A DNA stretch of 64,000 nt from Guillardia theta CCMP2712 (Eukaryota; Protista; Cryptophyta), in the NCBI RefSeq assembly GCF_000315625.1, contig NW_005434639.1, positions 195,511 to 259,510 on the forward strand, in the 5' to 3' direction. The notes below the pieces were generated by a model, which searched no databases, was not told the DNA's origin, and saw only the letters and a list, made by a program, of their open reading frames with translations. This document shows, piece after piece, positions 1 to 64,000 of this stretch (positions are counted from its first letter, which is position 1; every line of letters begins with the position of its first letter). Made by a program: the position numbers and the translations under genes.

Positions 1-1276
1 AAGGCATGACCTGTGCTTCCGTGAGCTGAAGGAGGAAGAAAGGAGATGAGGAGGGGAGGAGAAGGAGAAGGAGAAGGAGAAGGAGAAGGAGAAGGAGAAG
101 GAGGAGGAGGAGGAGGAGGAGAAGGAGGAGGAGGAGGAGGAGGAGGAGGACTACTGTCACTCACAAAGCTCATCTTCCCTCCGTTCTGCGAATTGATCAC
201 AGGGGTTGTCATCGCCATTTTCTTCGACTCCTACACCAACGTGACGGCAGGAAAGGAGCAACAAAAACTTTGCGAAGCATTGAGAACCTCAACAAACGCT
301 ACATGTGAAAGAGGAGGAGGAGGTGGTGGAAAGAAGATGATGATGGAGATGATGATGATGATGATGATGATATTTTGTTCACACGTGAGACAGTGTCGTT
401 GTTGATGGTGTAGCAAACACAGGAGGAAACTTCAAATGCCATTACGACAAAGGAGGCAGGAGCGAGGGAGGGCAGTGACAGGAGGAGCGAATCAAAACTG
501 AGCATGCTGCCAACCTGGTTCCCCCCGAAGATGTAGTTGGCAAGAGCGTTGAACCCTCTGAACCCTTCAGCTGGGCTCATGTTGGTGGAGCAGACGGTGA
601 ACTCTTCGTACTGCCTGACCTCCCACGAGCTTCTGCTCGCGAGCACGTCGTAGGCAGGAGTCTCAAGGCCCTCAGGGGTGCGGGAAAGCATCTCCTGCGA
701 AAAAGTTTGAGAATGAAGGAGGGGCGGGACAGGTTGGAGGAGAGGGGAGGGGAAAGATGGATGGAGTGAGTGAGTGGTGAGTGAGCGAGGAGGAGCCAGG
801 AGGGGAGGAGAGAGTGAGCAAGGGGTGGGAGAGTGGATCATAGAAGTGGCTTAGATTGGATGTTGACAGCTGAAAAGATCATGACAGTGGACACAGAGGG
901 AGAAGGAAGGGGAGGGAAAGAATTCAGTGCTGGGGGAGGAGAGAAGGAAGAAAGGAAGAGAGGAGGGGAGGAGAGAAGAAGAGAGGAGGGGAGGGGAGGA
1001 AGAGATGAGGGGAGGGGAGGGGAGGAAGAGAAGAGGGGAGGGGAGGGGAGGAAGAGATGATACAAGTCTTAGAGGAGGGAGCGAGGGTCTTCCCACAGAC
1101 CTCCATGGTGGCTTCCTTGCCGGATCGCTCGATCGCCTCCAGCTCAAGGAACCATGCTCCCTTGTCCATCAGTTGCCTCAGGATCACCGCGAGCGACCTC
1201 TCCCTCGTCGACTGCGACTCCTCGTTCATCTTCGTTATCATCCTGTGACATCACCAGCATCATCACTTATTCCCTC

Positions 1277-1307
<31 letters not shown>

Positions 1308-1854
1308 TTTTCTCCCATTCGTCTCCCACCTCCCCCTCTCCTTCCCCGCACCCCACACATTCCCTTCCTCTCCTTCTCGAAATTTCTGCATCCCTTCTTC
1401 CATTCCTCCCCACTCCTCAAGGACTTGAGGTCTACCTATTCAAGCACCCGAGCTTCGTGCGGTAGGAAGGAAGGGGTATCGGCCATCGTGTCATAGCGAA
1501 CTTGACGTCTTGCACTCCATCGATCTCCACCAGCAGCTCCTTGAGGAACGTCATGTACTGATCCTCGCTCGACTCCCTCATCCTCCTCAACGCCTCGATC
1601 AAGCTCTTCTTCGTCGGCGCGGGAGTACGAGAGGAGGTCATCTGCCTCAGAAACTCCTCCTTCCCGTAGCTCGCCAAGTCCACCTTCACTTGCTCCTCCA
1701 CCTTCCCCGACATGCGCAACTTCGGCTGGCAAGTCGTTGCCCTCGTGCCCTGCATGCCCCTCACGTGCGGCAAGGCAGAGAGAGGGAGGAAGGCGTCTAC
1801 AGGAGATGCCAGGCACATGAGCGCTAGGCTTGCCAGGAGCGCTTGATGCTGCAT
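1..1854 (-). CDS. SOUL heme-binding protein, plastid-targeted (spliced; 3' end runs off the window)
   Basis: Exons at about 1854-1437, 1243-1101, 694-515, 231-165 and <=10 give MQHQALLASLALMCLASPVDA-FLP (bipartite signal, AF motif) ... LETPAYDVLASRSSWEVRQY ... GFNALANYIFGGNQ|ESKKMAMTTPV ... MSF|VMP, the SOUL family motifs. Confidence 0.9.
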
Positions 1855-2491
1855 AGCTGTTCAACAATGTCAGATGAAGAAGAGAAAAACGTTTGATAAA
1901 ATACAAGACAGAATCGAAATCTACGAGGACTCTACCATAATATTGCCTTGTTTGCCAGCCTACACCAACTGTGCTTCTCTTCCTTCTCCTCCTTCCTTCC
2001 TCTTCTGCCCTGCTCTGTGCACCCTCGTCTCTCTCGGACATCCTCTCCTCTCTCCTCTCTCCTCTCTCCTCTCTCCTCTCTCCTCTCTCCTCTCTCCTCC
2101 TCCTCCTCCTCCTCCTCCTCCTCCTCTCCTCTCCTCTCCACGCTTCCCTCCTTCCCTCCTCCCTCCCATGTTCGCTTTGTGTCTGCTCGACAACTTTACG
2201 GGACGAGCCCCAGCACTCTGAGGGGGGCTTGCAAGCGAACTCCAGGGGGCCGCGAGGGATCGAGGGAGGAGGAGGAGGCAGGGGAGGAGCGGGGAGGCGG
2301 CGGGGCCCGACAGCAAGAGCAAGACGAAGGGAGGGGGCAGGGAGGAGGCGAGAGGGAGGGGAAGGGAGCTTGCAAGAGCCCTCTTGCTTCTCTTCAGCCC
2401 ATCCCTCCAGGCTCCTTGGCTTGCCCTCCTGCTCTTCGGGTTGCTCGCTCCCGGGGTGAATGGGCTGCAAGAAGGGCTGAGGAGCTTCCAG

Positions 2492-4390
2492 ATGCCCCCC
2501 TCCTCGAGGGCTGAAGGGAGAGCTCATGGGGGACTGCCGACAGAGCAGGAGGCGATGGAGAGGGTGGACCTGAGGATCAAGGTAGGCCGAGATGCTCAGT
2601 TCCCTAGCGCCCCGTCGCAACTGCCGAGGAGGAGCTGACATGGGTGCAGGTGGAGGACCTCGAGTTGATGCCAGTCCTGTGCGCGTCAGTGAAGCCAAAG
2701 AATGCGAGCAAGATGATAGAGATCCTGTCCAAGAACCTTCCGATCCCGTGCTTCCTTGTTGGACTGCTACCGTGTCGTCCTTACCGGACCTGCAGAGAAC
2801 TGCGATATCTGAAGAGGATGCGGAAGAGGAATGACGCAGCGGCAAAGAGCGGAGGCAAGGCTGAGCCAGAGCTTGTTGCTATCATCGCCCCCCCCGATAT
2901 CTTCTCCAGGCAAGTGCTCTCTCATTCCATGGCGACGTGAGCGGGTGACGAAAGATGGAATTGAGCTTGCCTTCAGGCTGGAGACGGAGACTCAAGACCT
3001 GATCAAGCAGTATTGCGACTCGATGTTCGAGGAGGAGGTTCTTCATCCTTCATCCTTAGCACCAGAGGCTGACGGGCACCAGGTCCCATCCTTCGCTCCC
3101 AACACGCGAGAACAGTTCGATTCCTGGTCCAAAATGTGATCCTTGCCCCTACTTCTTCCCCTAGCTGACCTCATGTCAAGCTGGCCGCTGAACTACCGAC
3201 CGCCAGCAGGTGTCATGCTTGCTGCTGCTGTGTGCTCTCGTGCTCGAGGCTGACTCCGGTGATCAGGAGGAATGAAGGTCTTGCTAGGGTTCTCACAGGA
3301 GGAGATCGAGGTGTAGGAGCTGCCAGGCTGAGAATGGCGCTGGAGCTGACGAGCATGGCAGAGAATGAAGGCTTATATGAGGCGCGCGACCGCTCTAGCT
3401 GTGGAGGCGGTGAAGGCTGGAGACGGAGCGGCGGCGGCTGTCATAGTCGACCCGGTAGCGCTCCCGGTCGACGTGCGGAGATTTGACTGCGTTGCTGACC
3501 TGGCAGACGAGCGGAGAGGTTCAAGGGGAGGGGGTTGATGTCGCCATGTCCGGGCCGTTATGCTCACCGGAGATCCCGAGTGGAGCACAGAGGAATGATG
3601 ATGCCCGGAAGAAGCGTCATCCTCTGCATCATGCGGCGATGTGCGCGATCCAGAAGGTCTGCTGCCTGTGGGAGAGGTACAGGAGGGAGCTGAACGGGCT
3701 GCAGGTGGCGGCGATGCAGCGGGAGAGTCAGCTCGTGAATGTGACAAGCAAGAGGAAGATGCTTCTCCAGCAGGTGGACTCCTCGGACGGCAGCAGGGAC
3801 GAGACCGTCGAGACTGCGGTGAAGCACGCTCCTCTACTTGAGATGCCTCCCTCACGCCATGCACAGCAGAAAGACTTGGTCAACGAGGGCCCGTACCTCT
3901 GCACTGGCTTCGACATCTACCTGACCTACGAGCCTTGCCCGATGTATCGTAGTGTTCGACCGGCTTTTGGATCCTTGACCTGCCCCGGCCAGGTGTGCCA
4001 TGGCGCTGGTGCACAGCCGACTGCGGCGGGTGATCTTTGCTGTGGAAAACCAGCGGCATGCATGCATACCCTCCTACTCGTCTTTCTTCTGAGTGTTGCG
4101 CTGCTCCTGTTCTTCAGGTGCGGAGCTCTATCCAGCCGTTGGAGCCTTCACACGCAGGTTGAACCCCTGCTTCCATGAGCTCTCTCCCCTTCTCTCCTCC
4201 TCCTCCTCCTCCTCTCCCGTGGCTCCCTTGAGCTGACGATCTTCGATGACAGAAGTCTCTCAACCATCACTACGAGGTCCCTGCCCTCCTGCTCCAGCGC
4301 GCGGGCTCACGCTGGATGTTGTAGGTGTACAAGGGGCTGCTGGCCGAGGAGGTCAAGGAGAGCATAACCTCCGCATTCTCAACAACATGA
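2492..4390 (+). CDS. ADAT3: tRNA adenosine-34 deaminase non-catalytic subunit (Tad3/ADAT3), multi-exon
   Basis: Spliced translation contains YLKRMRK, P..REQFDSW..WP, AAAVIVDP, HPLHHAAMCAI (HAx lacking the catalytic Glu), YLCTGFDIYLTYEPCPM|CAMALVHSRLRRVIF and GALSSRWSLHTQ|KSLNHHYE|VY. The start Met is approximate. Confidence 0.92.
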
Positions 4391-6011
4391 AGGAGGCGAT
4401 GGCTCAGGTAGCGCAATCTCAAGGCAAGAGGACGACAGGCTGCAGCTGCTCGATCCGCTCCGCTTCAGCAGTCACCTCGGTGGCATCCTGACTCGCGTGA
4501 CTCGTGTGAGCCTCGGACTCCGGCACGCCGCTGCGGACGCCGGGTGGCTGCAGAGCAGAAAGGCGCCTCTCAGCGGGGCCGGCGGCGCGAGGCGGCGCGA
4601 GCCTCCGTCGTACCGCGGCAGCCAGTCACGGTCACTAGTACTGTCAGAGCGCCGCGGTGCGGCACTGAGCCCACAGGGCGGCCACCAGCTATGATGATCC
4701 GATGCCATGTCATGCCATGATGATCGATCAGTGGAATCATCAAGTTGTCAGTGGCGGCCGTCCGATCGCTCTAGCCTACTGAAACATGAAGTACGGTCAG
4801 ACTTCGCTCAAAACAAGGCCGCGCTAGCGGCACCGTGAATACCAGGTAGAACCGTTTTACTCTTTTACCCTGCTTTTACCAGTTTTATATCACTACGGGA
4901 ATTGCTTTTATTACGGGTATAAAGGACTATCTATAAATACTTTTATGTGAATATTTTGGTACCATTCAATACTTTGTATCAGCTACAAATTCTTTTAGAG
5001 ACATAAAACTGTTTTAGCAGCCCCCATCTGTTATCCCTACCCCAATTCTTCCCTGTTGAAATGTCGTTTTTTATAGGTAGGGTGGGAGGGGGGCCGTAGC
5101 TCAACAACCCTACCCTTGTTTCGATGAACTATTTCATAGGAGAGAAGACGGGTAGTAAGATGACAATTTTCCACCCCTCCATTGTAACCTTCGATCAGAA
5201 TAGATAAAACACCTCAAAAGACCGGGTACATCTACCAAGACTTTCGGGGAAATTATCCGGTGCTATGTAAAATTTACATACCCCTACCTCCATCTTGACT
5301 ATTGTCATACCAACCCGATGTGTACCCTACCCCACAAAATCTGTATAGATCCGCGGCCATGCAAGGTGCGACAGGAACCAGGAGTTGGTCAAGACACGAT
5401 GGGGGAGGAAGAGAATGAGGGAAAAGATGATAAGTACCAGTTGTAATAGTTGTTGGGAGAATGATGCGGTGGTGGTGGAGGTGGTAGTAGCACTGAAATG
5501 ATTGTTTGATGATTCTATGCTCGCAAGATTTGGAGCAGTAACAACTCTCTGAAGACCAGAGAGGGAAGTGCAGGACAGGAGGATTCGATAAGGAATGCGA
5601 AGGAAAGTGGTCTAGAAGGAACAGGAGATAACAGATGAGGATGTAGCTAGGGGATTTGGAATCTCACTGCTGAAGGGATCATACCTGAAGTAAGGAAAAC
5701 GCTGGAAAGAACGGGGCAGCCCATGATGGATTGATGTTCATTGAAGAGAAACAATGATGTATCCATCTTTGGCTAACATTTGGAGAACGAATTATTTTGT
5801 TGACGAGGATATATTTGTTTTGTGCCTGCTGCATGGTAAACCAATTTGTGAGAGATGTGTACAAAATGGAGTAAAACGATACTCGCAGTGAAAGGCAGGG
5901 TGGAAGTGGGAGAAGGAAACGCAGCTCGTCTAGTGAGCAGGAGTAGGCGAATGATGGCATACATGGGCATCATCGAGTAGACGAAGACTTGCTGATCGCT
6001 GTTGCTCTACC

Positions 6012-7755
6012 ATGTGCATGCGACCTCAAAGTCTGATCGACACTCACATGGTTTTCCAGACAAGCGTTTTCGAGCTGCCTTGCAGCTCCTGGTCTTTGTA
6101 TGCTTCCTGGGTCGTCTTGAAGGATTTAGCACTGTTCCTTGCGCTTTTAAGGATGCAAGGAACAAGTTTCAATCGCAGGCAAGACGAACGAAGGGACCGG
6201 CTGTTTGCATGAAGGATGATCATGCCAACAAAATGGTACTTGTGCAGATTTCCCGTGCTGCCGGTTCGGTGAATCATCGTGCACTAGGTCAATCGGGCTC
6301 TTTCTTTCTTTCTCTCGACCTCGCTTCTCTTCTCTCCCATCAGTATCTTGACCGCATCGGCGGATGTTGCACCCAACCCTTATGCCCCTAAGGGAACCCT
6401 GGAAGCCGAGGTGTATAAAACTGACGGAGTATAGCTATGCTGTGCCCTCACTCTCATCTCAGCCGGGGAAAGTCAGAGTCGACGAGGCAGCTCCTAAGAA
6501 GAGCAGCGCCTTGGAGAACTTTGACGTGAAGGACTTGAAGGTCAGCTTGGAAACAAATTGAGTTCTACCCCTTGAAGACTTCGCTCACATTTTCAAACTC
6601 AGATTCCAGAGTTCAAAGCTCCTGACCTCAAGATTCCTTCCAAGGTGTCAGACCTGCAAATCCCTGATAGCTTCAAGTCCTTCAAGGCCCCGGATCTGAA
6701 GATGCCCGACAGCATCAAGAACTTCAAGGTAAATGATTTTGTTTGCACATGCGCCTGGAGGCCATGACCTCGTGGAGCAGATGCCTGACGTCAAAGACAT
6801 CTCTGAAAGCATTCAGGAGAAGAAAGATCAAGTTCTGCGTGCTCCAGCTCAGAATGATGCTCCTGTTGAAAGGAAAGCGACAGGGGATGAGAAGCCAGTA
6901 GCCAAGAAGTCTCCTCCAAGCAAGCCCGCAGACACGGCCGAACCTGCTCCTGTTGCGAAGCCCAAGCCAGCACCTAAGCCAGTCGTGCCTGCCGAGCAGC
7001 CAGCTGCCCCCCAGCTAAAGGCAACGTCAAGCACCGATGCTTCAATTGAGGAAAAGAGAGCAGCAGCTGACAAGGCTGCCAAAGAGCGAGCAGCGAAGCG
7101 AGCAGCCGAAGAGAAGGTTGCTGAGCAAGGGGAGAGGATGAATTGGAGCTGAATGCAACTCTATGATAGGTGAAGGCGGAGAAGATGGCGGCAGAGCAAA
7201 AGCTGAAGAGCGAGCAGAAGGACAAGCAGGCTCAGCTTGATGCCACGGCCAAAGAAAAATTCCAAGCTCTTAATGTGATGAGAGGTGATAGGAAAGGCGT
7301 GGTGAGTTCTCATCGCATTTCATCAGAAAGCAAAGGCCCAGCTGAAGCAAGTGGAGAAGGAGCTCGCTGCTCAGAAGGCCAAGGTTGATTTTAATTCTCT
7401 TGCTGCCATGGAGTCACTGGGTTGGCAGACCGCGGAGCTTCAGAAGATCGCCAAGCAAGCCAAGGTAGGACAATCCTCTTGCTCCTCTCCTTCTTCCAAC
7501 ACGCATTCTCAGGATGAAGCTTGCGAACTTCGACCCGGCGGAAAGATTTTGTGCATTCGTGGCTTCGATGCCGGTGAATTTACTTTGCTTACAATCTTGC
7601 TACCTCGATGATGATGGCAATGATGACGATGATCAATATCATGATGATTGATTGATTGATTTGGTTCCTGTCTCACTGTGGGAGTTCACCCAAACCAGAA
7701 CTCAGTTTCTCGTGTTTCGGATTCTGATTTTTTTTTTGTCCAATCAGGTTATTAG
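6012..7755 (+). CDS. Uncharacterised, probably plastid-targeted protein with K(I/M)PD/APD repeats, Pro/Ala/Lys-rich linker, coiled coil and C-terminal ACELRPGGKILCIRGFDAGY
   Basis: Hydrophobic ALQLLVFVCFLGRLEG-FS signal-like stretch followed by a basic transit-like region. A chain of GT-AG exons ends in an 8-nt coding exon at 7748-7755 (GT TAT TAG). The exact start is unresolved. Confidence 0.65.
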
Positions 7756-10584
7756 AGGAATACGATTACATCTACAGAATACAAGTAAAACATACACAAT
7801 TCTATTTTCAACGTCCTTCACAGCCTCTTTCCAGTAGAACCAACAAAAATTGTATCCCTGGCCAACAGCTTCACACACGGGTATCATCACACCGCGAAGC
7901 AAGAAAATCCAAAAGTGAGAGCAAATGTTGCTATACAAGCCGATTTTCGTCAAAACGTTCTTGAAACAGTTTCATCTTATCCATACTGCGCACTCTCCTG
8001 CTCTGCTTCTCCTTCTCTGTCATTCTGGCAAACGATGAGCCAACTCGGACAGATTGAGGTGGCGCCGTCGAGCAATAGCCGGAGGGAGAAACAATGAGCT
8101 CTCTGGCGCTTGATTCCTCATTCACGGAGGAGCATTTGAAGGAGAAGATGGAGCAATTGAAGCTGTCACGAATAGTCTCACGCTCTCTCATGGCCCGTGC
8201 AGATAGGATAGTCAACGCGCGACGTTTACAAACAAAGCAGGGATCTGCGAAATGAACTGAGTGTTATGCGACTATCAAAACGAAGATAAGTATAGGCGTG
8301 CGCACATATGTGTCAATTCTCTGCCTAGTAGAAAGTCAAGCCGCCGATCCTAGATCATACAATACTGTCTTTCTCCCACCAAGCCACCTTCCTTACCACC
8401 TCTGCCTTCCACACACTACTTCACTCTATGTCCTTATGCTTCGAACTTTGTTTCATTCCGTCTACCTGCCTGTCTGCCTGCCATTCTAGAGCTCCCTTCC
8501 TTTCCTGTCTGGCCCTTTCCTCTCGTCGCAAAACCCTCCATCTCATCCGCCCTTGGGGAAGCGACTGAAAGAGGTATAGAGGATCGATTTGTCCGGTCGA
8601 ATTGATCCCCACGGAGCCTCATGACCGTAATAATAATGGATATTAAAGGGTCTACATTATTTGACTTTCAGATATTCTGGTACAAATTAAAAAACATTTT
8701 TGGCCTTGCTGACCTCTTGAAGGTACCGGGAACCTTTTACTCATCTCTCCACCCATCTCGCCAGGACCAGTAACGGTAATGAGGGGTATTGTAACGGAGA
8801 TAAGCTCAGAGATACATTTGTGATATGGACTCTTTTCACGCTGTGGTGGGTGGAATATAGTCTCCGAAAAAGCTCCTTATCGCTGCAAGTATACAACCCT
8901 TTTGAAAGAGGGGACACCAGGTTAGATCTGCTGACCTTGATGATAGAGCACCCATTTCGATAGATATAACAGACATGATGTACATTTCAAATGTAGGAGC
9001 AAATATTTGAATACATGCAACAGTTTCGGTCCACTCGAAGTCTGACAACTGGACTTAGTGGTACCGTAGCCCAGGGTGGCTCAGGGTGGGGTACTGCAAT
9101 TGTCCGATGGAGGTCAAATGCTGATTTTGAGACCACTGGTCGTGACTGAAATGTCTTGAGTGGGTGGGTAGGTTTTACGAACCTCTCGAAACAACGGTGG
9201 TTTGACCGCTTAAAGGAGGGGTGGGTCAAGACAGACTTTCCTTCAGCGATCGTGCAAGTCAAAAGTGGGTAGGGTGGCCAGCATGAATTTTTTATTAGGG
9301 GGTGGGTATAGTTTAGGAGAGCACAAATTTGTTTTCATTACGGGGCAAATATTCCGTGCGAATCTGAAATTATTACAAAATAAGTGCATCACATTTCGAA
9401 GCTACTGATTGAATTCATAAACTAGTTCCGAAACTCAAGTTGACTTGGATCTGCTTTCGAAATAGTAGAAGTGAGTAGACGGATCGCAGGGGGTCGTATA
9501 CAACGACCCAGTGGTAAAACTACGACCACCCATGTGCGTCTCTACCCCTCTCCCCCTAAGCCCAACAACGCCTTGTGATTTACCCCTGGTCTTAAAAGGG
9601 GTACCCCTACCATCCCCAAAGGACATCAAAAGAGAATTTTTCACCTCACCAGGTGATTCAGCCTGGATTGAACCCCTTCGCTTTATAGTGGAGTACTACC
9701 CCACCCCCCATTAAACTTAAAAATTCCGGAGTTTGGGCTAGCCGCTGGGACACCACCCCCTCATCACAGATGGGTAGAGGACCCAACCCCCTTTTTCCTC
9801 AGATGACCCATACCTTCAAGGACTTCCCTGAGACATTTTTTTTAGAAAATCTTCGAGTACCCCTACCATGCTATCGTTTTGCCTGGTACATAGTACCAGT
9901 CGATGTATTGCAAGGTCCAGTACCCCTGCAGAGACCACCCACCCCAATGCAACATCCGTGGAGGGTGTTTGGGCGGATATGTCGGTCAAAGGGCTAAAAC
10001 TAATATAAAGTGCATTTAAAAACACAATACCAGCAAAAGAATACTCGTACAACTTGAGTACCGGGAAGTATATCTAAAATGTTCAATGAAATCGGCCAAA
10101 GTTATACCATAATTATATAGGTGTTTTTCTTGCCCTTTTATTTGTATCCGAGGACTTTAGTATTTATACAAATATTTACTCAAATGTGAATTACTTCAAT
10201 ACTATTTAATTCAGGTATTTCCCTTAATATATCGGTAAATGTTTTGTACCGTCGGAGAAAACAATAGTAACTTGCTAAGGATGCTACAAGAGATTTTAAA
10301 GGTTGCCGGGTAGAGAGAAGCGGTCAATCTATGGCCGTCGTAGCAGTAGGGATGGAGACAAGGAGGAGGGTGAGAGTGGAAGGAGGAGAGGGCCAGAGGT
10401 TGTGAGCTCAGGAGCAACAGGTGCCAGAGGATGTCAAGAGAAGGATCAAGAAGACCACAAGGGAAGTGAAAGCGCCTAGGTAACCCCCGTTCCTGACGTC
10501 CGGACGATCGAGGGTTGAAGGAGCTAGTTTTTGTGGAGCTCAGACCTTGGAAGGGAAGACCGTTCAACTGCGTTTAGTTGCAAG

Positions 10585-12399
10585 ATGAAGAAAGAGAAGA
10601 TTTTGCTCGAACCTCTCGTTCATCCCAAGGCTCCGACGTCAATGAAGCCAAGAGATTTCAGTCCCAGAAAGGTCATAGAAAAGGAGAAGGGCAAGGAGGA
10701 GGAGAAGATCTCGTTGGTTGAGGATGCGGACACGGACAGGCTGGAGCTGGATTCGCTCAGTCAAGCCAGCACACCCTCGAAGCACAAGGAGGAGGGAAGC
10801 GTTTGCAAGGCGAGAATAGCGGGGTGCGAAGAAGAGTTCGTTCTGGGATCTGGCAGTTTTGACGGGCATGGCAAGCTGGAAATTCTGAAGGGAAGGTTGT
10901 TCCTGAAGAAGTATAGGAAAGGAAGCAAGTTTCCGTCGCAGACAGACGGGAGGGATGTGCACATGTGCGTTCCAGCGAGGCTGCGGTACTTCCCTTTCTG
11001 CGCTGACTTCGGTCCCTTCAACCTCGGCACCACCATCACGATGCTGCGTTCGTTTGAGGACAAGCTCCGCAGCGGCACGCAGGAGAGGATCACCCTCTTT
11101 GTGGAAGACACCATCACCGACGTGACCAACGGCATGTACTTGATCGGATCGTTCCTGTGCGTGAGCATGGGGCTGTCCCCGTCAGAAGCCTGGATCCCCT
11201 TCGCTCAGGTCTCGCCGTGGGACCACTGCCCCTTCCGAGACGCCACATGGGCACCCAGCACGTTCAACATCACGCTGAGGGACTGCTGGGCAGGGCTACA
11301 GAGGGCGATGGAGCAGGGCCTCCTTGACCCGAGCTCGTTGGATGTGAACGAGTACTTCTACTATGAGAGCCCATGGAACGGGGACATGCATGAGGTTGTG
11401 AAGGGGAAGTTCATCGCGTTCCGAGGGCCCAAGGGTTCGAAGATGAACGACACGTCCTTCATCCCTTCAGACTTCGAGCTTGTCTTCCATGCAAAGAACG
11501 TGACGAGGGTCATCAGGCTCAACGAAAACGAGTACAGGAAGGAGGAGTTCGAGGAGATGGGAATCAAGCACACCGACTTGTTCTTCGTGGACTGCTCAAC
11601 TCCCTCCGACGCTATCGTCGACAAGTTCCTCAAGATAGCAGAGAAGGAGAAAGGTGTCATGGCCGTCCACTGCTTCGCTGGGCTTGGGAGGACGGGGACG
11701 TTGATTGCGACATATCTCATGAAGCACAGGTCCTTCACTGCTCGGGAGGCGATCGCTTGGCTCCGCATCTGCAGGCCGGGGAGTGTCATCGGTCCTCAGC
11801 AGCAGTTCCTCGAGCTGATGGAAGAGAAGCTAAAGAGGCTGGGAGAGGACAAAGTCCCTGGGCTGGGGCTATCGGATCATGCGACTTCCCCCCTCAGGCT
11901 GAGGATGAGGGGAGCACGGGAGAGGCTCACGGATGCAGTGCAGAGTGCTGAGCTAGCGGATATGGTGAGCAACGGGATGCGCAGGCGGGAGCTGGAGAGG
12001 GTTCATGACGGTGAGGAGGGGCATAGCCCTGCCAACAACAAGGTCGAGGAGGAGGAGGAGGGAGAGCTTAAGATCGTGTCCCACTCGCTCAGCTTCCGAT
12101 CCAACCCAACGCCAACTCCGGTGAAGGCAGGGAAAGCTTCTCTGCTGCCCAAGGTCCGGAGGAGTCAACTGCCGGAGCGCCCGAGCGCTGAAGCTCTGCA
12201 AGGGTTGCCGGCGCGATGGATGAAGAAAGTAGAACCAGAGTTTGAGGCATCTGTACTCAGCAAAGCCCTCTCTCCTTCCTGCAGGGCCCCGAAGGTCTTG
12301 CTCAAGGGCCACACAAGGGGTGAGCTTGCTACAGCTCCCCGGGATGCCATTGCGGGGACGAGGAGAAGAGAGGGAGGTGCCAGACGGCCGGGGAAGTGA
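10585..12399 (+). CDS. CDC14: Cdc14-family dual-specificity protein phosphatase (intronless)
   Basis: N-terminal DSPn-like domain (YFPFCADFGPFNLG, PFRDA, EYFYYE..NGDMH..KFIAFRGP) and catalytic domain (VIRLNE..Y, DLFFVDCSTP, HCFAGLGRTGTLI, AIAWLRICRPGSVIGPQQ). Confidence 0.95.
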   Translation: MKKEKILLEPLVHPKAPTSMKPRDFSPRKVIEKEKGKEEEKISLVEDADTDRLELDSLSQASTPSKHKEEGSVCKARIAGCEEEFVLGSGSFDGHGKLEILKGRLFLKKYRKGSKFPSQTDGRDVHMCVPARLRYFPFCADFGPFNLGTTITMLRSFEDKLRSGTQERITLFVEDTITDVTNGMYLIGSFLCVSMGLSPSEAWIPFAQVSPWDHCPFRDATWAPSTFNITLRDCWAGLQRAMEQGLLDPSSLDVNEYFYYESPWNGDMHEVVKGKFIAFRGPKGSKMNDTSFIPSDFELVFHAKNVTRVIRLNENEYRKEEFEEMGIKHTDLFFVDCSTPSDAIVDKFLKIAEKEKGVMAVHCFAGLGRTGTLIATYLMKHRSFTAREAIAWLRICRPGSVIGPQQQFLELMEEKLKRLGEDKVPGLGLSDHATSPLRLRMRGARERLTDAVQSAELADMVSNGMRRRELERVHDGEEGHSPANNKVEEEEEGELKIVSHSLSFRSNPTPTPVKAGKASLLPKVRRSQLPERPSAEALQGLPARWMKKVEPEFEASVLSKALSPSCRAPKVLLKGHTRGELATAPRDAIAGTRRREGGARRPGK

Positions 12400-12670
12400 G
12401 ATGAGTGTGGGAGAGGAGAGAAGGTGTTTGTCAATGTGTGAATGTTTGGATGCAAAATAAAAAGAAGGATACTTCACATAGAGTCTCGGTTGCACCCTGT
12501 GCCATTTTGAAAGCTCATGAGAAGGCGAAGGTAGCACAATCACACGCGAGGAAAGGAGGGAAAGGTAAGTTAATCAGCCTGTATGTACACGACAAAAATG
12601 AAGCATATCTCCCCCGGCCCCGCCAACAGCCACTTCCTCTCCCTGCTCCTTTTCCCTCTCGACCCTCTTC

Positions 12671-14582
12671 TTAATGAATAACCTCTTGTCCCGCAGGTTT
12701 CTGGTCCTCTATACGAACGTGCTGCTCGTTAGGTTGCCTCGCCAGCCCCCGCTCTGTGCGCATCGTAAGGTCTCGACGGTACTTGGGGAAAGGCGAACAG
12801 AGGGTGAGCAAGGGGAAGGAGCAGGGGGAGAATGATGATAGGGTTGAGCTTGTGGCAATGGTGGACAGTGCATGGGCAAGAACACGGGGGATGGGAGGAG
12901 AGGCGGCTAATGAAAGAAGAGAGAGAAGCGAAGAGCAAGTTGGATGAAGAAAGAACATGACTGGGGAGGGAAGAGGGAGGAAGGGAGGGGCCAAGGAGGA
13001 ACCTTCATCGCTGAGCCATAATCTGGGATGTCGTTCATGTCCCGCTTGATCGAGTACTGCGATGCGCCATCGGCGGGGAGGCGAACGATGAGGATGAGGA
13101 TGAAGGAAAGCTTCACGACGACGTCTGCAAGCACTTCGAATGCGATCTGCTCCCCAGGTGAACCCAATGGCGTCAACGGCGCAAACATCCCCCTCACCTC
13201 GACGTTGAAGGACGTCGTAGATGTTCCAGTCTGCCCGACAAGCCAGACGACAGGGAACACAGCCCAGCTGGAGCAGAGCTCAGCCACACCTGCCACCCGA
13301 CCACAGCACACGCATACCAGGCCGCGAAGATGTACGTTAGCCACCGCAAAGTGTCGGCGTCGTACTGCGACACTCGACCAAGTTCGCTGGCCTTGCTCAG
13401 CTGGAGGCCAGTGCGTGAGAGCGGTTCTCCACCATCGCAGACCAGCTCACCTCTTGGAAGAGCATGAAAAGGAGGACAGCGAAGAAGATCAGCCCAGTCG
13501 CCCACCTGCAGCGGGTACAGGAAGGGGAGAGGGAGAAAGTCAGAGCCGGGCTGAGAAGCAGTCTGTTGAACGGACCAGAAGAACTTGTGCTCGTAGCCGT
13601 AGAACGCCCCGAAGAAGAGGCAGGAGACATTTAGAATGTCACACCCGACGATCCCGACGATGGCAGGGAGAGGAGCATCTCCTGGGACGAGGCTGTCAGG
13701 ATACCGTCGGCACCCACCAACTTGGAGGCTCACCCAGCAACGAGAGCGCGATGAGCATCAAGGGGGAGGTGACGGCCCAGTCGAAGTATCTCGCGGGGAA
13801 GAGGATGTGATTTTGACCGTCCTCCTTGATGTGCACCACACTCGTCTCGCTCCACATGCTGTAGTAGACCAGAGCCTGCTCAACGGGACATCAGCGTTGC
13901 CGTCGAGGTTTACATGAAGAGAGACCGAGATGGAGGCGACGAAGAACATGATGTAGTAGTAGATGGGACCCATGGGACGCTGATCGATCTCTCCATCGTA
14001 CCTGTTGTCACAAAGACAAGTCACATACCCGCGGCCATGTCACCGACCGGCAGCGCTATGGCACACTCACCTGACTGCCAAGACCAGGGTGAAGACTGCA
14101 GCAATTGACATCACGATGAAGCCGAAGACCAGGAAGATCAGGGCTAGCATGGGGATCCCCTCGTTGTCTCTGGTCAGCAGCCAGGGCTCATCACCCAAGT
14201 CCGACGCGTTGTAGAGGACGTCGAACTCTGAAAGCGAGCTGATTGACAAGTGTTTGTCCCCCAACATAGCAGGCGGCTGGATACGGGAAGCGACGTGCTC
14301 TCTATGATTTAATGGGTGGTGTGCATGGTGGCGGCTCCTGAGCTGTGTGAGAGGAGCGTGATGCTGCAGTGATACCTTCCTCGTAGAGTGAGATGAGTGG
14401 ATAGGAGAGGAAGGGGAAGAAAGCGAGGAAGGGGGAGAAAGAGAGGAGGGGGAGGCGAGAGAGGAGGAGGGAGGATGTTGAGCATAAAGGGTCGATGAAG
14501 ACGACGAGGCCTGACATGCCCCTGCCGCCATCACGATCGCCATGAGCCTTGTTGCCATCGCGCCTCTTCGCATGGCGATCAT
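12671..14582 (-). CDS. Type-1 (microbial) rhodopsin with signal peptide and long N-terminal extension, about 8 exons
   Basis: Spliced product has 7 TM segments: helix B IYYYIMFFVASIS|ALVYYSM, helix C ARYFDWAVTSPLMLIALSLL, helix D VGCDILNVSCL, helix E KFFW|WATG, helix F WAVFPVVWLVGQTG and helix G EVLADVVVKLSF. The Schiff-base Lys codon is at 13113-13111. Confidence 0.92.
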
Positions 14583-14891
14583 GTTGGGGCTAGAGGGACT
14601 TAGCGGGGACGAGGGTATCAAATGTTCCAGGGGAGGTATGAGGGAGATGATCATGGATGGGATATGAGGGCGATGAAAAGATTCATGAGCGGGTATGAGG
14701 GGGCTCTCAGGGTTTGTGGATGTTGGGGGACGATATAATGGAAGATATGGGGGAACGGGGGGGGGGCATGGGCGACAGGAGGATGGCAGGAGGAGGCAGC
14801 AGTAACGGAGGCATGATGCAGCATTGGCCTGCAAAGGTCTCCAGGAGCATGCAGGAGCCGGTGGAGCTCTCTACAGGGTCACTCAGCTAGG

Positions 14892-16806
14892 ATGGACACG
14901 ACGGAGTCAATTAGGCTCCGAATTAAATGTCTTGCTGTCGGTTTCTTCTGCCTCTTCGCAGCTTACAAGGCCTCGGAGCAGCTGCAGACTACGGTTAACA
15001 GATCGTCAGGCTATGTATGCCTGCTCGTGATATACTCGTGTCTGGCCATCAGCTCCCTTGTCGCTCCGTGGATTGTTGCAAAAGTTGGTACCAAAACTTT
15101 GCTTTGGACCAGCAGCTTGCCGTACGTGGTGATCACGGCTTCTTACTTGCTGCCCAAGAATGAGATGCTCCTGTCCATCTCCTGCTATGCCGTCGGCATT
15201 GCAGCCTCTACCCTGTGGACAAGCCAGGTCGGCCGACAACAGCACATTCAATTTCACCTTTTTTACATTGTTTGCAGGGAGAATACGTGGGGAAATGCTC
15301 TCTGCTCATGAGCCAACGCACCGGTGTTGCACTCACCGACTGTACATCAGACCTGAACGCGACCTTCTTCGCCATCTTCTCGGCCTCCGGGGCTCTCTCG
15401 CTGCTCTTTGCATCCGTCGTCATGAGCGTGCTAGACAACTCGCTGACCATCTTGTTCACAGTGCTGACGATCTTGGGGGTTGTTGGAGTGATATTGCTGG
15501 CTTTGCTCCCATCCCCTGAGTCCAACCATTCTCTCGATGTCGCTGAGTTGCTGAAGAGTTTTGCCACTGCGAGCAAGAGACAGGAAACAGTCGAGGCCGG
15601 CCAATCAGAGCCGGAAGACAAGAAGGGGATCCTTGCTCTTGGACCGGCGGACGCACAGTTGGAGGCTCCCATCATTGATGGTGGTAGGAACATCTCGTTG
15701 CTAACAAGAAATGTATGCATGACGAACGGATGGCAGGAGCGGATAGTGCGAAGTTGCCAAATGCTCAGCTGCCAGATCTTCACTTCATGATCCGATTTCT
15801 GACGAGGGACCTCCGGATGCGGTACATCATACCAGTAATGCTCGTAGATGGAGCAAGAATGGGATTCTTCATCGGAGCATTCATGGAGAAAGTGGTTTCA
15901 GGGTATGTGATGAGCTGAACTCGACGAAACTTGCTCTGACGCAACTGCCATGTAGGCTCCTTGGAGTCACATACGTAGCTACAGTCGGCTTCATCTCGAG
16001 CCTGGTATCGGTGGCGGCTTCTATGTGCTGGAGGAAACTTGTTTTGAACCCGAGGCTCGGTCGACGTACCGCTTTCCTCATATCTTTCATACTACAGGTC
16101 TCCACCTCTACTTGGTAATACCAGCGTGATTGTTGCTCGCAGGCTCTTTGGTTTGCATTCTACGCAATCTGGTGTCAGAGAAGGATAGTTGAAGGAACTG
16201 GACGGGTGGTGGATAAGCCGCAGGTGCAGCTGGGAAACGTTGCTACTGGAGAGGAGGGAGTGGACTCGCAGCAGGTCCCCGGCACCATGTCGGACGTTGT
16301 CATCATCCTCTCTGGTGCCTGAGGAACTCAGGCAATCGGAGGACTGAGCTGATCCTTCAGGATGCATCGTCAACGCCATTATGGAGCCGGTGTGGAATGG
16401 TTTCTTGCGAGCGACGCTTCAGGTGCCGCGTGTGAGGTGACGTGAAAAGTGACGTCTGACGGGGGGGCATGATGTCCAGGTCTACTTCTGCGACTCAATA
16501 GAGCTGCCCTGTGCCATGTCTTCGTTCTTCGTCTTCACGTCGATTGGTTTTGCGATTCAACAAGGTACCGCCGACTTCCTTCGTTCAGGGAGCGTGACGT
16601 TGGAATCTTTCAGGGATCAGCCTTGTCTTTTCAGGGCAGCTTGTCGCTCAGTGTGTCTTTCTTTTATTCTTCTCCATCGCAGCAGGAACGCACCGAAAGC
16701 CTTGAATTTCTATTCGCAGATCTGCGCTGTTCTCTGCTCTCTGTCCGTCTTCTATTCGTTGAACTCCTCCCTCCCTCCCACTTCCCTTCGATTCCGGCTC
16801 GCCTAG
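14892..16806 (+). CDS. UNC-93-like MFS membrane protein, multi-exon
   Basis: FCLFAAYKASEQLQTTVN..GY.CL..IY...SSLVAPWIV.KVG.K and GIAASTLWTSQ|GEYV match UNC-93 family motifs. Many hydrophobic segments; the 3' exons are approximate. Confidence 0.8.
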
Positions 16807-17138
16807 TGTATATCCTTTGTGATCCTTGGACGGCTGACGAATTTGTGCAGGTTGTTCCATGTTATTCCTTCACCTGCGCGTCTGCTCGATCGATCTCAGA
16901 GAAGATGACAAGGCTAAGGAGGAGGGCTGCTGAGACTGTGACCATCCCATCCGACATCTGGTGGAGACATGTGGAACAGAGAACAGTTACGCAAGGGTTT
17001 AGGAAGGAGGCTGTTGGATACAGGGACAGGCTGTTCTTGCATGCCGGTTTACATCTTAGGAGCATGTCAAAGCATACAGGAATAACGCAATGGAGGAGGA
17101 AGTTAAGGACTTATTGGCTCTGACGTTCTCCTCGGCCT

Positions 17139-17640
17139 TCAAGCCGACAAGTATCTCTTTATCTCCTCGTCCTCCGCCAAGTCCGCCGCGCTCTTGTCGC
17201 CGCGGTATGTCTTCGCATGCTTGTTTGCTTTCAACCTCTCCACAAGGATCCTCACTACCTCCATGTCCCCTCGCATCGCCGCGAGCATCAGAGGAGTGTA
17301 GCGGTCCCTGCCGACAGTGAAGTTCACGTCCGGCTTGTTGGCGAACTCGCTCATCCACTCCTCCAGCCTCTGCAGGCTTCGGGTGAGAATGGCGACGAGC
17401 AGAGCTTTGCGACGCTCTTTCTCTGCATCATCGACTGTGGTTGGAGAAGCGACAGCGGATCGCATTCTTGGCCCTGCACAACCTCTCAGCAGTCAACTCT
17501 ATCCCTCACCTCTTACCTGGTGACTGAATAGCTCGAGTCAAGAGAGCATCAATCCACTCAGTCGAGTCAAAATCGTCATCGGATCCTCTCTTGAAGAGAT
17601 TAATCACATCACTGTCGTCATCGTCCGGTGCTTGTGACAT
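17139..17640 (-). CDS. Small ankyrin-repeat protein, copy A (2 exons)
   Basis: MSQAPDDDD...QSPG|PRMRS... then DVN...YTPLMLAAMRGDMEVVRILVE..AN...GDKSAADLA, which matches the ankyrin consensus. Confidence 0.8.
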
Positions 17641-18096
17641 CTCTTGGTGCTCGTTCGTGTTCCCTACCCAACGTCAGCTCTTCCTCTCACCACTACCAAC
17701 CATGGTTAGGAGAAAGCACAAAATCCTCCTCCTCCTTCCCTCTTCCCTCCCCACTTGAAAACTTTTACAGTACATTCCTTCTCTCCTCCTGCTCCCCGTC
17801 CCTCCCATTCTTTTCACATTCCATCCCTCCATTTCTCCGTTTTCTTCCGTGGGTCTCGGCCTCTCTCCCTTCCTACCTCACCCCTTCATGTTTCGTTGCT
17901 TCCTCCCGCGTTCCTCCCCTAACTACCTCCCTTTCACTAACTTCAGCCCCCACTAACAGCAGCACATCATCCAGCTCCCAGCTACTGATCCAGCACAGCT
18001 GGGCAAGAGCTATAGCCACCCCGGCCCTGGCAAGGAGCAGGGACGAGGACCAGAGTTGCCGCACAACCTCGGCATGTCTGCTGGGAAATATTCTTT

Positions 18097-18377
18097 ACTC
18101 AAAGTTAAGTTAAAAATCAGTACGAGGACAGTTAGCGGCTGCCGTTCCCTCGGATCAGTTCGGACGGGCCGGGCCTCGTCCCGGCCGGGCCGCTAGCATC
18201 CCGGGACCCAGTCCCGCGATCCCGGGCCGCGGCGCCGGCGACTTAGTAAGTTGGGCCCGGGGACAGCAGCCGGCAGGACTCCTCATTAGGTTTGGTTCTC
18301 GCTGTCTTTTCGGCCCGGGTCAAGCCTCCTCGACTCTCCTGATTGTCCTCGTACTGATTTTTAAGTCAACTTTGAGT
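18097..18377. mobile_element. MITE-like element, 281 bp, with 34-bp terminal inverted repeats
   Basis: 18097-18130 ACTCAAAGTTAAGTTAAAAATCAGTACGAGGACA matches the reverse complement of 18344-18377 at 32/34 positions. The interior is GC-rich and non-coding. No TSD is evident. Confidence 0.55.
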
Positions 18378-18500
18378 GAACGTTCAGTGCGGGTCAACGG
18401 TTGGCACTGCGCCACAACTTGACCTGCCGGAGTGTGACGGAATGAGTCAGTGTGATTGCTGCTTGCGAGGTTTCGTCAGTCTCTGCTTTATTGGCTTCGT

Positions 18501-19007
18501 TCAACCCTGAGCCGACAAGTATCTCTTTATCTCCTCGTCCTCCGCCAAGTCCGCCGCGCTCTTGTCGCCGCGGTATGTCTTCGCATGCTTGTTTGCTTTC
18601 ATCTTCTCCACAAGGATCCTCACAACCTCCATGTCCCCTCGCATCGCCGCGAGCATCAGAGGAGTGTAGCGGTCCCTGCCGACAGTGAAGTTCACGTCCG
18701 GCTTGTTGGCGAACTCGCTCATCCACTCCTCCAGCCTCTGCAGGCTTCGGGTGAGAATGGCGACGAGCAGAGCTTTGCGACGCTCTTTCTCTGCATGAGT
18801 GATGCTCGTTTTTGGTGATCTTGACGATCTTTGAACAATCCGTTCTATGACGCATGTTACTCGGGAAGCACTCAGAGCAAGGATCGATTGCAGACCTTGT
18901 CCTAGAAAGATGATATCATCAAGCACATCTCCCAAATTTTCGGGCATACGTTCCGCTTGCATTAGGAGCACTGCGATCTCCGTGACATCAGTTGAATCGT
19001 TCGCCAT
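18501..19007 (-). CDS. Small ankyrin-repeat protein, copy B
   Basis: Same ankyrin region as copy A (18510-18796 vs 17142-17428) with a different N-terminus (MANDSTDV...) and a probable 45-nt in-frame intron. Confidence 0.78.
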   Translation of the reverse strand: MANDSTDVTEIAVLLMQAERMPENLGDVLDDIIFLGQGLQSILALSASRVTCVIERIVQRSSRSPKTSITHAEKERRKALLVAILTRSLQRLEEWMSEFANKPDVNFTVGRDRYTPLMLAAMRGDMEVVRILVEKMKANKHAKTYRGDKSAADLAEDEEIKRYLSAQG

Positions 19008-19254
19008 CCCCGCTGCTTGACGCGGCAAGCTGAGACCATAAATCAGTTTGTCAGTGGTTTCCCGTAGGTTGCACAGCAAGGATGCAGACATCTTCCTTGA
19101 CTCATCACTGTTCTACTCACTAGCACGAAAGAAGAACAGGTCTAGCTCACAGAACGAGTCAGGACGGATCACATGGGTTGCTCTGGACACCAGTCCGTCT
19201 GCAAAAGGTGAATGATCTAAGTGCCTTGAATGGATCTCTGGCAGGCAGAGAGGA

Positions 19255-19393
19255 GAGGAGGGAGGTGAGTGAGTGAGTGAGTGAGGGAGGGAGGGAGGGA
19301 GTGAGTGAAGGGGGGAGGGAGGGAGGGAGTGAGTGAGTGAGGGAGGGAGGGGAGGGAGTGAAGGGGGGAGGGAGGGAGGGAGGGAGGGAGGGA
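19255..19393. repeat. (GAGG/GAGT)n compound microsatellite, intergenic
   Basis: Runs of gagt and ggga units seen directly. Confidence 0.85.
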
Positions 19394-19815
19394 GTTGAGT
19401 GTTGAGCTGGGAGGCTCTGATTTGCTGCCTTTGCTAGGAAGAGGAGGGAGGGCATATAGGGCATAGGGGTTTACTTTACTGCCCCGCGATACGATCGAGA
19501 TTGAACCTTGGGGCCGACTCTAGCCTCTTATTTACTCAGTAAAGTAGGCTTTGAACCCTTGTAAACTTTATCTGTGTTTGCGTGCTCGCCTGTTTCGGCA
19601 GTATCGCTCTCGTATGGGTCTTACCGTCCTCCTCGCAGGGGCCTTGCGCTACTGCTCTTTGTCCTGATCCTTGTTCCCCTGCTTGAGTCGTGCATGCCGT
19701 CGCCGGGCTTGCCGCGTGTTTGGAGTAGCGGTTTTCGCTGCTTCCTTCATTTCCTAGTGTTTCATTGAGGCGGGTTTGTAGGGTTTATCCTCGTCCTCCT
19801 TTGTTTACTCCACAG

Positions 19816-22004
19816 CTATATGAAGGCGTCAGGGTCGAGCCCTCCCAGCGTCGCCCTTGCGCTAATGGCCTTGTGCTGCAAGTCAACTCCGATGAAGTCT
19901 GCGGATCAAGTCAGCATGACGACGCGAACAACATAGCGGCAGGGCATCACCGAAGAAACTCTCCATGCTCCTCTCCTTGCCGACTCCGTACACGCCGTCC
20001 AGGCCCTGGCAGTGGGATCTCAGAGAGGAGGGGGAGGGATGGAGGGGAGGTTACCTGCATGGGCGAGACCTGTGCCTCCTCGAAGTCGCAGTCCCACGAG
20101 TTTCTGTTCTGGAAGAAGGAGTGCAGCTGGTAGCAGTTGTAGTGCAGACTTAGTTTGTCTGTTGCTTCCTTCGGAGGAGCTTCGGGACGAGCTCGTTGCC
20201 CCGAGGGTCCGTTCCGCACTGTCTCCTCTCCCTCCCCCATCCTCAAGATCGACCGAGCCCGCAGGAGGGATCGGGAGCGGAGGTCGAAGGGGTCGGCGAC
20301 CTCCTTGAAGCTCGACCTGTAGCTCCGATCCCAGCAGTGGAACACGACAGGGTGGCAGGGCGCGAAAACGTCGAACCCCCGCGTCCACATGCGGGCTAGC
20401 ATGGTCAGCTCCTCCCCGAAGAAGAGAAACTTCATCGAGGGATCGTAGGGAACTTCCAGCAAAAGCTCACTTGTGGAGAAGGAGCACCCAGCTGCCCAGA
20501 ACAGGCTCACCCGAGGAGCCGCCGGCCTCTGCCTCAGCATCTTCCCAGCTATCCGCAGCATGCCTTCCTCGCCGAACTGAGATGCGCACAACAGGGTGCT
20601 GGGAGACTGCTGGGGGACGGGATGGTCCCTGTCGTATCCGGGAGGATACGTGCTGAGCACTGGCTTAGGGCTCGGGCACGAGCCCAGCTGGGAGATGAGG
20701 TATTCATCCCACCCCTCAGCGAACCGCATGTGGGAGTCGATCTGGAGGTAGTACTTCTCCCCTGCCCAGAGCCTCTGTGCGAGGTACCTTGCCCAGCACG
20801 GACCTCTTGCTTCCTTCCAGTGGAACCGGGTCTCCCGCACGTTCTCCTCGCATCCTTCCGGCAGGTCACCCTCATGCAAGAAGCAGTCCTCGTCATCCTG
20901 GAAGTCGACCTGCGAGATCAGCCCCACATGCACCCTCTTGGGCAGCTTGGCTTTCTGGAACAGATCTCGCACGGTCTTGGGGCACTCGGGGTCCCTGTAG
21001 GCGACGATCGAGACGAAGATCTCCTCCGGCCTTGCCTCCTCCTCCTCTCGTCTTGCTGCGAAGGCCTGACAGCTCTCCAAGAACGAGCTGGGGCCGTACA
21101 GCCATCCTGATATGGCGAACCTCTCACTCGCGCACGGCAAGACCTCATGCTCCATGTCGGGCAGGAAGAGGAGGAGCCGATCGCACAGAGGAGCGACGTC
21201 GACGAGCCCTTCCTTGGGGTGGTACAGCCGCAGGACGCCCCCGTGCTCTTCACGCCATCCTTCCGCTACACGTCAGGCGTGAGGGGAGGCAGAACAGAGT
21301 TACCCGGGTTGAAGTAGTAGATGCAAGTCAGTCGACGACCAGCGTTGGTCTCGCTCACGTCAGAGTGCCGCACGTAGCAGGCGCCCTGCGCGTACCGGGC
21401 GAGCTGGAACGTGGCCTTCTCGCACGTGAAGGTCTGCGATAACGCGGTTACCAGGGAGTCCCGCGCACTGACGATGGAGTCTGACACTGCCTGGAGGGAG
21501 AGTGAGGGACGGAAGTCATGAAGGAGCGCACAAACCTCCATGCAGGAGATGCTCCGCGTCAGAGCCTCGTCACTCAGGTCGCCCGACAGCTTCCTCTCCA
21601 GAAGCGAGCTCATCCATATGATCTCGTCCCCTCGCGCGCGGACGTCCGTCCATGCAGTCGAGTCCTTACCCATCCCAGCTCTTCTCATCAGACCTGCTCG
21701 GAAGATGTTCTGCGCTGCCCCCCGCGCGCCTTCAGCCTGATCCCTCCCCAGGAAGCCGTCGAACACAGCGAACCCTCTCTCCCTAACCATCTTGATCGCA
21801 GACTCGGCGTCGAACGTGTTGGAAGTCGCTTCCAAGAAGCTGCGGTCTGCCTTCTCTGTTCCATCCTGGGACCCCCCTGTATCGAGAGCTCAATGGGTTC
21901 ACCTCAAGTCCAGCTCTACCTGCGAGGGACCGGAAAGTCCCGTCGTCCAGCAAGGAAAGCACCTTGAGCTGGAGGTGCTGGGGCAGCTGACCCAGCCCGC
22001 TCAT
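19816..22004 (-). CDS. Fusion protein: F-box-like motif + EGLN/PhyA-type 2OG-Fe(II) prolyl 4-hydroxylase + GT60 Gnt1-type hydroxyproline GlcNAc-transferase
   Basis: Six exons splice in frame: MSGLGQLPQHLQLKVLSLLDDGTFRSLAG|...GFAVFDGFLG...RGDEIIWM...ARY...YVRHSD...RRLTCIYYFNP|(G)WREEHGGVLRL...DRLLLF..MEHEVLP..RFAISGW, continuing in the same exon into IFVSIVAYRDPEC...GPCWARY...LQIDSHMRF..WD..VLSTYPP..LFWAAG..VPYDP..LFFGEE..RMWTRG...|GLDGVYGVGKERS|FIGVD...GGLDPDAFI*. Confidence 0.9.
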
Positions 22005-22344
22005 CCGAAACTCTTCTTCCTCTGCACCTGCTCTATGGCGTCTCAGCACGCAACATTGTTCCTCTGTCTTCTGATCTACAAGATTGCTCTCTCTTCCTCC
22101 CCCCGCCTCCCTCCCGCCCCTCACAGCATTGCTGGTCCCTGTCTCCCCGATGAAATAACGGGCGTAACGAGCGGAAAAGTCCACAAGCGGCATGCTCAGT
22201 CGGTAGTTCGCTTGACTCAGAGGCAGCAGGGGGATGAGGACTGGAAGCTCGTCCTCGTCCTCGTCCTCGTCCTCTTCCTCTTCTTCGTCCTCCGACACGT
22301 CCTCGTCCTCCGACACGTCCTCAACCTCGTCCTCCGACACCTCC

Positions 22345-25300
22345 ATGTCCACGTCCTCCACGCCCACGTCCTCCTCATCCTCGATTCTCCTCGTCCTCCT
22401 TGTCCTCTTGTTCCCCTTTTCTTCGCTATGCTCAAACACAAGCTCTTCGAGCCTCATTCCTCGAAAGTCAGGAAGCTGCATGCTGGAAGGGCGCTGCGAG
22501 AAGAACAAGCAGGAAAGGGCGCTCTACCAGGACAATGATGAAGGGCGTTTGAGGAGAAATTCTGCATGCCATGCTGAGAGCTGCGGGAGGAGAGCAAGGG
22601 ATCAGCACATTTGGTGCGAAAACCACCCCGACAACGCAGTTCACGCTCACTTCACGAGGGACAAGGTAGCAGCAACGGAGAGCTTCCCCAAGTTCCACGT
22701 TGAGAGGCGGGATGACGTGAGTGCAGACAAGATCGGCAAGAAGAGCACGAGCACGGAAGACCATGTGTCCTCTGACGAGTGCCATCCGAGCTACGAGATC
22801 GCTAACTCGTCGACATGGCTGGAGATCATGTGCGCAGACGGCAGCCAAGGATGGCAGTGGAGGGAAGACAGGGAATGTAAGGGGTTGCACCATGTGTTCT
22901 TCCAGGCGCTTGAGGACGTCTCAGTCTACTTCTGCCATGTCTCCGGCAAGACGCTCGGGTTGTCCGACGACAGCATGTACACGATCAAAGTGTTCAAGGG
23001 AAGCTTGTCGATCCTGTCGTTCTCCACTCAAGAGGATTGCGAGGTCATGCAGAAGAACGGACTGCACGTGTGGTATGGTGGCAATCCAGAAGAAATGTCG
23101 ATCAAGCCATGCGGAAGCTCCGGCGAACTGGAGGGGATCTTGAAGCAGAGGGCATGTTGTCTGCATGAAGCGTCGGAGCACGAGTACGTGTACGATCGCA
23201 GAATAGAGAGCAGCGGCAGTCGGATGAACTTCACATGGAGGGCATGCCTGTTTGAATGCCAACAGGACAGAGACACCTCAAGTCTCGATCGCTCAAGTTT
23301 GGTTCAGAGGTCGTTCGTGGAGACGCTGGACGACATAACCGACAGGATAACCGACGGCATGTCCGGTGCTTACCTGAGATTCCTGCCAGAGGATGTGTGG
23401 GAGGCTTATCAAGGTCTTTGCTAATCAGAAGTTGTCGGGCTAATTTTCTTTTCAGTATCGTTGGAGTCAGGAGGTCGGAATGACAGCCGGGCGGAATTTT
23501 TCCGCGAGTATGCTCAATCGCTCTTACTGACGGGTGCGACAGACAGCGTCCCCCGGACACGTCCCTAACGATGTGCTCTGTAGGAGAGGGGATCATGAAG
23601 GCCGTTCCTGGCTTCGACTCGTCTTGGAAGTGCCTCTGTCCTCCCAACAGGCTTTTCGAACGATTGCCGCTGCCAAAATGCTGCCGTCTGCCCTCCTTGG
23701 GAGATGTCAAGTTTGCATCTGCTCAGGAACATGCATAGGACGCTACTGTGCTCGTGCTGATAGGTTTGGAGCAGGCGGAAGAGACGTTGGCCATGATTCA
23801 GTCTATATCTCTTGGACAGAGGGCTGCCGACACAGGAGAGATCACTCACGACTTCCAGTATGCCTTCCACGCGATGGGAGCAGCTGCGATATTTGACGAC
23901 GACCGTCTTATGCGATTCTTGTGCTTCGTGCGGCAACGAGGTCCCAGCTTGTTCATCGGCCCTCCGGATGTGCAATTGTACATTAAGCACCTCCTCGTGG
24001 GCCCGGGTTGTACCTTCCTTCCGATCCAGCGAGGTGACGTCATCAACTCTCAAACTCTAGCCGACATCCACCAAGAGGCCATGCGGGTGCTGATGCTGAA
24101 GTCCAAGGACAGCGGGAGCGAGCTGAGGGCGCAGGTGGTGGTCATTCATGCAGGGTCTGCGACCCCAGTCCTGCAGAAGCGAATCTTGTCGTCTAGTCAG
24201 GCTGCACAGCTCAAGGTCTTCTCCATCGACTTGAGCGAGATGGTTCAAACCTTAGGGTTCGACAACCTGGACCTGGACACCTCTGGAGCTGGCTTCTCCT
24301 CCTCCTCCTCCTCCCTGGTGCAAGAGACAGGGATCAAGTCCCAGGACCTCCTCAACCAACTCTCCATCGCTACCAAGACCCGCCGAAAGATTCGTTTCCT
24401 CGTCACCACGGCGCTGGTCACTGGGGAGGATGACAGGTGGAGCCGGCAGGAGCTGTACAGGGGGACGTTCAAAGCTCTTGCTCGCCTCGGGTATCCCGAT
24501 CCTCTAATAGTCGAGGCCGTTCATGGAGGGGAGTCTCGGAGCTTCTTAGAAGGCTATGGGCACGTGGTCTACACCGACCTCAACGACTTTGAGAACCAGG
24601 GCAACAACGAGGGCAGGTCGATGCTGCTGGCGCTTCAGACTTGGGATGTGAAAGATGATGTGATGGTGAGCGGAAGCAATCAAGATGCTTTTCTTTTCTC
24701 CTTTCTCCTCCGCCTTCTCTCCCCCTCCATCCTCCTTCGCTTCTTCCGAACTTCCTGCTCGCTGCTCACTCTTTCCCCTTCCTGTCCTCCTCCCCATGCT
24801 CCCACTCTCCTCCCTGACAGAGGAACTAGGTCATCAAGCTCACGGGTCGATACTCCCCCGCTGATCGCAGACTCGTTCAGGTTCATCGTGACGCTCTTGT
24901 GCATGCACGTTGACCCGTCGTCTTCCGTAGCTCGTGGAGCTCAACACCCATCAGGACGCGATCGTCAGGGTCCGCAACGTCTCAAGAAGCGATCCTAACT
25001 TTGACTCCTAAGTCCAGGTCTCCATGAACGACGGGTTGATGTTCACCGGCTGCTTTGCGATGAGGAAAGGGCTCCTGCAGGAGGCTCTCAGCGCGATGGA
25101 CTGGAACCAATACGAGTAGTCCAGCTCCTCCTCCCACCAGCCGATGCTAACCACTTGTCTCCTACAGATCGCACGGAGTTCATCTTGAGTGGGCGATGTG
25201 ATCGTTTTCTCTCCCGTTCCGACGGTCCTCCTGACTTGTCAACAGGGTCCACAGACTCCGTCAGATCTGCGAACCGGACGATTGGCTGCTCGAGAGGACA

Positions 25301-25390
25301 GTGAGCTTCGAGGCATGTAAGGTCATTCTGATCCCACAACTCGGCGTACTGGCGTACAGGTCAACCCTGTCGCATCCTGAACTCTGGTAG
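22345..25390 (+). CDS. Large secretory-pathway multidomain protein with a C-terminal glycosyltransferase-like (KLTGRY) domain
   Basis: Signal-like SILLVLLVLLFPFSSLCS, then a Cys module (C..EG.C...C.RRA....WCEN....VHAHF), then long exons. The C-terminal part reads LVTTAL..R...Y....IVEA...NQGNNEGRSMLLAL....DDVM|VIKLTGRY...FTGCFAMR. It may be more than one gene. Confidence 0.6.
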
Positions 25391-26672
25391 CGAATGTACG
25401 AACGTGGGGCAAGCAGAGTAAGGGCTGGAATCGAGGACAAGATGATGGAGTTATGGGGGAGGTGGGGTAGGACTAGAAATCCATTGAATTCCGCGTCACT
25501 CCTAAGACAACCGATGGCCTCGACTAGCCATCAAGATGGCTGCAGCGATGGGGAGAGAGATGCCAGAGTTGAGACTAGCAGAATCAGTTATTCTTCTTCC
25601 GACTTCGAGCGCGATAGGAAGGCGACGAGGCAAGCTGAAGCTCGTACAGACTTCACAGCATCGCGAGTACATGGCATGTAATCTGATCCATCGGCTTTCT
25701 TCAGTCAGTATCAATCTTGTTCTTCCATCCTCTGACTTCATAGAGGCATATTTAGCCATCTGAGCTGTACAGGCTGCATCATCTGCAGGTCTTGACGTGT
25801 TAAGCACGTAGGCACAACTTGTCTGCTCGTTCTTTCGTCATCATCTTGTACTCCTTCTCCTGCACTTGTGAACTCTTGTACTTCTCCTCCTCCTCTCCTC
25901 CACTTGGTGGTGGTGGTGGTGGTGGAGGAGGAGGAGGTACTTCACCATACTGCCAACTTAGTCTCTGTACACTCTTTGATTGAATTTCGGGGGATCCATA
26001 CGGCTATGGTGACTAAAAGTTTTGTGGTACCGTCGCATGGTTATTCGGTACAATAATAAAAACACTTTTACAAATTGCGATAGGGTGGGGCGGACGCAAA
26101 TTGACTTTGGACCGGTAATATGACAGGGAAAAGTAGGGGTAGCGAAGATTGTGGAGTGGACACCAATTTCGGGGGTGCTGAAGTCGCAACCGCCATGGAG
26201 GAGGAACTGACAGAGAAACTGAGGAACCAGGTGCGATGAGGGGGAGGGGAGAGGGAAGGAGGGGAGGGGAGGGGAGGGGAGGGGAGGAGAGGGGAGGGGA
26301 GGAGGGGAAGAGAGGAGGGGAGGAGGGGAGGGGAGGAGGAGAGGGGAGGAGGAGAGGGGAGAGGAGAGACGAATAGATCAGACACAAAGCGAGGAGGAGA
26401 GGAAGAGATCGAGGCATGAAGGAGAGAAACGACCAGAGAAGCGGGATGAAAAACGGAGGACGAAGGGAGGCAGGGAATGAATGAGAAAAGGAAAGATCAA
26501 GGAAGGGAAAGGAAAGAGAATATTTGTCCTTGATGACCGGTCAAAACTTTGTGAGAGAGGAGTATGATAAGCGGAATAGAAGAGAATGGAGGAAGGAAAG
26601 AAAAGGCCAAGAGCAGCGAGAGAGTTTCAAGTTACAACTGAAAGATTCAAAAATTTGAAGTAGAAATACCAG

Positions 26673-27456
26673 GTGTCTGCTCAAGCATTCGCCCTTGACA
26701 ACGCAGTGTACACGATAGAGGAGCTGCAAGAAAAGCTCATGAATCCAGAAGAGGGGGAGACAGAAAAGTCATCGTGGGATGATATGCCGATAGAAGAATT
26801 ACGAGACATGCATAAGAAGAAGAAAGCAGAGTTTGATGCGCACGACAAGGAGTTTGAAAATGCAAAGGTGACCGTTGTCCTCTCACCTTGCTCGCCTTTG
26901 ACTGTCCTGTCTCTCAGAACGAGCTGGAGAGCATAAGAGAACAGATTGTTATGTTGAAGACGAGTCAAGGAGTTGTTCTTAAGAAGTCTTCTTCATACCC
27001 CAAACAGCATCATTCAACTGAGACGACCTATGACACTTCCGACTCTCCCTTTTTCAAAACGTTGAGAGAACAACGACAGAAGTTAGAAAGCGTTTTGAGT
27101 ATCGTCCACAGCCAGTTAGAGCGAGTGAACGAAAGGACAAAGTTGAAGTCAGAGATTTTACACTATGAGAATTCGGTGAGTTCTGTGGCTCTATGGTAAC
27201 TATCTACTGCTTCATCCATCCTTCTGACGTAAACATGACTAAGATGTGTTTGTTTGTTTGTTTGTTTGTTTGTTTGTTAATGTGTGTGTGTGTGTGTATT
27301 GAAATCGGCTCGTTTATGTTGGTTTGATGAATTCCTTTCCAGCTCATCTGCAGGAAAATCGCTCTTGAGAACGTAAAAGAAGGCATGGTAAAGGCGCAGG
27401 CAGAGCTGGAGATTCTGAATGCAGTTTTCAACCCCAAGAAGTTTTCGATCAATTGA
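26673..27456 (+). CDS. Uncharacterised coiled-coil protein (3' exons; 5' end unresolved)
   Basis: Three exons joined by GT-AG introns give a Glu/Lys-rich heptad-like sequence ending ...ELEILNAVFNPKKFSIN*. Confidence 0.5.
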
Positions 27457-27512
27457 TTCATGATAAGAGTTTGAGATTATTTACAAGTGATTGAAACAAG
27501 GGATGCAAAGTG

Positions 27513-29210
27513 TCACGATTCGACTTTTCCGGATTTGCCAAAGGTGAATTCCATGCGAGACAAGATTCCATCGACGGCTGTGGGCTCACATACTACGGAC
27601 TGAGGGCGCTGGTCAGGAGGGCGGAGAGGAAGGAAAGAGTAGGAGGGATACAGGATGAGCAAGAGAAGTGGAGAAGAAGAAAAACAGCGAAGGTGAGGAG
27701 AGGAATAGGAGAGAAGAGGAGAAAAGAAAAAGGAGGGGAGCGATGAAGAGAAAAGACATCAAGAAAAGAAAACGAGAAACGATCTGGAAGAGCAGAGACA
27801 AGAAAAGAGAGGTAGGATAACGGAGATCAGGAGGGAAAACTTACCCGCAGGAGCGGTTTCTTCTTCTGATTGGCAAAGTTCGGCGAGGGGAAGGGCTGGG
27901 AAGGGGGAAATCAAGAGGCAAGAGGGGAGGGAGCAGAACGCTCACCATGATCTTCGCTAGAGCAGAAGCTCCACCCAACGACGAAGCAGGAGCACCGAAC
28001 TTGAGGTCTGGCATGCGCAGGCGTCAGGAGGAGAAAGAAGAGCTGGAGCAAGGGAAGGAGCAAAAGCAGGAGCAAGTGTAGGAAAAGGGAGGCTGGACCG
28101 TGGGGCAAGAAAAGTCCCTTGGCCCCATCGCTCTTCGCCTGCTCGCACAACATTCAGCAGGTCGGCAGCTGGGCTTGTCAGACCCCACGTCACCTGCTCG
28201 AGCGTCCTGATGACGTCATCAGTCGTCAGCCCGAAGGCCTTCTTGAGCACGGGCTCGAACATCCTGTCGAGACTCGGATGATGGTCCTCCACCTTGGCGT
28301 CGTAGCGCTGGTGACATACAAGTCACGTGATCTGGGAGACCCTCCCCCCACCTGGTCTCCCTTCCATCCCCCTCCCTCGTCTCCCTTCCCGTCGATCTTC
28401 ACTTTGTCATCTTCCCATCCCCTTCCTGTTCCCTTCCCCTTAACCCATGTCAACTCTCTTTCTTCCTCCTCTCTCTCTCTCCTGTTTCGTTCTGCTCTCA
28501 CTCAACTCCTCTCCCCTCCTCTCCCTCGTCTCCTGGCCATCTCTATCTCTTCTTCCTCTCCCTCCTCTGGTTTGCTATCTCTCCTCTCCCCTCCCCACCT
28601 CCCTTCCCTTTCACACCTTGGTGAACGTGTTTGACGCGTAGACAAGCTTGCCTTTGGAGTAGATGAGGTACATCGGGACGGACTTGATATTGTGACGATC
28701 GGCAAGGAGACGAGACTCAGCAATATCGAACTGCTCAGATACATCAGCCCTCCCTGCCTCCCCCTTTCTCCCTCTTTTCCCATCCCTCCTGCTTCCTGCC
28801 TCCTGCCTCCACTGCCTCTGGACCTCCGATTGCCACTCCCCCCCCCCCCCCCCCGCTCATTACCTGCATCATACGGAAAGGAATCTGATCTGCAGACTTC
28901 AAACACTTCCGCGTGCTCAGGTCCATATCCCCGTATCTGCTCCCATCGGAGAAGAAATGAAAAGTCAGGGACCACTATCAAGGGGGAGGGACGCCTCCCT
29001 TACCTCTCCCAGATTATTCCGTTCACATCCTCCATTAGCGCGAGGGCCTGCTACAAATTCAGCTCCTTTTCTTTGCCCTTTCGCTCCACGGAAACTCCTT
29101 TCTTCCCTTTCTGCCTTTCCTTCTCTGTAACCCCCTTGCTTCTCCCTCCTCCTCTTGCTCCCTCTTCCCCATTCTCTTCATCCTGCTCCCTGCTCCCTGC
29201 TCCCGCTCTT

Positions 29211-29249
<39 letters not shown>

Positions 29250-30651
29250 CGCTGCTGCTGCGCTGCTGCTGCTGCTGCTGCTGCTCCTCCTCCTCCTCCT
29301 CATAATCATGATCACCTTGCTCGACGCATTCGGCGAGGCCGCAGACACACACACCACCATGACGACCTGCTGCTGGGGGGCCTTTTGGAGAAAGGAGTCG
29401 TACTCGGAAGACTTCAGGCTGGGCAACTTCACCTTCTTCGTGAAGTAGGGCGCGAACCGGGTGCAGGTCTCGAACCTTCCTCCCATCAGCACCGGGGCTC
29501 TCACCGGCTCCGAGTTCGAGTCAGCTCGTGGGAGGATGCACTTCCATCCCTTCGCCATCTGCCACCTCCGTTACTTCAAGTTCCTCCCTTGCCCCCTCCT
29601 CCTCCCCCCCTCCCCCCCGTCTCCCTCTACTCCAAATTTCACCGCTGCTCTCCCTTCTCCTTGTCCCCTTGTCCCTCTCTCCTTCCCTCCCCACCTCACT
29701 TCCTTCCTCCACCACCCCAGTCCTCTGCTCTTCTCTCTTGTCATCCCTTCTCCCTTCTCCCTCCTCCCCCTCAACCTCCAGCCATGTCCTCACCTTCTGC
29801 TGCAGCATGTAGCTCTTCGACTTTGTGTCCACCCCCTCGGTCCACTTGGGCCTCCGCTTCCCGTCCTCCCCGATCTCATGCTCGATGTAAGGGAGCGCAT
29901 GCAGGGCACCAGCGTTCTCCGTCGTGATGGTCGTGATGACATTGATCTGATGCCTTATGCTCTCCGTAGTCACTTTGCTCGGGTTGTTGGCCAGTTCCAC
30001 AACACGCGGGTCGAGGGTCCCGTCCTTGGGCATGACAGGATCCACCTTGACCGCCTTGAACGTGTCACGGAGGACCTGAGTCTTAGACAGAGAGTCTCTG
30101 CACTTCTCTACATCCAGGAACAACTTTCCCCGCTCATTTCCTCTCCCAGTCCCAATCACCTTGTCCAGGTACGTGTCGCTCCTCCTCATCACCTGACCCA
30201 GCTCGAACACCAGGACCTTGTCCTGAGCCTTGAAGGTGCATCGGATGTTCTGCCGATCCGTGATGTTCATCGAGAGGAAGTCATTGATCTTGACGTCGAT
30301 GGGGTCCTTCAACGGCGACTTCTCCCATGTCCACCGCCGCAGGCAGTTACCGTCCTCGTCGTAGTACGCCCCCCCGCTCAGTGTTGTAGAGACCATCACC
30401 TTTCCGCTCTTGTACATCATCGACCCCTCCCCCCTGCAGTTCCAGCTCCCCAGCACATCCTTCCTTCCCTTGTGCCTGAAGAACGTAGTGTACAGGCCGG
30501 GGGGTATCCCGTCCCCTGCTACGATGTTCACCGCTATCCTCCCATCAGGATAGTGGACGATGCCGCTCCCATCCTTCTTGATGTAGGACAGGAGCTGACC
30601 ACTGGGGTAAAACCTCCTGGACCCCCCTAGGATGTCCTCCTCGTCCGACAT
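27513..30651 (-). CDS. FAM194-domain (C3orf20/ERICH6-like) protein, multi-exon
   Basis: FYPSG....DGSG.VHYPDGRIAV ... LGSWN.RGEG..MY.SGK ... GG.YYDEDG...RRWTW ... I.VKINDFL...ITDRQNI...F matches FAM194. Later exons give FDIAESRLLADRHNIKSVPMYLIYSKGKLVYA and DG.KGLFLP..KF, as in C3orf20-like C-termini. Confidence 0.8.
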
Positions 30652-30820
30652 TCTGCCCTCCCCTAACCTGGCCGTTGGATACAACACCGGCACCTTTGCC
30701 TTTTATACTGGGGTGGGGGTGGGGCCTCCCTAAGACGAAAAAGGCAGTTGCTGGATTCGGAAGTTCCAGGCGTGTATAGAGCGAGGGCAGGGGAGAGGGG
30801 AAGGGGAACGGGGACGAGAA

Positions 30821-30928
30821 GGAGAGGAGAGGAGAGGAGAGGAGAGGAGAGGAGAGGAGAGGAGAGGAGAGGAGAGGAGAGGAGAGGAGAGGAGAGGAGA
30901 GGAGAGGAGAGGAGAGGAGAGGAGAGGA
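30821..30928. repeat. (GGAGA)n pentanucleotide microsatellite just upstream of the assembly gap
   Basis: About 21 perfect GGAGA units. Confidence 0.95.
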
Positions 30929-30962
30929 GGAGGGAGGGAGGGAGGGAGGGAGAGGGGAGGGA

Positions 30963-31062
30963 NNNNNNNNNNNNNNNNNNNNNNNNNNNNNNNNNNNNNN
31001 NNNNNNNNNNNNNNNNNNNNNNNNNNNNNNNNNNNNNNNNNNNNNNNNNNNNNNNNNNNNNN
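30963..31062. other. Assembly gap (100 N)
   Basis: Run of N. Confidence 1.
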
Positions 31063-31238
31063 GCCTCCACGGACTCAGAGAAGTAATTTCAAACATTCTT
31101 TATAAACACAAACGAAGAACAGCAGTGAAAGAATAACAACAGCAATGTGCATGCAGGGTAAAACTTGCTCCTCTCGTCTCCCTCCTCTCCTCGCAGCGAC
31201 AGGAGAGTCCTCCACGTTGACCGGGCACCAGCAACCAA

Positions 31239-34200
31239 TCAAGCTTCCTCCTCCTGCACACTCGTGGCGTTGTACTTCTCCTCCTGCTCATCTGACACAG
31301 CAACGGGCCTGGCACATCCAATCTCAGTATCTTCAACTCTCTCTCCCACCATCGTCCTTCCGCCCACTCCCCGTTCCAACTCACCAGTAGTTTCTTCCTC
31401 CTGCGTTAGAATCTAGCTGCGGAGATCCTTTCCTCATGAAGCCTGAGCCCTGCATGAGAGGTCAGACTCTGCACAGAGGGAGAGGGAGAGGGAGAGGGCG
31501 AGAGAGAGAGAGCGGAGGGGGGAAGGAGGGAGGAAGCAAGGAAGGAAGAGAGAGGCAGTTGATTAAACCAAAGCACAAGAGGACAGAGAAAAAGCAGCAG
31601 AGGAGCGGAGGAGGAGGGGAAGGAGGAACACAGACCGGATCAGGCTTGTAAACTTGTTGCTTGAGAGATCCCGATTCGCCATCGTCCTCCTGATTGTTCT
31701 TGGCAACTTCGCCGAAAGTTGCGCCATCCCCGATCTCACTGCGAGAGCTGGTGAGGAAGGAGGAGGACAAGGAAGGAAAGGCACGAGGACGAGGAGCAGG
31801 AGGAGGAGAAGCAGGAGAAGAAGCAAGAGGACGAGGACAACAAGGAGGAGGAAGACATCGAGGAGGAGGACAAGGCGGAGGAGTCGAAGTCACCTGCCCG
31901 GTCCGATCGATGCTCCGGCTCCGAGCTGTGCTCCTTCTCCAATCTGGAGACAAGCGATGAGCAGAGAAGAGGAAGCAGACGATATTTTGATGGAGCCGTT
32001 GAAAGAAATGACAAGCAGGGGAGGGCGAGCTCGTGTAGGATTGAAGCAAGGAGATGTAGCGAGAGGGAGGAATGAAGTAGAGAGGGGAGGATCGGACGAC
32101 GGAGGTAGAGCAGTAGACGGGCGGGAGAGGATGGTTGTGGAGGCAATTAGCACATGATCACCTTTGAAGCCGCTCCAAGGACAGCGTGAGGTCCGAGATT
32201 GGCGTCTGTGCCAAAGGAAGTTCCTTGACCAGCATGAAGTGACGAGGCGAAGGTGACGTGGTCGGCAATCTGGTTACGAGCGCCAAGACGGGCGTTGCTG
32301 GACACGAAGGTGAGCTCCAGGAAAAGACGACGACGAGGAGGAGCAAGGAAAGAACGTGGGTTTGGAGGGATCGATGGTGGTGATGGTGTTGGAAGGAAGG
32401 AGGGAGGGAGGGAGGGTGGGTGGGTGGGTAGGTGGGAGGATGGAAGGAGGAGAGGAGGTGTAGGAGGAGGAGGAGGAGGCGGAGGAGGAGGAGAAGGGGG
32501 AGGAGGAGGAGGAGGAGGAGACGGAGGAGGAGGAGGGAGGGGGGAGGGGGGAGGAGGAGGAGGAATCTCAGGGGGCTGTGGGGGCCGGGAGTTGCAAGGG
32601 AGACATGAGCCGACATCACCTGCCGAATTCGACATGAGGCCCTATCGAGTTGTCATCTCCCAGCTGAGCATCCGCCGCAAACTTCGAGTTGGCGCCCACC
32701 TGGAAGGAGGGGTCAAGTGCGGAACGGGCTTGTCAAGCCACGCTGAACCTCGTTGTCGTTGCCCAGCTCCGCCCCCTCTCCGAAGGAACTCTTGTCACCA
32801 AACTTGTTGCCGTCACCAAACTTGGCGTTCCTCCCGAACTTTGAGCGGCTCGCAAACTGCCGGGGGTCAGTTCATGGGAGGGATGGGGAGCAGTCAGTAC
32901 CTCGTCGAAGCTCCCGAACTTCTCGTCACTGCCGAACTTGTCGCCCTCGCCTGACAGGGGAACTTGAGAAGACCCACACACACCGACGTCTCTCACTACC
33001 GAAGGAGATGTTGTTGCCGAAGACCACTCCATCCCCGAAGCGAATTCTTGCTCCGAACTGTGAAAACAAGCAAGAGATCAGGGCAGGAAAGTATGAGAAC
33101 ACGCAAGAGATCAGGGCAGAGTGGAGGAACGAGCAGGAGAAACAGGCGAGAACGACGAGGAGGTGATACGGGAAGGAGGAGGAGTTCAGTTATCACGGCA
33201 AAGAGCAAAGACACAAAAGTGAGCAAGGAGAAAAGCAAGATCACCTTGAGATCTCCCCCAATTCCCTCAGAGCTATCGTCTTCTGTTTCACTGCTGTTTC
33301 CACTCTGACTACCGTGTCCTGCCTCAGTGGCGTTCGTGCTCCCTTCAAGCAAAGACATCTTCTTCCTAGTCAACATCCTCTGACTCTTCTCCTTCCCTTC
33401 CTCCTTGTTGAGACTCTTCAACACGTTGCTCAGCATCGACTTCAGGGCTTGCATGTCGGCCAGGGAGGCAAACTTGCCGGTCTTGCCCACCACCTTCTGC
33501 GACGTCTTCCCTTGGACAGCTTTTGTCTGGCTAGCCTGTCCTTTCCTTCTAGCAAGCTGCTCCCTTCGCCTCTCCATGCTCTGCTTGAGCTTCTGCAAAC
33601 CCTCCGGCAGCAGCTTGCTATCCCCCTTCTGCTTCTCTACCGGGTACCATGCCCCGCAGCAACTTGCCGCAATCTCCTCGCATAACAAACCGCAGCAGCA
33701 CAGACCGTTGGGAGTGATGTCAGCGGCGTCGTCTTCAGGGAGGGGGATCGACGAGTTGCCGCCTCCTGAATTGTTCGCCAGCCACTCCTCGAGATTGAAG
33801 TCTGGCTGCTCCGCAAGCCAAGCGTTGAGATCGAACGCGCTCCCGGCGGTGTAGTTGCCTCCCTGAGCCAGCTGCATCTTCAAGCTCTTCTGCTTGAGGG
33901 CTGTCTTGGCAGCTCTACGGGCTTGCTTGCGGTTGAGGAGGATCTGAGAGGATGTAGTCTCGGATCTAGCCGACTGCAACCACTTGTTGATATCGACCTC
34001 CTGCTGCTCCCCCAGCCATTTTGACAGGCTGAATGCATCAGAGGCATTCTCCTGCTTCTCAAGCCAGGCATCGTCATCTTCCAGAGGATGGTCCTCCAAC
34101 CACTTTTCTATGTCCACGGACGGCTGCTCGTCAAGGAAGCGGGTCATGTTGAACGCGCTAGAGCGGTTCCCCTCCTGCTGGTCTAACCACTTCTCCACAT

Positions 34201-36394
34201 CTGGAAGGGGATGCTCGTCCAGCCATCCACTCATGTTGACGCTGCTCGTCGAGGAGGAGTTGGCCAGCCAGCCTTCCAAGTCCTCGGGGTCTGGGTAGCC
34301 TGACAGCCAGTCATCCAGGTCGAAGCTAACTTGAGCATCCAGCCATTGCGACAGGTCTCTGATCTGCACGCTGCTGCCGTTACCATCGGAGACGTAGGGG
34401 AATTGCTGCTGCTCCTTCAGCCAAGCGTCCACGTCGAACTCGTGATGCTCGTCCAGCCAGCTGCTCAGATCGAACTGTCCCGATTCGTTCCCCGCGGAGG
34501 AGTTTCCTCCAGTCTGCTGCAGCACTGAATGTCTCTGCATGCGAGCAAACTTGCGCTCGAGCTTCTTCCGGAGTGCGCGAGCTTCCAGGCTCTTCACACT
34601 CTCCCACAGAAGAATCTCCTCCATCGTGCTCAGCAGGGCCTGCGGGTCCGCCCGTTGAGCATGGTACCAGACCTCAGCATCCGGAAGATAATCCTTGTGC
34701 TCCTGCAGATAAGTCAGGAACCAATACCTTTCCATCGCGTTAAGTTTACCTGATACCACTGTTCCGCATCGACCCCGTAGTTCTTGTGTTCCTCGTACCA
34801 CCTGCTCATACTAGGCGTGTAGTTCTTGTGCTCCTGGTAGTACTTCTCCGCGTCGACCCCGTAGTTCTTGTGCTCCTCGTACCACCTGCTCATACTAGGC
34901 GTGTAGTTCTTGTGCTCCTGGTAGTACTTCTCCGCGTCGACTCCGTAGTTCTTGTGTTCCTCGTACCACCTGCTCATACTAGGCGTGTAGTTCTTGTGCT
35001 CCTGGTAGTACTTCTCCGCGTCGACCCCGTAGTTCTTGTGTTCCTCGTACCACCTGCTCATACTAGGCGTGTAGTTCTTGTGCTCCTGGTAGTACTTCTC
35101 CGCGTCGACTCCGTAGTTCTTGTGTTCCTCGTACCACCTGCTCATACTAGGCGTGTAGTTCTTGTGCTCCTGGTAGTACTTCTCCGCGTCGACTCCGTAG
35201 TTCTTGTGTTCCTCGTACCACCTGCTCATACTAGGCGTGTAGTTCTATCATATGCAAGTAAGATGAACTTTCGGAAATGAGAGCAATATACCTTCCACTG
35301 TGAGTACCATTCTTCAGTGTCTAGGTACCGGGCAAGCTTGGGAAACGAGTGAAGCAGGACTCTCAACCTCCTTTCTTTCTCCTCCTTCGGCCAGGACCTA
35401 AGGATCTGAACGTTGCGGAACTGTGAAAGCCAGCATACCATGCCACATTTTCCACGTCTTCCCACCAAGGACGAAGCTACTTGGGCAAGGATTTCCAATC
35501 TGCCGTGGATTGCCTTGTCCTGCCTGCGAATGCCATGTTTTTCAAGCCAGTCTGACATATGAAAACCATCCTTGTTCTTGTGCTCTTCAAACCAGTCTTC
35601 AAAGTCGCTCCTCAACTTCGGATTCTCCATGACATGCTTGTACCAGTGCTCAGTGCTTAGAATGCTATGGTCCTGCAACCAGCCCTCGATGTCCTCGGGG
35701 TCCTTGTGAAGCTTCAACCAGCAACCTATCGACATTGACCACACGTCGGCGTTTCCTGAGCAGAGGTGACTGGAGTTGTTGTCTGATCCTGTGCTGTTTG
35801 ATGAAGAGCCGTTGCCATCCAGACCCGATGTGTTCAGCCAGCACGGAGGCTCTCCACATGGTTCCAGGGTCAAGGCTCCGCAACAGGACGAGTTGGTCGA
35901 GTTGGTCGAGCTGCAGTCCAGCTCCATGCACTGATCACAGCCACTGGGGCAGCAGAAGTTCCCTTCGGCACTTGAAACTCCACCGAGATCCTCACATGAC
36001 GTGCTTTCATTCGTGGCATTGGTCTCTAACAGTTCAGAGAAAAGATTCAGAAGCGAGGGCTTCTGAATCGCGCGGCTCTTCGCGGCTAGTATGCCGTGGC
36101 TTCTTGGCATCTTCGACATTAAGTCCGAGACTGGAGAAGATTGTCCGTTCGCCGAGATCTGAGACATGTCAGCGATGGACTGCATAGACATGGATATTAC
36201 CATCAGGATCGCTATGAACGCACACGAACAGCCCAGAAGAACTCCAACTCTCCAGAGCCGAGTGCTCTTGGAGTTGTCTGCAGCAAAAACATGTTCAGTT
36301 CACTGCAGTCCCTGACTCAACCTCCCTGGCATCTCTTACCTGGCAAGATGGTTTCATCGGTTGGGAGGGATCCGTACTTGGTGGTCTCAGACAT
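31239..36394 (-). CDS. Large type-II membrane/secreted repeat protein (Trp/Tyr-acidic repeats, 28-aa tandem array, Cys clusters, C-terminal hexapeptide repeats)
   Basis: MSETTKYGSLPTDETILP|DNSKSTRLWRVGVLLGCSCAFIAILMVIS (signal anchor). In-frame splices link the long ORFs 35226-36203, 34714-35229 and 32996-34801. Small 3' exons give FGDGVVFGNNISFG, FGRNAKFGDGNKFGDKSSFGEGAELG and IGEGAQLGAGASIG. The 3' end is approximate. Confidence 0.75.
34768..35246 (-). repeat. Coding minisatellite, 84-bp unit x ~5.7 (NYTPSMSRWYEEHKNYGVDAEKYYQEHK)
   Basis: The same sequence recurs at 34801, 34885 ... 35221 (period 84). Full units differ only at synonymous positions. Confidence 0.97.
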
Positions 36395-38767
36395 GCTTCT
36401 TGATACGAATGAATCTATCTCCAGTCACCCTGCCCAGTCCGGTCAGCAACCACGTGAACAGACGCGGCATAGTGTTCATTTCATTAACCAGCTTTCTGTT
36501 GATCATATTCTCTCTCATGCTCTAAATTCTCTCTCAACATCTAACCTCCCTTTCTCCTCAACTATTGCTCCATGTCTCCATCTTTCCCTCTCCTCTCTAT
36601 CGTGTCCTTTCCCTTCAACTCACACCTCACTGTCTCTCTCTCCCACTCTCCCTCTCAAATTTCCCCTTTACCCGGCACCTTCCTTCTTCTCCATCTCGCC
36701 CTCCATCCCTCTTCTCCATCTCACCTCCATCCTTCCTCTACTTCTCTCCTTGTATCTTTCCTCTCCTTCTCTCCCTGTCTTCCCCACCATCCCTCCCCTT
36801 CCTCTTCTGACGTCCCCTTACCTCTCACGTCCCCGCCATGGAGCCGATGACCCGGAAATAGACGTGGCCCACATCCCCTACGAATGACCCACCCACCCCT
36901 AGACCAGCCCCTGCACCCCAGCCTGCACCCACACTGCCACCCCTACTGACACCCACCCCGCGCAGCCACACCCCAGCACCCCTATGTAGACACGGGCCAA
37001 CCCCTATTTTTGATATTTACCTGGTACAAACTTCAGTTAACTCACTCCTACACCTCAATGCGGTGGGTTGTAGGCGCCATGGCGATTCATTTTAGGGGGT
37101 TCTGCATGCCATGGCAGAATATCACGAGAAGACTCCAATGAGAATGTTGACGGGTAAAGCAGTGAACCTCACCATGGACAAGCCGAAGGCGCGGAAGACC
37201 AAAACATACCAAGCATGCCAAAAACGAAGAAAGAAGACCAGGATCCACAAGTGGCAAGATGTGCCTGTGCACACATCTTGTGTGCATTTAATCAAAAGGG
37301 TGGCAAGGATTCTAGGCGGGTCTCACCCTCGAAGTGGAATGATGCTGTGGTTTTAAGTTCAAGCGGTTGGATTTCTTGCAATTTCGATGTCCTTCAACTT
37401 TGTCGTTCGAGTGTGAAGAAGGCATTCTTCATGCTTCAGCGACCCAACATCTGAAGTTGAGTCTTGCACATGTATCATCGTTTGAAGTGAAACACAAAAC
37501 AAAAGTCTCTGAAGATGTATCCAATTCTTTGCTTGATTTCTACCTACTCTTCCACCCATCCCCGTGTCATGCCATTTCAATCTTCATACTGGTACAGCCG
37601 TGTACACAGGCCCTTCCGACGACAAAGGTATCACAACACTCTAACAGCGTCAACAAGAATACGATTTAGATCCCCAAAGAGTTCTGTAGAAGTAGATTCA
37701 GCTTCATTTCACAACAACCTTCGAATCATGCACTGTACCTGCGAATAATAACGACCAGGATTTCTTTCAAAAACGGTACCACCATGATATTGGACTTGGA
37801 AGCGACATGTCATCGCCTGCACCAACACAATGATGAAATAGTTCTGATTGCTCCTGACTGTCAACATGCGAATGGCCCTCAGCTGATATCACATGGATAC
37901 ATCAGAATGAGATCCAACTTTCAACCATGTGGTTGTATCCAAAAACATCAGATTGGTGTAGGCTCTCTGCTCTTTTGTGCAAAATGATGTCCGATGTGCT
38001 CTATGAAACTTGACAAATAGTCTGAAAGGCAATCACCCTGTTGCATCGCCCTCAAAACCGAGATCCGATTCTCCTACCATAGTATGAAACAAGGGCCGCG
38101 CTTTCGCTTGCCGCATTCACCGTTCTCAAAGGAATCCAGTCAACTCTGCACTTACATCAGCTCTTATGTCATACATGTCAACACTGAAACGACTTCCTAA
38201 CAACATGGTATGATCGCGTCAAAGGCATCTTCAACGTGCGCCCTGCATTTTCTCCTTCATTGACGCGCGGGTCAATTGTACAGCTACTGAAAACGAGTCT
38301 TTTCGATCACGCTACTGCAACTCAGTTATATAAAGTCAATAAAGATTATAAATTGGCTAAGTCTTCCTGGTCGAAATAGAAAAAGGGAGCTGTTGAGGGA
38401 GGGACAGAGAGGAGGGGGGAGAGGAGGGGGGAGAGGAGGAGGGAGGGAGAGGAGGATGGGGAGAGAGGAAGGACGGAGAGGAGGGACGGAGACTCAGAGG
38501 ATGAGTGGGTAAGGAAGGAGGGAGGGAGGGAGAGTAGGGAGGATGCCTAGGCAGCAGACCCAGACACAAATACACGCAGAGAGACAGGAACAATCACAGC
38601 AATTAGGTAGCGGCACAGCAGCAGTGAAAGAGAATGATAGAGAATCAAAGATAAATTGAAATCACAGAAAGACGGAGACGAGCAACAGGGAAGAGGATCT
38701 GTTTCAACAGCGGATAACTTTTCAACTACAGGCCTGTATCTGCCATTGAGTGCGCTGTTCGTTCAGA

Positions 38768-40981
38768 ATGACAGGGGCTTCTGACAAACCAAGTCACATA
38801 CAGATGCTCATCTTCTTCTCCCTCTTCTTGACAGCATCATGTACTACCTTCGAAGATGCTATCCTAGACGACATGCTGGGAAGCAGCAGCCCTCTCTGCA
38901 CTGGTTCGGGCTTAGGGTCGACGAGTTTCAACTACAAGTTCACCTCTTCCGAGAACACTTCGCGTTGGGCTTCGATGAACAGCAAGTATGAGAAGGACGT
39001 TTTCTTGGCAGAGATGAGTCACGACGATGAGAATCCAAACAGATCCTGGAGGCTTCGGTTTGGAAAGGGAGGAAACATATACAGCTTCGTCGGAGCATAC
39101 GGCGAGTCTGTGCCACCGCAATACCACAATCTTGCCCCGTGGAACGATGAGGTATGGCAGGCAGTCGCGGTAAGCTTGAACTACAACCAGCCGCAAACTC
39201 CATACTACATTCATCAGGCAGGAGATTACCTCAAAGACAACTTGGAGACGCCATTCACCTCCCCCACCCTGGCAAAGTCTTGCAAGGACAATCAGTGCAG
39301 CTTCTTGTCCTGGGGGCAACAGGCTCACATTCCCACCTCATGGCGCAGCTCTGCTTTCTACTACACCCGATACAAAGACTGCGGAGAAGGAGTCCTAGAA
39401 GTTGAATGGTCGATTCACAATGTGGCAAGTCTACCAGAAGGGCACAACTTCCAGTACTACAATGTTCCTTGGGGAGGAGTTAGGACATCAGCCTTGACGA
39501 AGATGCTAATAAGCAGCAAGGACGCTGGGGGGTACACAGGCTTCCAAACTACTCCTCCTTACTCTGACACAACTCAGACCATCCGAAACCTGGATGTGAC
39601 CCTCGGGTACACGACGTTCACGCAGAAGCAGGTCAAGGAGCTAGAGTCAAACTTTACAATGCCATGCGGCAACGCCGCTGGCAGTGAGGTGCCGTGCCCA
39701 CAAACTGGAGCGGAGGACCAGACTTTGCGGTTGGTTAAGAGCGCAAGCTGCACGCTGATGGAAGCTGAGGCCCAGAGGCAACTTGGCCTCCCTCTGACCT
39801 CATGTCCCATTGAAAGTACCGTGACGATCTCGACTGGTTGCGAATATCACAAAGGCTGCTCTCTCGTCTTCACAAACCCCAGCAACGGTTTCTCCATGCC
39901 TGTCCAAGGCGTTTCCAGCTGGGCATGGAAGGGGACGAAGATCCTCTTTTGGACGCAAGTACCGCTGGACGAAGTCAACGCCAACTGGGCAACAGGTGAG
40001 AGCCTCGTCGTCAGCTACTCTCCAGCAGAGGACCCGAAGAAGAACTTGGCGCTGACCTTGGTACATGGGGTTGGATCTGAGCATGGGCAATCATGGACTC
40101 TCAACAGACCCAAAGCCAGGTTGCGGTATGGAGCAACCAACGTCGCGCGAGACTACACTGTTTTCACTGTCGAAGCTTTCTCTGTGATCAGGCCAGGGCA
40201 AACTTACGCTTTCAGGCAGTACTTCATCTCAGATGCGTTCGAAGGGATGCAGGGGAAAGCCTCGCGCTGGGTCAACCAGACTTCACAGAGGTTTTACAGC
40301 GCTGGAACGAGAGCAGGTCGTGATATCTTCCTCTGCTCCTGCGACAATCGCACGTTCGGGGCGACGTTGCAGGAGTGCGACAATGAGAAATCCGTCAAAG
40401 TGTGTGCGGGGAGCTCAACGCCGGGAACAGGAAGAAAGCCCTTGTTTGCTATTCAGTGCGGCGACATCTCCTACGTTGGCAGTGATCCCTACTCCCTCGC
40501 GCCATGGGCCGAGAACAGCTCTGGATACTGGAAGCCTTACATCTGTGCTTCCAGGCCCGGGCTGCGCCCCACGTGGCGGCTGCTTGGGTACTTTGCAGAG
40601 GGGGCTTGTGCTGTGCTGTCATCAGCTCGATTCGGGTCAGAGAAATGTCCTAGCGAGCTGCCGTGGGCACAGTCGGGCCCCTACGACATCTCAGTGTGCT
40701 ACGAGACGTGGAGCTGGGCCAGTCTTGTTCCTGCCGTGAAGGATGGGCAGGCAACAACAGGCGGGTTGGGGGAGCTGATGGTGCCCGGGTGGTATGAGGT
40801 CTGGCTTTGCATGAGAGATCATGTCTGTCCGATGGCAGCGGGGAGAACGGCAGGGCCAGCAACGATGTGTTTCGTGTTCGACGAGAGGGAGAAGCTGTTC
40901 GTCCCATGGTACACCCGAACCTTGTACATAACATCGAAACTGACACACGTTGCTGTCGCAGGGACCTTGCAGAAACTTTGA
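38768..40981 (+). CDS. Intronless secreted ~737-aa protein of unknown function
   Basis: Uninterrupted complex ORF with signal-like MLIFFSLFLTASCT. Globular core WRLRFGKGGNIYS...GESVPPQ...APWNDEVWQ...IHQAG.Y...WGQQAH...YYTRY...NVPWGGVR. Confidence 0.85.
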   Translation: MTGASDKPSHIQMLIFFSLFLTASCTTFEDAILDDMLGSSSPLCTGSGLGSTSFNYKFTSSENTSRWASMNSKYEKDVFLAEMSHDDENPNRSWRLRFGKGGNIYSFVGAYGESVPPQYHNLAPWNDEVWQAVAVSLNYNQPQTPYYIHQAGDYLKDNLETPFTSPTLAKSCKDNQCSFLSWGQQAHIPTSWRSSAFYYTRYKDCGEGVLEVEWSIHNVASLPEGHNFQYYNVPWGGVRTSALTKMLISSKDAGGYTGFQTTPPYSDTTQTIRNLDVTLGYTTFTQKQVKELESNFTMPCGNAAGSEVPCPQTGAEDQTLRLVKSASCTLMEAEAQRQLGLPLTSCPIESTVTISTGCEYHKGCSLVFTNPSNGFSMPVQGVSSWAWKGTKILFWTQVPLDEVNANWATGESLVVSYSPAEDPKKNLALTLVHGVGSEHGQSWTLNRPKARLRYGATNVARDYTVFTVEAFSVIRPGQTYAFRQYFISDAFEGMQGKASRWVNQTSQRFYSAGTRAGRDIFLCSCDNRTFGATLQECDNEKSVKVCAGSSTPGTGRKPLFAIQCGDISYVGSDPYSLAPWAENSSGYWKPYICASRPGLRPTWRLLGYFAEGACAVLSSARFGSEKCPSELPWAQSGPYDISVCYETWSWASLVPAVKDGQATTGGLGELMVPGWYEVWLCMRDHVCPMAAGRTAGPATMCFVFDEREKLFVPWYTRTLYITSKLTHVAVAGTLQKL

Positions 40982-41885
40982 TGATCAAAGGTGCGAGCGC
41001 TTGATAACGGGGAAAGTGAGAAGGAGATGAAGATTGAATGTGGCGATGAAGCCGGGGATTCACCCCAACTTGGCAAACTAGCAGCAAGCCGAGGCTGCAC
41101 TTCTCGTACCGTGCTTGACCAGAAATAGAAACTAACGACGCTAAGATGCTGTGTAGAATAACCTTTGTATTTGATTTGCTAGTGAACACTATTTTTTTCA
41201 TGTTAGGGACCCGACTAAGGAACTTCGGAAGTTGTTCTTTCCGACGGTTCAACGTTCGGTCTGACCATCCCCAGTGAAAGAAGAACCCCAGAAAAGAAAT
41301 CCAGCAAAGTCATATAGACCACTGCATGTACTGACTTCATCTTGCTGTCACGTTCTGCCGTATCATCAGTCATGTCCAACAGTTGTTAGAGTGATGACTA
41401 GTGCCCGTGTCAAGTCATTCCGAGGCGGGCCGATATCTCTTTTTAAAACGCGTGTTTTAGGCTAAGTTTAGGTACACCTGGAGGGGGTGGTATTGCTGGT
41501 CGTCTCGAGGGTAGGGGTAGTCGAAGATTGAGGTCCAGGGGTGGGTCAAATGAAGTATGTAGAAGATAGCGAGACCCAGTAAGAGGGGATGGGTAGGGTG
41601 GTCGGAGGGTAAGCTGGTAACGTAGATGACTTCTGGGGTGGGTGGTAGATGCTGTGCTTGTGGGGTGCGGTAGGAATTGGGGTGGGTGGTCCAAATCTGG
41701 TTCGTAGCCCAAACATCCTGAAGGGGGTACAAATTCCCCCGGGGGGGTAGGGTAATTGACCACTCTGGGTGGGTCATTATCATATGTGCATTGGGGGGGA
41801 AAGGGGGGTAGGGTAATAAGGATACTCTGGAGAGGAGCACCCTCACCACCCACCCACATAAACAACTTTGGGTGCTTTTCTATTA

Positions 41886-41929
41886 CCAAAGGACCCTAGG
41901 CAGCGACTAGTTTTCCTAGGGTCCTTTGG
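41886..41929. repeat. Perfect 15-bp inverted repeat with a 14-nt loop
   Basis: CCAAAGGACCCTAGG (41886-41900) / CCTAGGGTCCTTTGG (41915-41929). Confidence 0.9.
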
Positions 41930-42522
41930 GTATCCCCTACATCTACAAAAATGCTTTTTATTAAGTCCCTGTGTTCCCTACCATGGCGAGATTACCATAT
42001 GTTAGCGCCTTCCCTGCAGCGATCCCCGATGCTGACACTCTCCTTCCCCTCTATACTCGACCTCATCCTTCATCTTAACAAGCTACATGCACATCGGCAG
42101 CCATAGCCTCAGTTAGAAGACTGCACGATCGCATTTGAGAACATTTGTTACAATAGCTTCACAAGTTTCACTGGTTTCATGTACACAACACCCACAAGGC
42201 CTCAGACTCGTTTGAAGCTAATGTCTTGAGCTGATTTCAGATATTAATCACAGTTAGATATGCTCGAAGAATAATTGATCTGGCACAGTGACATTGTAGG
42301 CAGGTTGCTGGAATCTTTATGAAATCGGGGGGTAGGAGCTGCAACACATTTTAGAGCATGGGTTCCTCTCCTTCTACGTTGCTGGTGTTGGAAGGACCCA
42401 ATGGAACGCGACAGATACACACGGGCAATCAAACCTTTCTTGTCACTCGGATGATCAGCCCTTCCGACTCCAGGTCAGAGAAGGACATGCACGCGATACG
42501 TCGCTGATCCTATGGCAGGGAG

Positions 42523-43171
<649 letters not shown>

Positions 43172-43968
43172 CTTCCGACCTGAGCTCGCTGTTCCAAGAA
43201 GAAGGGCAGGAAGCGGTGAGGACGAGGACGCGATAGCCTGCCGCAAACTCACGCGTGATGATGTCAGGGAAGGGCAGCGTCGCTGCTGCAGGAGCCTTCT
43301 CCTCCGTTTCCTCCTGCTTCTCCCACCCTTGTTGCCTCAAGGTGAAGGGAGGGGGCAGTTTGGCCTCTGCTTCTGATCCGTTGCGACGCAAGGCAAGGCA
43401 GTCAAGCACGTGTAGCTAGCACCAGCGGCGTGCGAGAGTTTTCGGTACGGGGAGAACCGTCTGTGGGGAGCACGATTGTTGCATCTTCAGAGGTGAGGAG
43501 ACGGAAGGAGGCCGGTGGGTTTTCTGAGATTGTTTGCTCCACAGCCCACAGACGCAATGAGAGGACGTGTAAGTCTGATAGAAGAAGAGCCTGCCAACCT
43601 TGGCAACTTTGGTATCCTTCAAACCATTGAAAGGTGAGGAGATACTCAGTGCTTCCCATCGTTGTGATGGCTGTAACCCTCCTGCAGCCCCGGGAGCAGT
43701 ATATATCGCAATAACCGCCTGCAGATGCGGAGTAGAAGAAATTCTAGGGTAAAGCCACTCGATCATGCATTGCAAGCCTGTTCTTGACTCGTTTCGACCA
43801 GACTTGTATTATATCATGATTGGCACGCCTGTCAAACAGAAGCACTGTGTATGTAACTGGACACAGAATCGGATGTTGGGCTTTTCCTGGGATTGTGCAG
43901 ATATTCATTCAACCATATGATATTCTTCCTTGCGCTTATTAGTTACAAGTTTCCCTCAGTCAGGCAGT

Positions 43969-45366
43969 CTAGCTGTTAGGCATCCTCAAGTCTGCCAGAA
44001 AACAAACATCAATGTAATGAACCAATAGTTGAACCGACAAAGCTGGCACACACGAGCAACCACAGCAAGGAGATTGACTTGTCATGATGGTTGTGGATAC
44101 CGTAGTCGACGAAGTCCACCAGCCGGTCGTTGTCGTACATTGCGTCCTCCAATGCCTTTGTCCCACTGAGCCCGATGTCGTTTGATGCTGTGATCAAACA
44201 CCGCATCGACGAGCTAGGATGGCGTCAGATTCCGCCAGGGACCAGGAGGAAGGAGGACGAGGACTAGGAAGTGGGAAAGAGGAGGAGAAGATGAGGAAGC
44301 GGGCAGGAGGAGGAGGAGGAGGAGGAGGAGGAGACAAGCAGGAGTGACCTCTTCCGTGATGCACGTGCAAGGCAGATGGCTCCTTCGTCGCGGATGTAGT
44401 TGGCTCTGCAACAGGAGGTCAGTGGACGTCAGACCGGCACATCCGTTTCCGCACTTGAGGTTGACGACTGCGATGACGAAGTTGTTCTCTATGGCTTCAG
44501 CGATGCTTCTAGCCCCCTGGTCGGAGATGCCGCATGCTGGATGGAGACTCAGGTCCTCTGCTGCAACGGCTCGTTCTCACCGTGCGCGTCGAGGTAGGTC
44601 AGGGTGCTGTTGAGCTTGAGGGCCGTCGCGATCTCTGCGATGCCTTCGTCTCTGATGTCGTTGGTACTGTAGCAATCAATATCAGGTCTTGCAAGGAAGA
44701 GGTCGAGGTCGAGGAGGAGGAGGAGGAGGAGGAGGAGGAGGAGGAGGAGGAGGAGGAGGAACATAATGAGGAGGGGGGTGGGGAGGAGGAGGAACACAAG
44801 GATGAGGAGGAGGAGGAAGAGTCGGTGATAAGGGGAGGGGTAAAGTCTGTCCTCAGGGAAGGTTTCTATCGACTCAAGAGGAGGAGGGAGGAGAGGCAAG
44901 CTACAACCTGATATCAAGGTACATCAACTTGGTGTTGGACTGCCAAACTTGTTGAGCATTGCTGTGCGCTCGCAAACAATCATCACCGTCAGAGCTCGTC
45001 CTATCTGAGTTGCTCCCAACTTGCTGATGTTGTTGCAGCTCAAGTCAAGTCCCTCAAGGCTAAGACCACGATCACTTCTCCTCCTTCTCCACCTCCACTC
45101 CTCTCTCACTTCTTGCATGTCCCAGTCTTTAACAAGCTCCCAAGCTCCCCAGCTCCTTCATCTCCGACCTGCTTGAACGCCAGCCGGAGGATTTTGCAGT
45201 CTCCTCGACTCTCTATCAACTCCTTGAACGCGTTCTGAACAGCAGTCAGCCCTTGCAGCGTCGGGCACTTGCTGACCGTGTATCTAGGAACTAGCCCGCC
45301 TGGGTTCGAGCTCGACAGCGCTCTGACATCTTCAACAGCAGAAGCGTCAAGATGAAGGAGCAACAT
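43969..45366 (-). CDS. RNI-like (ribonuclease-inhibitor type) leucine-rich-repeat protein, multi-exon
   Basis: 28-29-aa LRR units: LRLAFKQVGDEGAGELGSLL, LEGLDLSCNNISKLGATQIGRAL, NDIRDEGIAEIATALKLNSTLTYLD and NDIGLSGTKALEDAM. Both ends are approximate. Confidence 0.8.
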
Positions 45367-45401
45367 CAAGACACGGGAAAGCTAACAACGACGTGGCAAG
45401 A

Positions 45402-46947
45402 TCATAACAGCATGCACATGGGAAGAAGACACATGAACAAAGTTTGAGCAGCACCATCAAACCCGAGACAGTCAGACGTCACAGCCATGGAACACCAAGT
45501 CGAGCATGCGCATGCCAATGTCCCACCCTCAGGGATCGTCCCAGGTACTCTAACGCCGTCTCCGGCATCTCCGAACCCATCGAGCTGGTCCTCCTGAAGG
45601 CAACCAGTCATTCCTCCTCCTCCTCCTCCTCCTCCTCCTCCCCTCCCTCTTCCTCTCCCTCTCCCTCTCCCTCTCCCTCTCCCTCTCCCTCTCCCTCTCC
45701 CTCTCCCCCTCCCTCTCCCTCTCCCTCTCCCCGTCTCCCTCGTCCTCCCCCCGCCCCCCTCCCGGTAATCATACTTGACTCTCTGTCTTCTGCGAAGCAA
45801 GAGCATCAGTGGGATGTAACAACGTGTCTGTCAGACACTACTACCTTCTCGTCTCCCACCGCCAGCGGAACTTCCTTGAGGTCCTACATAGCGGCGACTC
45901 AGTACTGCCTCCTCCCTGCCACCCGTCCCTGTCTCACCCGTATGGTCGGTCGTTTCTTCACCCCCTCTGCCATCTTCTTCCTCCTCCTGCTTCTGCTCCC
46001 CTTGCTTGTCTCCCCTCCCCTCCCCTTTGCTCCTCCTGCCCCCTTCCGAAAGTTCCGCGCGAAATTTTAAAAAACCCGGATGAGTCCCGTCTGCCCCCTC
46101 CCCTGCTAATGCCTCCTCCCCGACCGGCCGCTCCTCTCCCGGGCATGTCGCGCGCCCTACTGCCTTCCCATGTCCCTGCCATGATATCCTCCCTCCTCCT
46201 CCCTCTCCTCCTCCCTCTCCTCCTCCGTCCCTCACTGTCTCCTTCCGTCCCTTCCTCCTCCTCTTCGTCTTCCTCCCCTCATTGCTGGTGATGTTTCTTT
46301 TTTTTATTCTTCCTCGCTTGCTAGGGTTAAGAACATCAGGGGACTCTTCGACACGGACAGCATGACGGGAAGCTTGTCGACCTGCTTGTCCACCATGCTG
46401 AGGAAGAAGAGGAGAAGTGAGAGGAGAAGCAAACTGATAACGATCAAGACAGCATGAAGAAGAAACGTAGCGCAGGGAAGGAGAGAGCGAGCAGAGGAGC
46501 GTGCGGCAACAGTACAAGTCACCTCCTTGGAACACGAGACAGGCATGCCGTGATGTCTCTCTTGGGGTTGAACTTCTTGAAACCTGACGCAACTTCAGTC
46601 CAACCCTGCCCCTCCCCCTCCTCCCCCTCCTCCTCCTCTCACGAGTTTCCGCAATCCTCCGGCCTGATTCCACGTCCCATCCTCTCAGCACTCCGTCCAC
46701 CCCGCAAGCATACAGAACCCTTCGTTGGAACAGCATCAGACTAGGTCGGCAACCCACCGCCTTGCATGCCTTTCTTCATGGTCGAGGACCGGGCGGACAA
46801 CGGAATGGCTGCCATGGCGATGAGTCCTCGACTAGCAACACCTTGCCGACAGCCTCCTACCTGTTCTGATGTCCTTCATATGCCATCGTCGGCCGTGCTG
46901 TTGAGGATTGGGAGTGAGACGGGAGGACCGCGGGAGGAACAGGCAGG

Positions 46948-47010
<63 letters not shown>

Positions 47011-48930
47011 GGGGAGCAAGAACCTGTGAAGCGAAGGTCCCACCGAAAGATCTCGCCATTCATGCTCGCGGCCATGACAGACTCGCCGGGTTGTTGGCAA
47101 AGGGGTGAGATAGAGCAGATGCCTCGGGACATTCTGCAGGGTCAGAGCTTACAAGCGCTGCAAAGGAAAAGCTCCTCCTCCTCCTCCTCCTCAATCACCA
47201 CAACCACTGCTTCCTCCTCCTCCTCCTCCTCCTCCTCCTCCTCCTCCTCCTCCTCCTATACCTGAGCTCCATGGGGCTCGCCTTGGACCTGAGGTCAAGA
47301 AAGCTTAAACAACCATCCCTGCATCCGTTGGCTATCACGTTCCCTCCCTGCCATCGCAGAGTCAGAGATCTTGCCCTCCTGATCTCAACTCTCAGGAGAC
47401 ATTCTTCGGGAGGTACGACTGGGCCATGACTTCGGATCTGTACTGATAGAACCGCTGCTTACCCGACTGCAAAGACGAATGGTGAGGAGAAGGAAGGAAA
47501 GAAGGGGGGAGAGAGGATGAGAGGGTGGGAGGGGAGGAAGATCGCGGGCACGTACTGGGACGTCGAATATTTTCACTCCTTTGGATGAGCCTGCCGCCAG
47601 CTCCTCCTCTTTGGTCGGAGACCAGCAGCAAGTCCAAAACCTGCCGAGTCGGTCATGAAGGGGAAGGCGAGTAGCGGAGGAATCAGACGTCTCTCGTGCT
47701 GAGAACCACTGCCTCCTGTATCTGAACTCATCTGCTCCCCACGTCAACATCCGGGCCTCCCTCCTCCCCAACACCACGTGCTCACTCGTCTCGTAGTCGA
47801 AGTTCATGATGTGGATCCCTCCGGGCTGGCAACGAGTCAGAACAGCAGCGGCAGACATGCGCAGGACTCACTGATTCGCAGGAGACGATCGTGGTGGCAA
47901 AGATCTGAGAGCTCCGGTCGCTCCCCGCCGCCATCCCATCATCTGCCATGGGCTGTCAGAGCAAGGTCACAGCGGAAAGCAAGGCTGCTGTCACCTCCTT
48001 TGATCGCCAGATGCTTGCAGACGCAGTATGGAGATTTCTGCATAGAGGGTCGGATAAAATTTCTCCTCTTGTTAGCAGCAAAAGGACCTCACAGACTCTG
48101 AACTTGGGCTCGCTCTCTCCCTCACTATCAGCTTTCAACATGACGAGTCCCTGATCAGACTGATCAGAACACGAGCAAGCTTGTTGGAAGCTCCAGCACA
48201 CCGATCTTCCTGCCATGAGCACATCCTCCCCTATCGTTCCTAGACCAACTCCGACGTATCCCTGGCACGCGCTCTGAAACCTGAAGCATCAGCAACAGCT
48301 CTCCCTGGTTCTTCTAGACTCGCCTCCGCGCCGTTCCAGGTCACTTCAACCTTCTTGGTCTGCAGCAGAGACAGGCTGGAGGACTGGAGCTTGTGCTGAG
48401 TGAAGGACCCCACCTACCCCGTCAACCGACTCAGCGCTGGAAAGGAACCCGTACGCATCGCACACCTCGCGCTTCTTGACGGACCGAAAGAGGCTGATGG
48501 AGCTGCTTGGTCTCTCCCTCTTCTCTCGATTGACACCCTCCTGCCTTGTGGAAACTTTAGACGCCTATACCGTCCTCCTCCTCCTCCTCCTCCACCACCA
48601 CCACCACCACCACCACCACCACCACCTTCCTCCTTCTCCATCACCACCTTCCTCCTCCTCCTCCTCCTCCTCCTCCTCCTCCTCCTCCTCCTCCTCCTCC
48701 TCCCGCATCTCTACAGCCTCCATCTGCCGGTGTCTTCATCATGATCATCCTGATCTACCGCCATCTTGTCCTCTTCCTCCTCAGCATCACCAATACCTCG
48801 GCGAGTCGACGGTGCCTGAAGCTCTCGCACGGGTGTAGGCGGAGGAGGATACGACACATCCATCTTTGGGTATCGCAAAGTAGGCGTCGGCTTCTGCATC
48901 GTAGTAGAAGCCCGGTATGCTCCTCTTCAT
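45402..48930 (-). CDS. DCAF4/WDR21-like WD40 protein, multi-exon
   Basis: N-terminal MKRSIPGFYYDAEADAYFAI (PGFYYD...YF motif) plus WD repeats: IANGCRDG.LSFLDLR, AASMNGEIFRWDLR and ACGVDGVLRGWDVESG. The 3' end is uncertain. Confidence 0.78.
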
Positions 48931-49005
48931 GGCACAGAGAGGAGCGAGAAAGGACAACAAAGTGAGCAAGGGCAAGACAAGCTGAAGGAGTACTGGAGCT
49001 GGGGC

Positions 49006-49055
<50 letters not shown>

Positions 49056-49343
49056 ACGGGTAAGGGGCCGGGAGGAGGGCACGGTGAGTTGAGATGGGAG
49101 CGGCGGCGGGGGGGGCGGCAGCAAAACAAGGGCACAACTTTTTGCTCTTTGTTGACGAGGTTTTAGTCAAATTAGGAGAGAAGGAGGAAGAGGCGGAGGA
49201 AGTGGAACGCTGAGATGGGACGGGGTAGGATGAGGGTGACGAAGAGGAGGGAGACGAAGGAGGGGAGGGAAGAGAGGGAGAGGAGGGAGACGAAGGAGAG
49301 GAGGGAAGAGAGGGAGAGGAACGCTGCATGACACGATAAGGGG

Positions 49344-51264
49344 ATGGACGGCGACAGCATGGGAAAGCATCGGCTGCGGACGTCGCCAAGGGAGAGCGGG
49401 GCAGAGGACCTGGTCCTGCCGATCTTCGTCAGCTGGAACGGGACCTTGCAGTCAGCCAATGTACGCCAGCATCAGCTGGTGGAGGAGATCAAAGAATTCC
49501 TCATGTGCGGGGAGGAGGTGCCGGCAGGGCACATGCACCTGGTCTACAACGGAAGGTTGGTCGACCCCGGCATGCGCGCAGCTGACCTCGACCTGCGCGA
49601 GGGCTGCGTCCTCCACCTCGTCCTCAACGAGAGCCCCTTCCGCGGGAGGAAGCTCTACGTGCGGGACCTCGGGAACCAGGGGGTCGTCCGATCCGTCAGC
49701 TGCAGCCAAGACTTCACCATCAGGGAGCTGAAGGAGGAGATAGCCTGCCTGCCTGACTCCCCAGCTGTAGACCAGCAGAGGATCGCCTTTGCGGGCAGGG
49801 AGCTGGAGGACGACTACACGCTGAGGGAGTACAACATACAGAAGCCGTCGGTCCTCCTCCTCCTCAGGAACGAGACGTCCTCCCGGGACCTCTCCTCCTT
49901 CCTGTCCTGCACTTCCCCCGAGAGCGAGGAGCTGAGCGTTCCCCTGGACTCAGTAATTAGGATGCAGTTCAGCTCCATCGAGCAGGACGAGTTTCAGTTC
50001 TGGGGGCAGATGCTCGGCTCCCCCGACATCAGGTCTCTCACGGCGAAAGAGTTCGAGCTCAGGAGGTGGGGGTCAAGCTCGGACATTCCAGGGGAGTTCG
50101 ACTATGACGAAGAGGCCAGGGTCGTCACCTTCATCCCAGAGCAGCCGCTACAGGAGGCTTCCCACTACACCGTGTGCGTGAACAAGGCCAGAGCCAGGAA
50201 CGAGAGCTACTTCTTCGACCCGGACGCAGGGCTCAACCCCTCCTACCCAACCTCACCAGGAGGAATCCTGCACAGTAAAGTGCACGAGCCTGTAGAGGGC
50301 TGCGTCACCTGGGACTTCTACACGGTAGGATACGTCCCTCTACGGGTGACGTCGATCTATCCCCGTCCGCACTCCACCGTGCAGGTACACAGCACGGAGA
50401 TCAGCGGGGAGCAGGCAGAGGAGGAAGGGTCGGCCCATGGGGTCACCGCTGTGGGTGTAAGGAAGACGACAGTGCCGGTGGTGATCAGCTTCAGCGGCCC
50501 GCTGAGCCTCAACGAGAGCGTCAGGAGCTGGGTGACCATCCCCGGGTACGAGCTGCTCGAGCCTGTCTACGATCCTGCCAGCTACAGCCTCATCTATGAG
50601 ATCGGCTCTCCCCTGCGAGGAGGAGAGTGCATTCGTGTACACGTTAACACGGGTTTGGTCCAGGGGAGCAGAGATGAGTCGCTGAAGGTGAGAATTCTTC
50701 AGAACCTTTAGACTGCCCTTCCTCCTCTTCCCTCATCTTCCCTGCTCTCCCCATCCTCCCCATCCTCCTCTTGCTCTCCCACTCCACCACTTCTCCTTCG
50801 CACCTTGTTTTCTTCTTGCCCTGCTGTCATTCTTCTGTCCCTTCTCCCTCCCCCTCTTCCGTCTTTCCTCGGCGTCAATGATGTCGATGCGTTTGCAGCC
50901 TCTACAGCAGGACGGGCTCTTCCGAACTGTAAGCTTCACATGGAAATTCTACACATCCGATCGGAGCATATATCATGTGAGCATGGGAGGAGGAGGAGGA
51001 GGAGGAGGAGAGGTCATTGTAATTGAGCTCCACAATTACTCACTCGTGCTATTACTGTAGAACGCCAACTTGAAAGCCTCGGGTCTAGAGAATGTTGTGC
51101 GAAGATGGGAGAACGGGAAGATCAACGCGACACAGCGAGGAAGGAAGAGGGGGACCGACGTGAAACTAGCGAACAGATCGACGGCCATGGAGGCTGCCAT
51201 CCAGGCGGGGTTGACAAGCTCGCAGGCGGCAGGTATGAAAGGACATCACATGACTTCCTTGTAA
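49344..51264 (+). CDS. Protein with two ubiquitin-like domains followed by two Big_5/SbsA-type Ig-like domains
   Basis: UBL1 (VEEIKE...VP..MHLVYNGR...LHLVL) and UBL2 (TIRELKEEI...QQRIAFAGRELEDDYTLREYNIQK). Ig-like repeats: TSP.....VPLDSVIRMQFS...YD...VVTFIP..PL....HYTV...TWDFYT and PLRVTSIYP...VVISFS.PL...YD...|FTWKFYT. Confidence 0.78.
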
Positions 51265-51748
51265 CGCCTTCGCCCTCAGCCGCAGCTGGGTACTCATCGG
51301 AGCAGACGCGAGAGCCAGCGAGAGTGTCTGCTGGTTCGATCGTCTCGCTGAGAACTTACATGGGCCAAGGTAACCGTTAGTCGCAGGACGTCAAATTCAA
51401 TCGTCAGCGCAGTCAAGCAAGCAGGCATCGTCAAGGTGTCTTGTGCTGTTGCGCTCGTCTGTTGTGCTGAAGTTTGTTCGGCTCGCAGAATTTACCAGGC
51501 AGATGCAAACGTAACGGACGTGGAGGATCCGATGGGGAGCAGTCGGCCTCAGCGCCCAGTGTCGAGCAGCGAGGGCATGCTCGAGTCCCTTCAGAGCACT
51601 TTGAGCGACTTGTTTCAAGTGAAGCTCTTTTCATAGGCATCTCCTACCTTTACAAACTTACGGGAAACACCATTCATGACTCCCTCCATCATCATCTAGT
51701 CCGAGTTGTCGGAAGAAACAATCCGAGTAACCAACTTCATGGACTCGC

Positions 51749-52914
51749 TCACGTCGCCTTGCGGTGACCCCCGTTCTTGCCGAAGGATCGGCGAGAGACG
51801 AACACGAAGATGTAGTAGTCCGCAAGGCCATGCACTAGGAGAGGGAGGAAGAGTCCTCCTCCTTGATACTTGAGAGCCGACATGATCAACCCGAACAAGA
51901 AGGTGAGAAACACGCCTGCCACCCCGGATGGAGTTCCATGAATGTGCGCGAGTCCGAAGAAGAACGACTGGGTCAGGTCTGCCTCCATGTCGCTCATCCC
52001 GGCCTGCCGCAGCTCGTACGCAAACAACCCTCGGCTGAGCCCTTCCTCGCACAACGCGTTCAAGAACCCCAGGAACAAGCAGAGGAGATGTCCCTGTAAG
52101 GCTCGTGAGCAGTCCTTGGCAGCAGAGCAACTCTAAAGACCTACCTTGAGGCCCAACTTAGCCTGGTACTTGTCTCCAAACTTCGCCATGCCTGCATGTG
52201 CCCCCCGAGATCTTGCCAGGGTGGACCACAGATGAAGGGCGAGAAAGGTGACGCCGGAGACTGCGATGGAGCAGGTGAGCATGAAGAAGCTCGGCGCGGG
52301 ACCCATTTCCATAGAGGAGGGGGTTGAGAGGAGGATAAAGAGGAGCTCGATGGCCTTGTAAGAGCCCGGGCCCAGGGGACCTGACTCGCCGATGAGAACC
52401 TTCGGGGTCTTGACTAACAATCGCTCTGGTAGCAGTCGCGGCCAGAGGGCCATGATGTAGACCACCGCGTTCAGCAGACATGTATTGTACCTGGCGAAGT
52501 AGAAGGAAAGACAGCTGATGGCTACCACAGCAGCTCTGGGGAGTCTGGAGAAGATGACCGTATGCGTTCCGCTGACGCAGAAAAGGAGCAGGAGGGTCTT
52601 GACTTGGAGCTCTACCATCTCTTGCAGCAGAACCTCTGTTCCCTTGCTTCCTGCCTCGCTTATTGTATCGAGAGAATTCTCCTTCAATCTACTCGATCCC
52701 AATCTTCTTTCCACTTCCAATTTTTACTATCATTCACCAGCTTGCCAGGACCACCCGAATACTGCTTCACCCTGAATATCTTGTCATCATCGCTTCTCAC
52801 AAAGATTCTTCTCCTCGCTCTTTCACCTTCACCTTCTACTACTTCTACCTCCTCGCATTTTATAGAACGCAACTCCGCGCAACTCTCTGTCTCCGTACGT
52901 CTTGTTTGAGTCAT
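51749..52914 (-). CDS. CPBP (Abi/Rce1-like, CAAX type II) intramembrane glutamic protease
   Basis: Multi-TM protein with motifs NALCEEGLSRG (EExxxR), FFFGLAH (FxxxH) and LLVHGLAD (HxxxD/N). Confidence 0.87.
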
Positions 52915-53418
52915 CACCCCCCGTTATGATACAAAAATGTAGTAAAGAATACCCCTCCTTTATCATGACCACCCCATTAATCCCATCAATCGCGCAGTAC
53001 CCCTGGTTGTAACTGTTTTAGAGGTATGCTGACAGTCCACTTTTGGCTATGTCAACTTCGCCGGATAGCTCAGTTAAAGAGCCTCGGATCGCCCCCCCAA
53101 GTTGACTTATTCCCCGGGCCCCGGGCCGGCTGGCTGATCCGAGTCCCGGGGAGCGCAGCGGCACTGCAGCGGATCCGATGATCCCACACAGTCTAGGGCA
53201 GGGGGCGAGGCCGGGCCGACTCAGCCCGGCCAGTTAACCAGTCACGCGGGCGCTGAGGGTTGGGACTGAAATGTCATGATGTATCTTACTTGAAGTTAAG
53301 AATAACAAGCACTCCACGTTCAAGACAAAAACAGATTTCCGATGACTACCGCGGCACCGCAGGCGCTTGACACAAGCCGGGTCATCATCTGGCCAGCTTC
53401 AAACGTTCACCGTGCCTG

Positions 53419-54645
53419 CTAGACCAGCTCGACTTTCTGCTGCTCTACAAGGGAAGCGATATCGCTGCTCAGATGTCAAACCCACTCTGCATCTCGACTC
53501 CACCAACCTGAACTTCATGCAGACGAAATCTCCTGAGTTCATCTCCAACTCGGCGTCCCCCACCTGTGTGCGCTCAAGTCATCCGGGGAGCCTTAAAGTT
53601 GAGTCTCTCACTTGTACATCACCCAAATCTTCTAGGACGTGTACAAATACGTGATTATCGACTTCCGGCTGTATGAAATCACCATCTACCAACATGGGCA
53701 CTCTGACCAGACCTTGACGATCATATATTGAAGGTTCAACTTCTGCAGCTTCTCGGGAATGCCGGACAAGAAACCTGAAGCATCACAGTCATCCAAGAGA
53801 AAAATGGGAAGTTCGCACAACAATTGTTGAAGTGCTTCTCGAAAAGGTCTGTGAACTGTTCGCAGAACTTCTGCTCTAGCGGCGACATCATGTCGAATCT
53901 GATGAATATGTGAGGAAACGAGAGTCCGACGGGGTCAACCACTCACTCTGACTTGTTGGCTAGAAGATGGGCATGAAATTGCTGTATCTTTTTCAATCTT
54001 GAAACTATCTCAGCACCATAACACGATGATATGCATCGGACGTCAATCACCTATCACGATGGTACGAGTTCAACCTGTGAAGAGATCAGCAGGGAGTACT
54101 ACGATAAGGAGATCCGTACATGAATTTTATCCTGATGGTCCAAAGTAGGAATTCAAGTCGATCAGTCAAGGGGTGAAATACTGAGGAAGGAAGAATTCTA
54201 ACCTGTCAAGCTCAAGCTCCAACAAGCTGATCATAAAGTCTGTCGTGCTGCCCAGGCTGTCAAGACCCGAAAATCTTAGCCTCGACCCTTTCACCTGTCT
54301 TTGCTCATTTTGCGAAGCTCTTCGATGCATGAGTCTTGGTCCTGCGAACGATCATCATGCAACATAAAACACTTCACATTCTTACTTTGATGGCTAGGTC
54401 GACAGTTTCTACCAATTCTTTCTCTGCAATCGAAGCATATAAATAATCTTGCGAATGCAAAGCAATGCAAAGCGATCAAAATGCATCTCACCATAAGGTA
54501 GCAAAGTGGGAGAACAGCGCTCATTCCTCCAAACCTTCACAGTGACGTGATTATGACAACAAGATAATCATCATTATTTGACTATCACCCTTTTCAGAAG
54601 CAGATCGTATGATGTTTGATCGTCGTCATTGTTTACGTAATCCAT
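53419..54645 (-). CDS. SLD5: GINS complex subunit Sld5 (GINS4), about 12 small exons
   Basis: Splicing gives MDY...LLKR|VWRNERCSPTLLPY|EKELVE..AIK|DQ...|LLELELDR|IKFM|LNSYHRDR|LKKIQQFHAHLL..|MMSPLEQKF...PEVDNHVFV.V.EDLGDV...KFS|DIASLVEQQKVELV*. This is invisible in the ORF track. Confidence 0.9.
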
Positions 54646-55636
54646 CCTGTATCTATGAAAACATTTCAAGTCAGCGGGAAACAATCTTTGTCTCACAAAT
54701 TTCTCTGTGTCTCCGTTGATTCTTTGTCTTATCTCTTCTTTGCGTTGCCTCCCTCGTCCCTACCTGATCTCACTCCAATGATTTACTTCCAAACTTATCT
54801 TTTCTCATCTTTCCTCCCCACATCTTCTCCTGCATGCCTGCTCCTCTCTTCCTCCTTTCCTCTCTCCTGCCTTCTCGATTCCCCATTCCTCGTTTCCACT
54901 TGCTCTGTCCGAACCGGTCCTCCTTTCCCTCTCAACCCTCCGCGCCATTTCCCTTCATACCTGTTTTCTGCTACCAACATTATACATGTCTATATTCAAT
55001 ATATTCTTCACCCTTTTTTGTAAAACGCAATAAATTTGATTATGAGATTTACTGCGACAGATATATTTCGAACAAAAACAATTGGAAAGGCGCGGTGTAG
55101 CAATTTGGCGGGAGATGGCGGGAGTAGCAGCAGGAGATGGAAGAGGCGACCAGGAAGATGCGCGTAGAGAAACAGCGAACACAGAGATATGCAATCACAT
55201 CGAAGAAAGATGCCATGAATGTTGGAGTATAAAAGGGGAGCAAGTATCGCTCTGGGACGTGCATGAAAGGTGCTGAGTAGATTTCACACAATTTTCATGT
55301 TTCGCTCCCCTGCACACATCATCTTGTTTTGAATCTTCCCATGCACGACTCATGTCCAATCTCTTCATACGTGCCCTATTTATTTGATTATGAGAAGCTG
55401 AGAGAAAAGGTGTTTATGATATGTTCGTTGTGGGGATTTGATGCAAAATTGTGAATCGTGTGCTTGTCTCATTGTTCATTGATCATGACGATTCATATGC
55501 ACGACACTGCAACAGTCCAACATTGAAGACTTGCTGTATTGAATTCTGCGTCTCGTGCTTATACATGTCATCGCAATATCACAGACAAGCAGCATAATTG
55601 ATACAATGGAGTACATGTGAACGAATAAATGAGTGA

Positions 55637-57226
55637 TCAAAGACGGTTCGAAACGATCTTTCTGCACTCTAGCCCTTGCAAGCACCTGCCAGTAGAGTTG
55701 ACGTCTACTTCCATCACGACTTGGTCCTTGGCGCCAACGTGGATGAGTCGATGATAAGAGCAGTACAGGAGGCCATGCCAGCCATGAGCTTGTTGAAGGT
55801 GACAAACTGATTGCTTCCGTCCTGCAACTGAGTTAGACGTCTCAGACACGTAAAAGTCTCTTACAGTGGCAGACGAGACGATTGAATCCATCAAAGAGAC
55901 TGACGGACAGCTGAAATCCCAGTGCCTGGCAGGCCCTCAGGGGGGAGGAGAGGGCGATGGAGATTACTTGCTGTTGATAATAGATTTGATGCTCCACATC
56001 AGAGAATTTCGGTCGAGCTGTGAGGAACGGACGTCAACTGTGCGCATCAATGCAGACGGGATCACCTGGAGCGTGCTTGGGGGAAACTGGTCTTTCACTT
56101 GTGCGATGAACTCCGAAAATACAAAGAGAATCTGTTTGAATGTACTTGAACCTCTCATGAGATATATTCGCTCTTCACCTGCCAATATGCTGCAATCTTC
56201 TTGTATGGAAACAAATTCTGAGTGTTTCCTGCACAAAATTTTCTCACAACCGCATTCCGAAAAGTGAATCCCATTGCACCAGAGGCTTCTCGCAGCAACT
56301 TTGTAGCATCGTCGTGGTGTTGCGTCGGAAAATCAGGACACAACAAAGATACCTGGGCTTGCAAAGATCAAGAGGAGGAAGCCCTCGTCACAACCATGTC
56401 CTGACCAGCTGGAAATGATCGTTGCAAGTCATCAGCTTGTCTAGGTCCTCACGTCAGTAATGCTCCTCCTCTGATCACCACAAGGACCTTCACTGGTGTT
56501 CTGATACGCCTCTACCGTCATCCTCACAAATGCCAGCCGGTTTCTCGGGGTAGCATTGACGAACTCAAACTCTCGCAGGAGGACATGATCGCCCTGCAGG
56601 ATGGTTGGTACGACAGCGTGCACGGAGGGGGGGGGGGGGGATGGAAGGGAGGGGGAGTAAAGGAAGGGAGGAAGGACAAGGGACGGGGAAGGCAAGAGAA
56701 GTTCACCACTAGGACAGAATTGAAGTAATTCAGAAGGCCTTCCAGAGGCTTGTCGTCCCCTGCATGTCCATGAGAATCAAAGGAGGGGAGGAGACAGATT
56801 GAATTCACTGTTGTCCAGAATCTGACGAATGGCGTCCTGAATGTAGACATGGATGTGGTATCGCTCTACAGAAAGGAAGCTCCCGTTCAAACATGGGGGG
56901 ATCACGTCAAATCTAATGGCTCACTTATGAATTGATCGGGGGTTAAATTGAATCGCTCATCGTCCTGAAAGGTGTTAGTCGTCAGGGAATCACAGGGAAC
57001 CATAAAAAATGTGATGGCAAGAAAAAATCATGTGAAGTATGGAAGTGAAGTTTGAGAAGGAGAAAGAGAAGGAAATGGAGGTAGAGATGGATATGGAGAT
57101 GGATATGGTGATGGTGATGGTGATCATGAACAAGTGGGCAGGGATTACGTTTGGGGTCATCATTGAAGCAACCCTTACCATTTTCTTCCTGTGAGAAGGG
57201 CTAAAGAGCGGGGATCCTGAAGCCAT
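55637..57226 (-). CDS. C11orf49/CSTPP1-like protein (tubulin polyglutamylase complex associated)
   Basis: KPLEGLLNYFNSVL|GDHVLLREFEFVNATPRNRLAF ... LLCPDFP ... FVFSEF matches the C11orf49 family signature YFNSV..G.H.L.REF.FV.ATP.NR. The 3' end is uncertain. Confidence 0.75.
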
Positions 57227-57333
57227 GTCGTCCCTGTGCCGATGGGGTCTCAGAGCTGATCTGAGCAGGTGTGGCGGTGGGGATCAGTCTGAAGGGAGAC
57301 ACGATGAGCAGGTGATCAGACGGGGGGCAGACG

Positions 57334-57371
<38 letters not shown>

Positions 57372-57488
57372 TCCCTGGTGCTGAATCTCCTTTCTCGGTT
57401 TTACTCAAGACAGCCCACAAACCCGCCTCAGGTAGAGACACAACACTTTGAAGGGCGGACATTCGGCGGCGGCTGAGTCCCGGGTCCC

Positions 57489-57536
57489 CCGCCGGGCCGC
57501 CGGGCCGCCGGGCCGCCGGGCCGCCGGGCCGCCGGG
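57489..57536. repeat. (CCGCCGGG)x6 GC-only tandem repeat upstream of the CSTPP1-like gene
   Basis: Six perfect 8-bp units. Confidence 0.95.
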
Positions 57537-57618
57537 CTACCGGACCGACACCGGAAGCCTGTTGGACTTGGACTAGAACTAGCGCTGAAACGAGTGAACT
57601 ATGCTCAAAGTTTTGTAT

Positions 57619-60057
57619 TCACTTCAGTCGTCGAGCACATTCCTGCAATTCTTGTATGACGAATGCTTTCTGTACATTGCGGTGGACGAGAGGCTCCCAG
57701 TGAAAATACCTGAAAATACCTCCAGATCAGTTGCGCCATCACATGTTGCAGCATCGTAGATACGGCAATGAGACGAGGTTGTATCCCAGCGCCCGTACTT
57801 GCTCGTGCTTGAGATTCTGCCGTGTAAAATCAGGACAGGGTGCAGCAAGTAGGGGATGGAGTATTGTACCGTCCCGCCCATCTCAGTCTCTTGTCTCCAT
57901 GCGAAGTGCGAGGGTCCGTCGACCTTAGCAAGGGGTCAGGGCAAGAGACGACTTGCATCCTCTCAGGGGTTCACTTCGACGACAAGGTTGCAAGAAGGGA
58001 TGTAGATGTCGAAGGAGTATCCCGATCGTTCGTCTATGTGCTCCTGCGGTGTCCACGGTCAGCACGGGAGGGATGCATTGCACAGCGCCAGGACCGAGAG
58101 GATCCAATCGCAAGCTTCCGCCGCTCCTGTCTGAACAAGTCTCGAGCCGAAGATGGCTTCGACCTGTTGGAGTCATGACAAGTCGCCAAGAGAGAGAGTC
58201 TGACAAGCTCACCGTGTTCTGGCCAATGTCCCTGAGGACATGGATGACCTCGGAATGGAAGCGAGAAGACTCAGTCAAGGCTCTGAGCTGACGAGACTCT
58301 GTGATGAACGCTTGCTTGCAGAGCAGATGTGTCGACTCCTCTATCGAGTGGGTCAACGAGCGGACCTCCCTTGGTGAGTTGGAATTCCCGTAGAATGCTC
58401 TGAAAACCTCCTCCCTGGTCACATTCAAGCACAGGTTATTGTACAGGAAGAACTGGTGAACTTGGCTGAGCCCGGGGTTGGTCAGAGACTTCATCAGGGT
58501 GTCCAAGGCTCGCCATATCCAACACAAGAGGGCAGGATCCTCGCTCTCAATCACCGCCGCGCTCCATGCTATGTTCGCCGCTGCCTGAGGTGAAACCTGA
58601 CGCAGGGGGATGCGCAGAAGCTTGGAGGTGAGGTGAGAGGTCAAATCGTCCAGCCTGAAGTTGAGATTTGCGTAACAGTACATGAAGGTTGCGATTGACT
58701 GCACGTCAAGGCTGGCAGTTGGCAAAGAAAGAATCTCCTCCGATATAAGTTCGAGCAGCACGGGGTCGGCGATGTTACAGGCTGAGAACGAACTCAAGAG
58801 CGCCGCAACCTTCTGGGTGGTCTGAAGATTCCTTGACTTCAGGATACTTTCCCTGTCACGATGCCGAAGAATGAAGATTGCAGCTTCTGTCATGAGCTTC
58901 AACACCTCGTTCCGGTGGCAGCGGTTGTCTACGATCATTTTTTCGATCCTGCTCCGCGAGAACGCAGACAGGATGTCAGTGCAACTCTGCACATCGAACT
59001 TGTGAGGAGGATTCAGCAGTATAGCTTTGCAGAGGCAGTTGAGAAGCTCTTCATCTGACTCCAGGAGCCTCGCCTGCGAAAAGGACCTCACGAGCAACCC
59101 CAGCGATCTCGTCCCAAAGTGCTCTGGTGGGATCTTCTTCAGCAGCATCGACACCGTCCGAAACAATCTCAGGTGAGAACTCTGGTGGAGAACATCATCA
59201 GTGCTTCTTGCATACGCTGCCGCTATCATTGAGAGCGTCCGAGCCGTGAAATCGGAAGTTCTGTTGGTCAGCATGGAAGCCTGAGCCCTTGACCGCAGTA
59301 CTTCAGAAGCTGAAGTGAAGAGAGCTGCAGAAAGACGGTCTTCCTTGGCCCTCTTGGCGGTGGCTGTCAGTGCCATACTGATGTGCCTGTTATCCAGCTC
59401 CTCGATGCGCTCGAGGACATGGCTGACAAGGGTTGTCGAGAGCACTCCTGCCTCGTCCCTCGCTCCCTTCAAGTCAGCTTGAGTTTTCACATCGTTGTCG
59501 TTGGTCCTGGAGAACTTGTACATGATGTTGAGAGCTATCGCAGCATCACGGGCGGAGAGCGACCATTTTGACTCGTGGATCAACGGCTTGACTAGTCGGA
59601 TCACTTCGTTCAGGTCGCTGCAGCGCCTGAAGTCTGGCAGACGATCACCAGTATCCATCCTACCACCCTCATGGGGCTCTTCTGCGAGGGCTGAACTGCT
59701 GCGACACAGCGTCCTGCTGAAATCTCGTAAGCGAGACAATGCAGGAGCGACTGGACGGCGTTGGAAGGAGAGCCTGAGCGGTATGGGCAACGAAGACTGG
59801 GCCGGCAGGGATCGGCCGCATTGTGAAAGCTGTAGCGTACAGACAGGCCTCAAGGAGGAGGAGGGGGAGGAGGAGGGGGAGGAGTAGGAGCAAGCAGTGC
59901 CTCTAGTACGGCTCACAATCAACAGAGAGAAGGCAAGACATGAAGTTTCGGGTCGATCTGGCGAGTTCGGCAACGGAGGACCATTTGCTGACATCTTTTG
60001 ACTGAATGTCAGCCCCACCAGAAGGAGGCAAGCCGCCATGAAGATTTTCGTTCTCAT
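57619..60057 (-). CDS. RAP-domain / helical-repeat (FASTK/OPR/HPR-like) organellar RNA-binding protein, probably plastid-targeted
   Basis: ~37-40-aa helical repeats (F..R.LS.IA.AYAR, FDVQS.TDILSAFSR, LDVQSIA..MY.YA.L, SPQAAANIAWS.A). Spliced C-terminus SRFHSEV..|EHIDERSGYSFDI..LVVE|VDGPSHF..GGT|NLKH..R.LGY.LVSLP|YFHWE is a RAP domain. Signal-like LLLLPLLL...YATA-FTM lies at 59893-59825 in another frame, joined by a predicted 40-nt intron. The start is uncertain. Confidence 0.85.
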
Positions 60058-60759
60058 CTTCTAGCAAAGAAGGAAGACGGGAAGAGGAGGAAGGAGCGTA
60101 TGTAGCTGACACCGGCGTCCTAACTCCTTCTTCGCCTCCACTTCTCCTCGAGAACCCCGCAGCACAACCAGTCGTAAGAGATTGCAGTCGAGTATTCTAT
60201 CCTCCTTAGCTCATGGGCCTCGATCACCCCCGCAGCCCGCAGCGCTCACGTGTGCATGGTGACCTGCAGTGGCTCCTGCTGCTGCTGCTCTCCCTCCTAG
60301 CAGAGCTCCGCCTCCTCCCCGACCATCGCACGCTCTCCCTTTCGCCATCCATGGCGGGGGGGTAACAATCCCTGATGTCGCCAGGGGTGGTATACGTTTT
60401 GGTCCAGTACGGGGTACTTATCGGTAAAGTGAAGGGGTGGGGTAGGCGACTGCGGATCCCACCAGGAAAAGAGCTACGACTCTGCAAGGAATGAAGAAGA
60501 AACGGGCATGGCAAGAAGGAGGAAGGAGGAAGGAGGACAGGAGACAGGAGGATAGAGGAGGACGAGAGTGTTGAGAAAGGGTTGGTGTGCAGAGGAGAGG
60601 ACTCGGTGAGAGCAGACGAGAGCGCATCTCGGACTGGGGCGACATGAAACGAAAAGGTGTCAAGTTGGCTGAATGAACAACGCACGGGGTGTAAGTTTGA
60701 CATAATCGCAAGGGGGTCAGTTAAAACTTGAGGGGCAAGCGACCATCTCCACCAGCAGT

Positions 60760-62895
60760 ATGGGGCTCCTAGCCGAACTGCTGGTGGCTGCCTTGCTGAT
60801 AATGGGGATGCGGGGAGAAGGGAGGGAAGAGGGCAGAATGGGAGGAGGAAGCGATGTCAGAAGGTCAGTGCAAGACAGCATGATCTACATCAGTACAAAG
60901 GTTCCAGAGATAGAGGCCAACCAAGCTCACACTTTCCCGGTGCATGTTGGAGGCTTGATCGACGGCTTCCAGTATCGCATGCTCCTGATAGTCTCCCAAG
61001 GGGGGGAGTTTGTGCATGCAGAGGAGAGAATGATTGAGAATGTCTCTGAGGTACACCCCACACTTCCTCCTCTGCAGCCCAGCATGAACGAGTACGCGGT
61101 CTCAATCTCCATCTTGGATCCTTCGCTGGATCGGGACAAAGAGGAAGCACTCCTGGCTCGGCTGATAAGGCACATCAAGGTTTCCAACAAGGAAAGCTCA
61201 GTGAAAGCAAGCAGGAGGGACTGGGACTGCCAGACTGTTCTGGAGACGTATGATGCTGCCAGCGATACCAGGTGTGAGTCAAGGGCTGCAGCCGCTGCAA
61301 AGGTGGCAGCGGCGACAGTCGGAACTGTCGACCGAGCAGTCGTGATTTACAACCTTGCGCATCGATGGCGGGGCCCGTTGTCTGTTGTGTTCTACACCTC
61401 TACAGAGGAGGAGAGAGAGATTGTGAGAACGTTTGTGAGGGAAGAGCTTATCAGGGCGTCCAAGTCCTACTGCAAGAGCTTGTGGGTGCAGCTAGTCTCC
61501 GACTGCAAGGACAAGAACCAACCCGACGATCAGTTCAGTTTTCCTGTGAACAAGCTCAGGTTCGAAGCGATCAACGTACTCCCCCATGACTATGTGCTTT
61601 ACGTGGATGCGGATTTCTTGCCGTCAGACAATGCTCTTGTCGAGATAGAGCGAGGGCTCAAAGAGTTTGATGAGCTTGAGAGTGCGCTCCTGGTAATTCC
61701 ATGCTTCATGTCGGATGCCGATGCAAGTTGGCCTCGGCCGGTTGAAAGTCGAAGAGGAGAAGGAGGAAGAGGAGGAAGAGGAGGAGAGGAGAGCGAAGAT
61801 GAGACTTGGGAGGTGCCGAGCATCGACCTGTCAACTCTGAAGCTTCACATGAAGGGGAGGAAGGTCCGACCGCCTGGCGCCCCCTTCAACATCCTCTCCC
61901 ATGGCGCGACGGACTACGCGCGATGGCTGAGGGTCAACGGGACTGGCAGAGCATACGAGGTCAGCTACAACATGTGGTACGAGCCCTACGTAGTGGTGAA
62001 CAGAAGGTTGTGGGGGGGGATGAACGGAGGAGGGCTCTTCGACGATCGTTTCGCCTTCGCGTTTGCTGACAAGGTCCAGTTGACCTACGAGGCAGCTGTC
62101 ATGGGGTACCGCTTCTTCGTGCTACCCAGCGTCTTCCTCATCCACGTCCCGCAGGCCGCAGGCTTCAGATGTCTGCCGTCCAGCCCCGAACTCTGCGCGC
62201 TGAGCTCCAAGGATGTCGGGTGGAGAGCAGAGAACGTTGGCTTCCAGGCGAGCTTCGACCTGATCCACTTCATCCTAGACCTCCCAGTATGGGAATCGAG
62301 ACCTTCGAAGCCGAGGAGCCGGCCCTGCTTCCTGCCCCCTTACAGGATCCTGCGGGACTTGAGCACCAAGGAGCTTCTCTCCATCCTCATCCCCGACTAC
62401 TCGACGAGATCCAAAGGATGGAGCTGCTGCTTCAACGTCTGCGAGCATCTGCCAGTGAAGTTGCTCCACTTTGCTCACGCCTTCCTCGAGCAGAACCTGC
62501 TGGACCCTGATGACGCGGCGACTGCCCTCCAGCACAGCGAGGCGCTCCGTGTCGGGATGAGGAAATGGTGTGCTGACGTCACCCCGTTGTCAGGGTACCT
62601 GGTGAACACTCGCCAGGCTCAGATTGCGCTGGAGAGGCTGGTGCTGGAGGGAGGGCAGGGTGAGGCCGGAGCCTTCACCCACTACCTGGAGGAGGAGGGA
62701 GTGGTCACCATGCTGAAGCCTGTGCGCGAGGAGGGCGAGTTTCTCCTCCTGCATGCAGACAACCTCCCCTCCTGCGATCTTGTCGGGCCTGTTTACAGGT
62801 GCCTCATCACGACAGTGGACAACTCGACTGGGATGAATGGATTCGGGGTGAGAAGGACAGCATGGCTGGCTCCCTCCAAACCTCCTGCTGCAATC

Positions 62896-62958
<63 letters not shown>

Positions 62959-64000
62959 GATGGAAGGGCTACTCAAGGATGGAAGAAGCATTCCGAGGAA
63001 GTCAATGTGAATCTCAACGTCGACGTCGAAGGATCCCTCTCGTGCCGGCCTTTCTCGCTGCTAGTGCGGGCTCGGGGCCTCCTGCCGATGGTCCAGTACC
63101 GGATGGAAACTCACCTCTACGAGAAGTACTCAGGTCGGACTTACTTCTCCAACGTCTCCCAGCTGAAGTTTGTGGGAGAGGAGGAGGAGGAGCTCGCCTA
63201 CGAGTTCAGCTATCAAGTACCCAGGCTTGCTGGAGGAGATTTTACGCTGACTTGCCGGCTGTTGGATGAATACCCTGACCTCGCTCCCGGCGAGGAGCTC
63301 GTCGGAGCGAGGACCCTCGCCCTATTCGTCGATGCTTCCTCCTCGGATTGCCAGCAGAACACAGCAGGAGCGGATCAGGAGGTCGACAACTCGCGCAAGC
63401 AACCAGTGGAGGAGAAGGTGGAGGAGAAGGTGGAGGAGGTGGAGCAACAGGAAACTAGAGAGCATGTATGTGCGAGCTCGGAGTGGTGCGTGGATGTTGT
63501 AACTTCACCAACCATCGCCAAGAGCATCGCAAGGCTTCGTCGCCTTACTCGTGATCCTCTTCCTCTCCCGCTAAGGTCCATCTCGATGCCAGAGATCGAA
63601 GACTTCCTGGCTGCTAGGGACGAGACCGTTGCGGAAGCGAGAGGAGCAAGACAATTCACGGACCCACCTTCGATGCATGTGGAGGACAACTACATCCCCT
63701 CCTACGAGGAGAGCCTGTACAAGTTCTGGTCGATGCTCCGCCAGGGAACACCCTTCGCGCTCCTGCGCTTCGGGGATGGGGAGCTCGCGCTGCTGAACGG
63801 GGAGAGCTACCAGTGAGCTCCAGCATTGTTCGTTCCCTGCTCCTCCCTTGCTCCCCCCTTGCGGAGGATTGAAACCCCTGTGCTAATCGACGCGAGCAGG
63901 TCGAGGATCGACGTTGTTCAATGGTCGTCCCTCTCTAGCGACAGGGAGAGGGAGAGGATGAAGCTTCTGCTCGCGGACGCGTTCGCGCTCGCTCAAGGAT
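60760..64000 (+). CDS. Multidomain secretory glycosyltransferase: GT49 (LARGE/B4GAT1-like) domain + polyQ + GT-D-fold-like domain; continues past the window
   Basis: Signal peptide; RWRGPLSVV, FPVNKLR, VDADFLPS, LVIPCF, SHGATDY.RW, WYEPYVV, FDDRF and GYRFFVLP..FLIHVP (GT49); then F..ML....PFALLRFGDGE (GT-D/DUF1792-like) before the GT donor at ~63813. Confidence 0.85.
62899..62955 (+). repeat. (CAG)19 coding polyglutamine tract
   Basis: Pure CAG run inside the 1018-aa ORF. Confidence 0.95.

What the first reader, a model, noticed from the sequence alone, without database searches (positions are those of the whole stretch)
21920..22004. Truncated F-box-like motif at the N-terminus of the hydroxylase-GT fusion: a built-in Skp1 docking arm?
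Seen: exon 1 encodes MSGLGQLPQHLQLKVLSLLDDGTFRSLAG and splices (G|gtagag...acag|GG) exactly in frame to the hydroxylase. It fits the F-box consensus L..LP..L...(I/V)LS.LD....l..la for helices 1-2 but lacks the V(C/S)(K/R).W third helix. Known: F-boxes bind Skp1, and the hydroxylated Pro lies in Skp1's C-terminal F-box-binding region. Inference: the enzyme mimics an F-box protein to capture free Skp1, and the missing third helix may leave the Pro-bearing segment exposed. Alternatively it makes the enzyme an SCF client or competitor. I know of no described F-box-PhyA-Gnt1 architecture.
Basis: partly seen in the sequence, partly recalled or inferred. Interest (0 to 1): 0.85.

Follow-up and report, generated by a model that had tools for sequence, protein, structure and literature searches.

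The report
Half F-box arm on Skp1 enzyme
The first exon of a Guillardia theta gene for the enzyme that hydroxylates and glycosylates Skp1 encodes a short, strongly conserved "Leu-Pro plus one helix" motif that looks like the first third of an F-box and may be a built-in handle for grabbing Skp1, though binding is not yet shown.

Summary
Window 22004-21920 (minus strand) is a transcribed first coding exon. Spliced contigs from two independent studies join 21920 to 21876 exactly, in frame with a PhyA-Gnt1 fusion of Guillardia theta (651 aa). The public model misses this exon.

The motif is not chance. The pattern L-P-x-x-[LV]-x-x-x-[IV]-L-S-hydrophobic-hydrophobic sits at the extreme N-terminus of about 45 PhyA(-Gnt1) proteins, from cryptophyte-like metagenomic relatives, green algae, brown algae, a pelagophyte, chytrid fungi and an amoebozoan. 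In the closest relatives it is 86% identical, against about 46% for the hydroxylase domain and about 25% for the linker.

It is not an F-box domain. Pfam scores are sub-threshold (11.7-15.2 bits) and always cover only profile positions 1-20. Helices 2 and 3 are absent. A profile-profile comparison with Guillardia's own F-boxes aligns it in register (score 14.8; 0 of 398 column shuffles reach it).

An AlphaFold2 model of an ortholog shows a low-confidence helix on a disordered tether of 34-77 residues.

My best reading, at about 50%, is a hemi-F-box docking arm for free Skp1. Binding is untested. I found no description of it in the searchable literature.

The parts
22005..22091 (-). 5' UTR, minimum extent
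   Evidence: The spliced contig of run X2 reaches 22091 and that of X1 reaches 22034. There is no in-frame ATG upstream of 22004 in this stretch.
22033..22056 (-). 7-codon upstream ORF (MLRAETP, then stop) in the 5' UTR
   Evidence: Read directly from the sequence. It is included only in the longer X2 contig.
21920..22004 (-). Coding part of exon 1: 28 codons plus 1 base. This is the N-terminal arm.
   Evidence: Junction 21920|21876 is present in contigs of X1 and X2.
21948..21986 (-). Core motif, residues L7-L19 (LPQHLQLKVLSLL): Leu-Pro plus an amphipathic helix
   Evidence: Pro is invariant, and L7 and L16 are at least 90% conserved in 23 N-termini. Consensus from 54 regex matches. Pfam F-box-like positions 2-20. 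hhalign is in register with Guillardia F-boxes.
21933..21998 (-). Extended block, residues G3-F24, nearly identical in the closest relatives
   Evidence: 19 of 22 residues are identical to P0229, P0230 and P0234. By comparison, 87-91 of 195 are identical in the hydroxylase domain and 7-9 of 31 in the linker.
21877..21919 (-). Intron 1 (43 nt, GT..AG)
21536..21876 (-). Exon 2: poorly conserved linker (about residues 29-55), then the start of the PhyA 2OG-oxygenase domain
   Evidence: DdPhyA structure 6t8m aligns from FDAES... onward.
21304..21490 (-). Exon 3: PhyA domain containing the HSD iron-binding motif. Intron 2 is 21491-21535.
   Evidence: Pfam PF13640.
20055..21259 (-). Exon 4: end of the PhyA domain (second His, Arg) and the Gnt1 GlcNAc-transferase domain. 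Intron 3 is 21260-21303.
   Evidence: PF11397 at E 1.8e-68, 232 bits..
19816..20005 (-). Exons 5 (19951-20005) and 6 (coding 19816-19898, including the stop), with introns 20006-20054 and 19899-19950. This is the C-terminal tail of Gnt1.
   Evidence: The C-terminus ...GVDLQHK...GGLDPDAFI matches ortholog C-termini.

Best explanation
Exon 1 encodes a conserved N-terminal 'hemi-F-box': the Leu-Pro dipeptide and helix 1 of an F-box, without helices 2 and 3. A flexible, non-conserved linker of 34-77 residues tethers it to a bifunctional Skp1 prolyl-4-hydroxylase / GlcNAc-transferase (PhyA-Gnt1). Shown here: the exon is expressed and spliced; the motif is under stronger constraint than the catalytic domain; it is ancient and widespread; it matches the F-box start in register; and it is modelled as a low-confidence helix that does not pack onto the enzyme body. 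Inferred: the helix docks into F-box subsite 1 of free Skp1 (helices 5-7). That would leave the disordered C-terminal segment, which carries the target Pro at the start of helix 8, free to enter first the PhyA and then the Gnt1 active site. The arm would thereby raise the local substrate concentration, allow both steps without release, and restrict the enzyme to Skp1 not occupied by an F-box protein.
For: Expression and splicing are shown, and the gene model. Conservation: the motif is at the extreme N-terminus in 23 aligned orthologs, with Pro invariant. A loose pattern has 55 matches starting in the first 30 residues of 378 session proteins, against 6.5 expected from its rate elsewhere. Most of the 54 proteins carrying such a match, about 45, are PhyA-type proteins; the rest are unrelated chance matches. 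Named carriers are Bryopsis, Coccomyxa, Chlamydomonas eustigma, Tetraselmis, Volvox, Ascophyllum, Pylaiella, Laminaria and Chrysophaeum, plus Spizellomyces, Borealophlyctis (chytrids) and Soliformovum (Amoebozoa). In the nearest relatives the motif is 19/22 identical, against 87-91/195 in the hydroxylase and 7-9/31 in the linker. F-box likeness: the top Pfam hit is F-box-like or F-box for Guillardia and for 4 of 10 further orthologs, always on profile positions 1-20. hhalign against 15 Guillardia F-boxes aligns arm 5-23 to F-box columns 12-30, score 14.8, P 0.0034. The score is reached by 0 of 199 shuffles of F-box columns and 0 of 199 shuffles of arm columns. The control against Skp1 gives P 0.34. 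Tether: the AF2 model of ortholog P0045 has helix 10-20 at pLDDT about 46-54, residues 22-38 below 50, and catalytic domains above 90. Linker length ranges from 34 to 77 residues. Context: Guillardia Skp1 keeps the NDFTPEEE target site. Skp1 recognition by PhyA has determinants outside the active site, and Km for Skp1 is 202-350 uM for the arm-less or uncharacterised Dd/Tg enzymes (PMC7864055). Skp1 bound to an F-box protein is recalcitrant to PHYa, and the Hyp site is at the N-terminus of helix 8, next to subsite 1 (PMC13278062). A minimal LPxx(L/I) F-box-like motif suffices for SKP1 interaction in polerovirus P0 and is lost with LP->AA (PMC6593998).
Against: No binding evidence exists. All Pfam scores are below the gathering cut-offs (11.7-15.2 bits against 20.5 and 24.3), and 22 of the 26 orthologs plus 6 of 10 gave no F-box hit at all. 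The hhalign probability is only 9.6%. Canonical F-boxes use three helices to hold Skp1 (established knowledge). Some fusions start directly at the hydroxylase domain without the arm (P0013, P0035, P0046, P0054, P0059, P0068, P0092), and a dictyostelid-like standalone PhyA (P0274) lacks it. So it is dispensable for catalysis as such. Oomycete (LSPQLQALVEASLG) and diatom (ASNLILSFLA) versions deviate in register or lack Leu-Pro. A Leu-rich amphipathic helix could serve other partners.
Confidence: 0.5

Rival explanations
1. The conserved amphipathic helix serves another purpose. It could be an intramolecular or dimerisation contact, an export or localisation signal, or a handle for a different partner such as another Skp1/Elongin-C-fold protein. 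In that case the F-box likeness is convergent.
For: The similarity covers only about 19 residues, and all Pfam scores are sub-threshold. Hydrophobic spacing at i, i+4, i+8 is common to many helical motifs. Oomycete and diatom variants lose the Leu-Pro register. No binding data exist.
Against: Pro is invariant and Leu-Pro directly precedes the helix, which is the F-box hallmark. The in-register profile match exceeds all 398 shuffles. The AF2 model does not pack the helix onto the enzyme (pLDDT about 50 against more than 90 for the body), which argues against a fixed cis contact. The enzyme's only known substrate is the F-box receptor Skp1.
Confidence: 0.3
2. The motif is a functional, though degenerate, F-box that puts the enzyme into SCF complexes as a substrate receptor or as an SCF client. 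In this reading it controls enzyme turnover or recruits targets rather than presenting Skp1 as substrate.
For: The N-terminal position is typical of F-box proteins. A 2OG dioxygenase with an N-terminal F-box-like sequence (JcdI/FBXO13) is a stable, direct Skp1 partner in Dictyostelium and Toxoplasma (PMC9485057, PMC11570480). F-box sequences in protists are very degenerate (PMC9485057).
Against: Helices 2 and 3 and the conserved Trp are absent, and the following 30-70 residues are unconserved and predicted disordered. Stable Skp1 capture in the F-box mode would cover the region that PhyA must reach, because FBP-bound Skp1 is recalcitrant to PHYa (PMC13278062).
Confidence: 0.12
3. It is a chance resemblance in a non-functional or mis-predicted leader.
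For: The Pfam E-value of 0.16 for a 28-residue peptide is not significant on its own. The public annotation omits the exon.
Against: RNA contigs from two studies splice it in frame. It is 86% identical in relatives whose catalytic domain is about 46% identical. It is present in five eukaryotic supergroup-level lineages.
Confidence: 0.02

Closest known systems
Canonical F-box domain (Pfam PF00646 / PF12937; about 45 residues, three helices)
   Same: N-terminal position. Leu-Pro is followed by a helix with hydrophobic residues at motif positions 5, 9, 10 and 13. It aligns in register with Guillardia's own F-boxes.
   Different: Only the first 19-20 profile positions are present. Helices 2 and 3 and the V-C/S-K/R-x-W signature are missing. 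Scores are below the Pfam cut-offs.
[quoted passage not shown]
   Same: A short LPxx(L/I) element outside a recognisable F-box domain. In P0 it is required for SKP1 interaction and is lost with LP->AA (PMC6593998). It shows that sub-domain F-box-like motifs can engage Skp1.
   Different: P0 is a viral protein and its motif is internal, with a downstream Pro that Guillardia lacks. P0 is not a Skp1-modifying enzyme, and P0 is thought to use SKP1 for its own stability or for hijacking.
JcdI / FBXO13, a JmjC 2OG dioxygenase with an N-terminal F-box-like sequence
   Same: A non-haem Fe/2OG oxygenase carrying an N-terminal F-box-like element that binds Skp1 directly. It is conserved across protists (PMC9485057, PMC11570480).
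   Different: JcdI is treated as an F-box protein, a stable Skp1 partner with three predicted helices. Skp1 is not its substrate. Here the enzyme's substrate is Skp1 itself, and only helix 1 is present.
GAT1 (Toxoplasma) and AgtA (Dictyostelium), the terminal Skp1 glycosyltransferases with non-enzymatic Skp1 binding
   Same: They are enzymes of the same pathway that hold Skp1 through surfaces overlapping the F-box and homodimer interface, beyond what catalysis needs (PMC13278062).
   Different: Binding there is through the folded catalytic dimer (GAT1) or a WD40 domain (AgtA), not through a tethered F-box-like helix. They are last-step enzymes, whereas PhyA-Gnt1 performs the first two steps.
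Standalone Skp1 prolyl hydroxylases DdPhyA and TgPhyA
   Same: The catalytic domain is homologous: 6t8m is the best solved match, E 7.2e-8. The Skp1 target Pro is the same.
   Different: They are separate from Gnt1. DdPhyA was crystallised without residues 1-59, and no N-terminal docking motif is discussed (PMC7864055). A dictyostelid-like representative (P0274) has no Leu-Pro arm.

Membership tests
F-box domain (PF00646 / PF12937) | Score at or above Pfam's gathering cut-off | tested here: not met
   Guillardia exon 1 scores 12.2 bits against 24.3. The best ortholog, Spizellomyces P0266, scores 15.2 against 24.3 and 13.3 against 20.5. None of the 26 orthologs gave any F-box hit.
F-box domain (PF00646 / PF12937) | Leu-Pro followed by helix 1 with the conserved hydrophobic pattern | tested here: met
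   The Pfam alignment covers profile positions 2-20. hhalign is in register, score 14.8, with 0 of 398 shuffles reaching it. Column counts: L 47/54, P 54/54, I/V/L 54/54 at position 9, L 42/54 at position 10 (Pro and the residue classes at positions 1, 5, 9 and 10 were required by the search pattern, so these counts include some circularity).
F-box domain (PF00646 / PF12937) | Helices 2 and 3, including the V-C/S-K/R-x-W signature | tested here: not met
   Matches stop at profile position 20 of 47 and F-box column 30 of 68. Residues 25-55 are only 23-29% identical in the nearest relatives. They are predicted disordered in the ortholog model.
F-box domain (PF00646 / PF12937) | Direct binding to Skp1 | not testable with these tools
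   This needs a binding assay or a validated complex model.
[quoted passage not shown] | LPxx(L/I) with a Pro 10-13 residues downstream | tested here: not met
   LPQHL is present, but residues 22-25 (G, T, F, R) contain no Pro. The consensus is taken from PMC6593998.
Skp1 prolyl 4-hydroxylase PhyA (PHD-type 2OG/Fe(II) oxygenase) | 2OG-Fe(II) oxygenase domain with HxD...H and the 2OG-binding Arg | tested here: met
   PF13640 at E 6.2e-5 on the partial ORF. PF13640 and PF13661 are precomputed for P0001. The best solved match is DdPhyA 6t8m at E 7.2e-8. RHSD, EHEV and RFAISGW are present in the spliced protein. The H, D, H and R columns are invariant in 50 fusions.
Skp1 prolyl 4-hydroxylase PhyA (PHD-type 2OG/Fe(II) oxygenase) | A Skp1 with the target Pro in the same genome | tested here: met
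   Skp1 lies on G000 contig 5 with ...IPNDFTPEEEEEV.... The transcript-derived P0121 is identical except for one residue and the 5' exon.
Gnt1 Skp1-HyPro GlcNAc-transferase (PF11397) | Score over the Pfam cut-off, fused downstream of PhyA | tested here: met
   232 bits against a cut-off of 21, E 1.8e-68. Homologs are named '[Skp1-protein]-hydroxyproline N-acetylglucosaminyltransferase' by their sources.

The most novel reading that the evidence does not exclude
The arm is an ancestral partner-mimicking docking element. It would be a single F-box helix, retained since early eukaryote evolution in cryptophytes, green algae, stramenopiles, chytrid fungi and an amoebozoan. It would let the oxygen-sensing PhyA-Gnt1 enzyme sit in the F-box groove of free Skp1, carry out hydroxylation and GlcNAc addition processively on the tethered C-terminal tail, and compete with F-box proteins and the Skp1 homodimer. 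That would couple O2 sensing directly to the pool of assembly-competent Skp1.
Probability: 0.4. Interest if true: 0.85.

Novelty: new variant of a known kind. Interest (0 to 1): 0.68.

Why it matters
How the Skp1 prolyl hydroxylase recognises a folded protein substrate is an open question. Peptides are poor substrates, determinants lie outside the active site, and Km values for the model enzymes are in the hundreds of micromolar (PMC7864055). A conserved F-box-helix-1 arm on the enzyme gives a concrete, cheaply testable answer through peptide binding, LP->AA and arm deletion. It would also explain why hydroxylase and first glycosyltransferase are so often fused, and why only F-box-free Skp1 is modified. 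It adds a new use of the F-box element, as a substrate-capture handle on the enzyme that modifies Skp1 rather than as an SCF receptor module. Its presence in chytrid fungi and an amoebozoan as well as in algae suggests that it is ancient and was lost in the two model organisms where the pathway has been studied. That loss would explain why it has been overlooked. Practically, the public Guillardia gene model needs correcting.

Tried and rejected
(1) Complex prediction. The chains were cryptophyte Skp1 P0121 (168 aa) and the 30-residue arm from window:21915-22004:-, in which 29 of 30 residues are native and the last comes from intron read-through. ipSAE was 0.25 and 0.25, under the 0.34 mark, and the controls were not run. 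This is no verdict, and I count it neither for nor against binding.

(2) The search for standalone PhyA N-termini with the search for homologous proteins returned only two fragments. The representative search gave many C-terminally cut fragments, so I could not settle whether the arm occurs on truly standalone PhyA. The Dictyostelium and Toxoplasma N-termini were not obtainable: Figure S1 of PMC7864055 is an image.

(3) Raw RNA reads of X19 gave no coverage of the gene at the 6% sampled. Expression therefore rests on spliced contigs of X1-X3.

(4) The arm profile searched against the whole Guillardia genome found only itself plus one weak hit at E 0.15. There is no second copy and no spill-over onto F-box genes.

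(5) The search of earlier findings returned nothing for this place.

(6) Literature: no paper in the searchable library mentions an F-box-like motif on PhyA or Gnt1. The key older papers PMC2873859, PMC4813455 and PMC3408163 are not held, so prior mention there cannot be excluded.

(7) I considered an upstream extension of the ORF, which is open to 22523. I rejected it because transcripts end at 22034-22091 and the upstream stretch is the antisense of the divergent neighbour's poly-Ser 5' region.
Full report
ORGANISM AND GENE MODEL

The window is from Guillardia theta CCMP2712. The glycosyltransferase ORF is 100% identical to GUITHDRAFT_71355 (P0001, 599 aa).

The feature lies on the minus strand. 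Reading 22004 down to 21920 gives ATG plus 27 codons plus one base: MSGLGQLPQHLQLKVLSLLDDGTFRSLA, then G. A 43-nt GT..AG intron follows (21919-21877). The next exon starts GG, so a Gly codon is completed and the frame continues into the hydroxylase ORF.

TRANSCRIPTION AND SPLICING

I laid four public runs on 19500-23500. Contigs of X1, X2 and X3 lack all five short introns of the gene:
- 21919-21877
- 21535-21491
- 21303-21260
- 20054-20006
- 19950-19899

They are therefore spliced transcripts. The exon 1 / exon 2 junction is present in X1 and X2, which belong to different studies. The X3 contig stops at 21879. The X2 contig ends at 22091 and the X1 contig at 22034, with no further upstream exon.

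ATG 22004 is the first in-frame ATG. A 7-codon uORF starts at 22056. A divergent plus-strand transcript begins at about 22257, so the long open frame upstream of the ATG is only the antisense of that gene's poly-Ser region.

The RNA-supported protein has 651 residues. The public model P0001 differs in three ways. It starts at an internal Met (MVRERGF) and so lacks 57 N-terminal residues. It keeps the in-frame 45-nt intron 2. It reads through the last two introns.

THE MOTIF IS NOT CHANCE

The N-termini of PhyA-Gnt1 fusions returned by the protein searches carry the same element at the very start of the protein. The pattern is L-P-x-x-[LV]-[QK]-x-[KR]-[IV]-L-S-[FLM]-[LV], usually followed by Gly, Asp or Ser. 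In a 23-sequence alignment Pro is invariant, and Leu-1 and Leu-10 of the motif are at least 90% conserved.

A loose pattern starts in the first 30 residues 55 times among 378 session proteins, against 6.5 expected from its frequency elsewhere in the same proteins. The 54 proteins with such a match include about 45 PhyA-type proteins and a few unrelated chance matches.

Named carriers:
- Green algae: Bryopsis, Coccomyxa, Chlamydomonas eustigma, Tetraselmis, Volvox.
- Brown algae: Ascophyllum, Pylaiella, Laminaria.
- A pelagophyte: Chrysophaeum.
- Chytrid fungi: Spizellomyces punctatus and 'palustris', Borealophlyctis.
- An amoebozoan: Soliformovum irregulare.

Oomycetes (LSPQLQALVEASLG) and diatoms (ASNLILSFLA) have divergent versions whose homology is uncertain.

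The closest relatives are metagenomic fragments P0229, P0230, P0231 and P0234. I take them to be cryptophyte-like from similarity only. They read M.GLGGLPQHLQLKVLSMLDDGAF. That is 19 of 22 residues identical to Guillardia over residues 3-24. The linker (residues 25-55) is 7-9 of 31 identical, and the hydroxylase domain 87-91 of 195. The arm is therefore the most constrained part of the N-terminal half, and the linker the least.

In Guillardia the arm occurs only in this gene.

IS IT AN F-BOX?

By family criteria it is not. The Guillardia exon scores 12.2 bits on PF12937 against a cut-off of 24.3, at E 0.16. None of the 26 orthologs in a first scan hit any F-box family. In a second set of 10, four gave F-box-like or F-box as the top hit at E 0.018-0.23 (11.7-15.2 bits), and one also hit PRANC. 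The match always covered profile positions 1-20 only.

I built a profile of 15 genuine Guillardia F-boxes found in the genome. hhalign places arm positions 5-23 on F-box columns 12-30, which are Leu-Pro, helix 1 and the turn. The score is 14.8, P 0.0034, probability 9.6%. The same arm profile against Skp1 gives P 0.34 over one column.

Column shuffles give an empirical null. Shuffling F-box columns gives mean 5.9, sd 1.4, max 13.0. Shuffling arm columns gives mean 5.5, sd 1.3, max 11.9. None of the 398 shuffles reaches 14.8.

So the likeness to the first third of an F-box is specific and in register, but nothing corresponds to helices 2 and 3.

ARCHITECTURE

The distance from the motif to the first strand-helix of the hydroxylase domain varies from 34 to 77 residues, median 48.5.

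I ran an AlphaFold2 model of a complete ortholog with a near-identical motif (P0045, 638 aa, with a 50-sequence alignment). It gives helix 10-20 with block pLDDT 46-54 and residues 22-38 below 50, while both catalytic domains are mostly above 90. The model does not pack the helix confidently against the enzyme. This fits a tethered, conditionally folded binding helix better than a structural element, but the argument is weak.

CONTEXT

The hydroxylase part has the HxD...H and Arg residues, and its best solved relative is Dictyostelium PhyA (6t8m, E 7.2e-8). The transferase part is PF11397 at 232 bits.

Guillardia encodes a Skp1 with the target site ...NDFTPEEE....

From the literature:
- PhyA acts on full-length Skp1 with Km of 202-350 uM, and recognition determinants lie outside the active site. 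DdPhyA was crystallised without residues 1-59, and no docking motif is discussed (PMC7864055).
- Skp1 helices 5-7 form F-box subsite 1 and helix 8 forms subsite 2. The Hyp lies at the N-terminus of helix 8.
- Skp1 bound to F-box proteins, GAT1 or AgtA is recalcitrant to PHYa.
- The terminal glycosyltransferases bind Skp1 non-enzymatically (last three points from PMC13278062).
- A JmjC dioxygenase with an N-terminal F-box-like sequence binds Skp1 directly (PMC9485057, PMC11570480).
- A minimal LPxx(L/I) motif in polerovirus P0 is required for SKP1 binding and is abolished by LP->AA (PMC6593998).

MECHANISM

I commit to the docking-arm reading at about 50%. The Leu-Pro helix would occupy subsite 1 of free Skp1. 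The missing helices 2 and 3 would leave helix 7/8 and the Pro-bearing tail free. The flexible tether would then let the tail visit the PhyA site and afterwards the Gnt1 site.

The shown steps are expression, conservation, in-register F-box likeness, the tether, and the presence of the substrate. The inferred steps are binding to Skp1, the binding site, and processivity.

Some fusions lack the arm (P0013, P0035, P0046, P0054, P0059, P0068, P0092), as does a dictyostelid-like standalone PhyA (P0274). The arm is therefore an accessory and not a catalytic requirement.

The rivals are:
- another partner or role for the helix (0.30);
- a degenerate but true F-box that makes the enzyme an SCF component or client (0.12);
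- chance (0.02, effectively refuted).

NOVELTY

The PhyA-Gnt1 fusion is widespread and already named by sources. From memory, it was noted by the West laboratory; I could not read those papers here. No precomputed Pfam listing shows an F-box on any of about 60 fusions. No paper in the searchable library mentions an F-box-like motif on PhyA or Gnt1. Three older key papers are not held, so prior mention cannot be excluded.

I rate it a new variant of a known kind: an F-box-like minimal motif used on the enzyme that modifies Skp1.

LIMITS

The one complex-prediction job gave no verdict and is listed only under Tried and rejected. The taxonomic label 'cryptophyte-like' for P0229-P0234 is inferred.

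Noticed in passing
window 19816-22004 (-): The public model GUITHDRAFT_71355 (P0001, 599 aa) disagrees with the spliced RNA contigs. It misses exon 1 (57 N-terminal residues), retains the in-frame 45-nt intron 21491-21535, and reads through introns 20006-20054 and 19899-19950, which gives a wrong C-terminus. The RNA-supported protein is 651 aa.
   Followed up: yes
window 17139-17465 (-) and 18501-19091 (-): Two tandem ORFs share a C-terminal 107-residue block that is 90% identical (AEKERRKALLVAILTRSLQRLEEW...DRYTPLMLAAMRGDMEVV..., ankyrin-like). This looks like a recent local duplication just downstream of the PhyA-Gnt1 gene.
   Followed up: partly
window 18094-18135 and 18339-18380: A 42-nt inverted repeat, 88% complementary, flanks 203 nt of GC-rich, partly palindromic sequence between the two duplicated ORFs. 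It looks like a small MITE-type insertion. I did not search for other copies.
   Followed up: partly
window 22257-23454 (+): A divergent neighbour gene is transcribed from about 22257. It has an acidic/poly-Ser-coding GAC/GAG-rich 5' region that attracts huge unrelated read depth (bin 22180-22313) and a 42-nt intron at about 23412-23453. Its product has no significant Pfam hit. The intergenic promoter region shared with PhyA-Gnt1 is only about 165 bp.
   Followed up: partly
window 22033-22056 (-): A 7-codon uORF (MLRAETP) lies in the 5' UTR of the PhyA-Gnt1 transcript. It is present in the longer X2 contig but not in the X1 contig, which starts at 22034.
   Followed up: no
window 19240-19420 (-): A long CCCT/CTCA-type low-complexity tract (ccctccctcc..., ctcactcactc...) lies downstream of the PhyA-Gnt1 stop codon, in the 3' UTR or intergenic region.
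   Followed up: no
L001 (G000 contig 5: 994160-997291) and L002/L003 (contig 10): The Guillardia Skp1 gene is split by short introns, including a 48-nt one inside the acidic loop. No database protein was 100% identical to the query exon. The transcript-derived P0121 differs from the genomic coding sequence by one residue and the 5' exon. A second, more divergent Skp1-like locus lies on contig 10.
   Followed up: partly
P0003 (ortholog, residues 1-25): A Gnt1-only relative with a long N-terminal extension starts MSLESCCPELLLREMPDL..., which loosely recalls the same Pro-plus-Leu-rich helix. It is not conserved in its neighbours P0004 and P0005, so it is probably chance.
   Followed up: no

Follow-up and report, generated by a model that had tools for sequence, protein, structure and literature searches.

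The window analysed here is a stretch of 64,000 nucleotides from Guillardia theta CCMP2712 (contig NW_005434639.1, positions 195,511 to 259,510). On its minus strand lies a fused gene that encodes a PhyA-type prolyl 4-hydroxylase followed by a Gnt1-type GlcNAc-transferase. The locus is a real, expressed nuclear gene of G. theta. Its features, in the direction of transcription and in window coordinates, are the following.

22005..22091, minus strand: 5′-UTR as far as the contigs extend (contig ends at 22034 in X1 and X6 and at 22091 in X2)
19816..22004, minus strand: whole coding sequence of the fused PhyA-Gnt1 gene, 6 exons, 651 aa (splice joints of transcript contigs, translation)
22004, and 19818-19816, minus strand: start codon ATG and stop codon TAG of the RNA-supported coding sequence
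21920..22004, minus strand: exon 1, start codon and conserved N-terminal motif (splice joints, translation)
21948..21986, minus strand: conserved N-terminal motif LPQHLQLKVLSLL, residues 7-19 (conservation in relatives)
21877..21919, minus strand: intron 1, 43 nt, GT..AG (joint in 3 runs)
21536..21876, minus strand: exon 2, a disordered stretch near the N-terminus and the N-terminal hydroxylase helices, with RGDEIIW (splice joints)
21491..21535, minus strand: intron 2, 45 nt, in frame (joint in 3 runs)
21304..21490, minus strand: exon 3, double-stranded beta-helix (first half), including the iron ligands H184-x-D186
21367-21365 and 21361-21359, minus strand: codons of H184 and D186 in exon 3
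21260..21303, minus strand: intron 3, 44 nt, GT..AG, between FNPG and WREEHGG (joint in 3 runs)
20055..21259, minus strand: exon 4, second half of the hydroxylase, linker and most of GT60 (continuous ORF, Pfam)
21149-21147 and 21122-21120, minus strand: distal His242 and 2-oxoglutarate (2OG)-binding Arg251 in exon 4
21098-21096, minus strand: Y259, end of the hydroxylase (the alignment stops at the C-terminal Tyr of DdPhyA)
21095-21021, minus strand: linker of about 25 residues in exon 4
21020, and 20738-20730, minus strand: I285, start of the GT60 domain, and D379/H381, in exon 4 (residue map)
20006..20054, minus strand: intron 4, 49 nt (splice joints)
19951..20005, minus strand: exon 5, a mini-exon of 55 nt (splice joints; the encoded segment aligns with relatives)
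19899..19950, minus strand: intron 5, 52 nt (splice joints)
19816..19898, minus strand: exon 6, conserved C-terminal GT60 segment (FIGVDL...GGLDPDAF) and stop codon (splice joints)
19656..19815, minus strand: 3′-UTR, at least to the end of contig X1 (transcript contig)

The ends of the gene that had been proposed in the initial annotation, 19816 and 22004, turned out to be exactly the stop and the start codon of the RNA-supported coding sequence, and the motifs quoted there are all found on the minus strand and in one reading frame after removal of the introns. All five GT-AG introns (43-52 nt) were spliced out in contigs from three studies. The runs that yielded these contigs were taken as RNA because the contigs are spliced, the run type being otherwise guessed by the tool. 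One spliced contig of 2149 nt corresponds to 22034..19656 and covers the whole coding sequence, showing that a single mRNA extends across both domains. The raw RNA-seq run X19, of which about 6% was sampled, yielded zero reads on the gene, and its reads mapped only to low-complexity stretches. A 73-nt intron 1 and a single last intron of 156 nt, both of which had been guessed from the sequence, were overturned by the RNA joints. No in-frame ATG is present 5′ of 22004 (the translation of 22005-22094 is devoid of Met), and the N-termini of relatives begin 1-10 residues ahead of the same N-terminal motif.

The encoded protein consists of the PhyA-type prolyl 4-hydroxylase, an acidic linker of about 25 residues (SFLESCQAFAARREEEE) and the GT60 Gnt1-type GlcNAc-transferase. 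With the public protein as query, Pfam matches were obtained to 2OG-FeII_Oxy_3 (PF13640, E=1.5e-18, 68 bits versus a cut-off of 27) and to GlcNAc (PF11397, E=6.7e-68, 230 bits versus a cut-off of 21), and with these E-values both domain matches are far beyond chance. The hydroxylase motifs are RGDEIIW (residues 110-116), YVRHSD (181-186), RRLTCIYYFNPGW (194-206), MEHEVLP (240-246) and ERFAISGW (250-257), and those of GT60 are YRDPEC (within 285-297), IDSH (within 377-384) and FFGEE (484-488). The Fe(II) triad H184/D186/H242 and the 2OG-binding R251 line up with their DdPhyA counterparts in structure 6T8M. The D-x-H motif of GT60 is likewise intact (D379/H381), and QIDSH (377-381) was found in all homologues inspected. 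The NPGW junction across intron 3 is kept in the homologues according to the alignment.

A single exon (21259..20055), with no intervening stop, carries both the C-terminal hydroxylase half and the bulk of GT60. This agrees with the initial annotation insofar as the hydroxylase part runs into GT60 uninterrupted, but the GT60 domain is not complete within that exon because two additional small exons code for its last ~45 residues, a segment with the conserved pattern GVD...GGL..F. A signal peptide was not predicted, in agreement with the initial annotation, and neither was a transmembrane segment; the highest value of a 19-residue Kyte-Doolittle window was 1.14, and the N-terminus lacks hydrophobic character.

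Among solved structures, the hydroxylase was most similar to 6T8M, which is DdPhyA(60-284) (PMC7864055), with E=1.3e-20 and an alignment over the whole domain (query residues 3-217). The animal EGLN1-3 proteins (PHD1-3) share the 2OG/Fe(II) fold and the HxD...H...R residues, but matched more weakly (about 1e-15) and only with the C-terminal half (query residues 134-218); their substrate is HIF-alpha instead of Skp1, and they carry no glycosyltransferase. By this comparison of scores rather than a full phylogeny, the hydroxylase, N-terminal helices included, appears nearer to PhyA than to the HIF-type PHDs. Short ORFs from metagenomes and SM-20-like proteins of bacteria were all that a search with the hydroxylase of a relative retrieved, with zero named PhyA among them, but this search also provided evidence on the N-terminal motif described below. 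The DdPhyA fold has been reported to end at strand beta-VIII without a C-terminal helix (PMC7864055). The alignment of the G. theta hydroxylase stops at the last DdPhyA residue, and the linker that follows could itself be helical.

For the GT60 part, a sequence search of the structure database yielded no solved relative. In the GT60 tree, the G. theta domain fell into a eukaryotic clade together with anchor-less proteins of Dictyostelium and other fused proteins, the tree being one in which Golgi Gnt2-type references are absent and the Dictyostelium entries have no functional annotation. Identity to the Dictyostelium cytosolic GT60 proteins is about 42% in the GT60 core. Bacterial GT60 proteins formed a separate, well-supported clade. 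Fusions of GT60 with SAM-methyltransferases in bacteria (Alphaproteobacteria, Noviherbaspirillum) share PF11397 and have 42-46% identity over part of the query, but the partner domain is a different one (PF13649 and related). The Golgi enzymes Dictyostelium Gnt2 and Trypanosoma cruzi pp-alpha-GlcNAcT belong to the same CAZy family and also contain PF11397. These enzymes are fixed in the membrane by a signal anchor (type II topology) and modify Ser/Thr in the secretory pathway (see also PMC6939170), whereas the G. theta protein has no hydrophobic segment and its GT60 domain sits behind a cytosolic hydroxylase.

The initial annotation had cautioned that fusions of this kind might already be known, and this caution was well founded. 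The PhyA-Gnt1 fusion is not new but a further example of a known architecture. A dual-function enzyme of Pythium ultimum with the same architecture was characterised by van der Wel et al. 2019 and acts on Skp1 isoforms, as cited in the review PMC8724618, which also states that fusions of enzyme pairs of this pathway are frequent in protists. In the database, the architecture was found in oomycetes, green algae, diatoms and a xanthophyte. The G. theta protein aligned end to end with fused proteins from oomycetes, Coccomyxa and diatoms; BLASTP identities were 35% with the Phytophthora protein (residues 55-650 versus 76-636, E=1e-104) and 40% with the Achlya protein (E=4e-109). The order of the domains is that of the P. 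ultimum enzyme, which, however, comes from an oomycete and has been characterised, whereas G. theta is a photosynthetic cryptophyte of another supergroup and its protein is known from sequence. In Dictyostelium (PhyA and Gnt1) and Toxoplasma gondii (PHYa and GNT1), the same two catalytic domains, key residues and Skp1 target motif occur, but there the two steps are on two polypeptides and in G. theta on one chain. At the fusion point, the hydroxylase ends where DdPhyA ends, and about 25 residues later GT60 sets in at the position at which the cytosolic GT60 proteins of Dictyostelium begin.

The putative substrate is also present in G. theta. Its Skp1, encoded on contig C5, keeps the target proline (NDFTPEEEE; aligned to human Glu147), a point on which the initial annotation had made its reading depend, and a second, divergent Skp1 paralogue, encoded on contig C10, carries this proline as well. 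The assignment of the target site was taken from PMC7864055. The proline is necessary but insufficient, because Arabidopsis SKP1 also has it in the alignment and the Skp1 pathway has been reported as lost in land plants (bioRxiv 10.1101/764241). Downstream Skp1 glycosyltransferases (PgtA, Glt1/Gat1 or AgtA) were not identified with confidence in the genome searches, which were GT8-based. These searches revealed six glycogenin/Gat1-like loci and a seventh match that is UGGT, and no GT32+GT8 fusion was seen. For one GT8 locus (C45:196468-197010) the best PDB match was PuGat1 (6MW5), albeit a weak one (E=2.5e-8), and the other loci lean towards glycogenin.

The gene very probably encodes one cytosolic PhyA-Gnt1 polypeptide of 651 aa that, by orthology with the enzymes of Dictyostelium, Toxoplasma and Pythium, would modify the Skp1 proline by hydroxylation and subsequent addition of alpha-GlcNAc. 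The N-terminal domain, dependent on O2 and 2-oxoglutarate, would convert the conserved proline of Skp1 (NDFT-P-EEEE, in its C-terminal region) to hydroxyproline, and the C-terminal UDP-GlcNAc:hydroxyproline GlcNAc-transferase (CAZy GT60) would add alpha-GlcNAc to that residue. Skp1, and hence the assembly of SCF ubiquitin ligases, would thus become sensitive to the supply of O2 and 2-oxoglutarate. We infer both activities, Skp1 as the substrate, any processive transfer from one domain to the other and the physiological role, and orthology is what suggests that substrates are channelled and that O2 is sensed through SCF in G. theta.

It is improbable, though conceivable, that the fused protein is real but that the targets of one domain, or of both, differ from Skp1. 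The hydroxylase might, for example, modify another cytosolic protein, and GT60 might glycosylate that hydroxyproline or, like the Golgi GT60 enzymes, Ser/Thr residues. Substrates do vary within the PHD family and include HIF-alpha, EF-Tu and Skp1 (PMC7864055), and the missing confident matches to downstream Skp1 glycosyltransferases would also fit such a role. However, a full-length comparison puts the hydroxylase nearest to DdPhyA, the P. ultimum enzyme of the same architecture modifies Skp1 isoforms (again as cited in PMC8724618), and the target proline is kept in both Skp1 paralogues. In addition, the locus is the only GT60 locus that a search of the G. theta genome revealed, and it is physically tied to a PhyA domain.

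Still less probable is the presence of two separate proteins in the cell, generated by initiation at an internal site, by an alternative transcript or by cleavage of the acidic linker, so that the single chain would exist at the mRNA level only. Minor isoforms would be compatible with assembled contigs, the contig sets of X2 and X6 assemble the gene in two or three pieces, and an in-frame Met (M240 in MEHEVLP) and an exposed linker are present. Against this, the break would fall within one exon and one continuous ORF, and one contig spans everything. A start at M240 would not yield a clean Gnt1 because this residue is inside the hydroxylase fold. Furthermore, the collinear fusion in distant lineages and the order of hydroxylase and GT60, which is kept in the nearest metagenomic relatives, argue for selection on the fused form.

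An artefact of assembly or annotation that joined two neighbouring genes is effectively refuted as the origin of the fusion, since the second half of the hydroxylase and GT60 share a stop-free exon and spliced contigs from three independent studies agree, faulty though the public gene model is. The public protein GUITHDRAFT_71355 matched the RNA-based model by 100% across the shared part. Compared with that model, however, the public one (599 aa) has both ends wrong and an intron left in: intron 2 is kept in the public protein (P0001) as 15 extra residues. Intron 4 is read through in the public model. Taken together, the Pfam domains, the match to 6T8M and the single mRNA bear out the proposal of the initial annotation that a PhyA-type hydroxylase and a Gnt1-type GT60 are joined in one ORF.

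The only lead that is possibly new is the strongly conserved N-terminal motif. In the cryptophyte-like metagenomic relatives P0128 and P0130-P0134, its extended form LPQHLQLKVLSLLDDG, which reaches through LDDG, recurs with one L/M substitution, and a looser form (L-P/S-x-x-L/V-x-x-x-I/V-x-S-L-L) occurs in the fused proteins of Coccomyxa and oomycetes. The G. theta motif is of a cryptophyte type, in contrast to LSPQLQALVEASLG in the oomycete system. Its identity as an F-box was not supported by Pfam: the F-box-like model gave E=0.16 on exon 1 of G. theta only and nothing on six relatives, and no F-box-like match was obtained when N-termini from Coccomyxa, oomycetes and metagenomes were tried. 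The predicted complex of Dictyostelium Skp1A and a 35-residue peptide (22004..21900), which comprises exon 1 plus 7 intron-encoded residues added to reach a length of 30 aa, had a score of 0.26 versus a mark of 0.34, a value that speaks neither for nor against an interaction. We regard it as improbable that the motif is a truncated F-box-like docking helix that attaches the enzyme to Skp1, in the groove that binds F-boxes, or to a different component of SCF. With such docking, the enzyme would keep hold of its substrate, whose disordered C-terminal tail would be hydroxylated and then glycosylated, and, if true, this would provide a built-in mechanism for the processivity that has so far only been speculated for such fusions.

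The literature search on prolyl modification of Skp1 in Guillardia retrieved no paper. The knowledge of the pathway itself is unchanged; that the enzymes are fused, what this probably means (processive processing) and how widely the fusion occurs have already been published. The corrected gene model can be used by anyone who expresses the enzyme. For the biology of G. theta, a characterised protist O2-sensing module would be extended to a cryptophyte, that is, to an alga with a secondary plastid that makes its own oxygen.

The window is part of the nuclear genome of G. theta CCMP2712. A minus-strand ORF at 19947-21155 showed 100% identity to GUITHDRAFT_71355 (EKX45392.1, UniRef L1JAR2). The initial annotation had described a hydroxylase that continues into a GT60 domain with no stop between them, and this was borne out by the ORF listing, the raw sequence and Pfam. 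The second half of the 2OG/Fe(II) hydroxylase, with the motifs MEHEVLP and ERFAISGW, is continuous with the GT60 domain, and both domains were highly significant (PF11397, 6.7e-68; PF13640, 1.5e-18).

Transcripts were mapped on 19600-22700 using one raw RNA run and the assembled contigs of three further runs, each from a different study and probably RNA. Five introns were found, and all five joints were seen in each of the three contig runs.

Introns of the fused gene, each GT..AG and observed as a contig joint
21919..21877, minus strand, intron 1, 43 nt
21535..21491, minus strand, intron 2, 45 nt
21303..21260, minus strand, intron 3, 44 nt
20054..20006, minus strand, intron 4, 49 nt
19950..19899, minus strand, intron 5, 52 nt

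One spliced contig of 2149 nt (run X1), extending from 22034 to 19656, spans both domains and covers the entire coding sequence. The joined exons yield a coding sequence of 1956 nt for 651 aa, with the ATG at 22004 and the TAG at 19816, exactly the limits originally proposed for the gene. As the contigs lack the introns, they derive from spliced RNA, and as both domains lie in one exon and frame, the results support that a single mRNA encodes a single two-domain polypeptide. About 6% of the raw RNA run was sampled, and this sample contained zero reads on the fused gene.

Compared with the RNA-based model, the public model (599 aa) has three errors. It begins at an internal Met (21790), so that exon 1 and 30 codons at the start of exon 2 are missing; the in-frame 45-nt intron 2 is retained as 15 additional residues; and introns 4 and 5 are both read through, leading to a false C-terminus. 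Both termini of the RNA-based protein, including the C-terminus FIGVDL...GGLDPDAF, could be aligned to homologues, which supports the new gene model.

Upstream of the gene, no RNA coverage was found at 22096-22199, and another transcript contig begins at 22257 and runs rightwards. Together, these observations are consistent with a divergently transcribed neighbor, and the plus-strand ORF 22234..23424 fits this role, with a shared promoter region of about 165 nt. At a GAG/GAC-rich acidic repeat (22200-22303; Ser-rich on the opposite strand), contigs are broken, and depth is very high owing to contigs that originate elsewhere in the transcriptome. Downstream on the minus strand lie a Ser/Leu/Pro-rich low-complexity repeat (19159-19464) and an ORF with ankyrin-repeat-like sequence (18501-19091; ...TPLMLAAMRGDMEVVRILVE...).

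The best solved relative of the hydroxylase was 6T8M (E=1.3e-20), i.e., residues 60-284 of the Dictyostelium Skp1 prolyl hydroxylase PhyA (PMC7864055). The alignment covered the whole domain, whereas animal EGLN enzymes matched more weakly (about 1e-15) and only in the C-terminal half. All three iron ligands (H184, D186, H242) are present, as is R251, which binds 2OG, and the hydroxylase ends at Y259, opposite the last PhyA residue. It is separated by 25 mostly acidic residues from the start of the GT60 domain at I285, the position at which the anchor-less Dictyostelium GT60 proteins also start. The D-x-H motif (D379, H381) and other GT60 family motifs are kept. Transmembrane segment prediction on the fused protein found none, and a six-frame search across the full assembly revealed no second GT60 locus.

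For the GT60 family, a quick maximum-likelihood tree was built from 95 domains, Golgi-type references not included. The G. theta domain clustered with three marine metagenome proteins (99% SH-aLRT), within a eukaryotic clade that also contained fused and Dictyostelium proteins. This grouping, with Dictyostelium and apart from bacteria, is compatible with the proposed Gnt1-type assignment and covers half of the tree check proposed for it. The separate, well-supported bacterial clade comprised proteins with a SAM-methyltransferase domain and GT60 (PF11397). Many such proteins of about 515-540 aa were found in Alphaproteobacteria, Rhodospirillales and Noviherbaspirillum (P0046, P0051, P0070, P0073-P0075, P0079, P0082, P0084-P0086, P0093 and others).

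In the metagenomes of Tara Oceans and JGI, which hold the closest GT60 relatives, these were called as ORFs of their own, and two contigs have a P4H ORF immediately before the GT60 ORF.

Metagenome contigs with a PhyA-like ORF directly upstream of GT60
L013:1-2477, both ORFs on the same strand
L016:2157-5336, both ORFs on the same strand

The two ORFs of L013 would be linked in frame by a GT..AG intron, and L016 has no break in the frame between ...EHEVL...SGWIYR and the linker motif CCPELLLRDMPDLN. Behind the hydroxylase, both contigs carry a conserved linker motif, CCPELLLR(E/D)MPDLN. The joining intron and the open frame argue that this fusion is very probably present in the source organisms too, where the linker would be longer and of low complexity.

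Exon 1 encodes the motif LPQHLQLKVLSLLDDG (21948-21986, minus strand), which is kept, with one L/M substitution, in six cryptophyte-like metagenomic relatives (P0128, P0130-P0134). The comparison also included P0025, P0027, P0029, P0012, P0014, P0018, P0021 and P0083. The fused proteins of Coccomyxa and oomycetes start with a looser form, L-P/S-x-x-L/V-x-x-x-I/V-x-S-L-L, and diatom proteins share a different N-terminal motif (RSWTP.TT..L......VLDH). The exon 1 motif is similar to helix 1 of an F-box, a likeness that was not significant (Pfam E=0.16 for G. theta, no match for the relatives). Complex prediction with Dictyostelium Skp1A spoke neither for nor against binding by this motif.

Skp1 had been proposed as the substrate, and the target proline is indeed present in the host. 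The last exon of the Skp1 gene on contig C5 reads ...FNIPNDFTPEEEEEVRKENAWCEE, and its Pro aligns opposite Glu147 of human SKP1, the site that corresponds to Pro143 of Dictyostelium Skp1 and Pro154 of the Toxoplasma protein (PMC7864055). A second, divergent, multi-exon Skp1-like gene (G000:C10:706032-706233, L002) also retains it (...KDYTPEEVEEV). The C-terminal sequence of this copy, FNIRKDYTPEEVEEVKRAHPWIYDK, keeps the TPEE site, but the usual RKENxWCEE ending is gone. The proline is a necessary condition rather than a sufficient one, because Arabidopsis SKP1 also carries it, yet the modification pathway is reported to be lost in land plants (bioRxiv 10.1101/764241). For later pathway steps, GT8 matches comprised six glycogenin/Gat1-like loci and a seventh that is a UGGT.

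GT8 loci of G. theta
L006-L008, L010, L012, glycogenin/Gat1-like
L009, G000:C45:196468-197010, best solved match the Pythium Skp1 alpha-galactosyltransferase Gat1 (6MW5), weakly, E=2.5e-8
L011, UGGT

The fusion itself is not novel, a caveat that the initial annotation had raised, as the same architecture is already published and present in several groups. Database searches found PF13640+PF11397 in oomycetes (Achlya, Saprolegnia, Phytophthora, Thraustotheca), green algae (Coccomyxa), a xanthophyte (Tribonema), a diatom (Chaetoceros) and many metagenomic proteins, and the G. theta protein is collinear with the oomycete, Coccomyxa and diatom fused proteins. For Pythium ultimum, Skp1 hydroxylation by such a fused enzyme has been confirmed in other papers. 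Taken together, the fused gene is confirmed, the architecture reading is supported, and orthology points to the function; the overall interpretation appears highly likely. The literature search found no paper naming Guillardia in connection with this fusion and the public record labels the protein hypothetical; therefore, the G. theta protein is a new, further example of a known PhyA-GT60 architecture.
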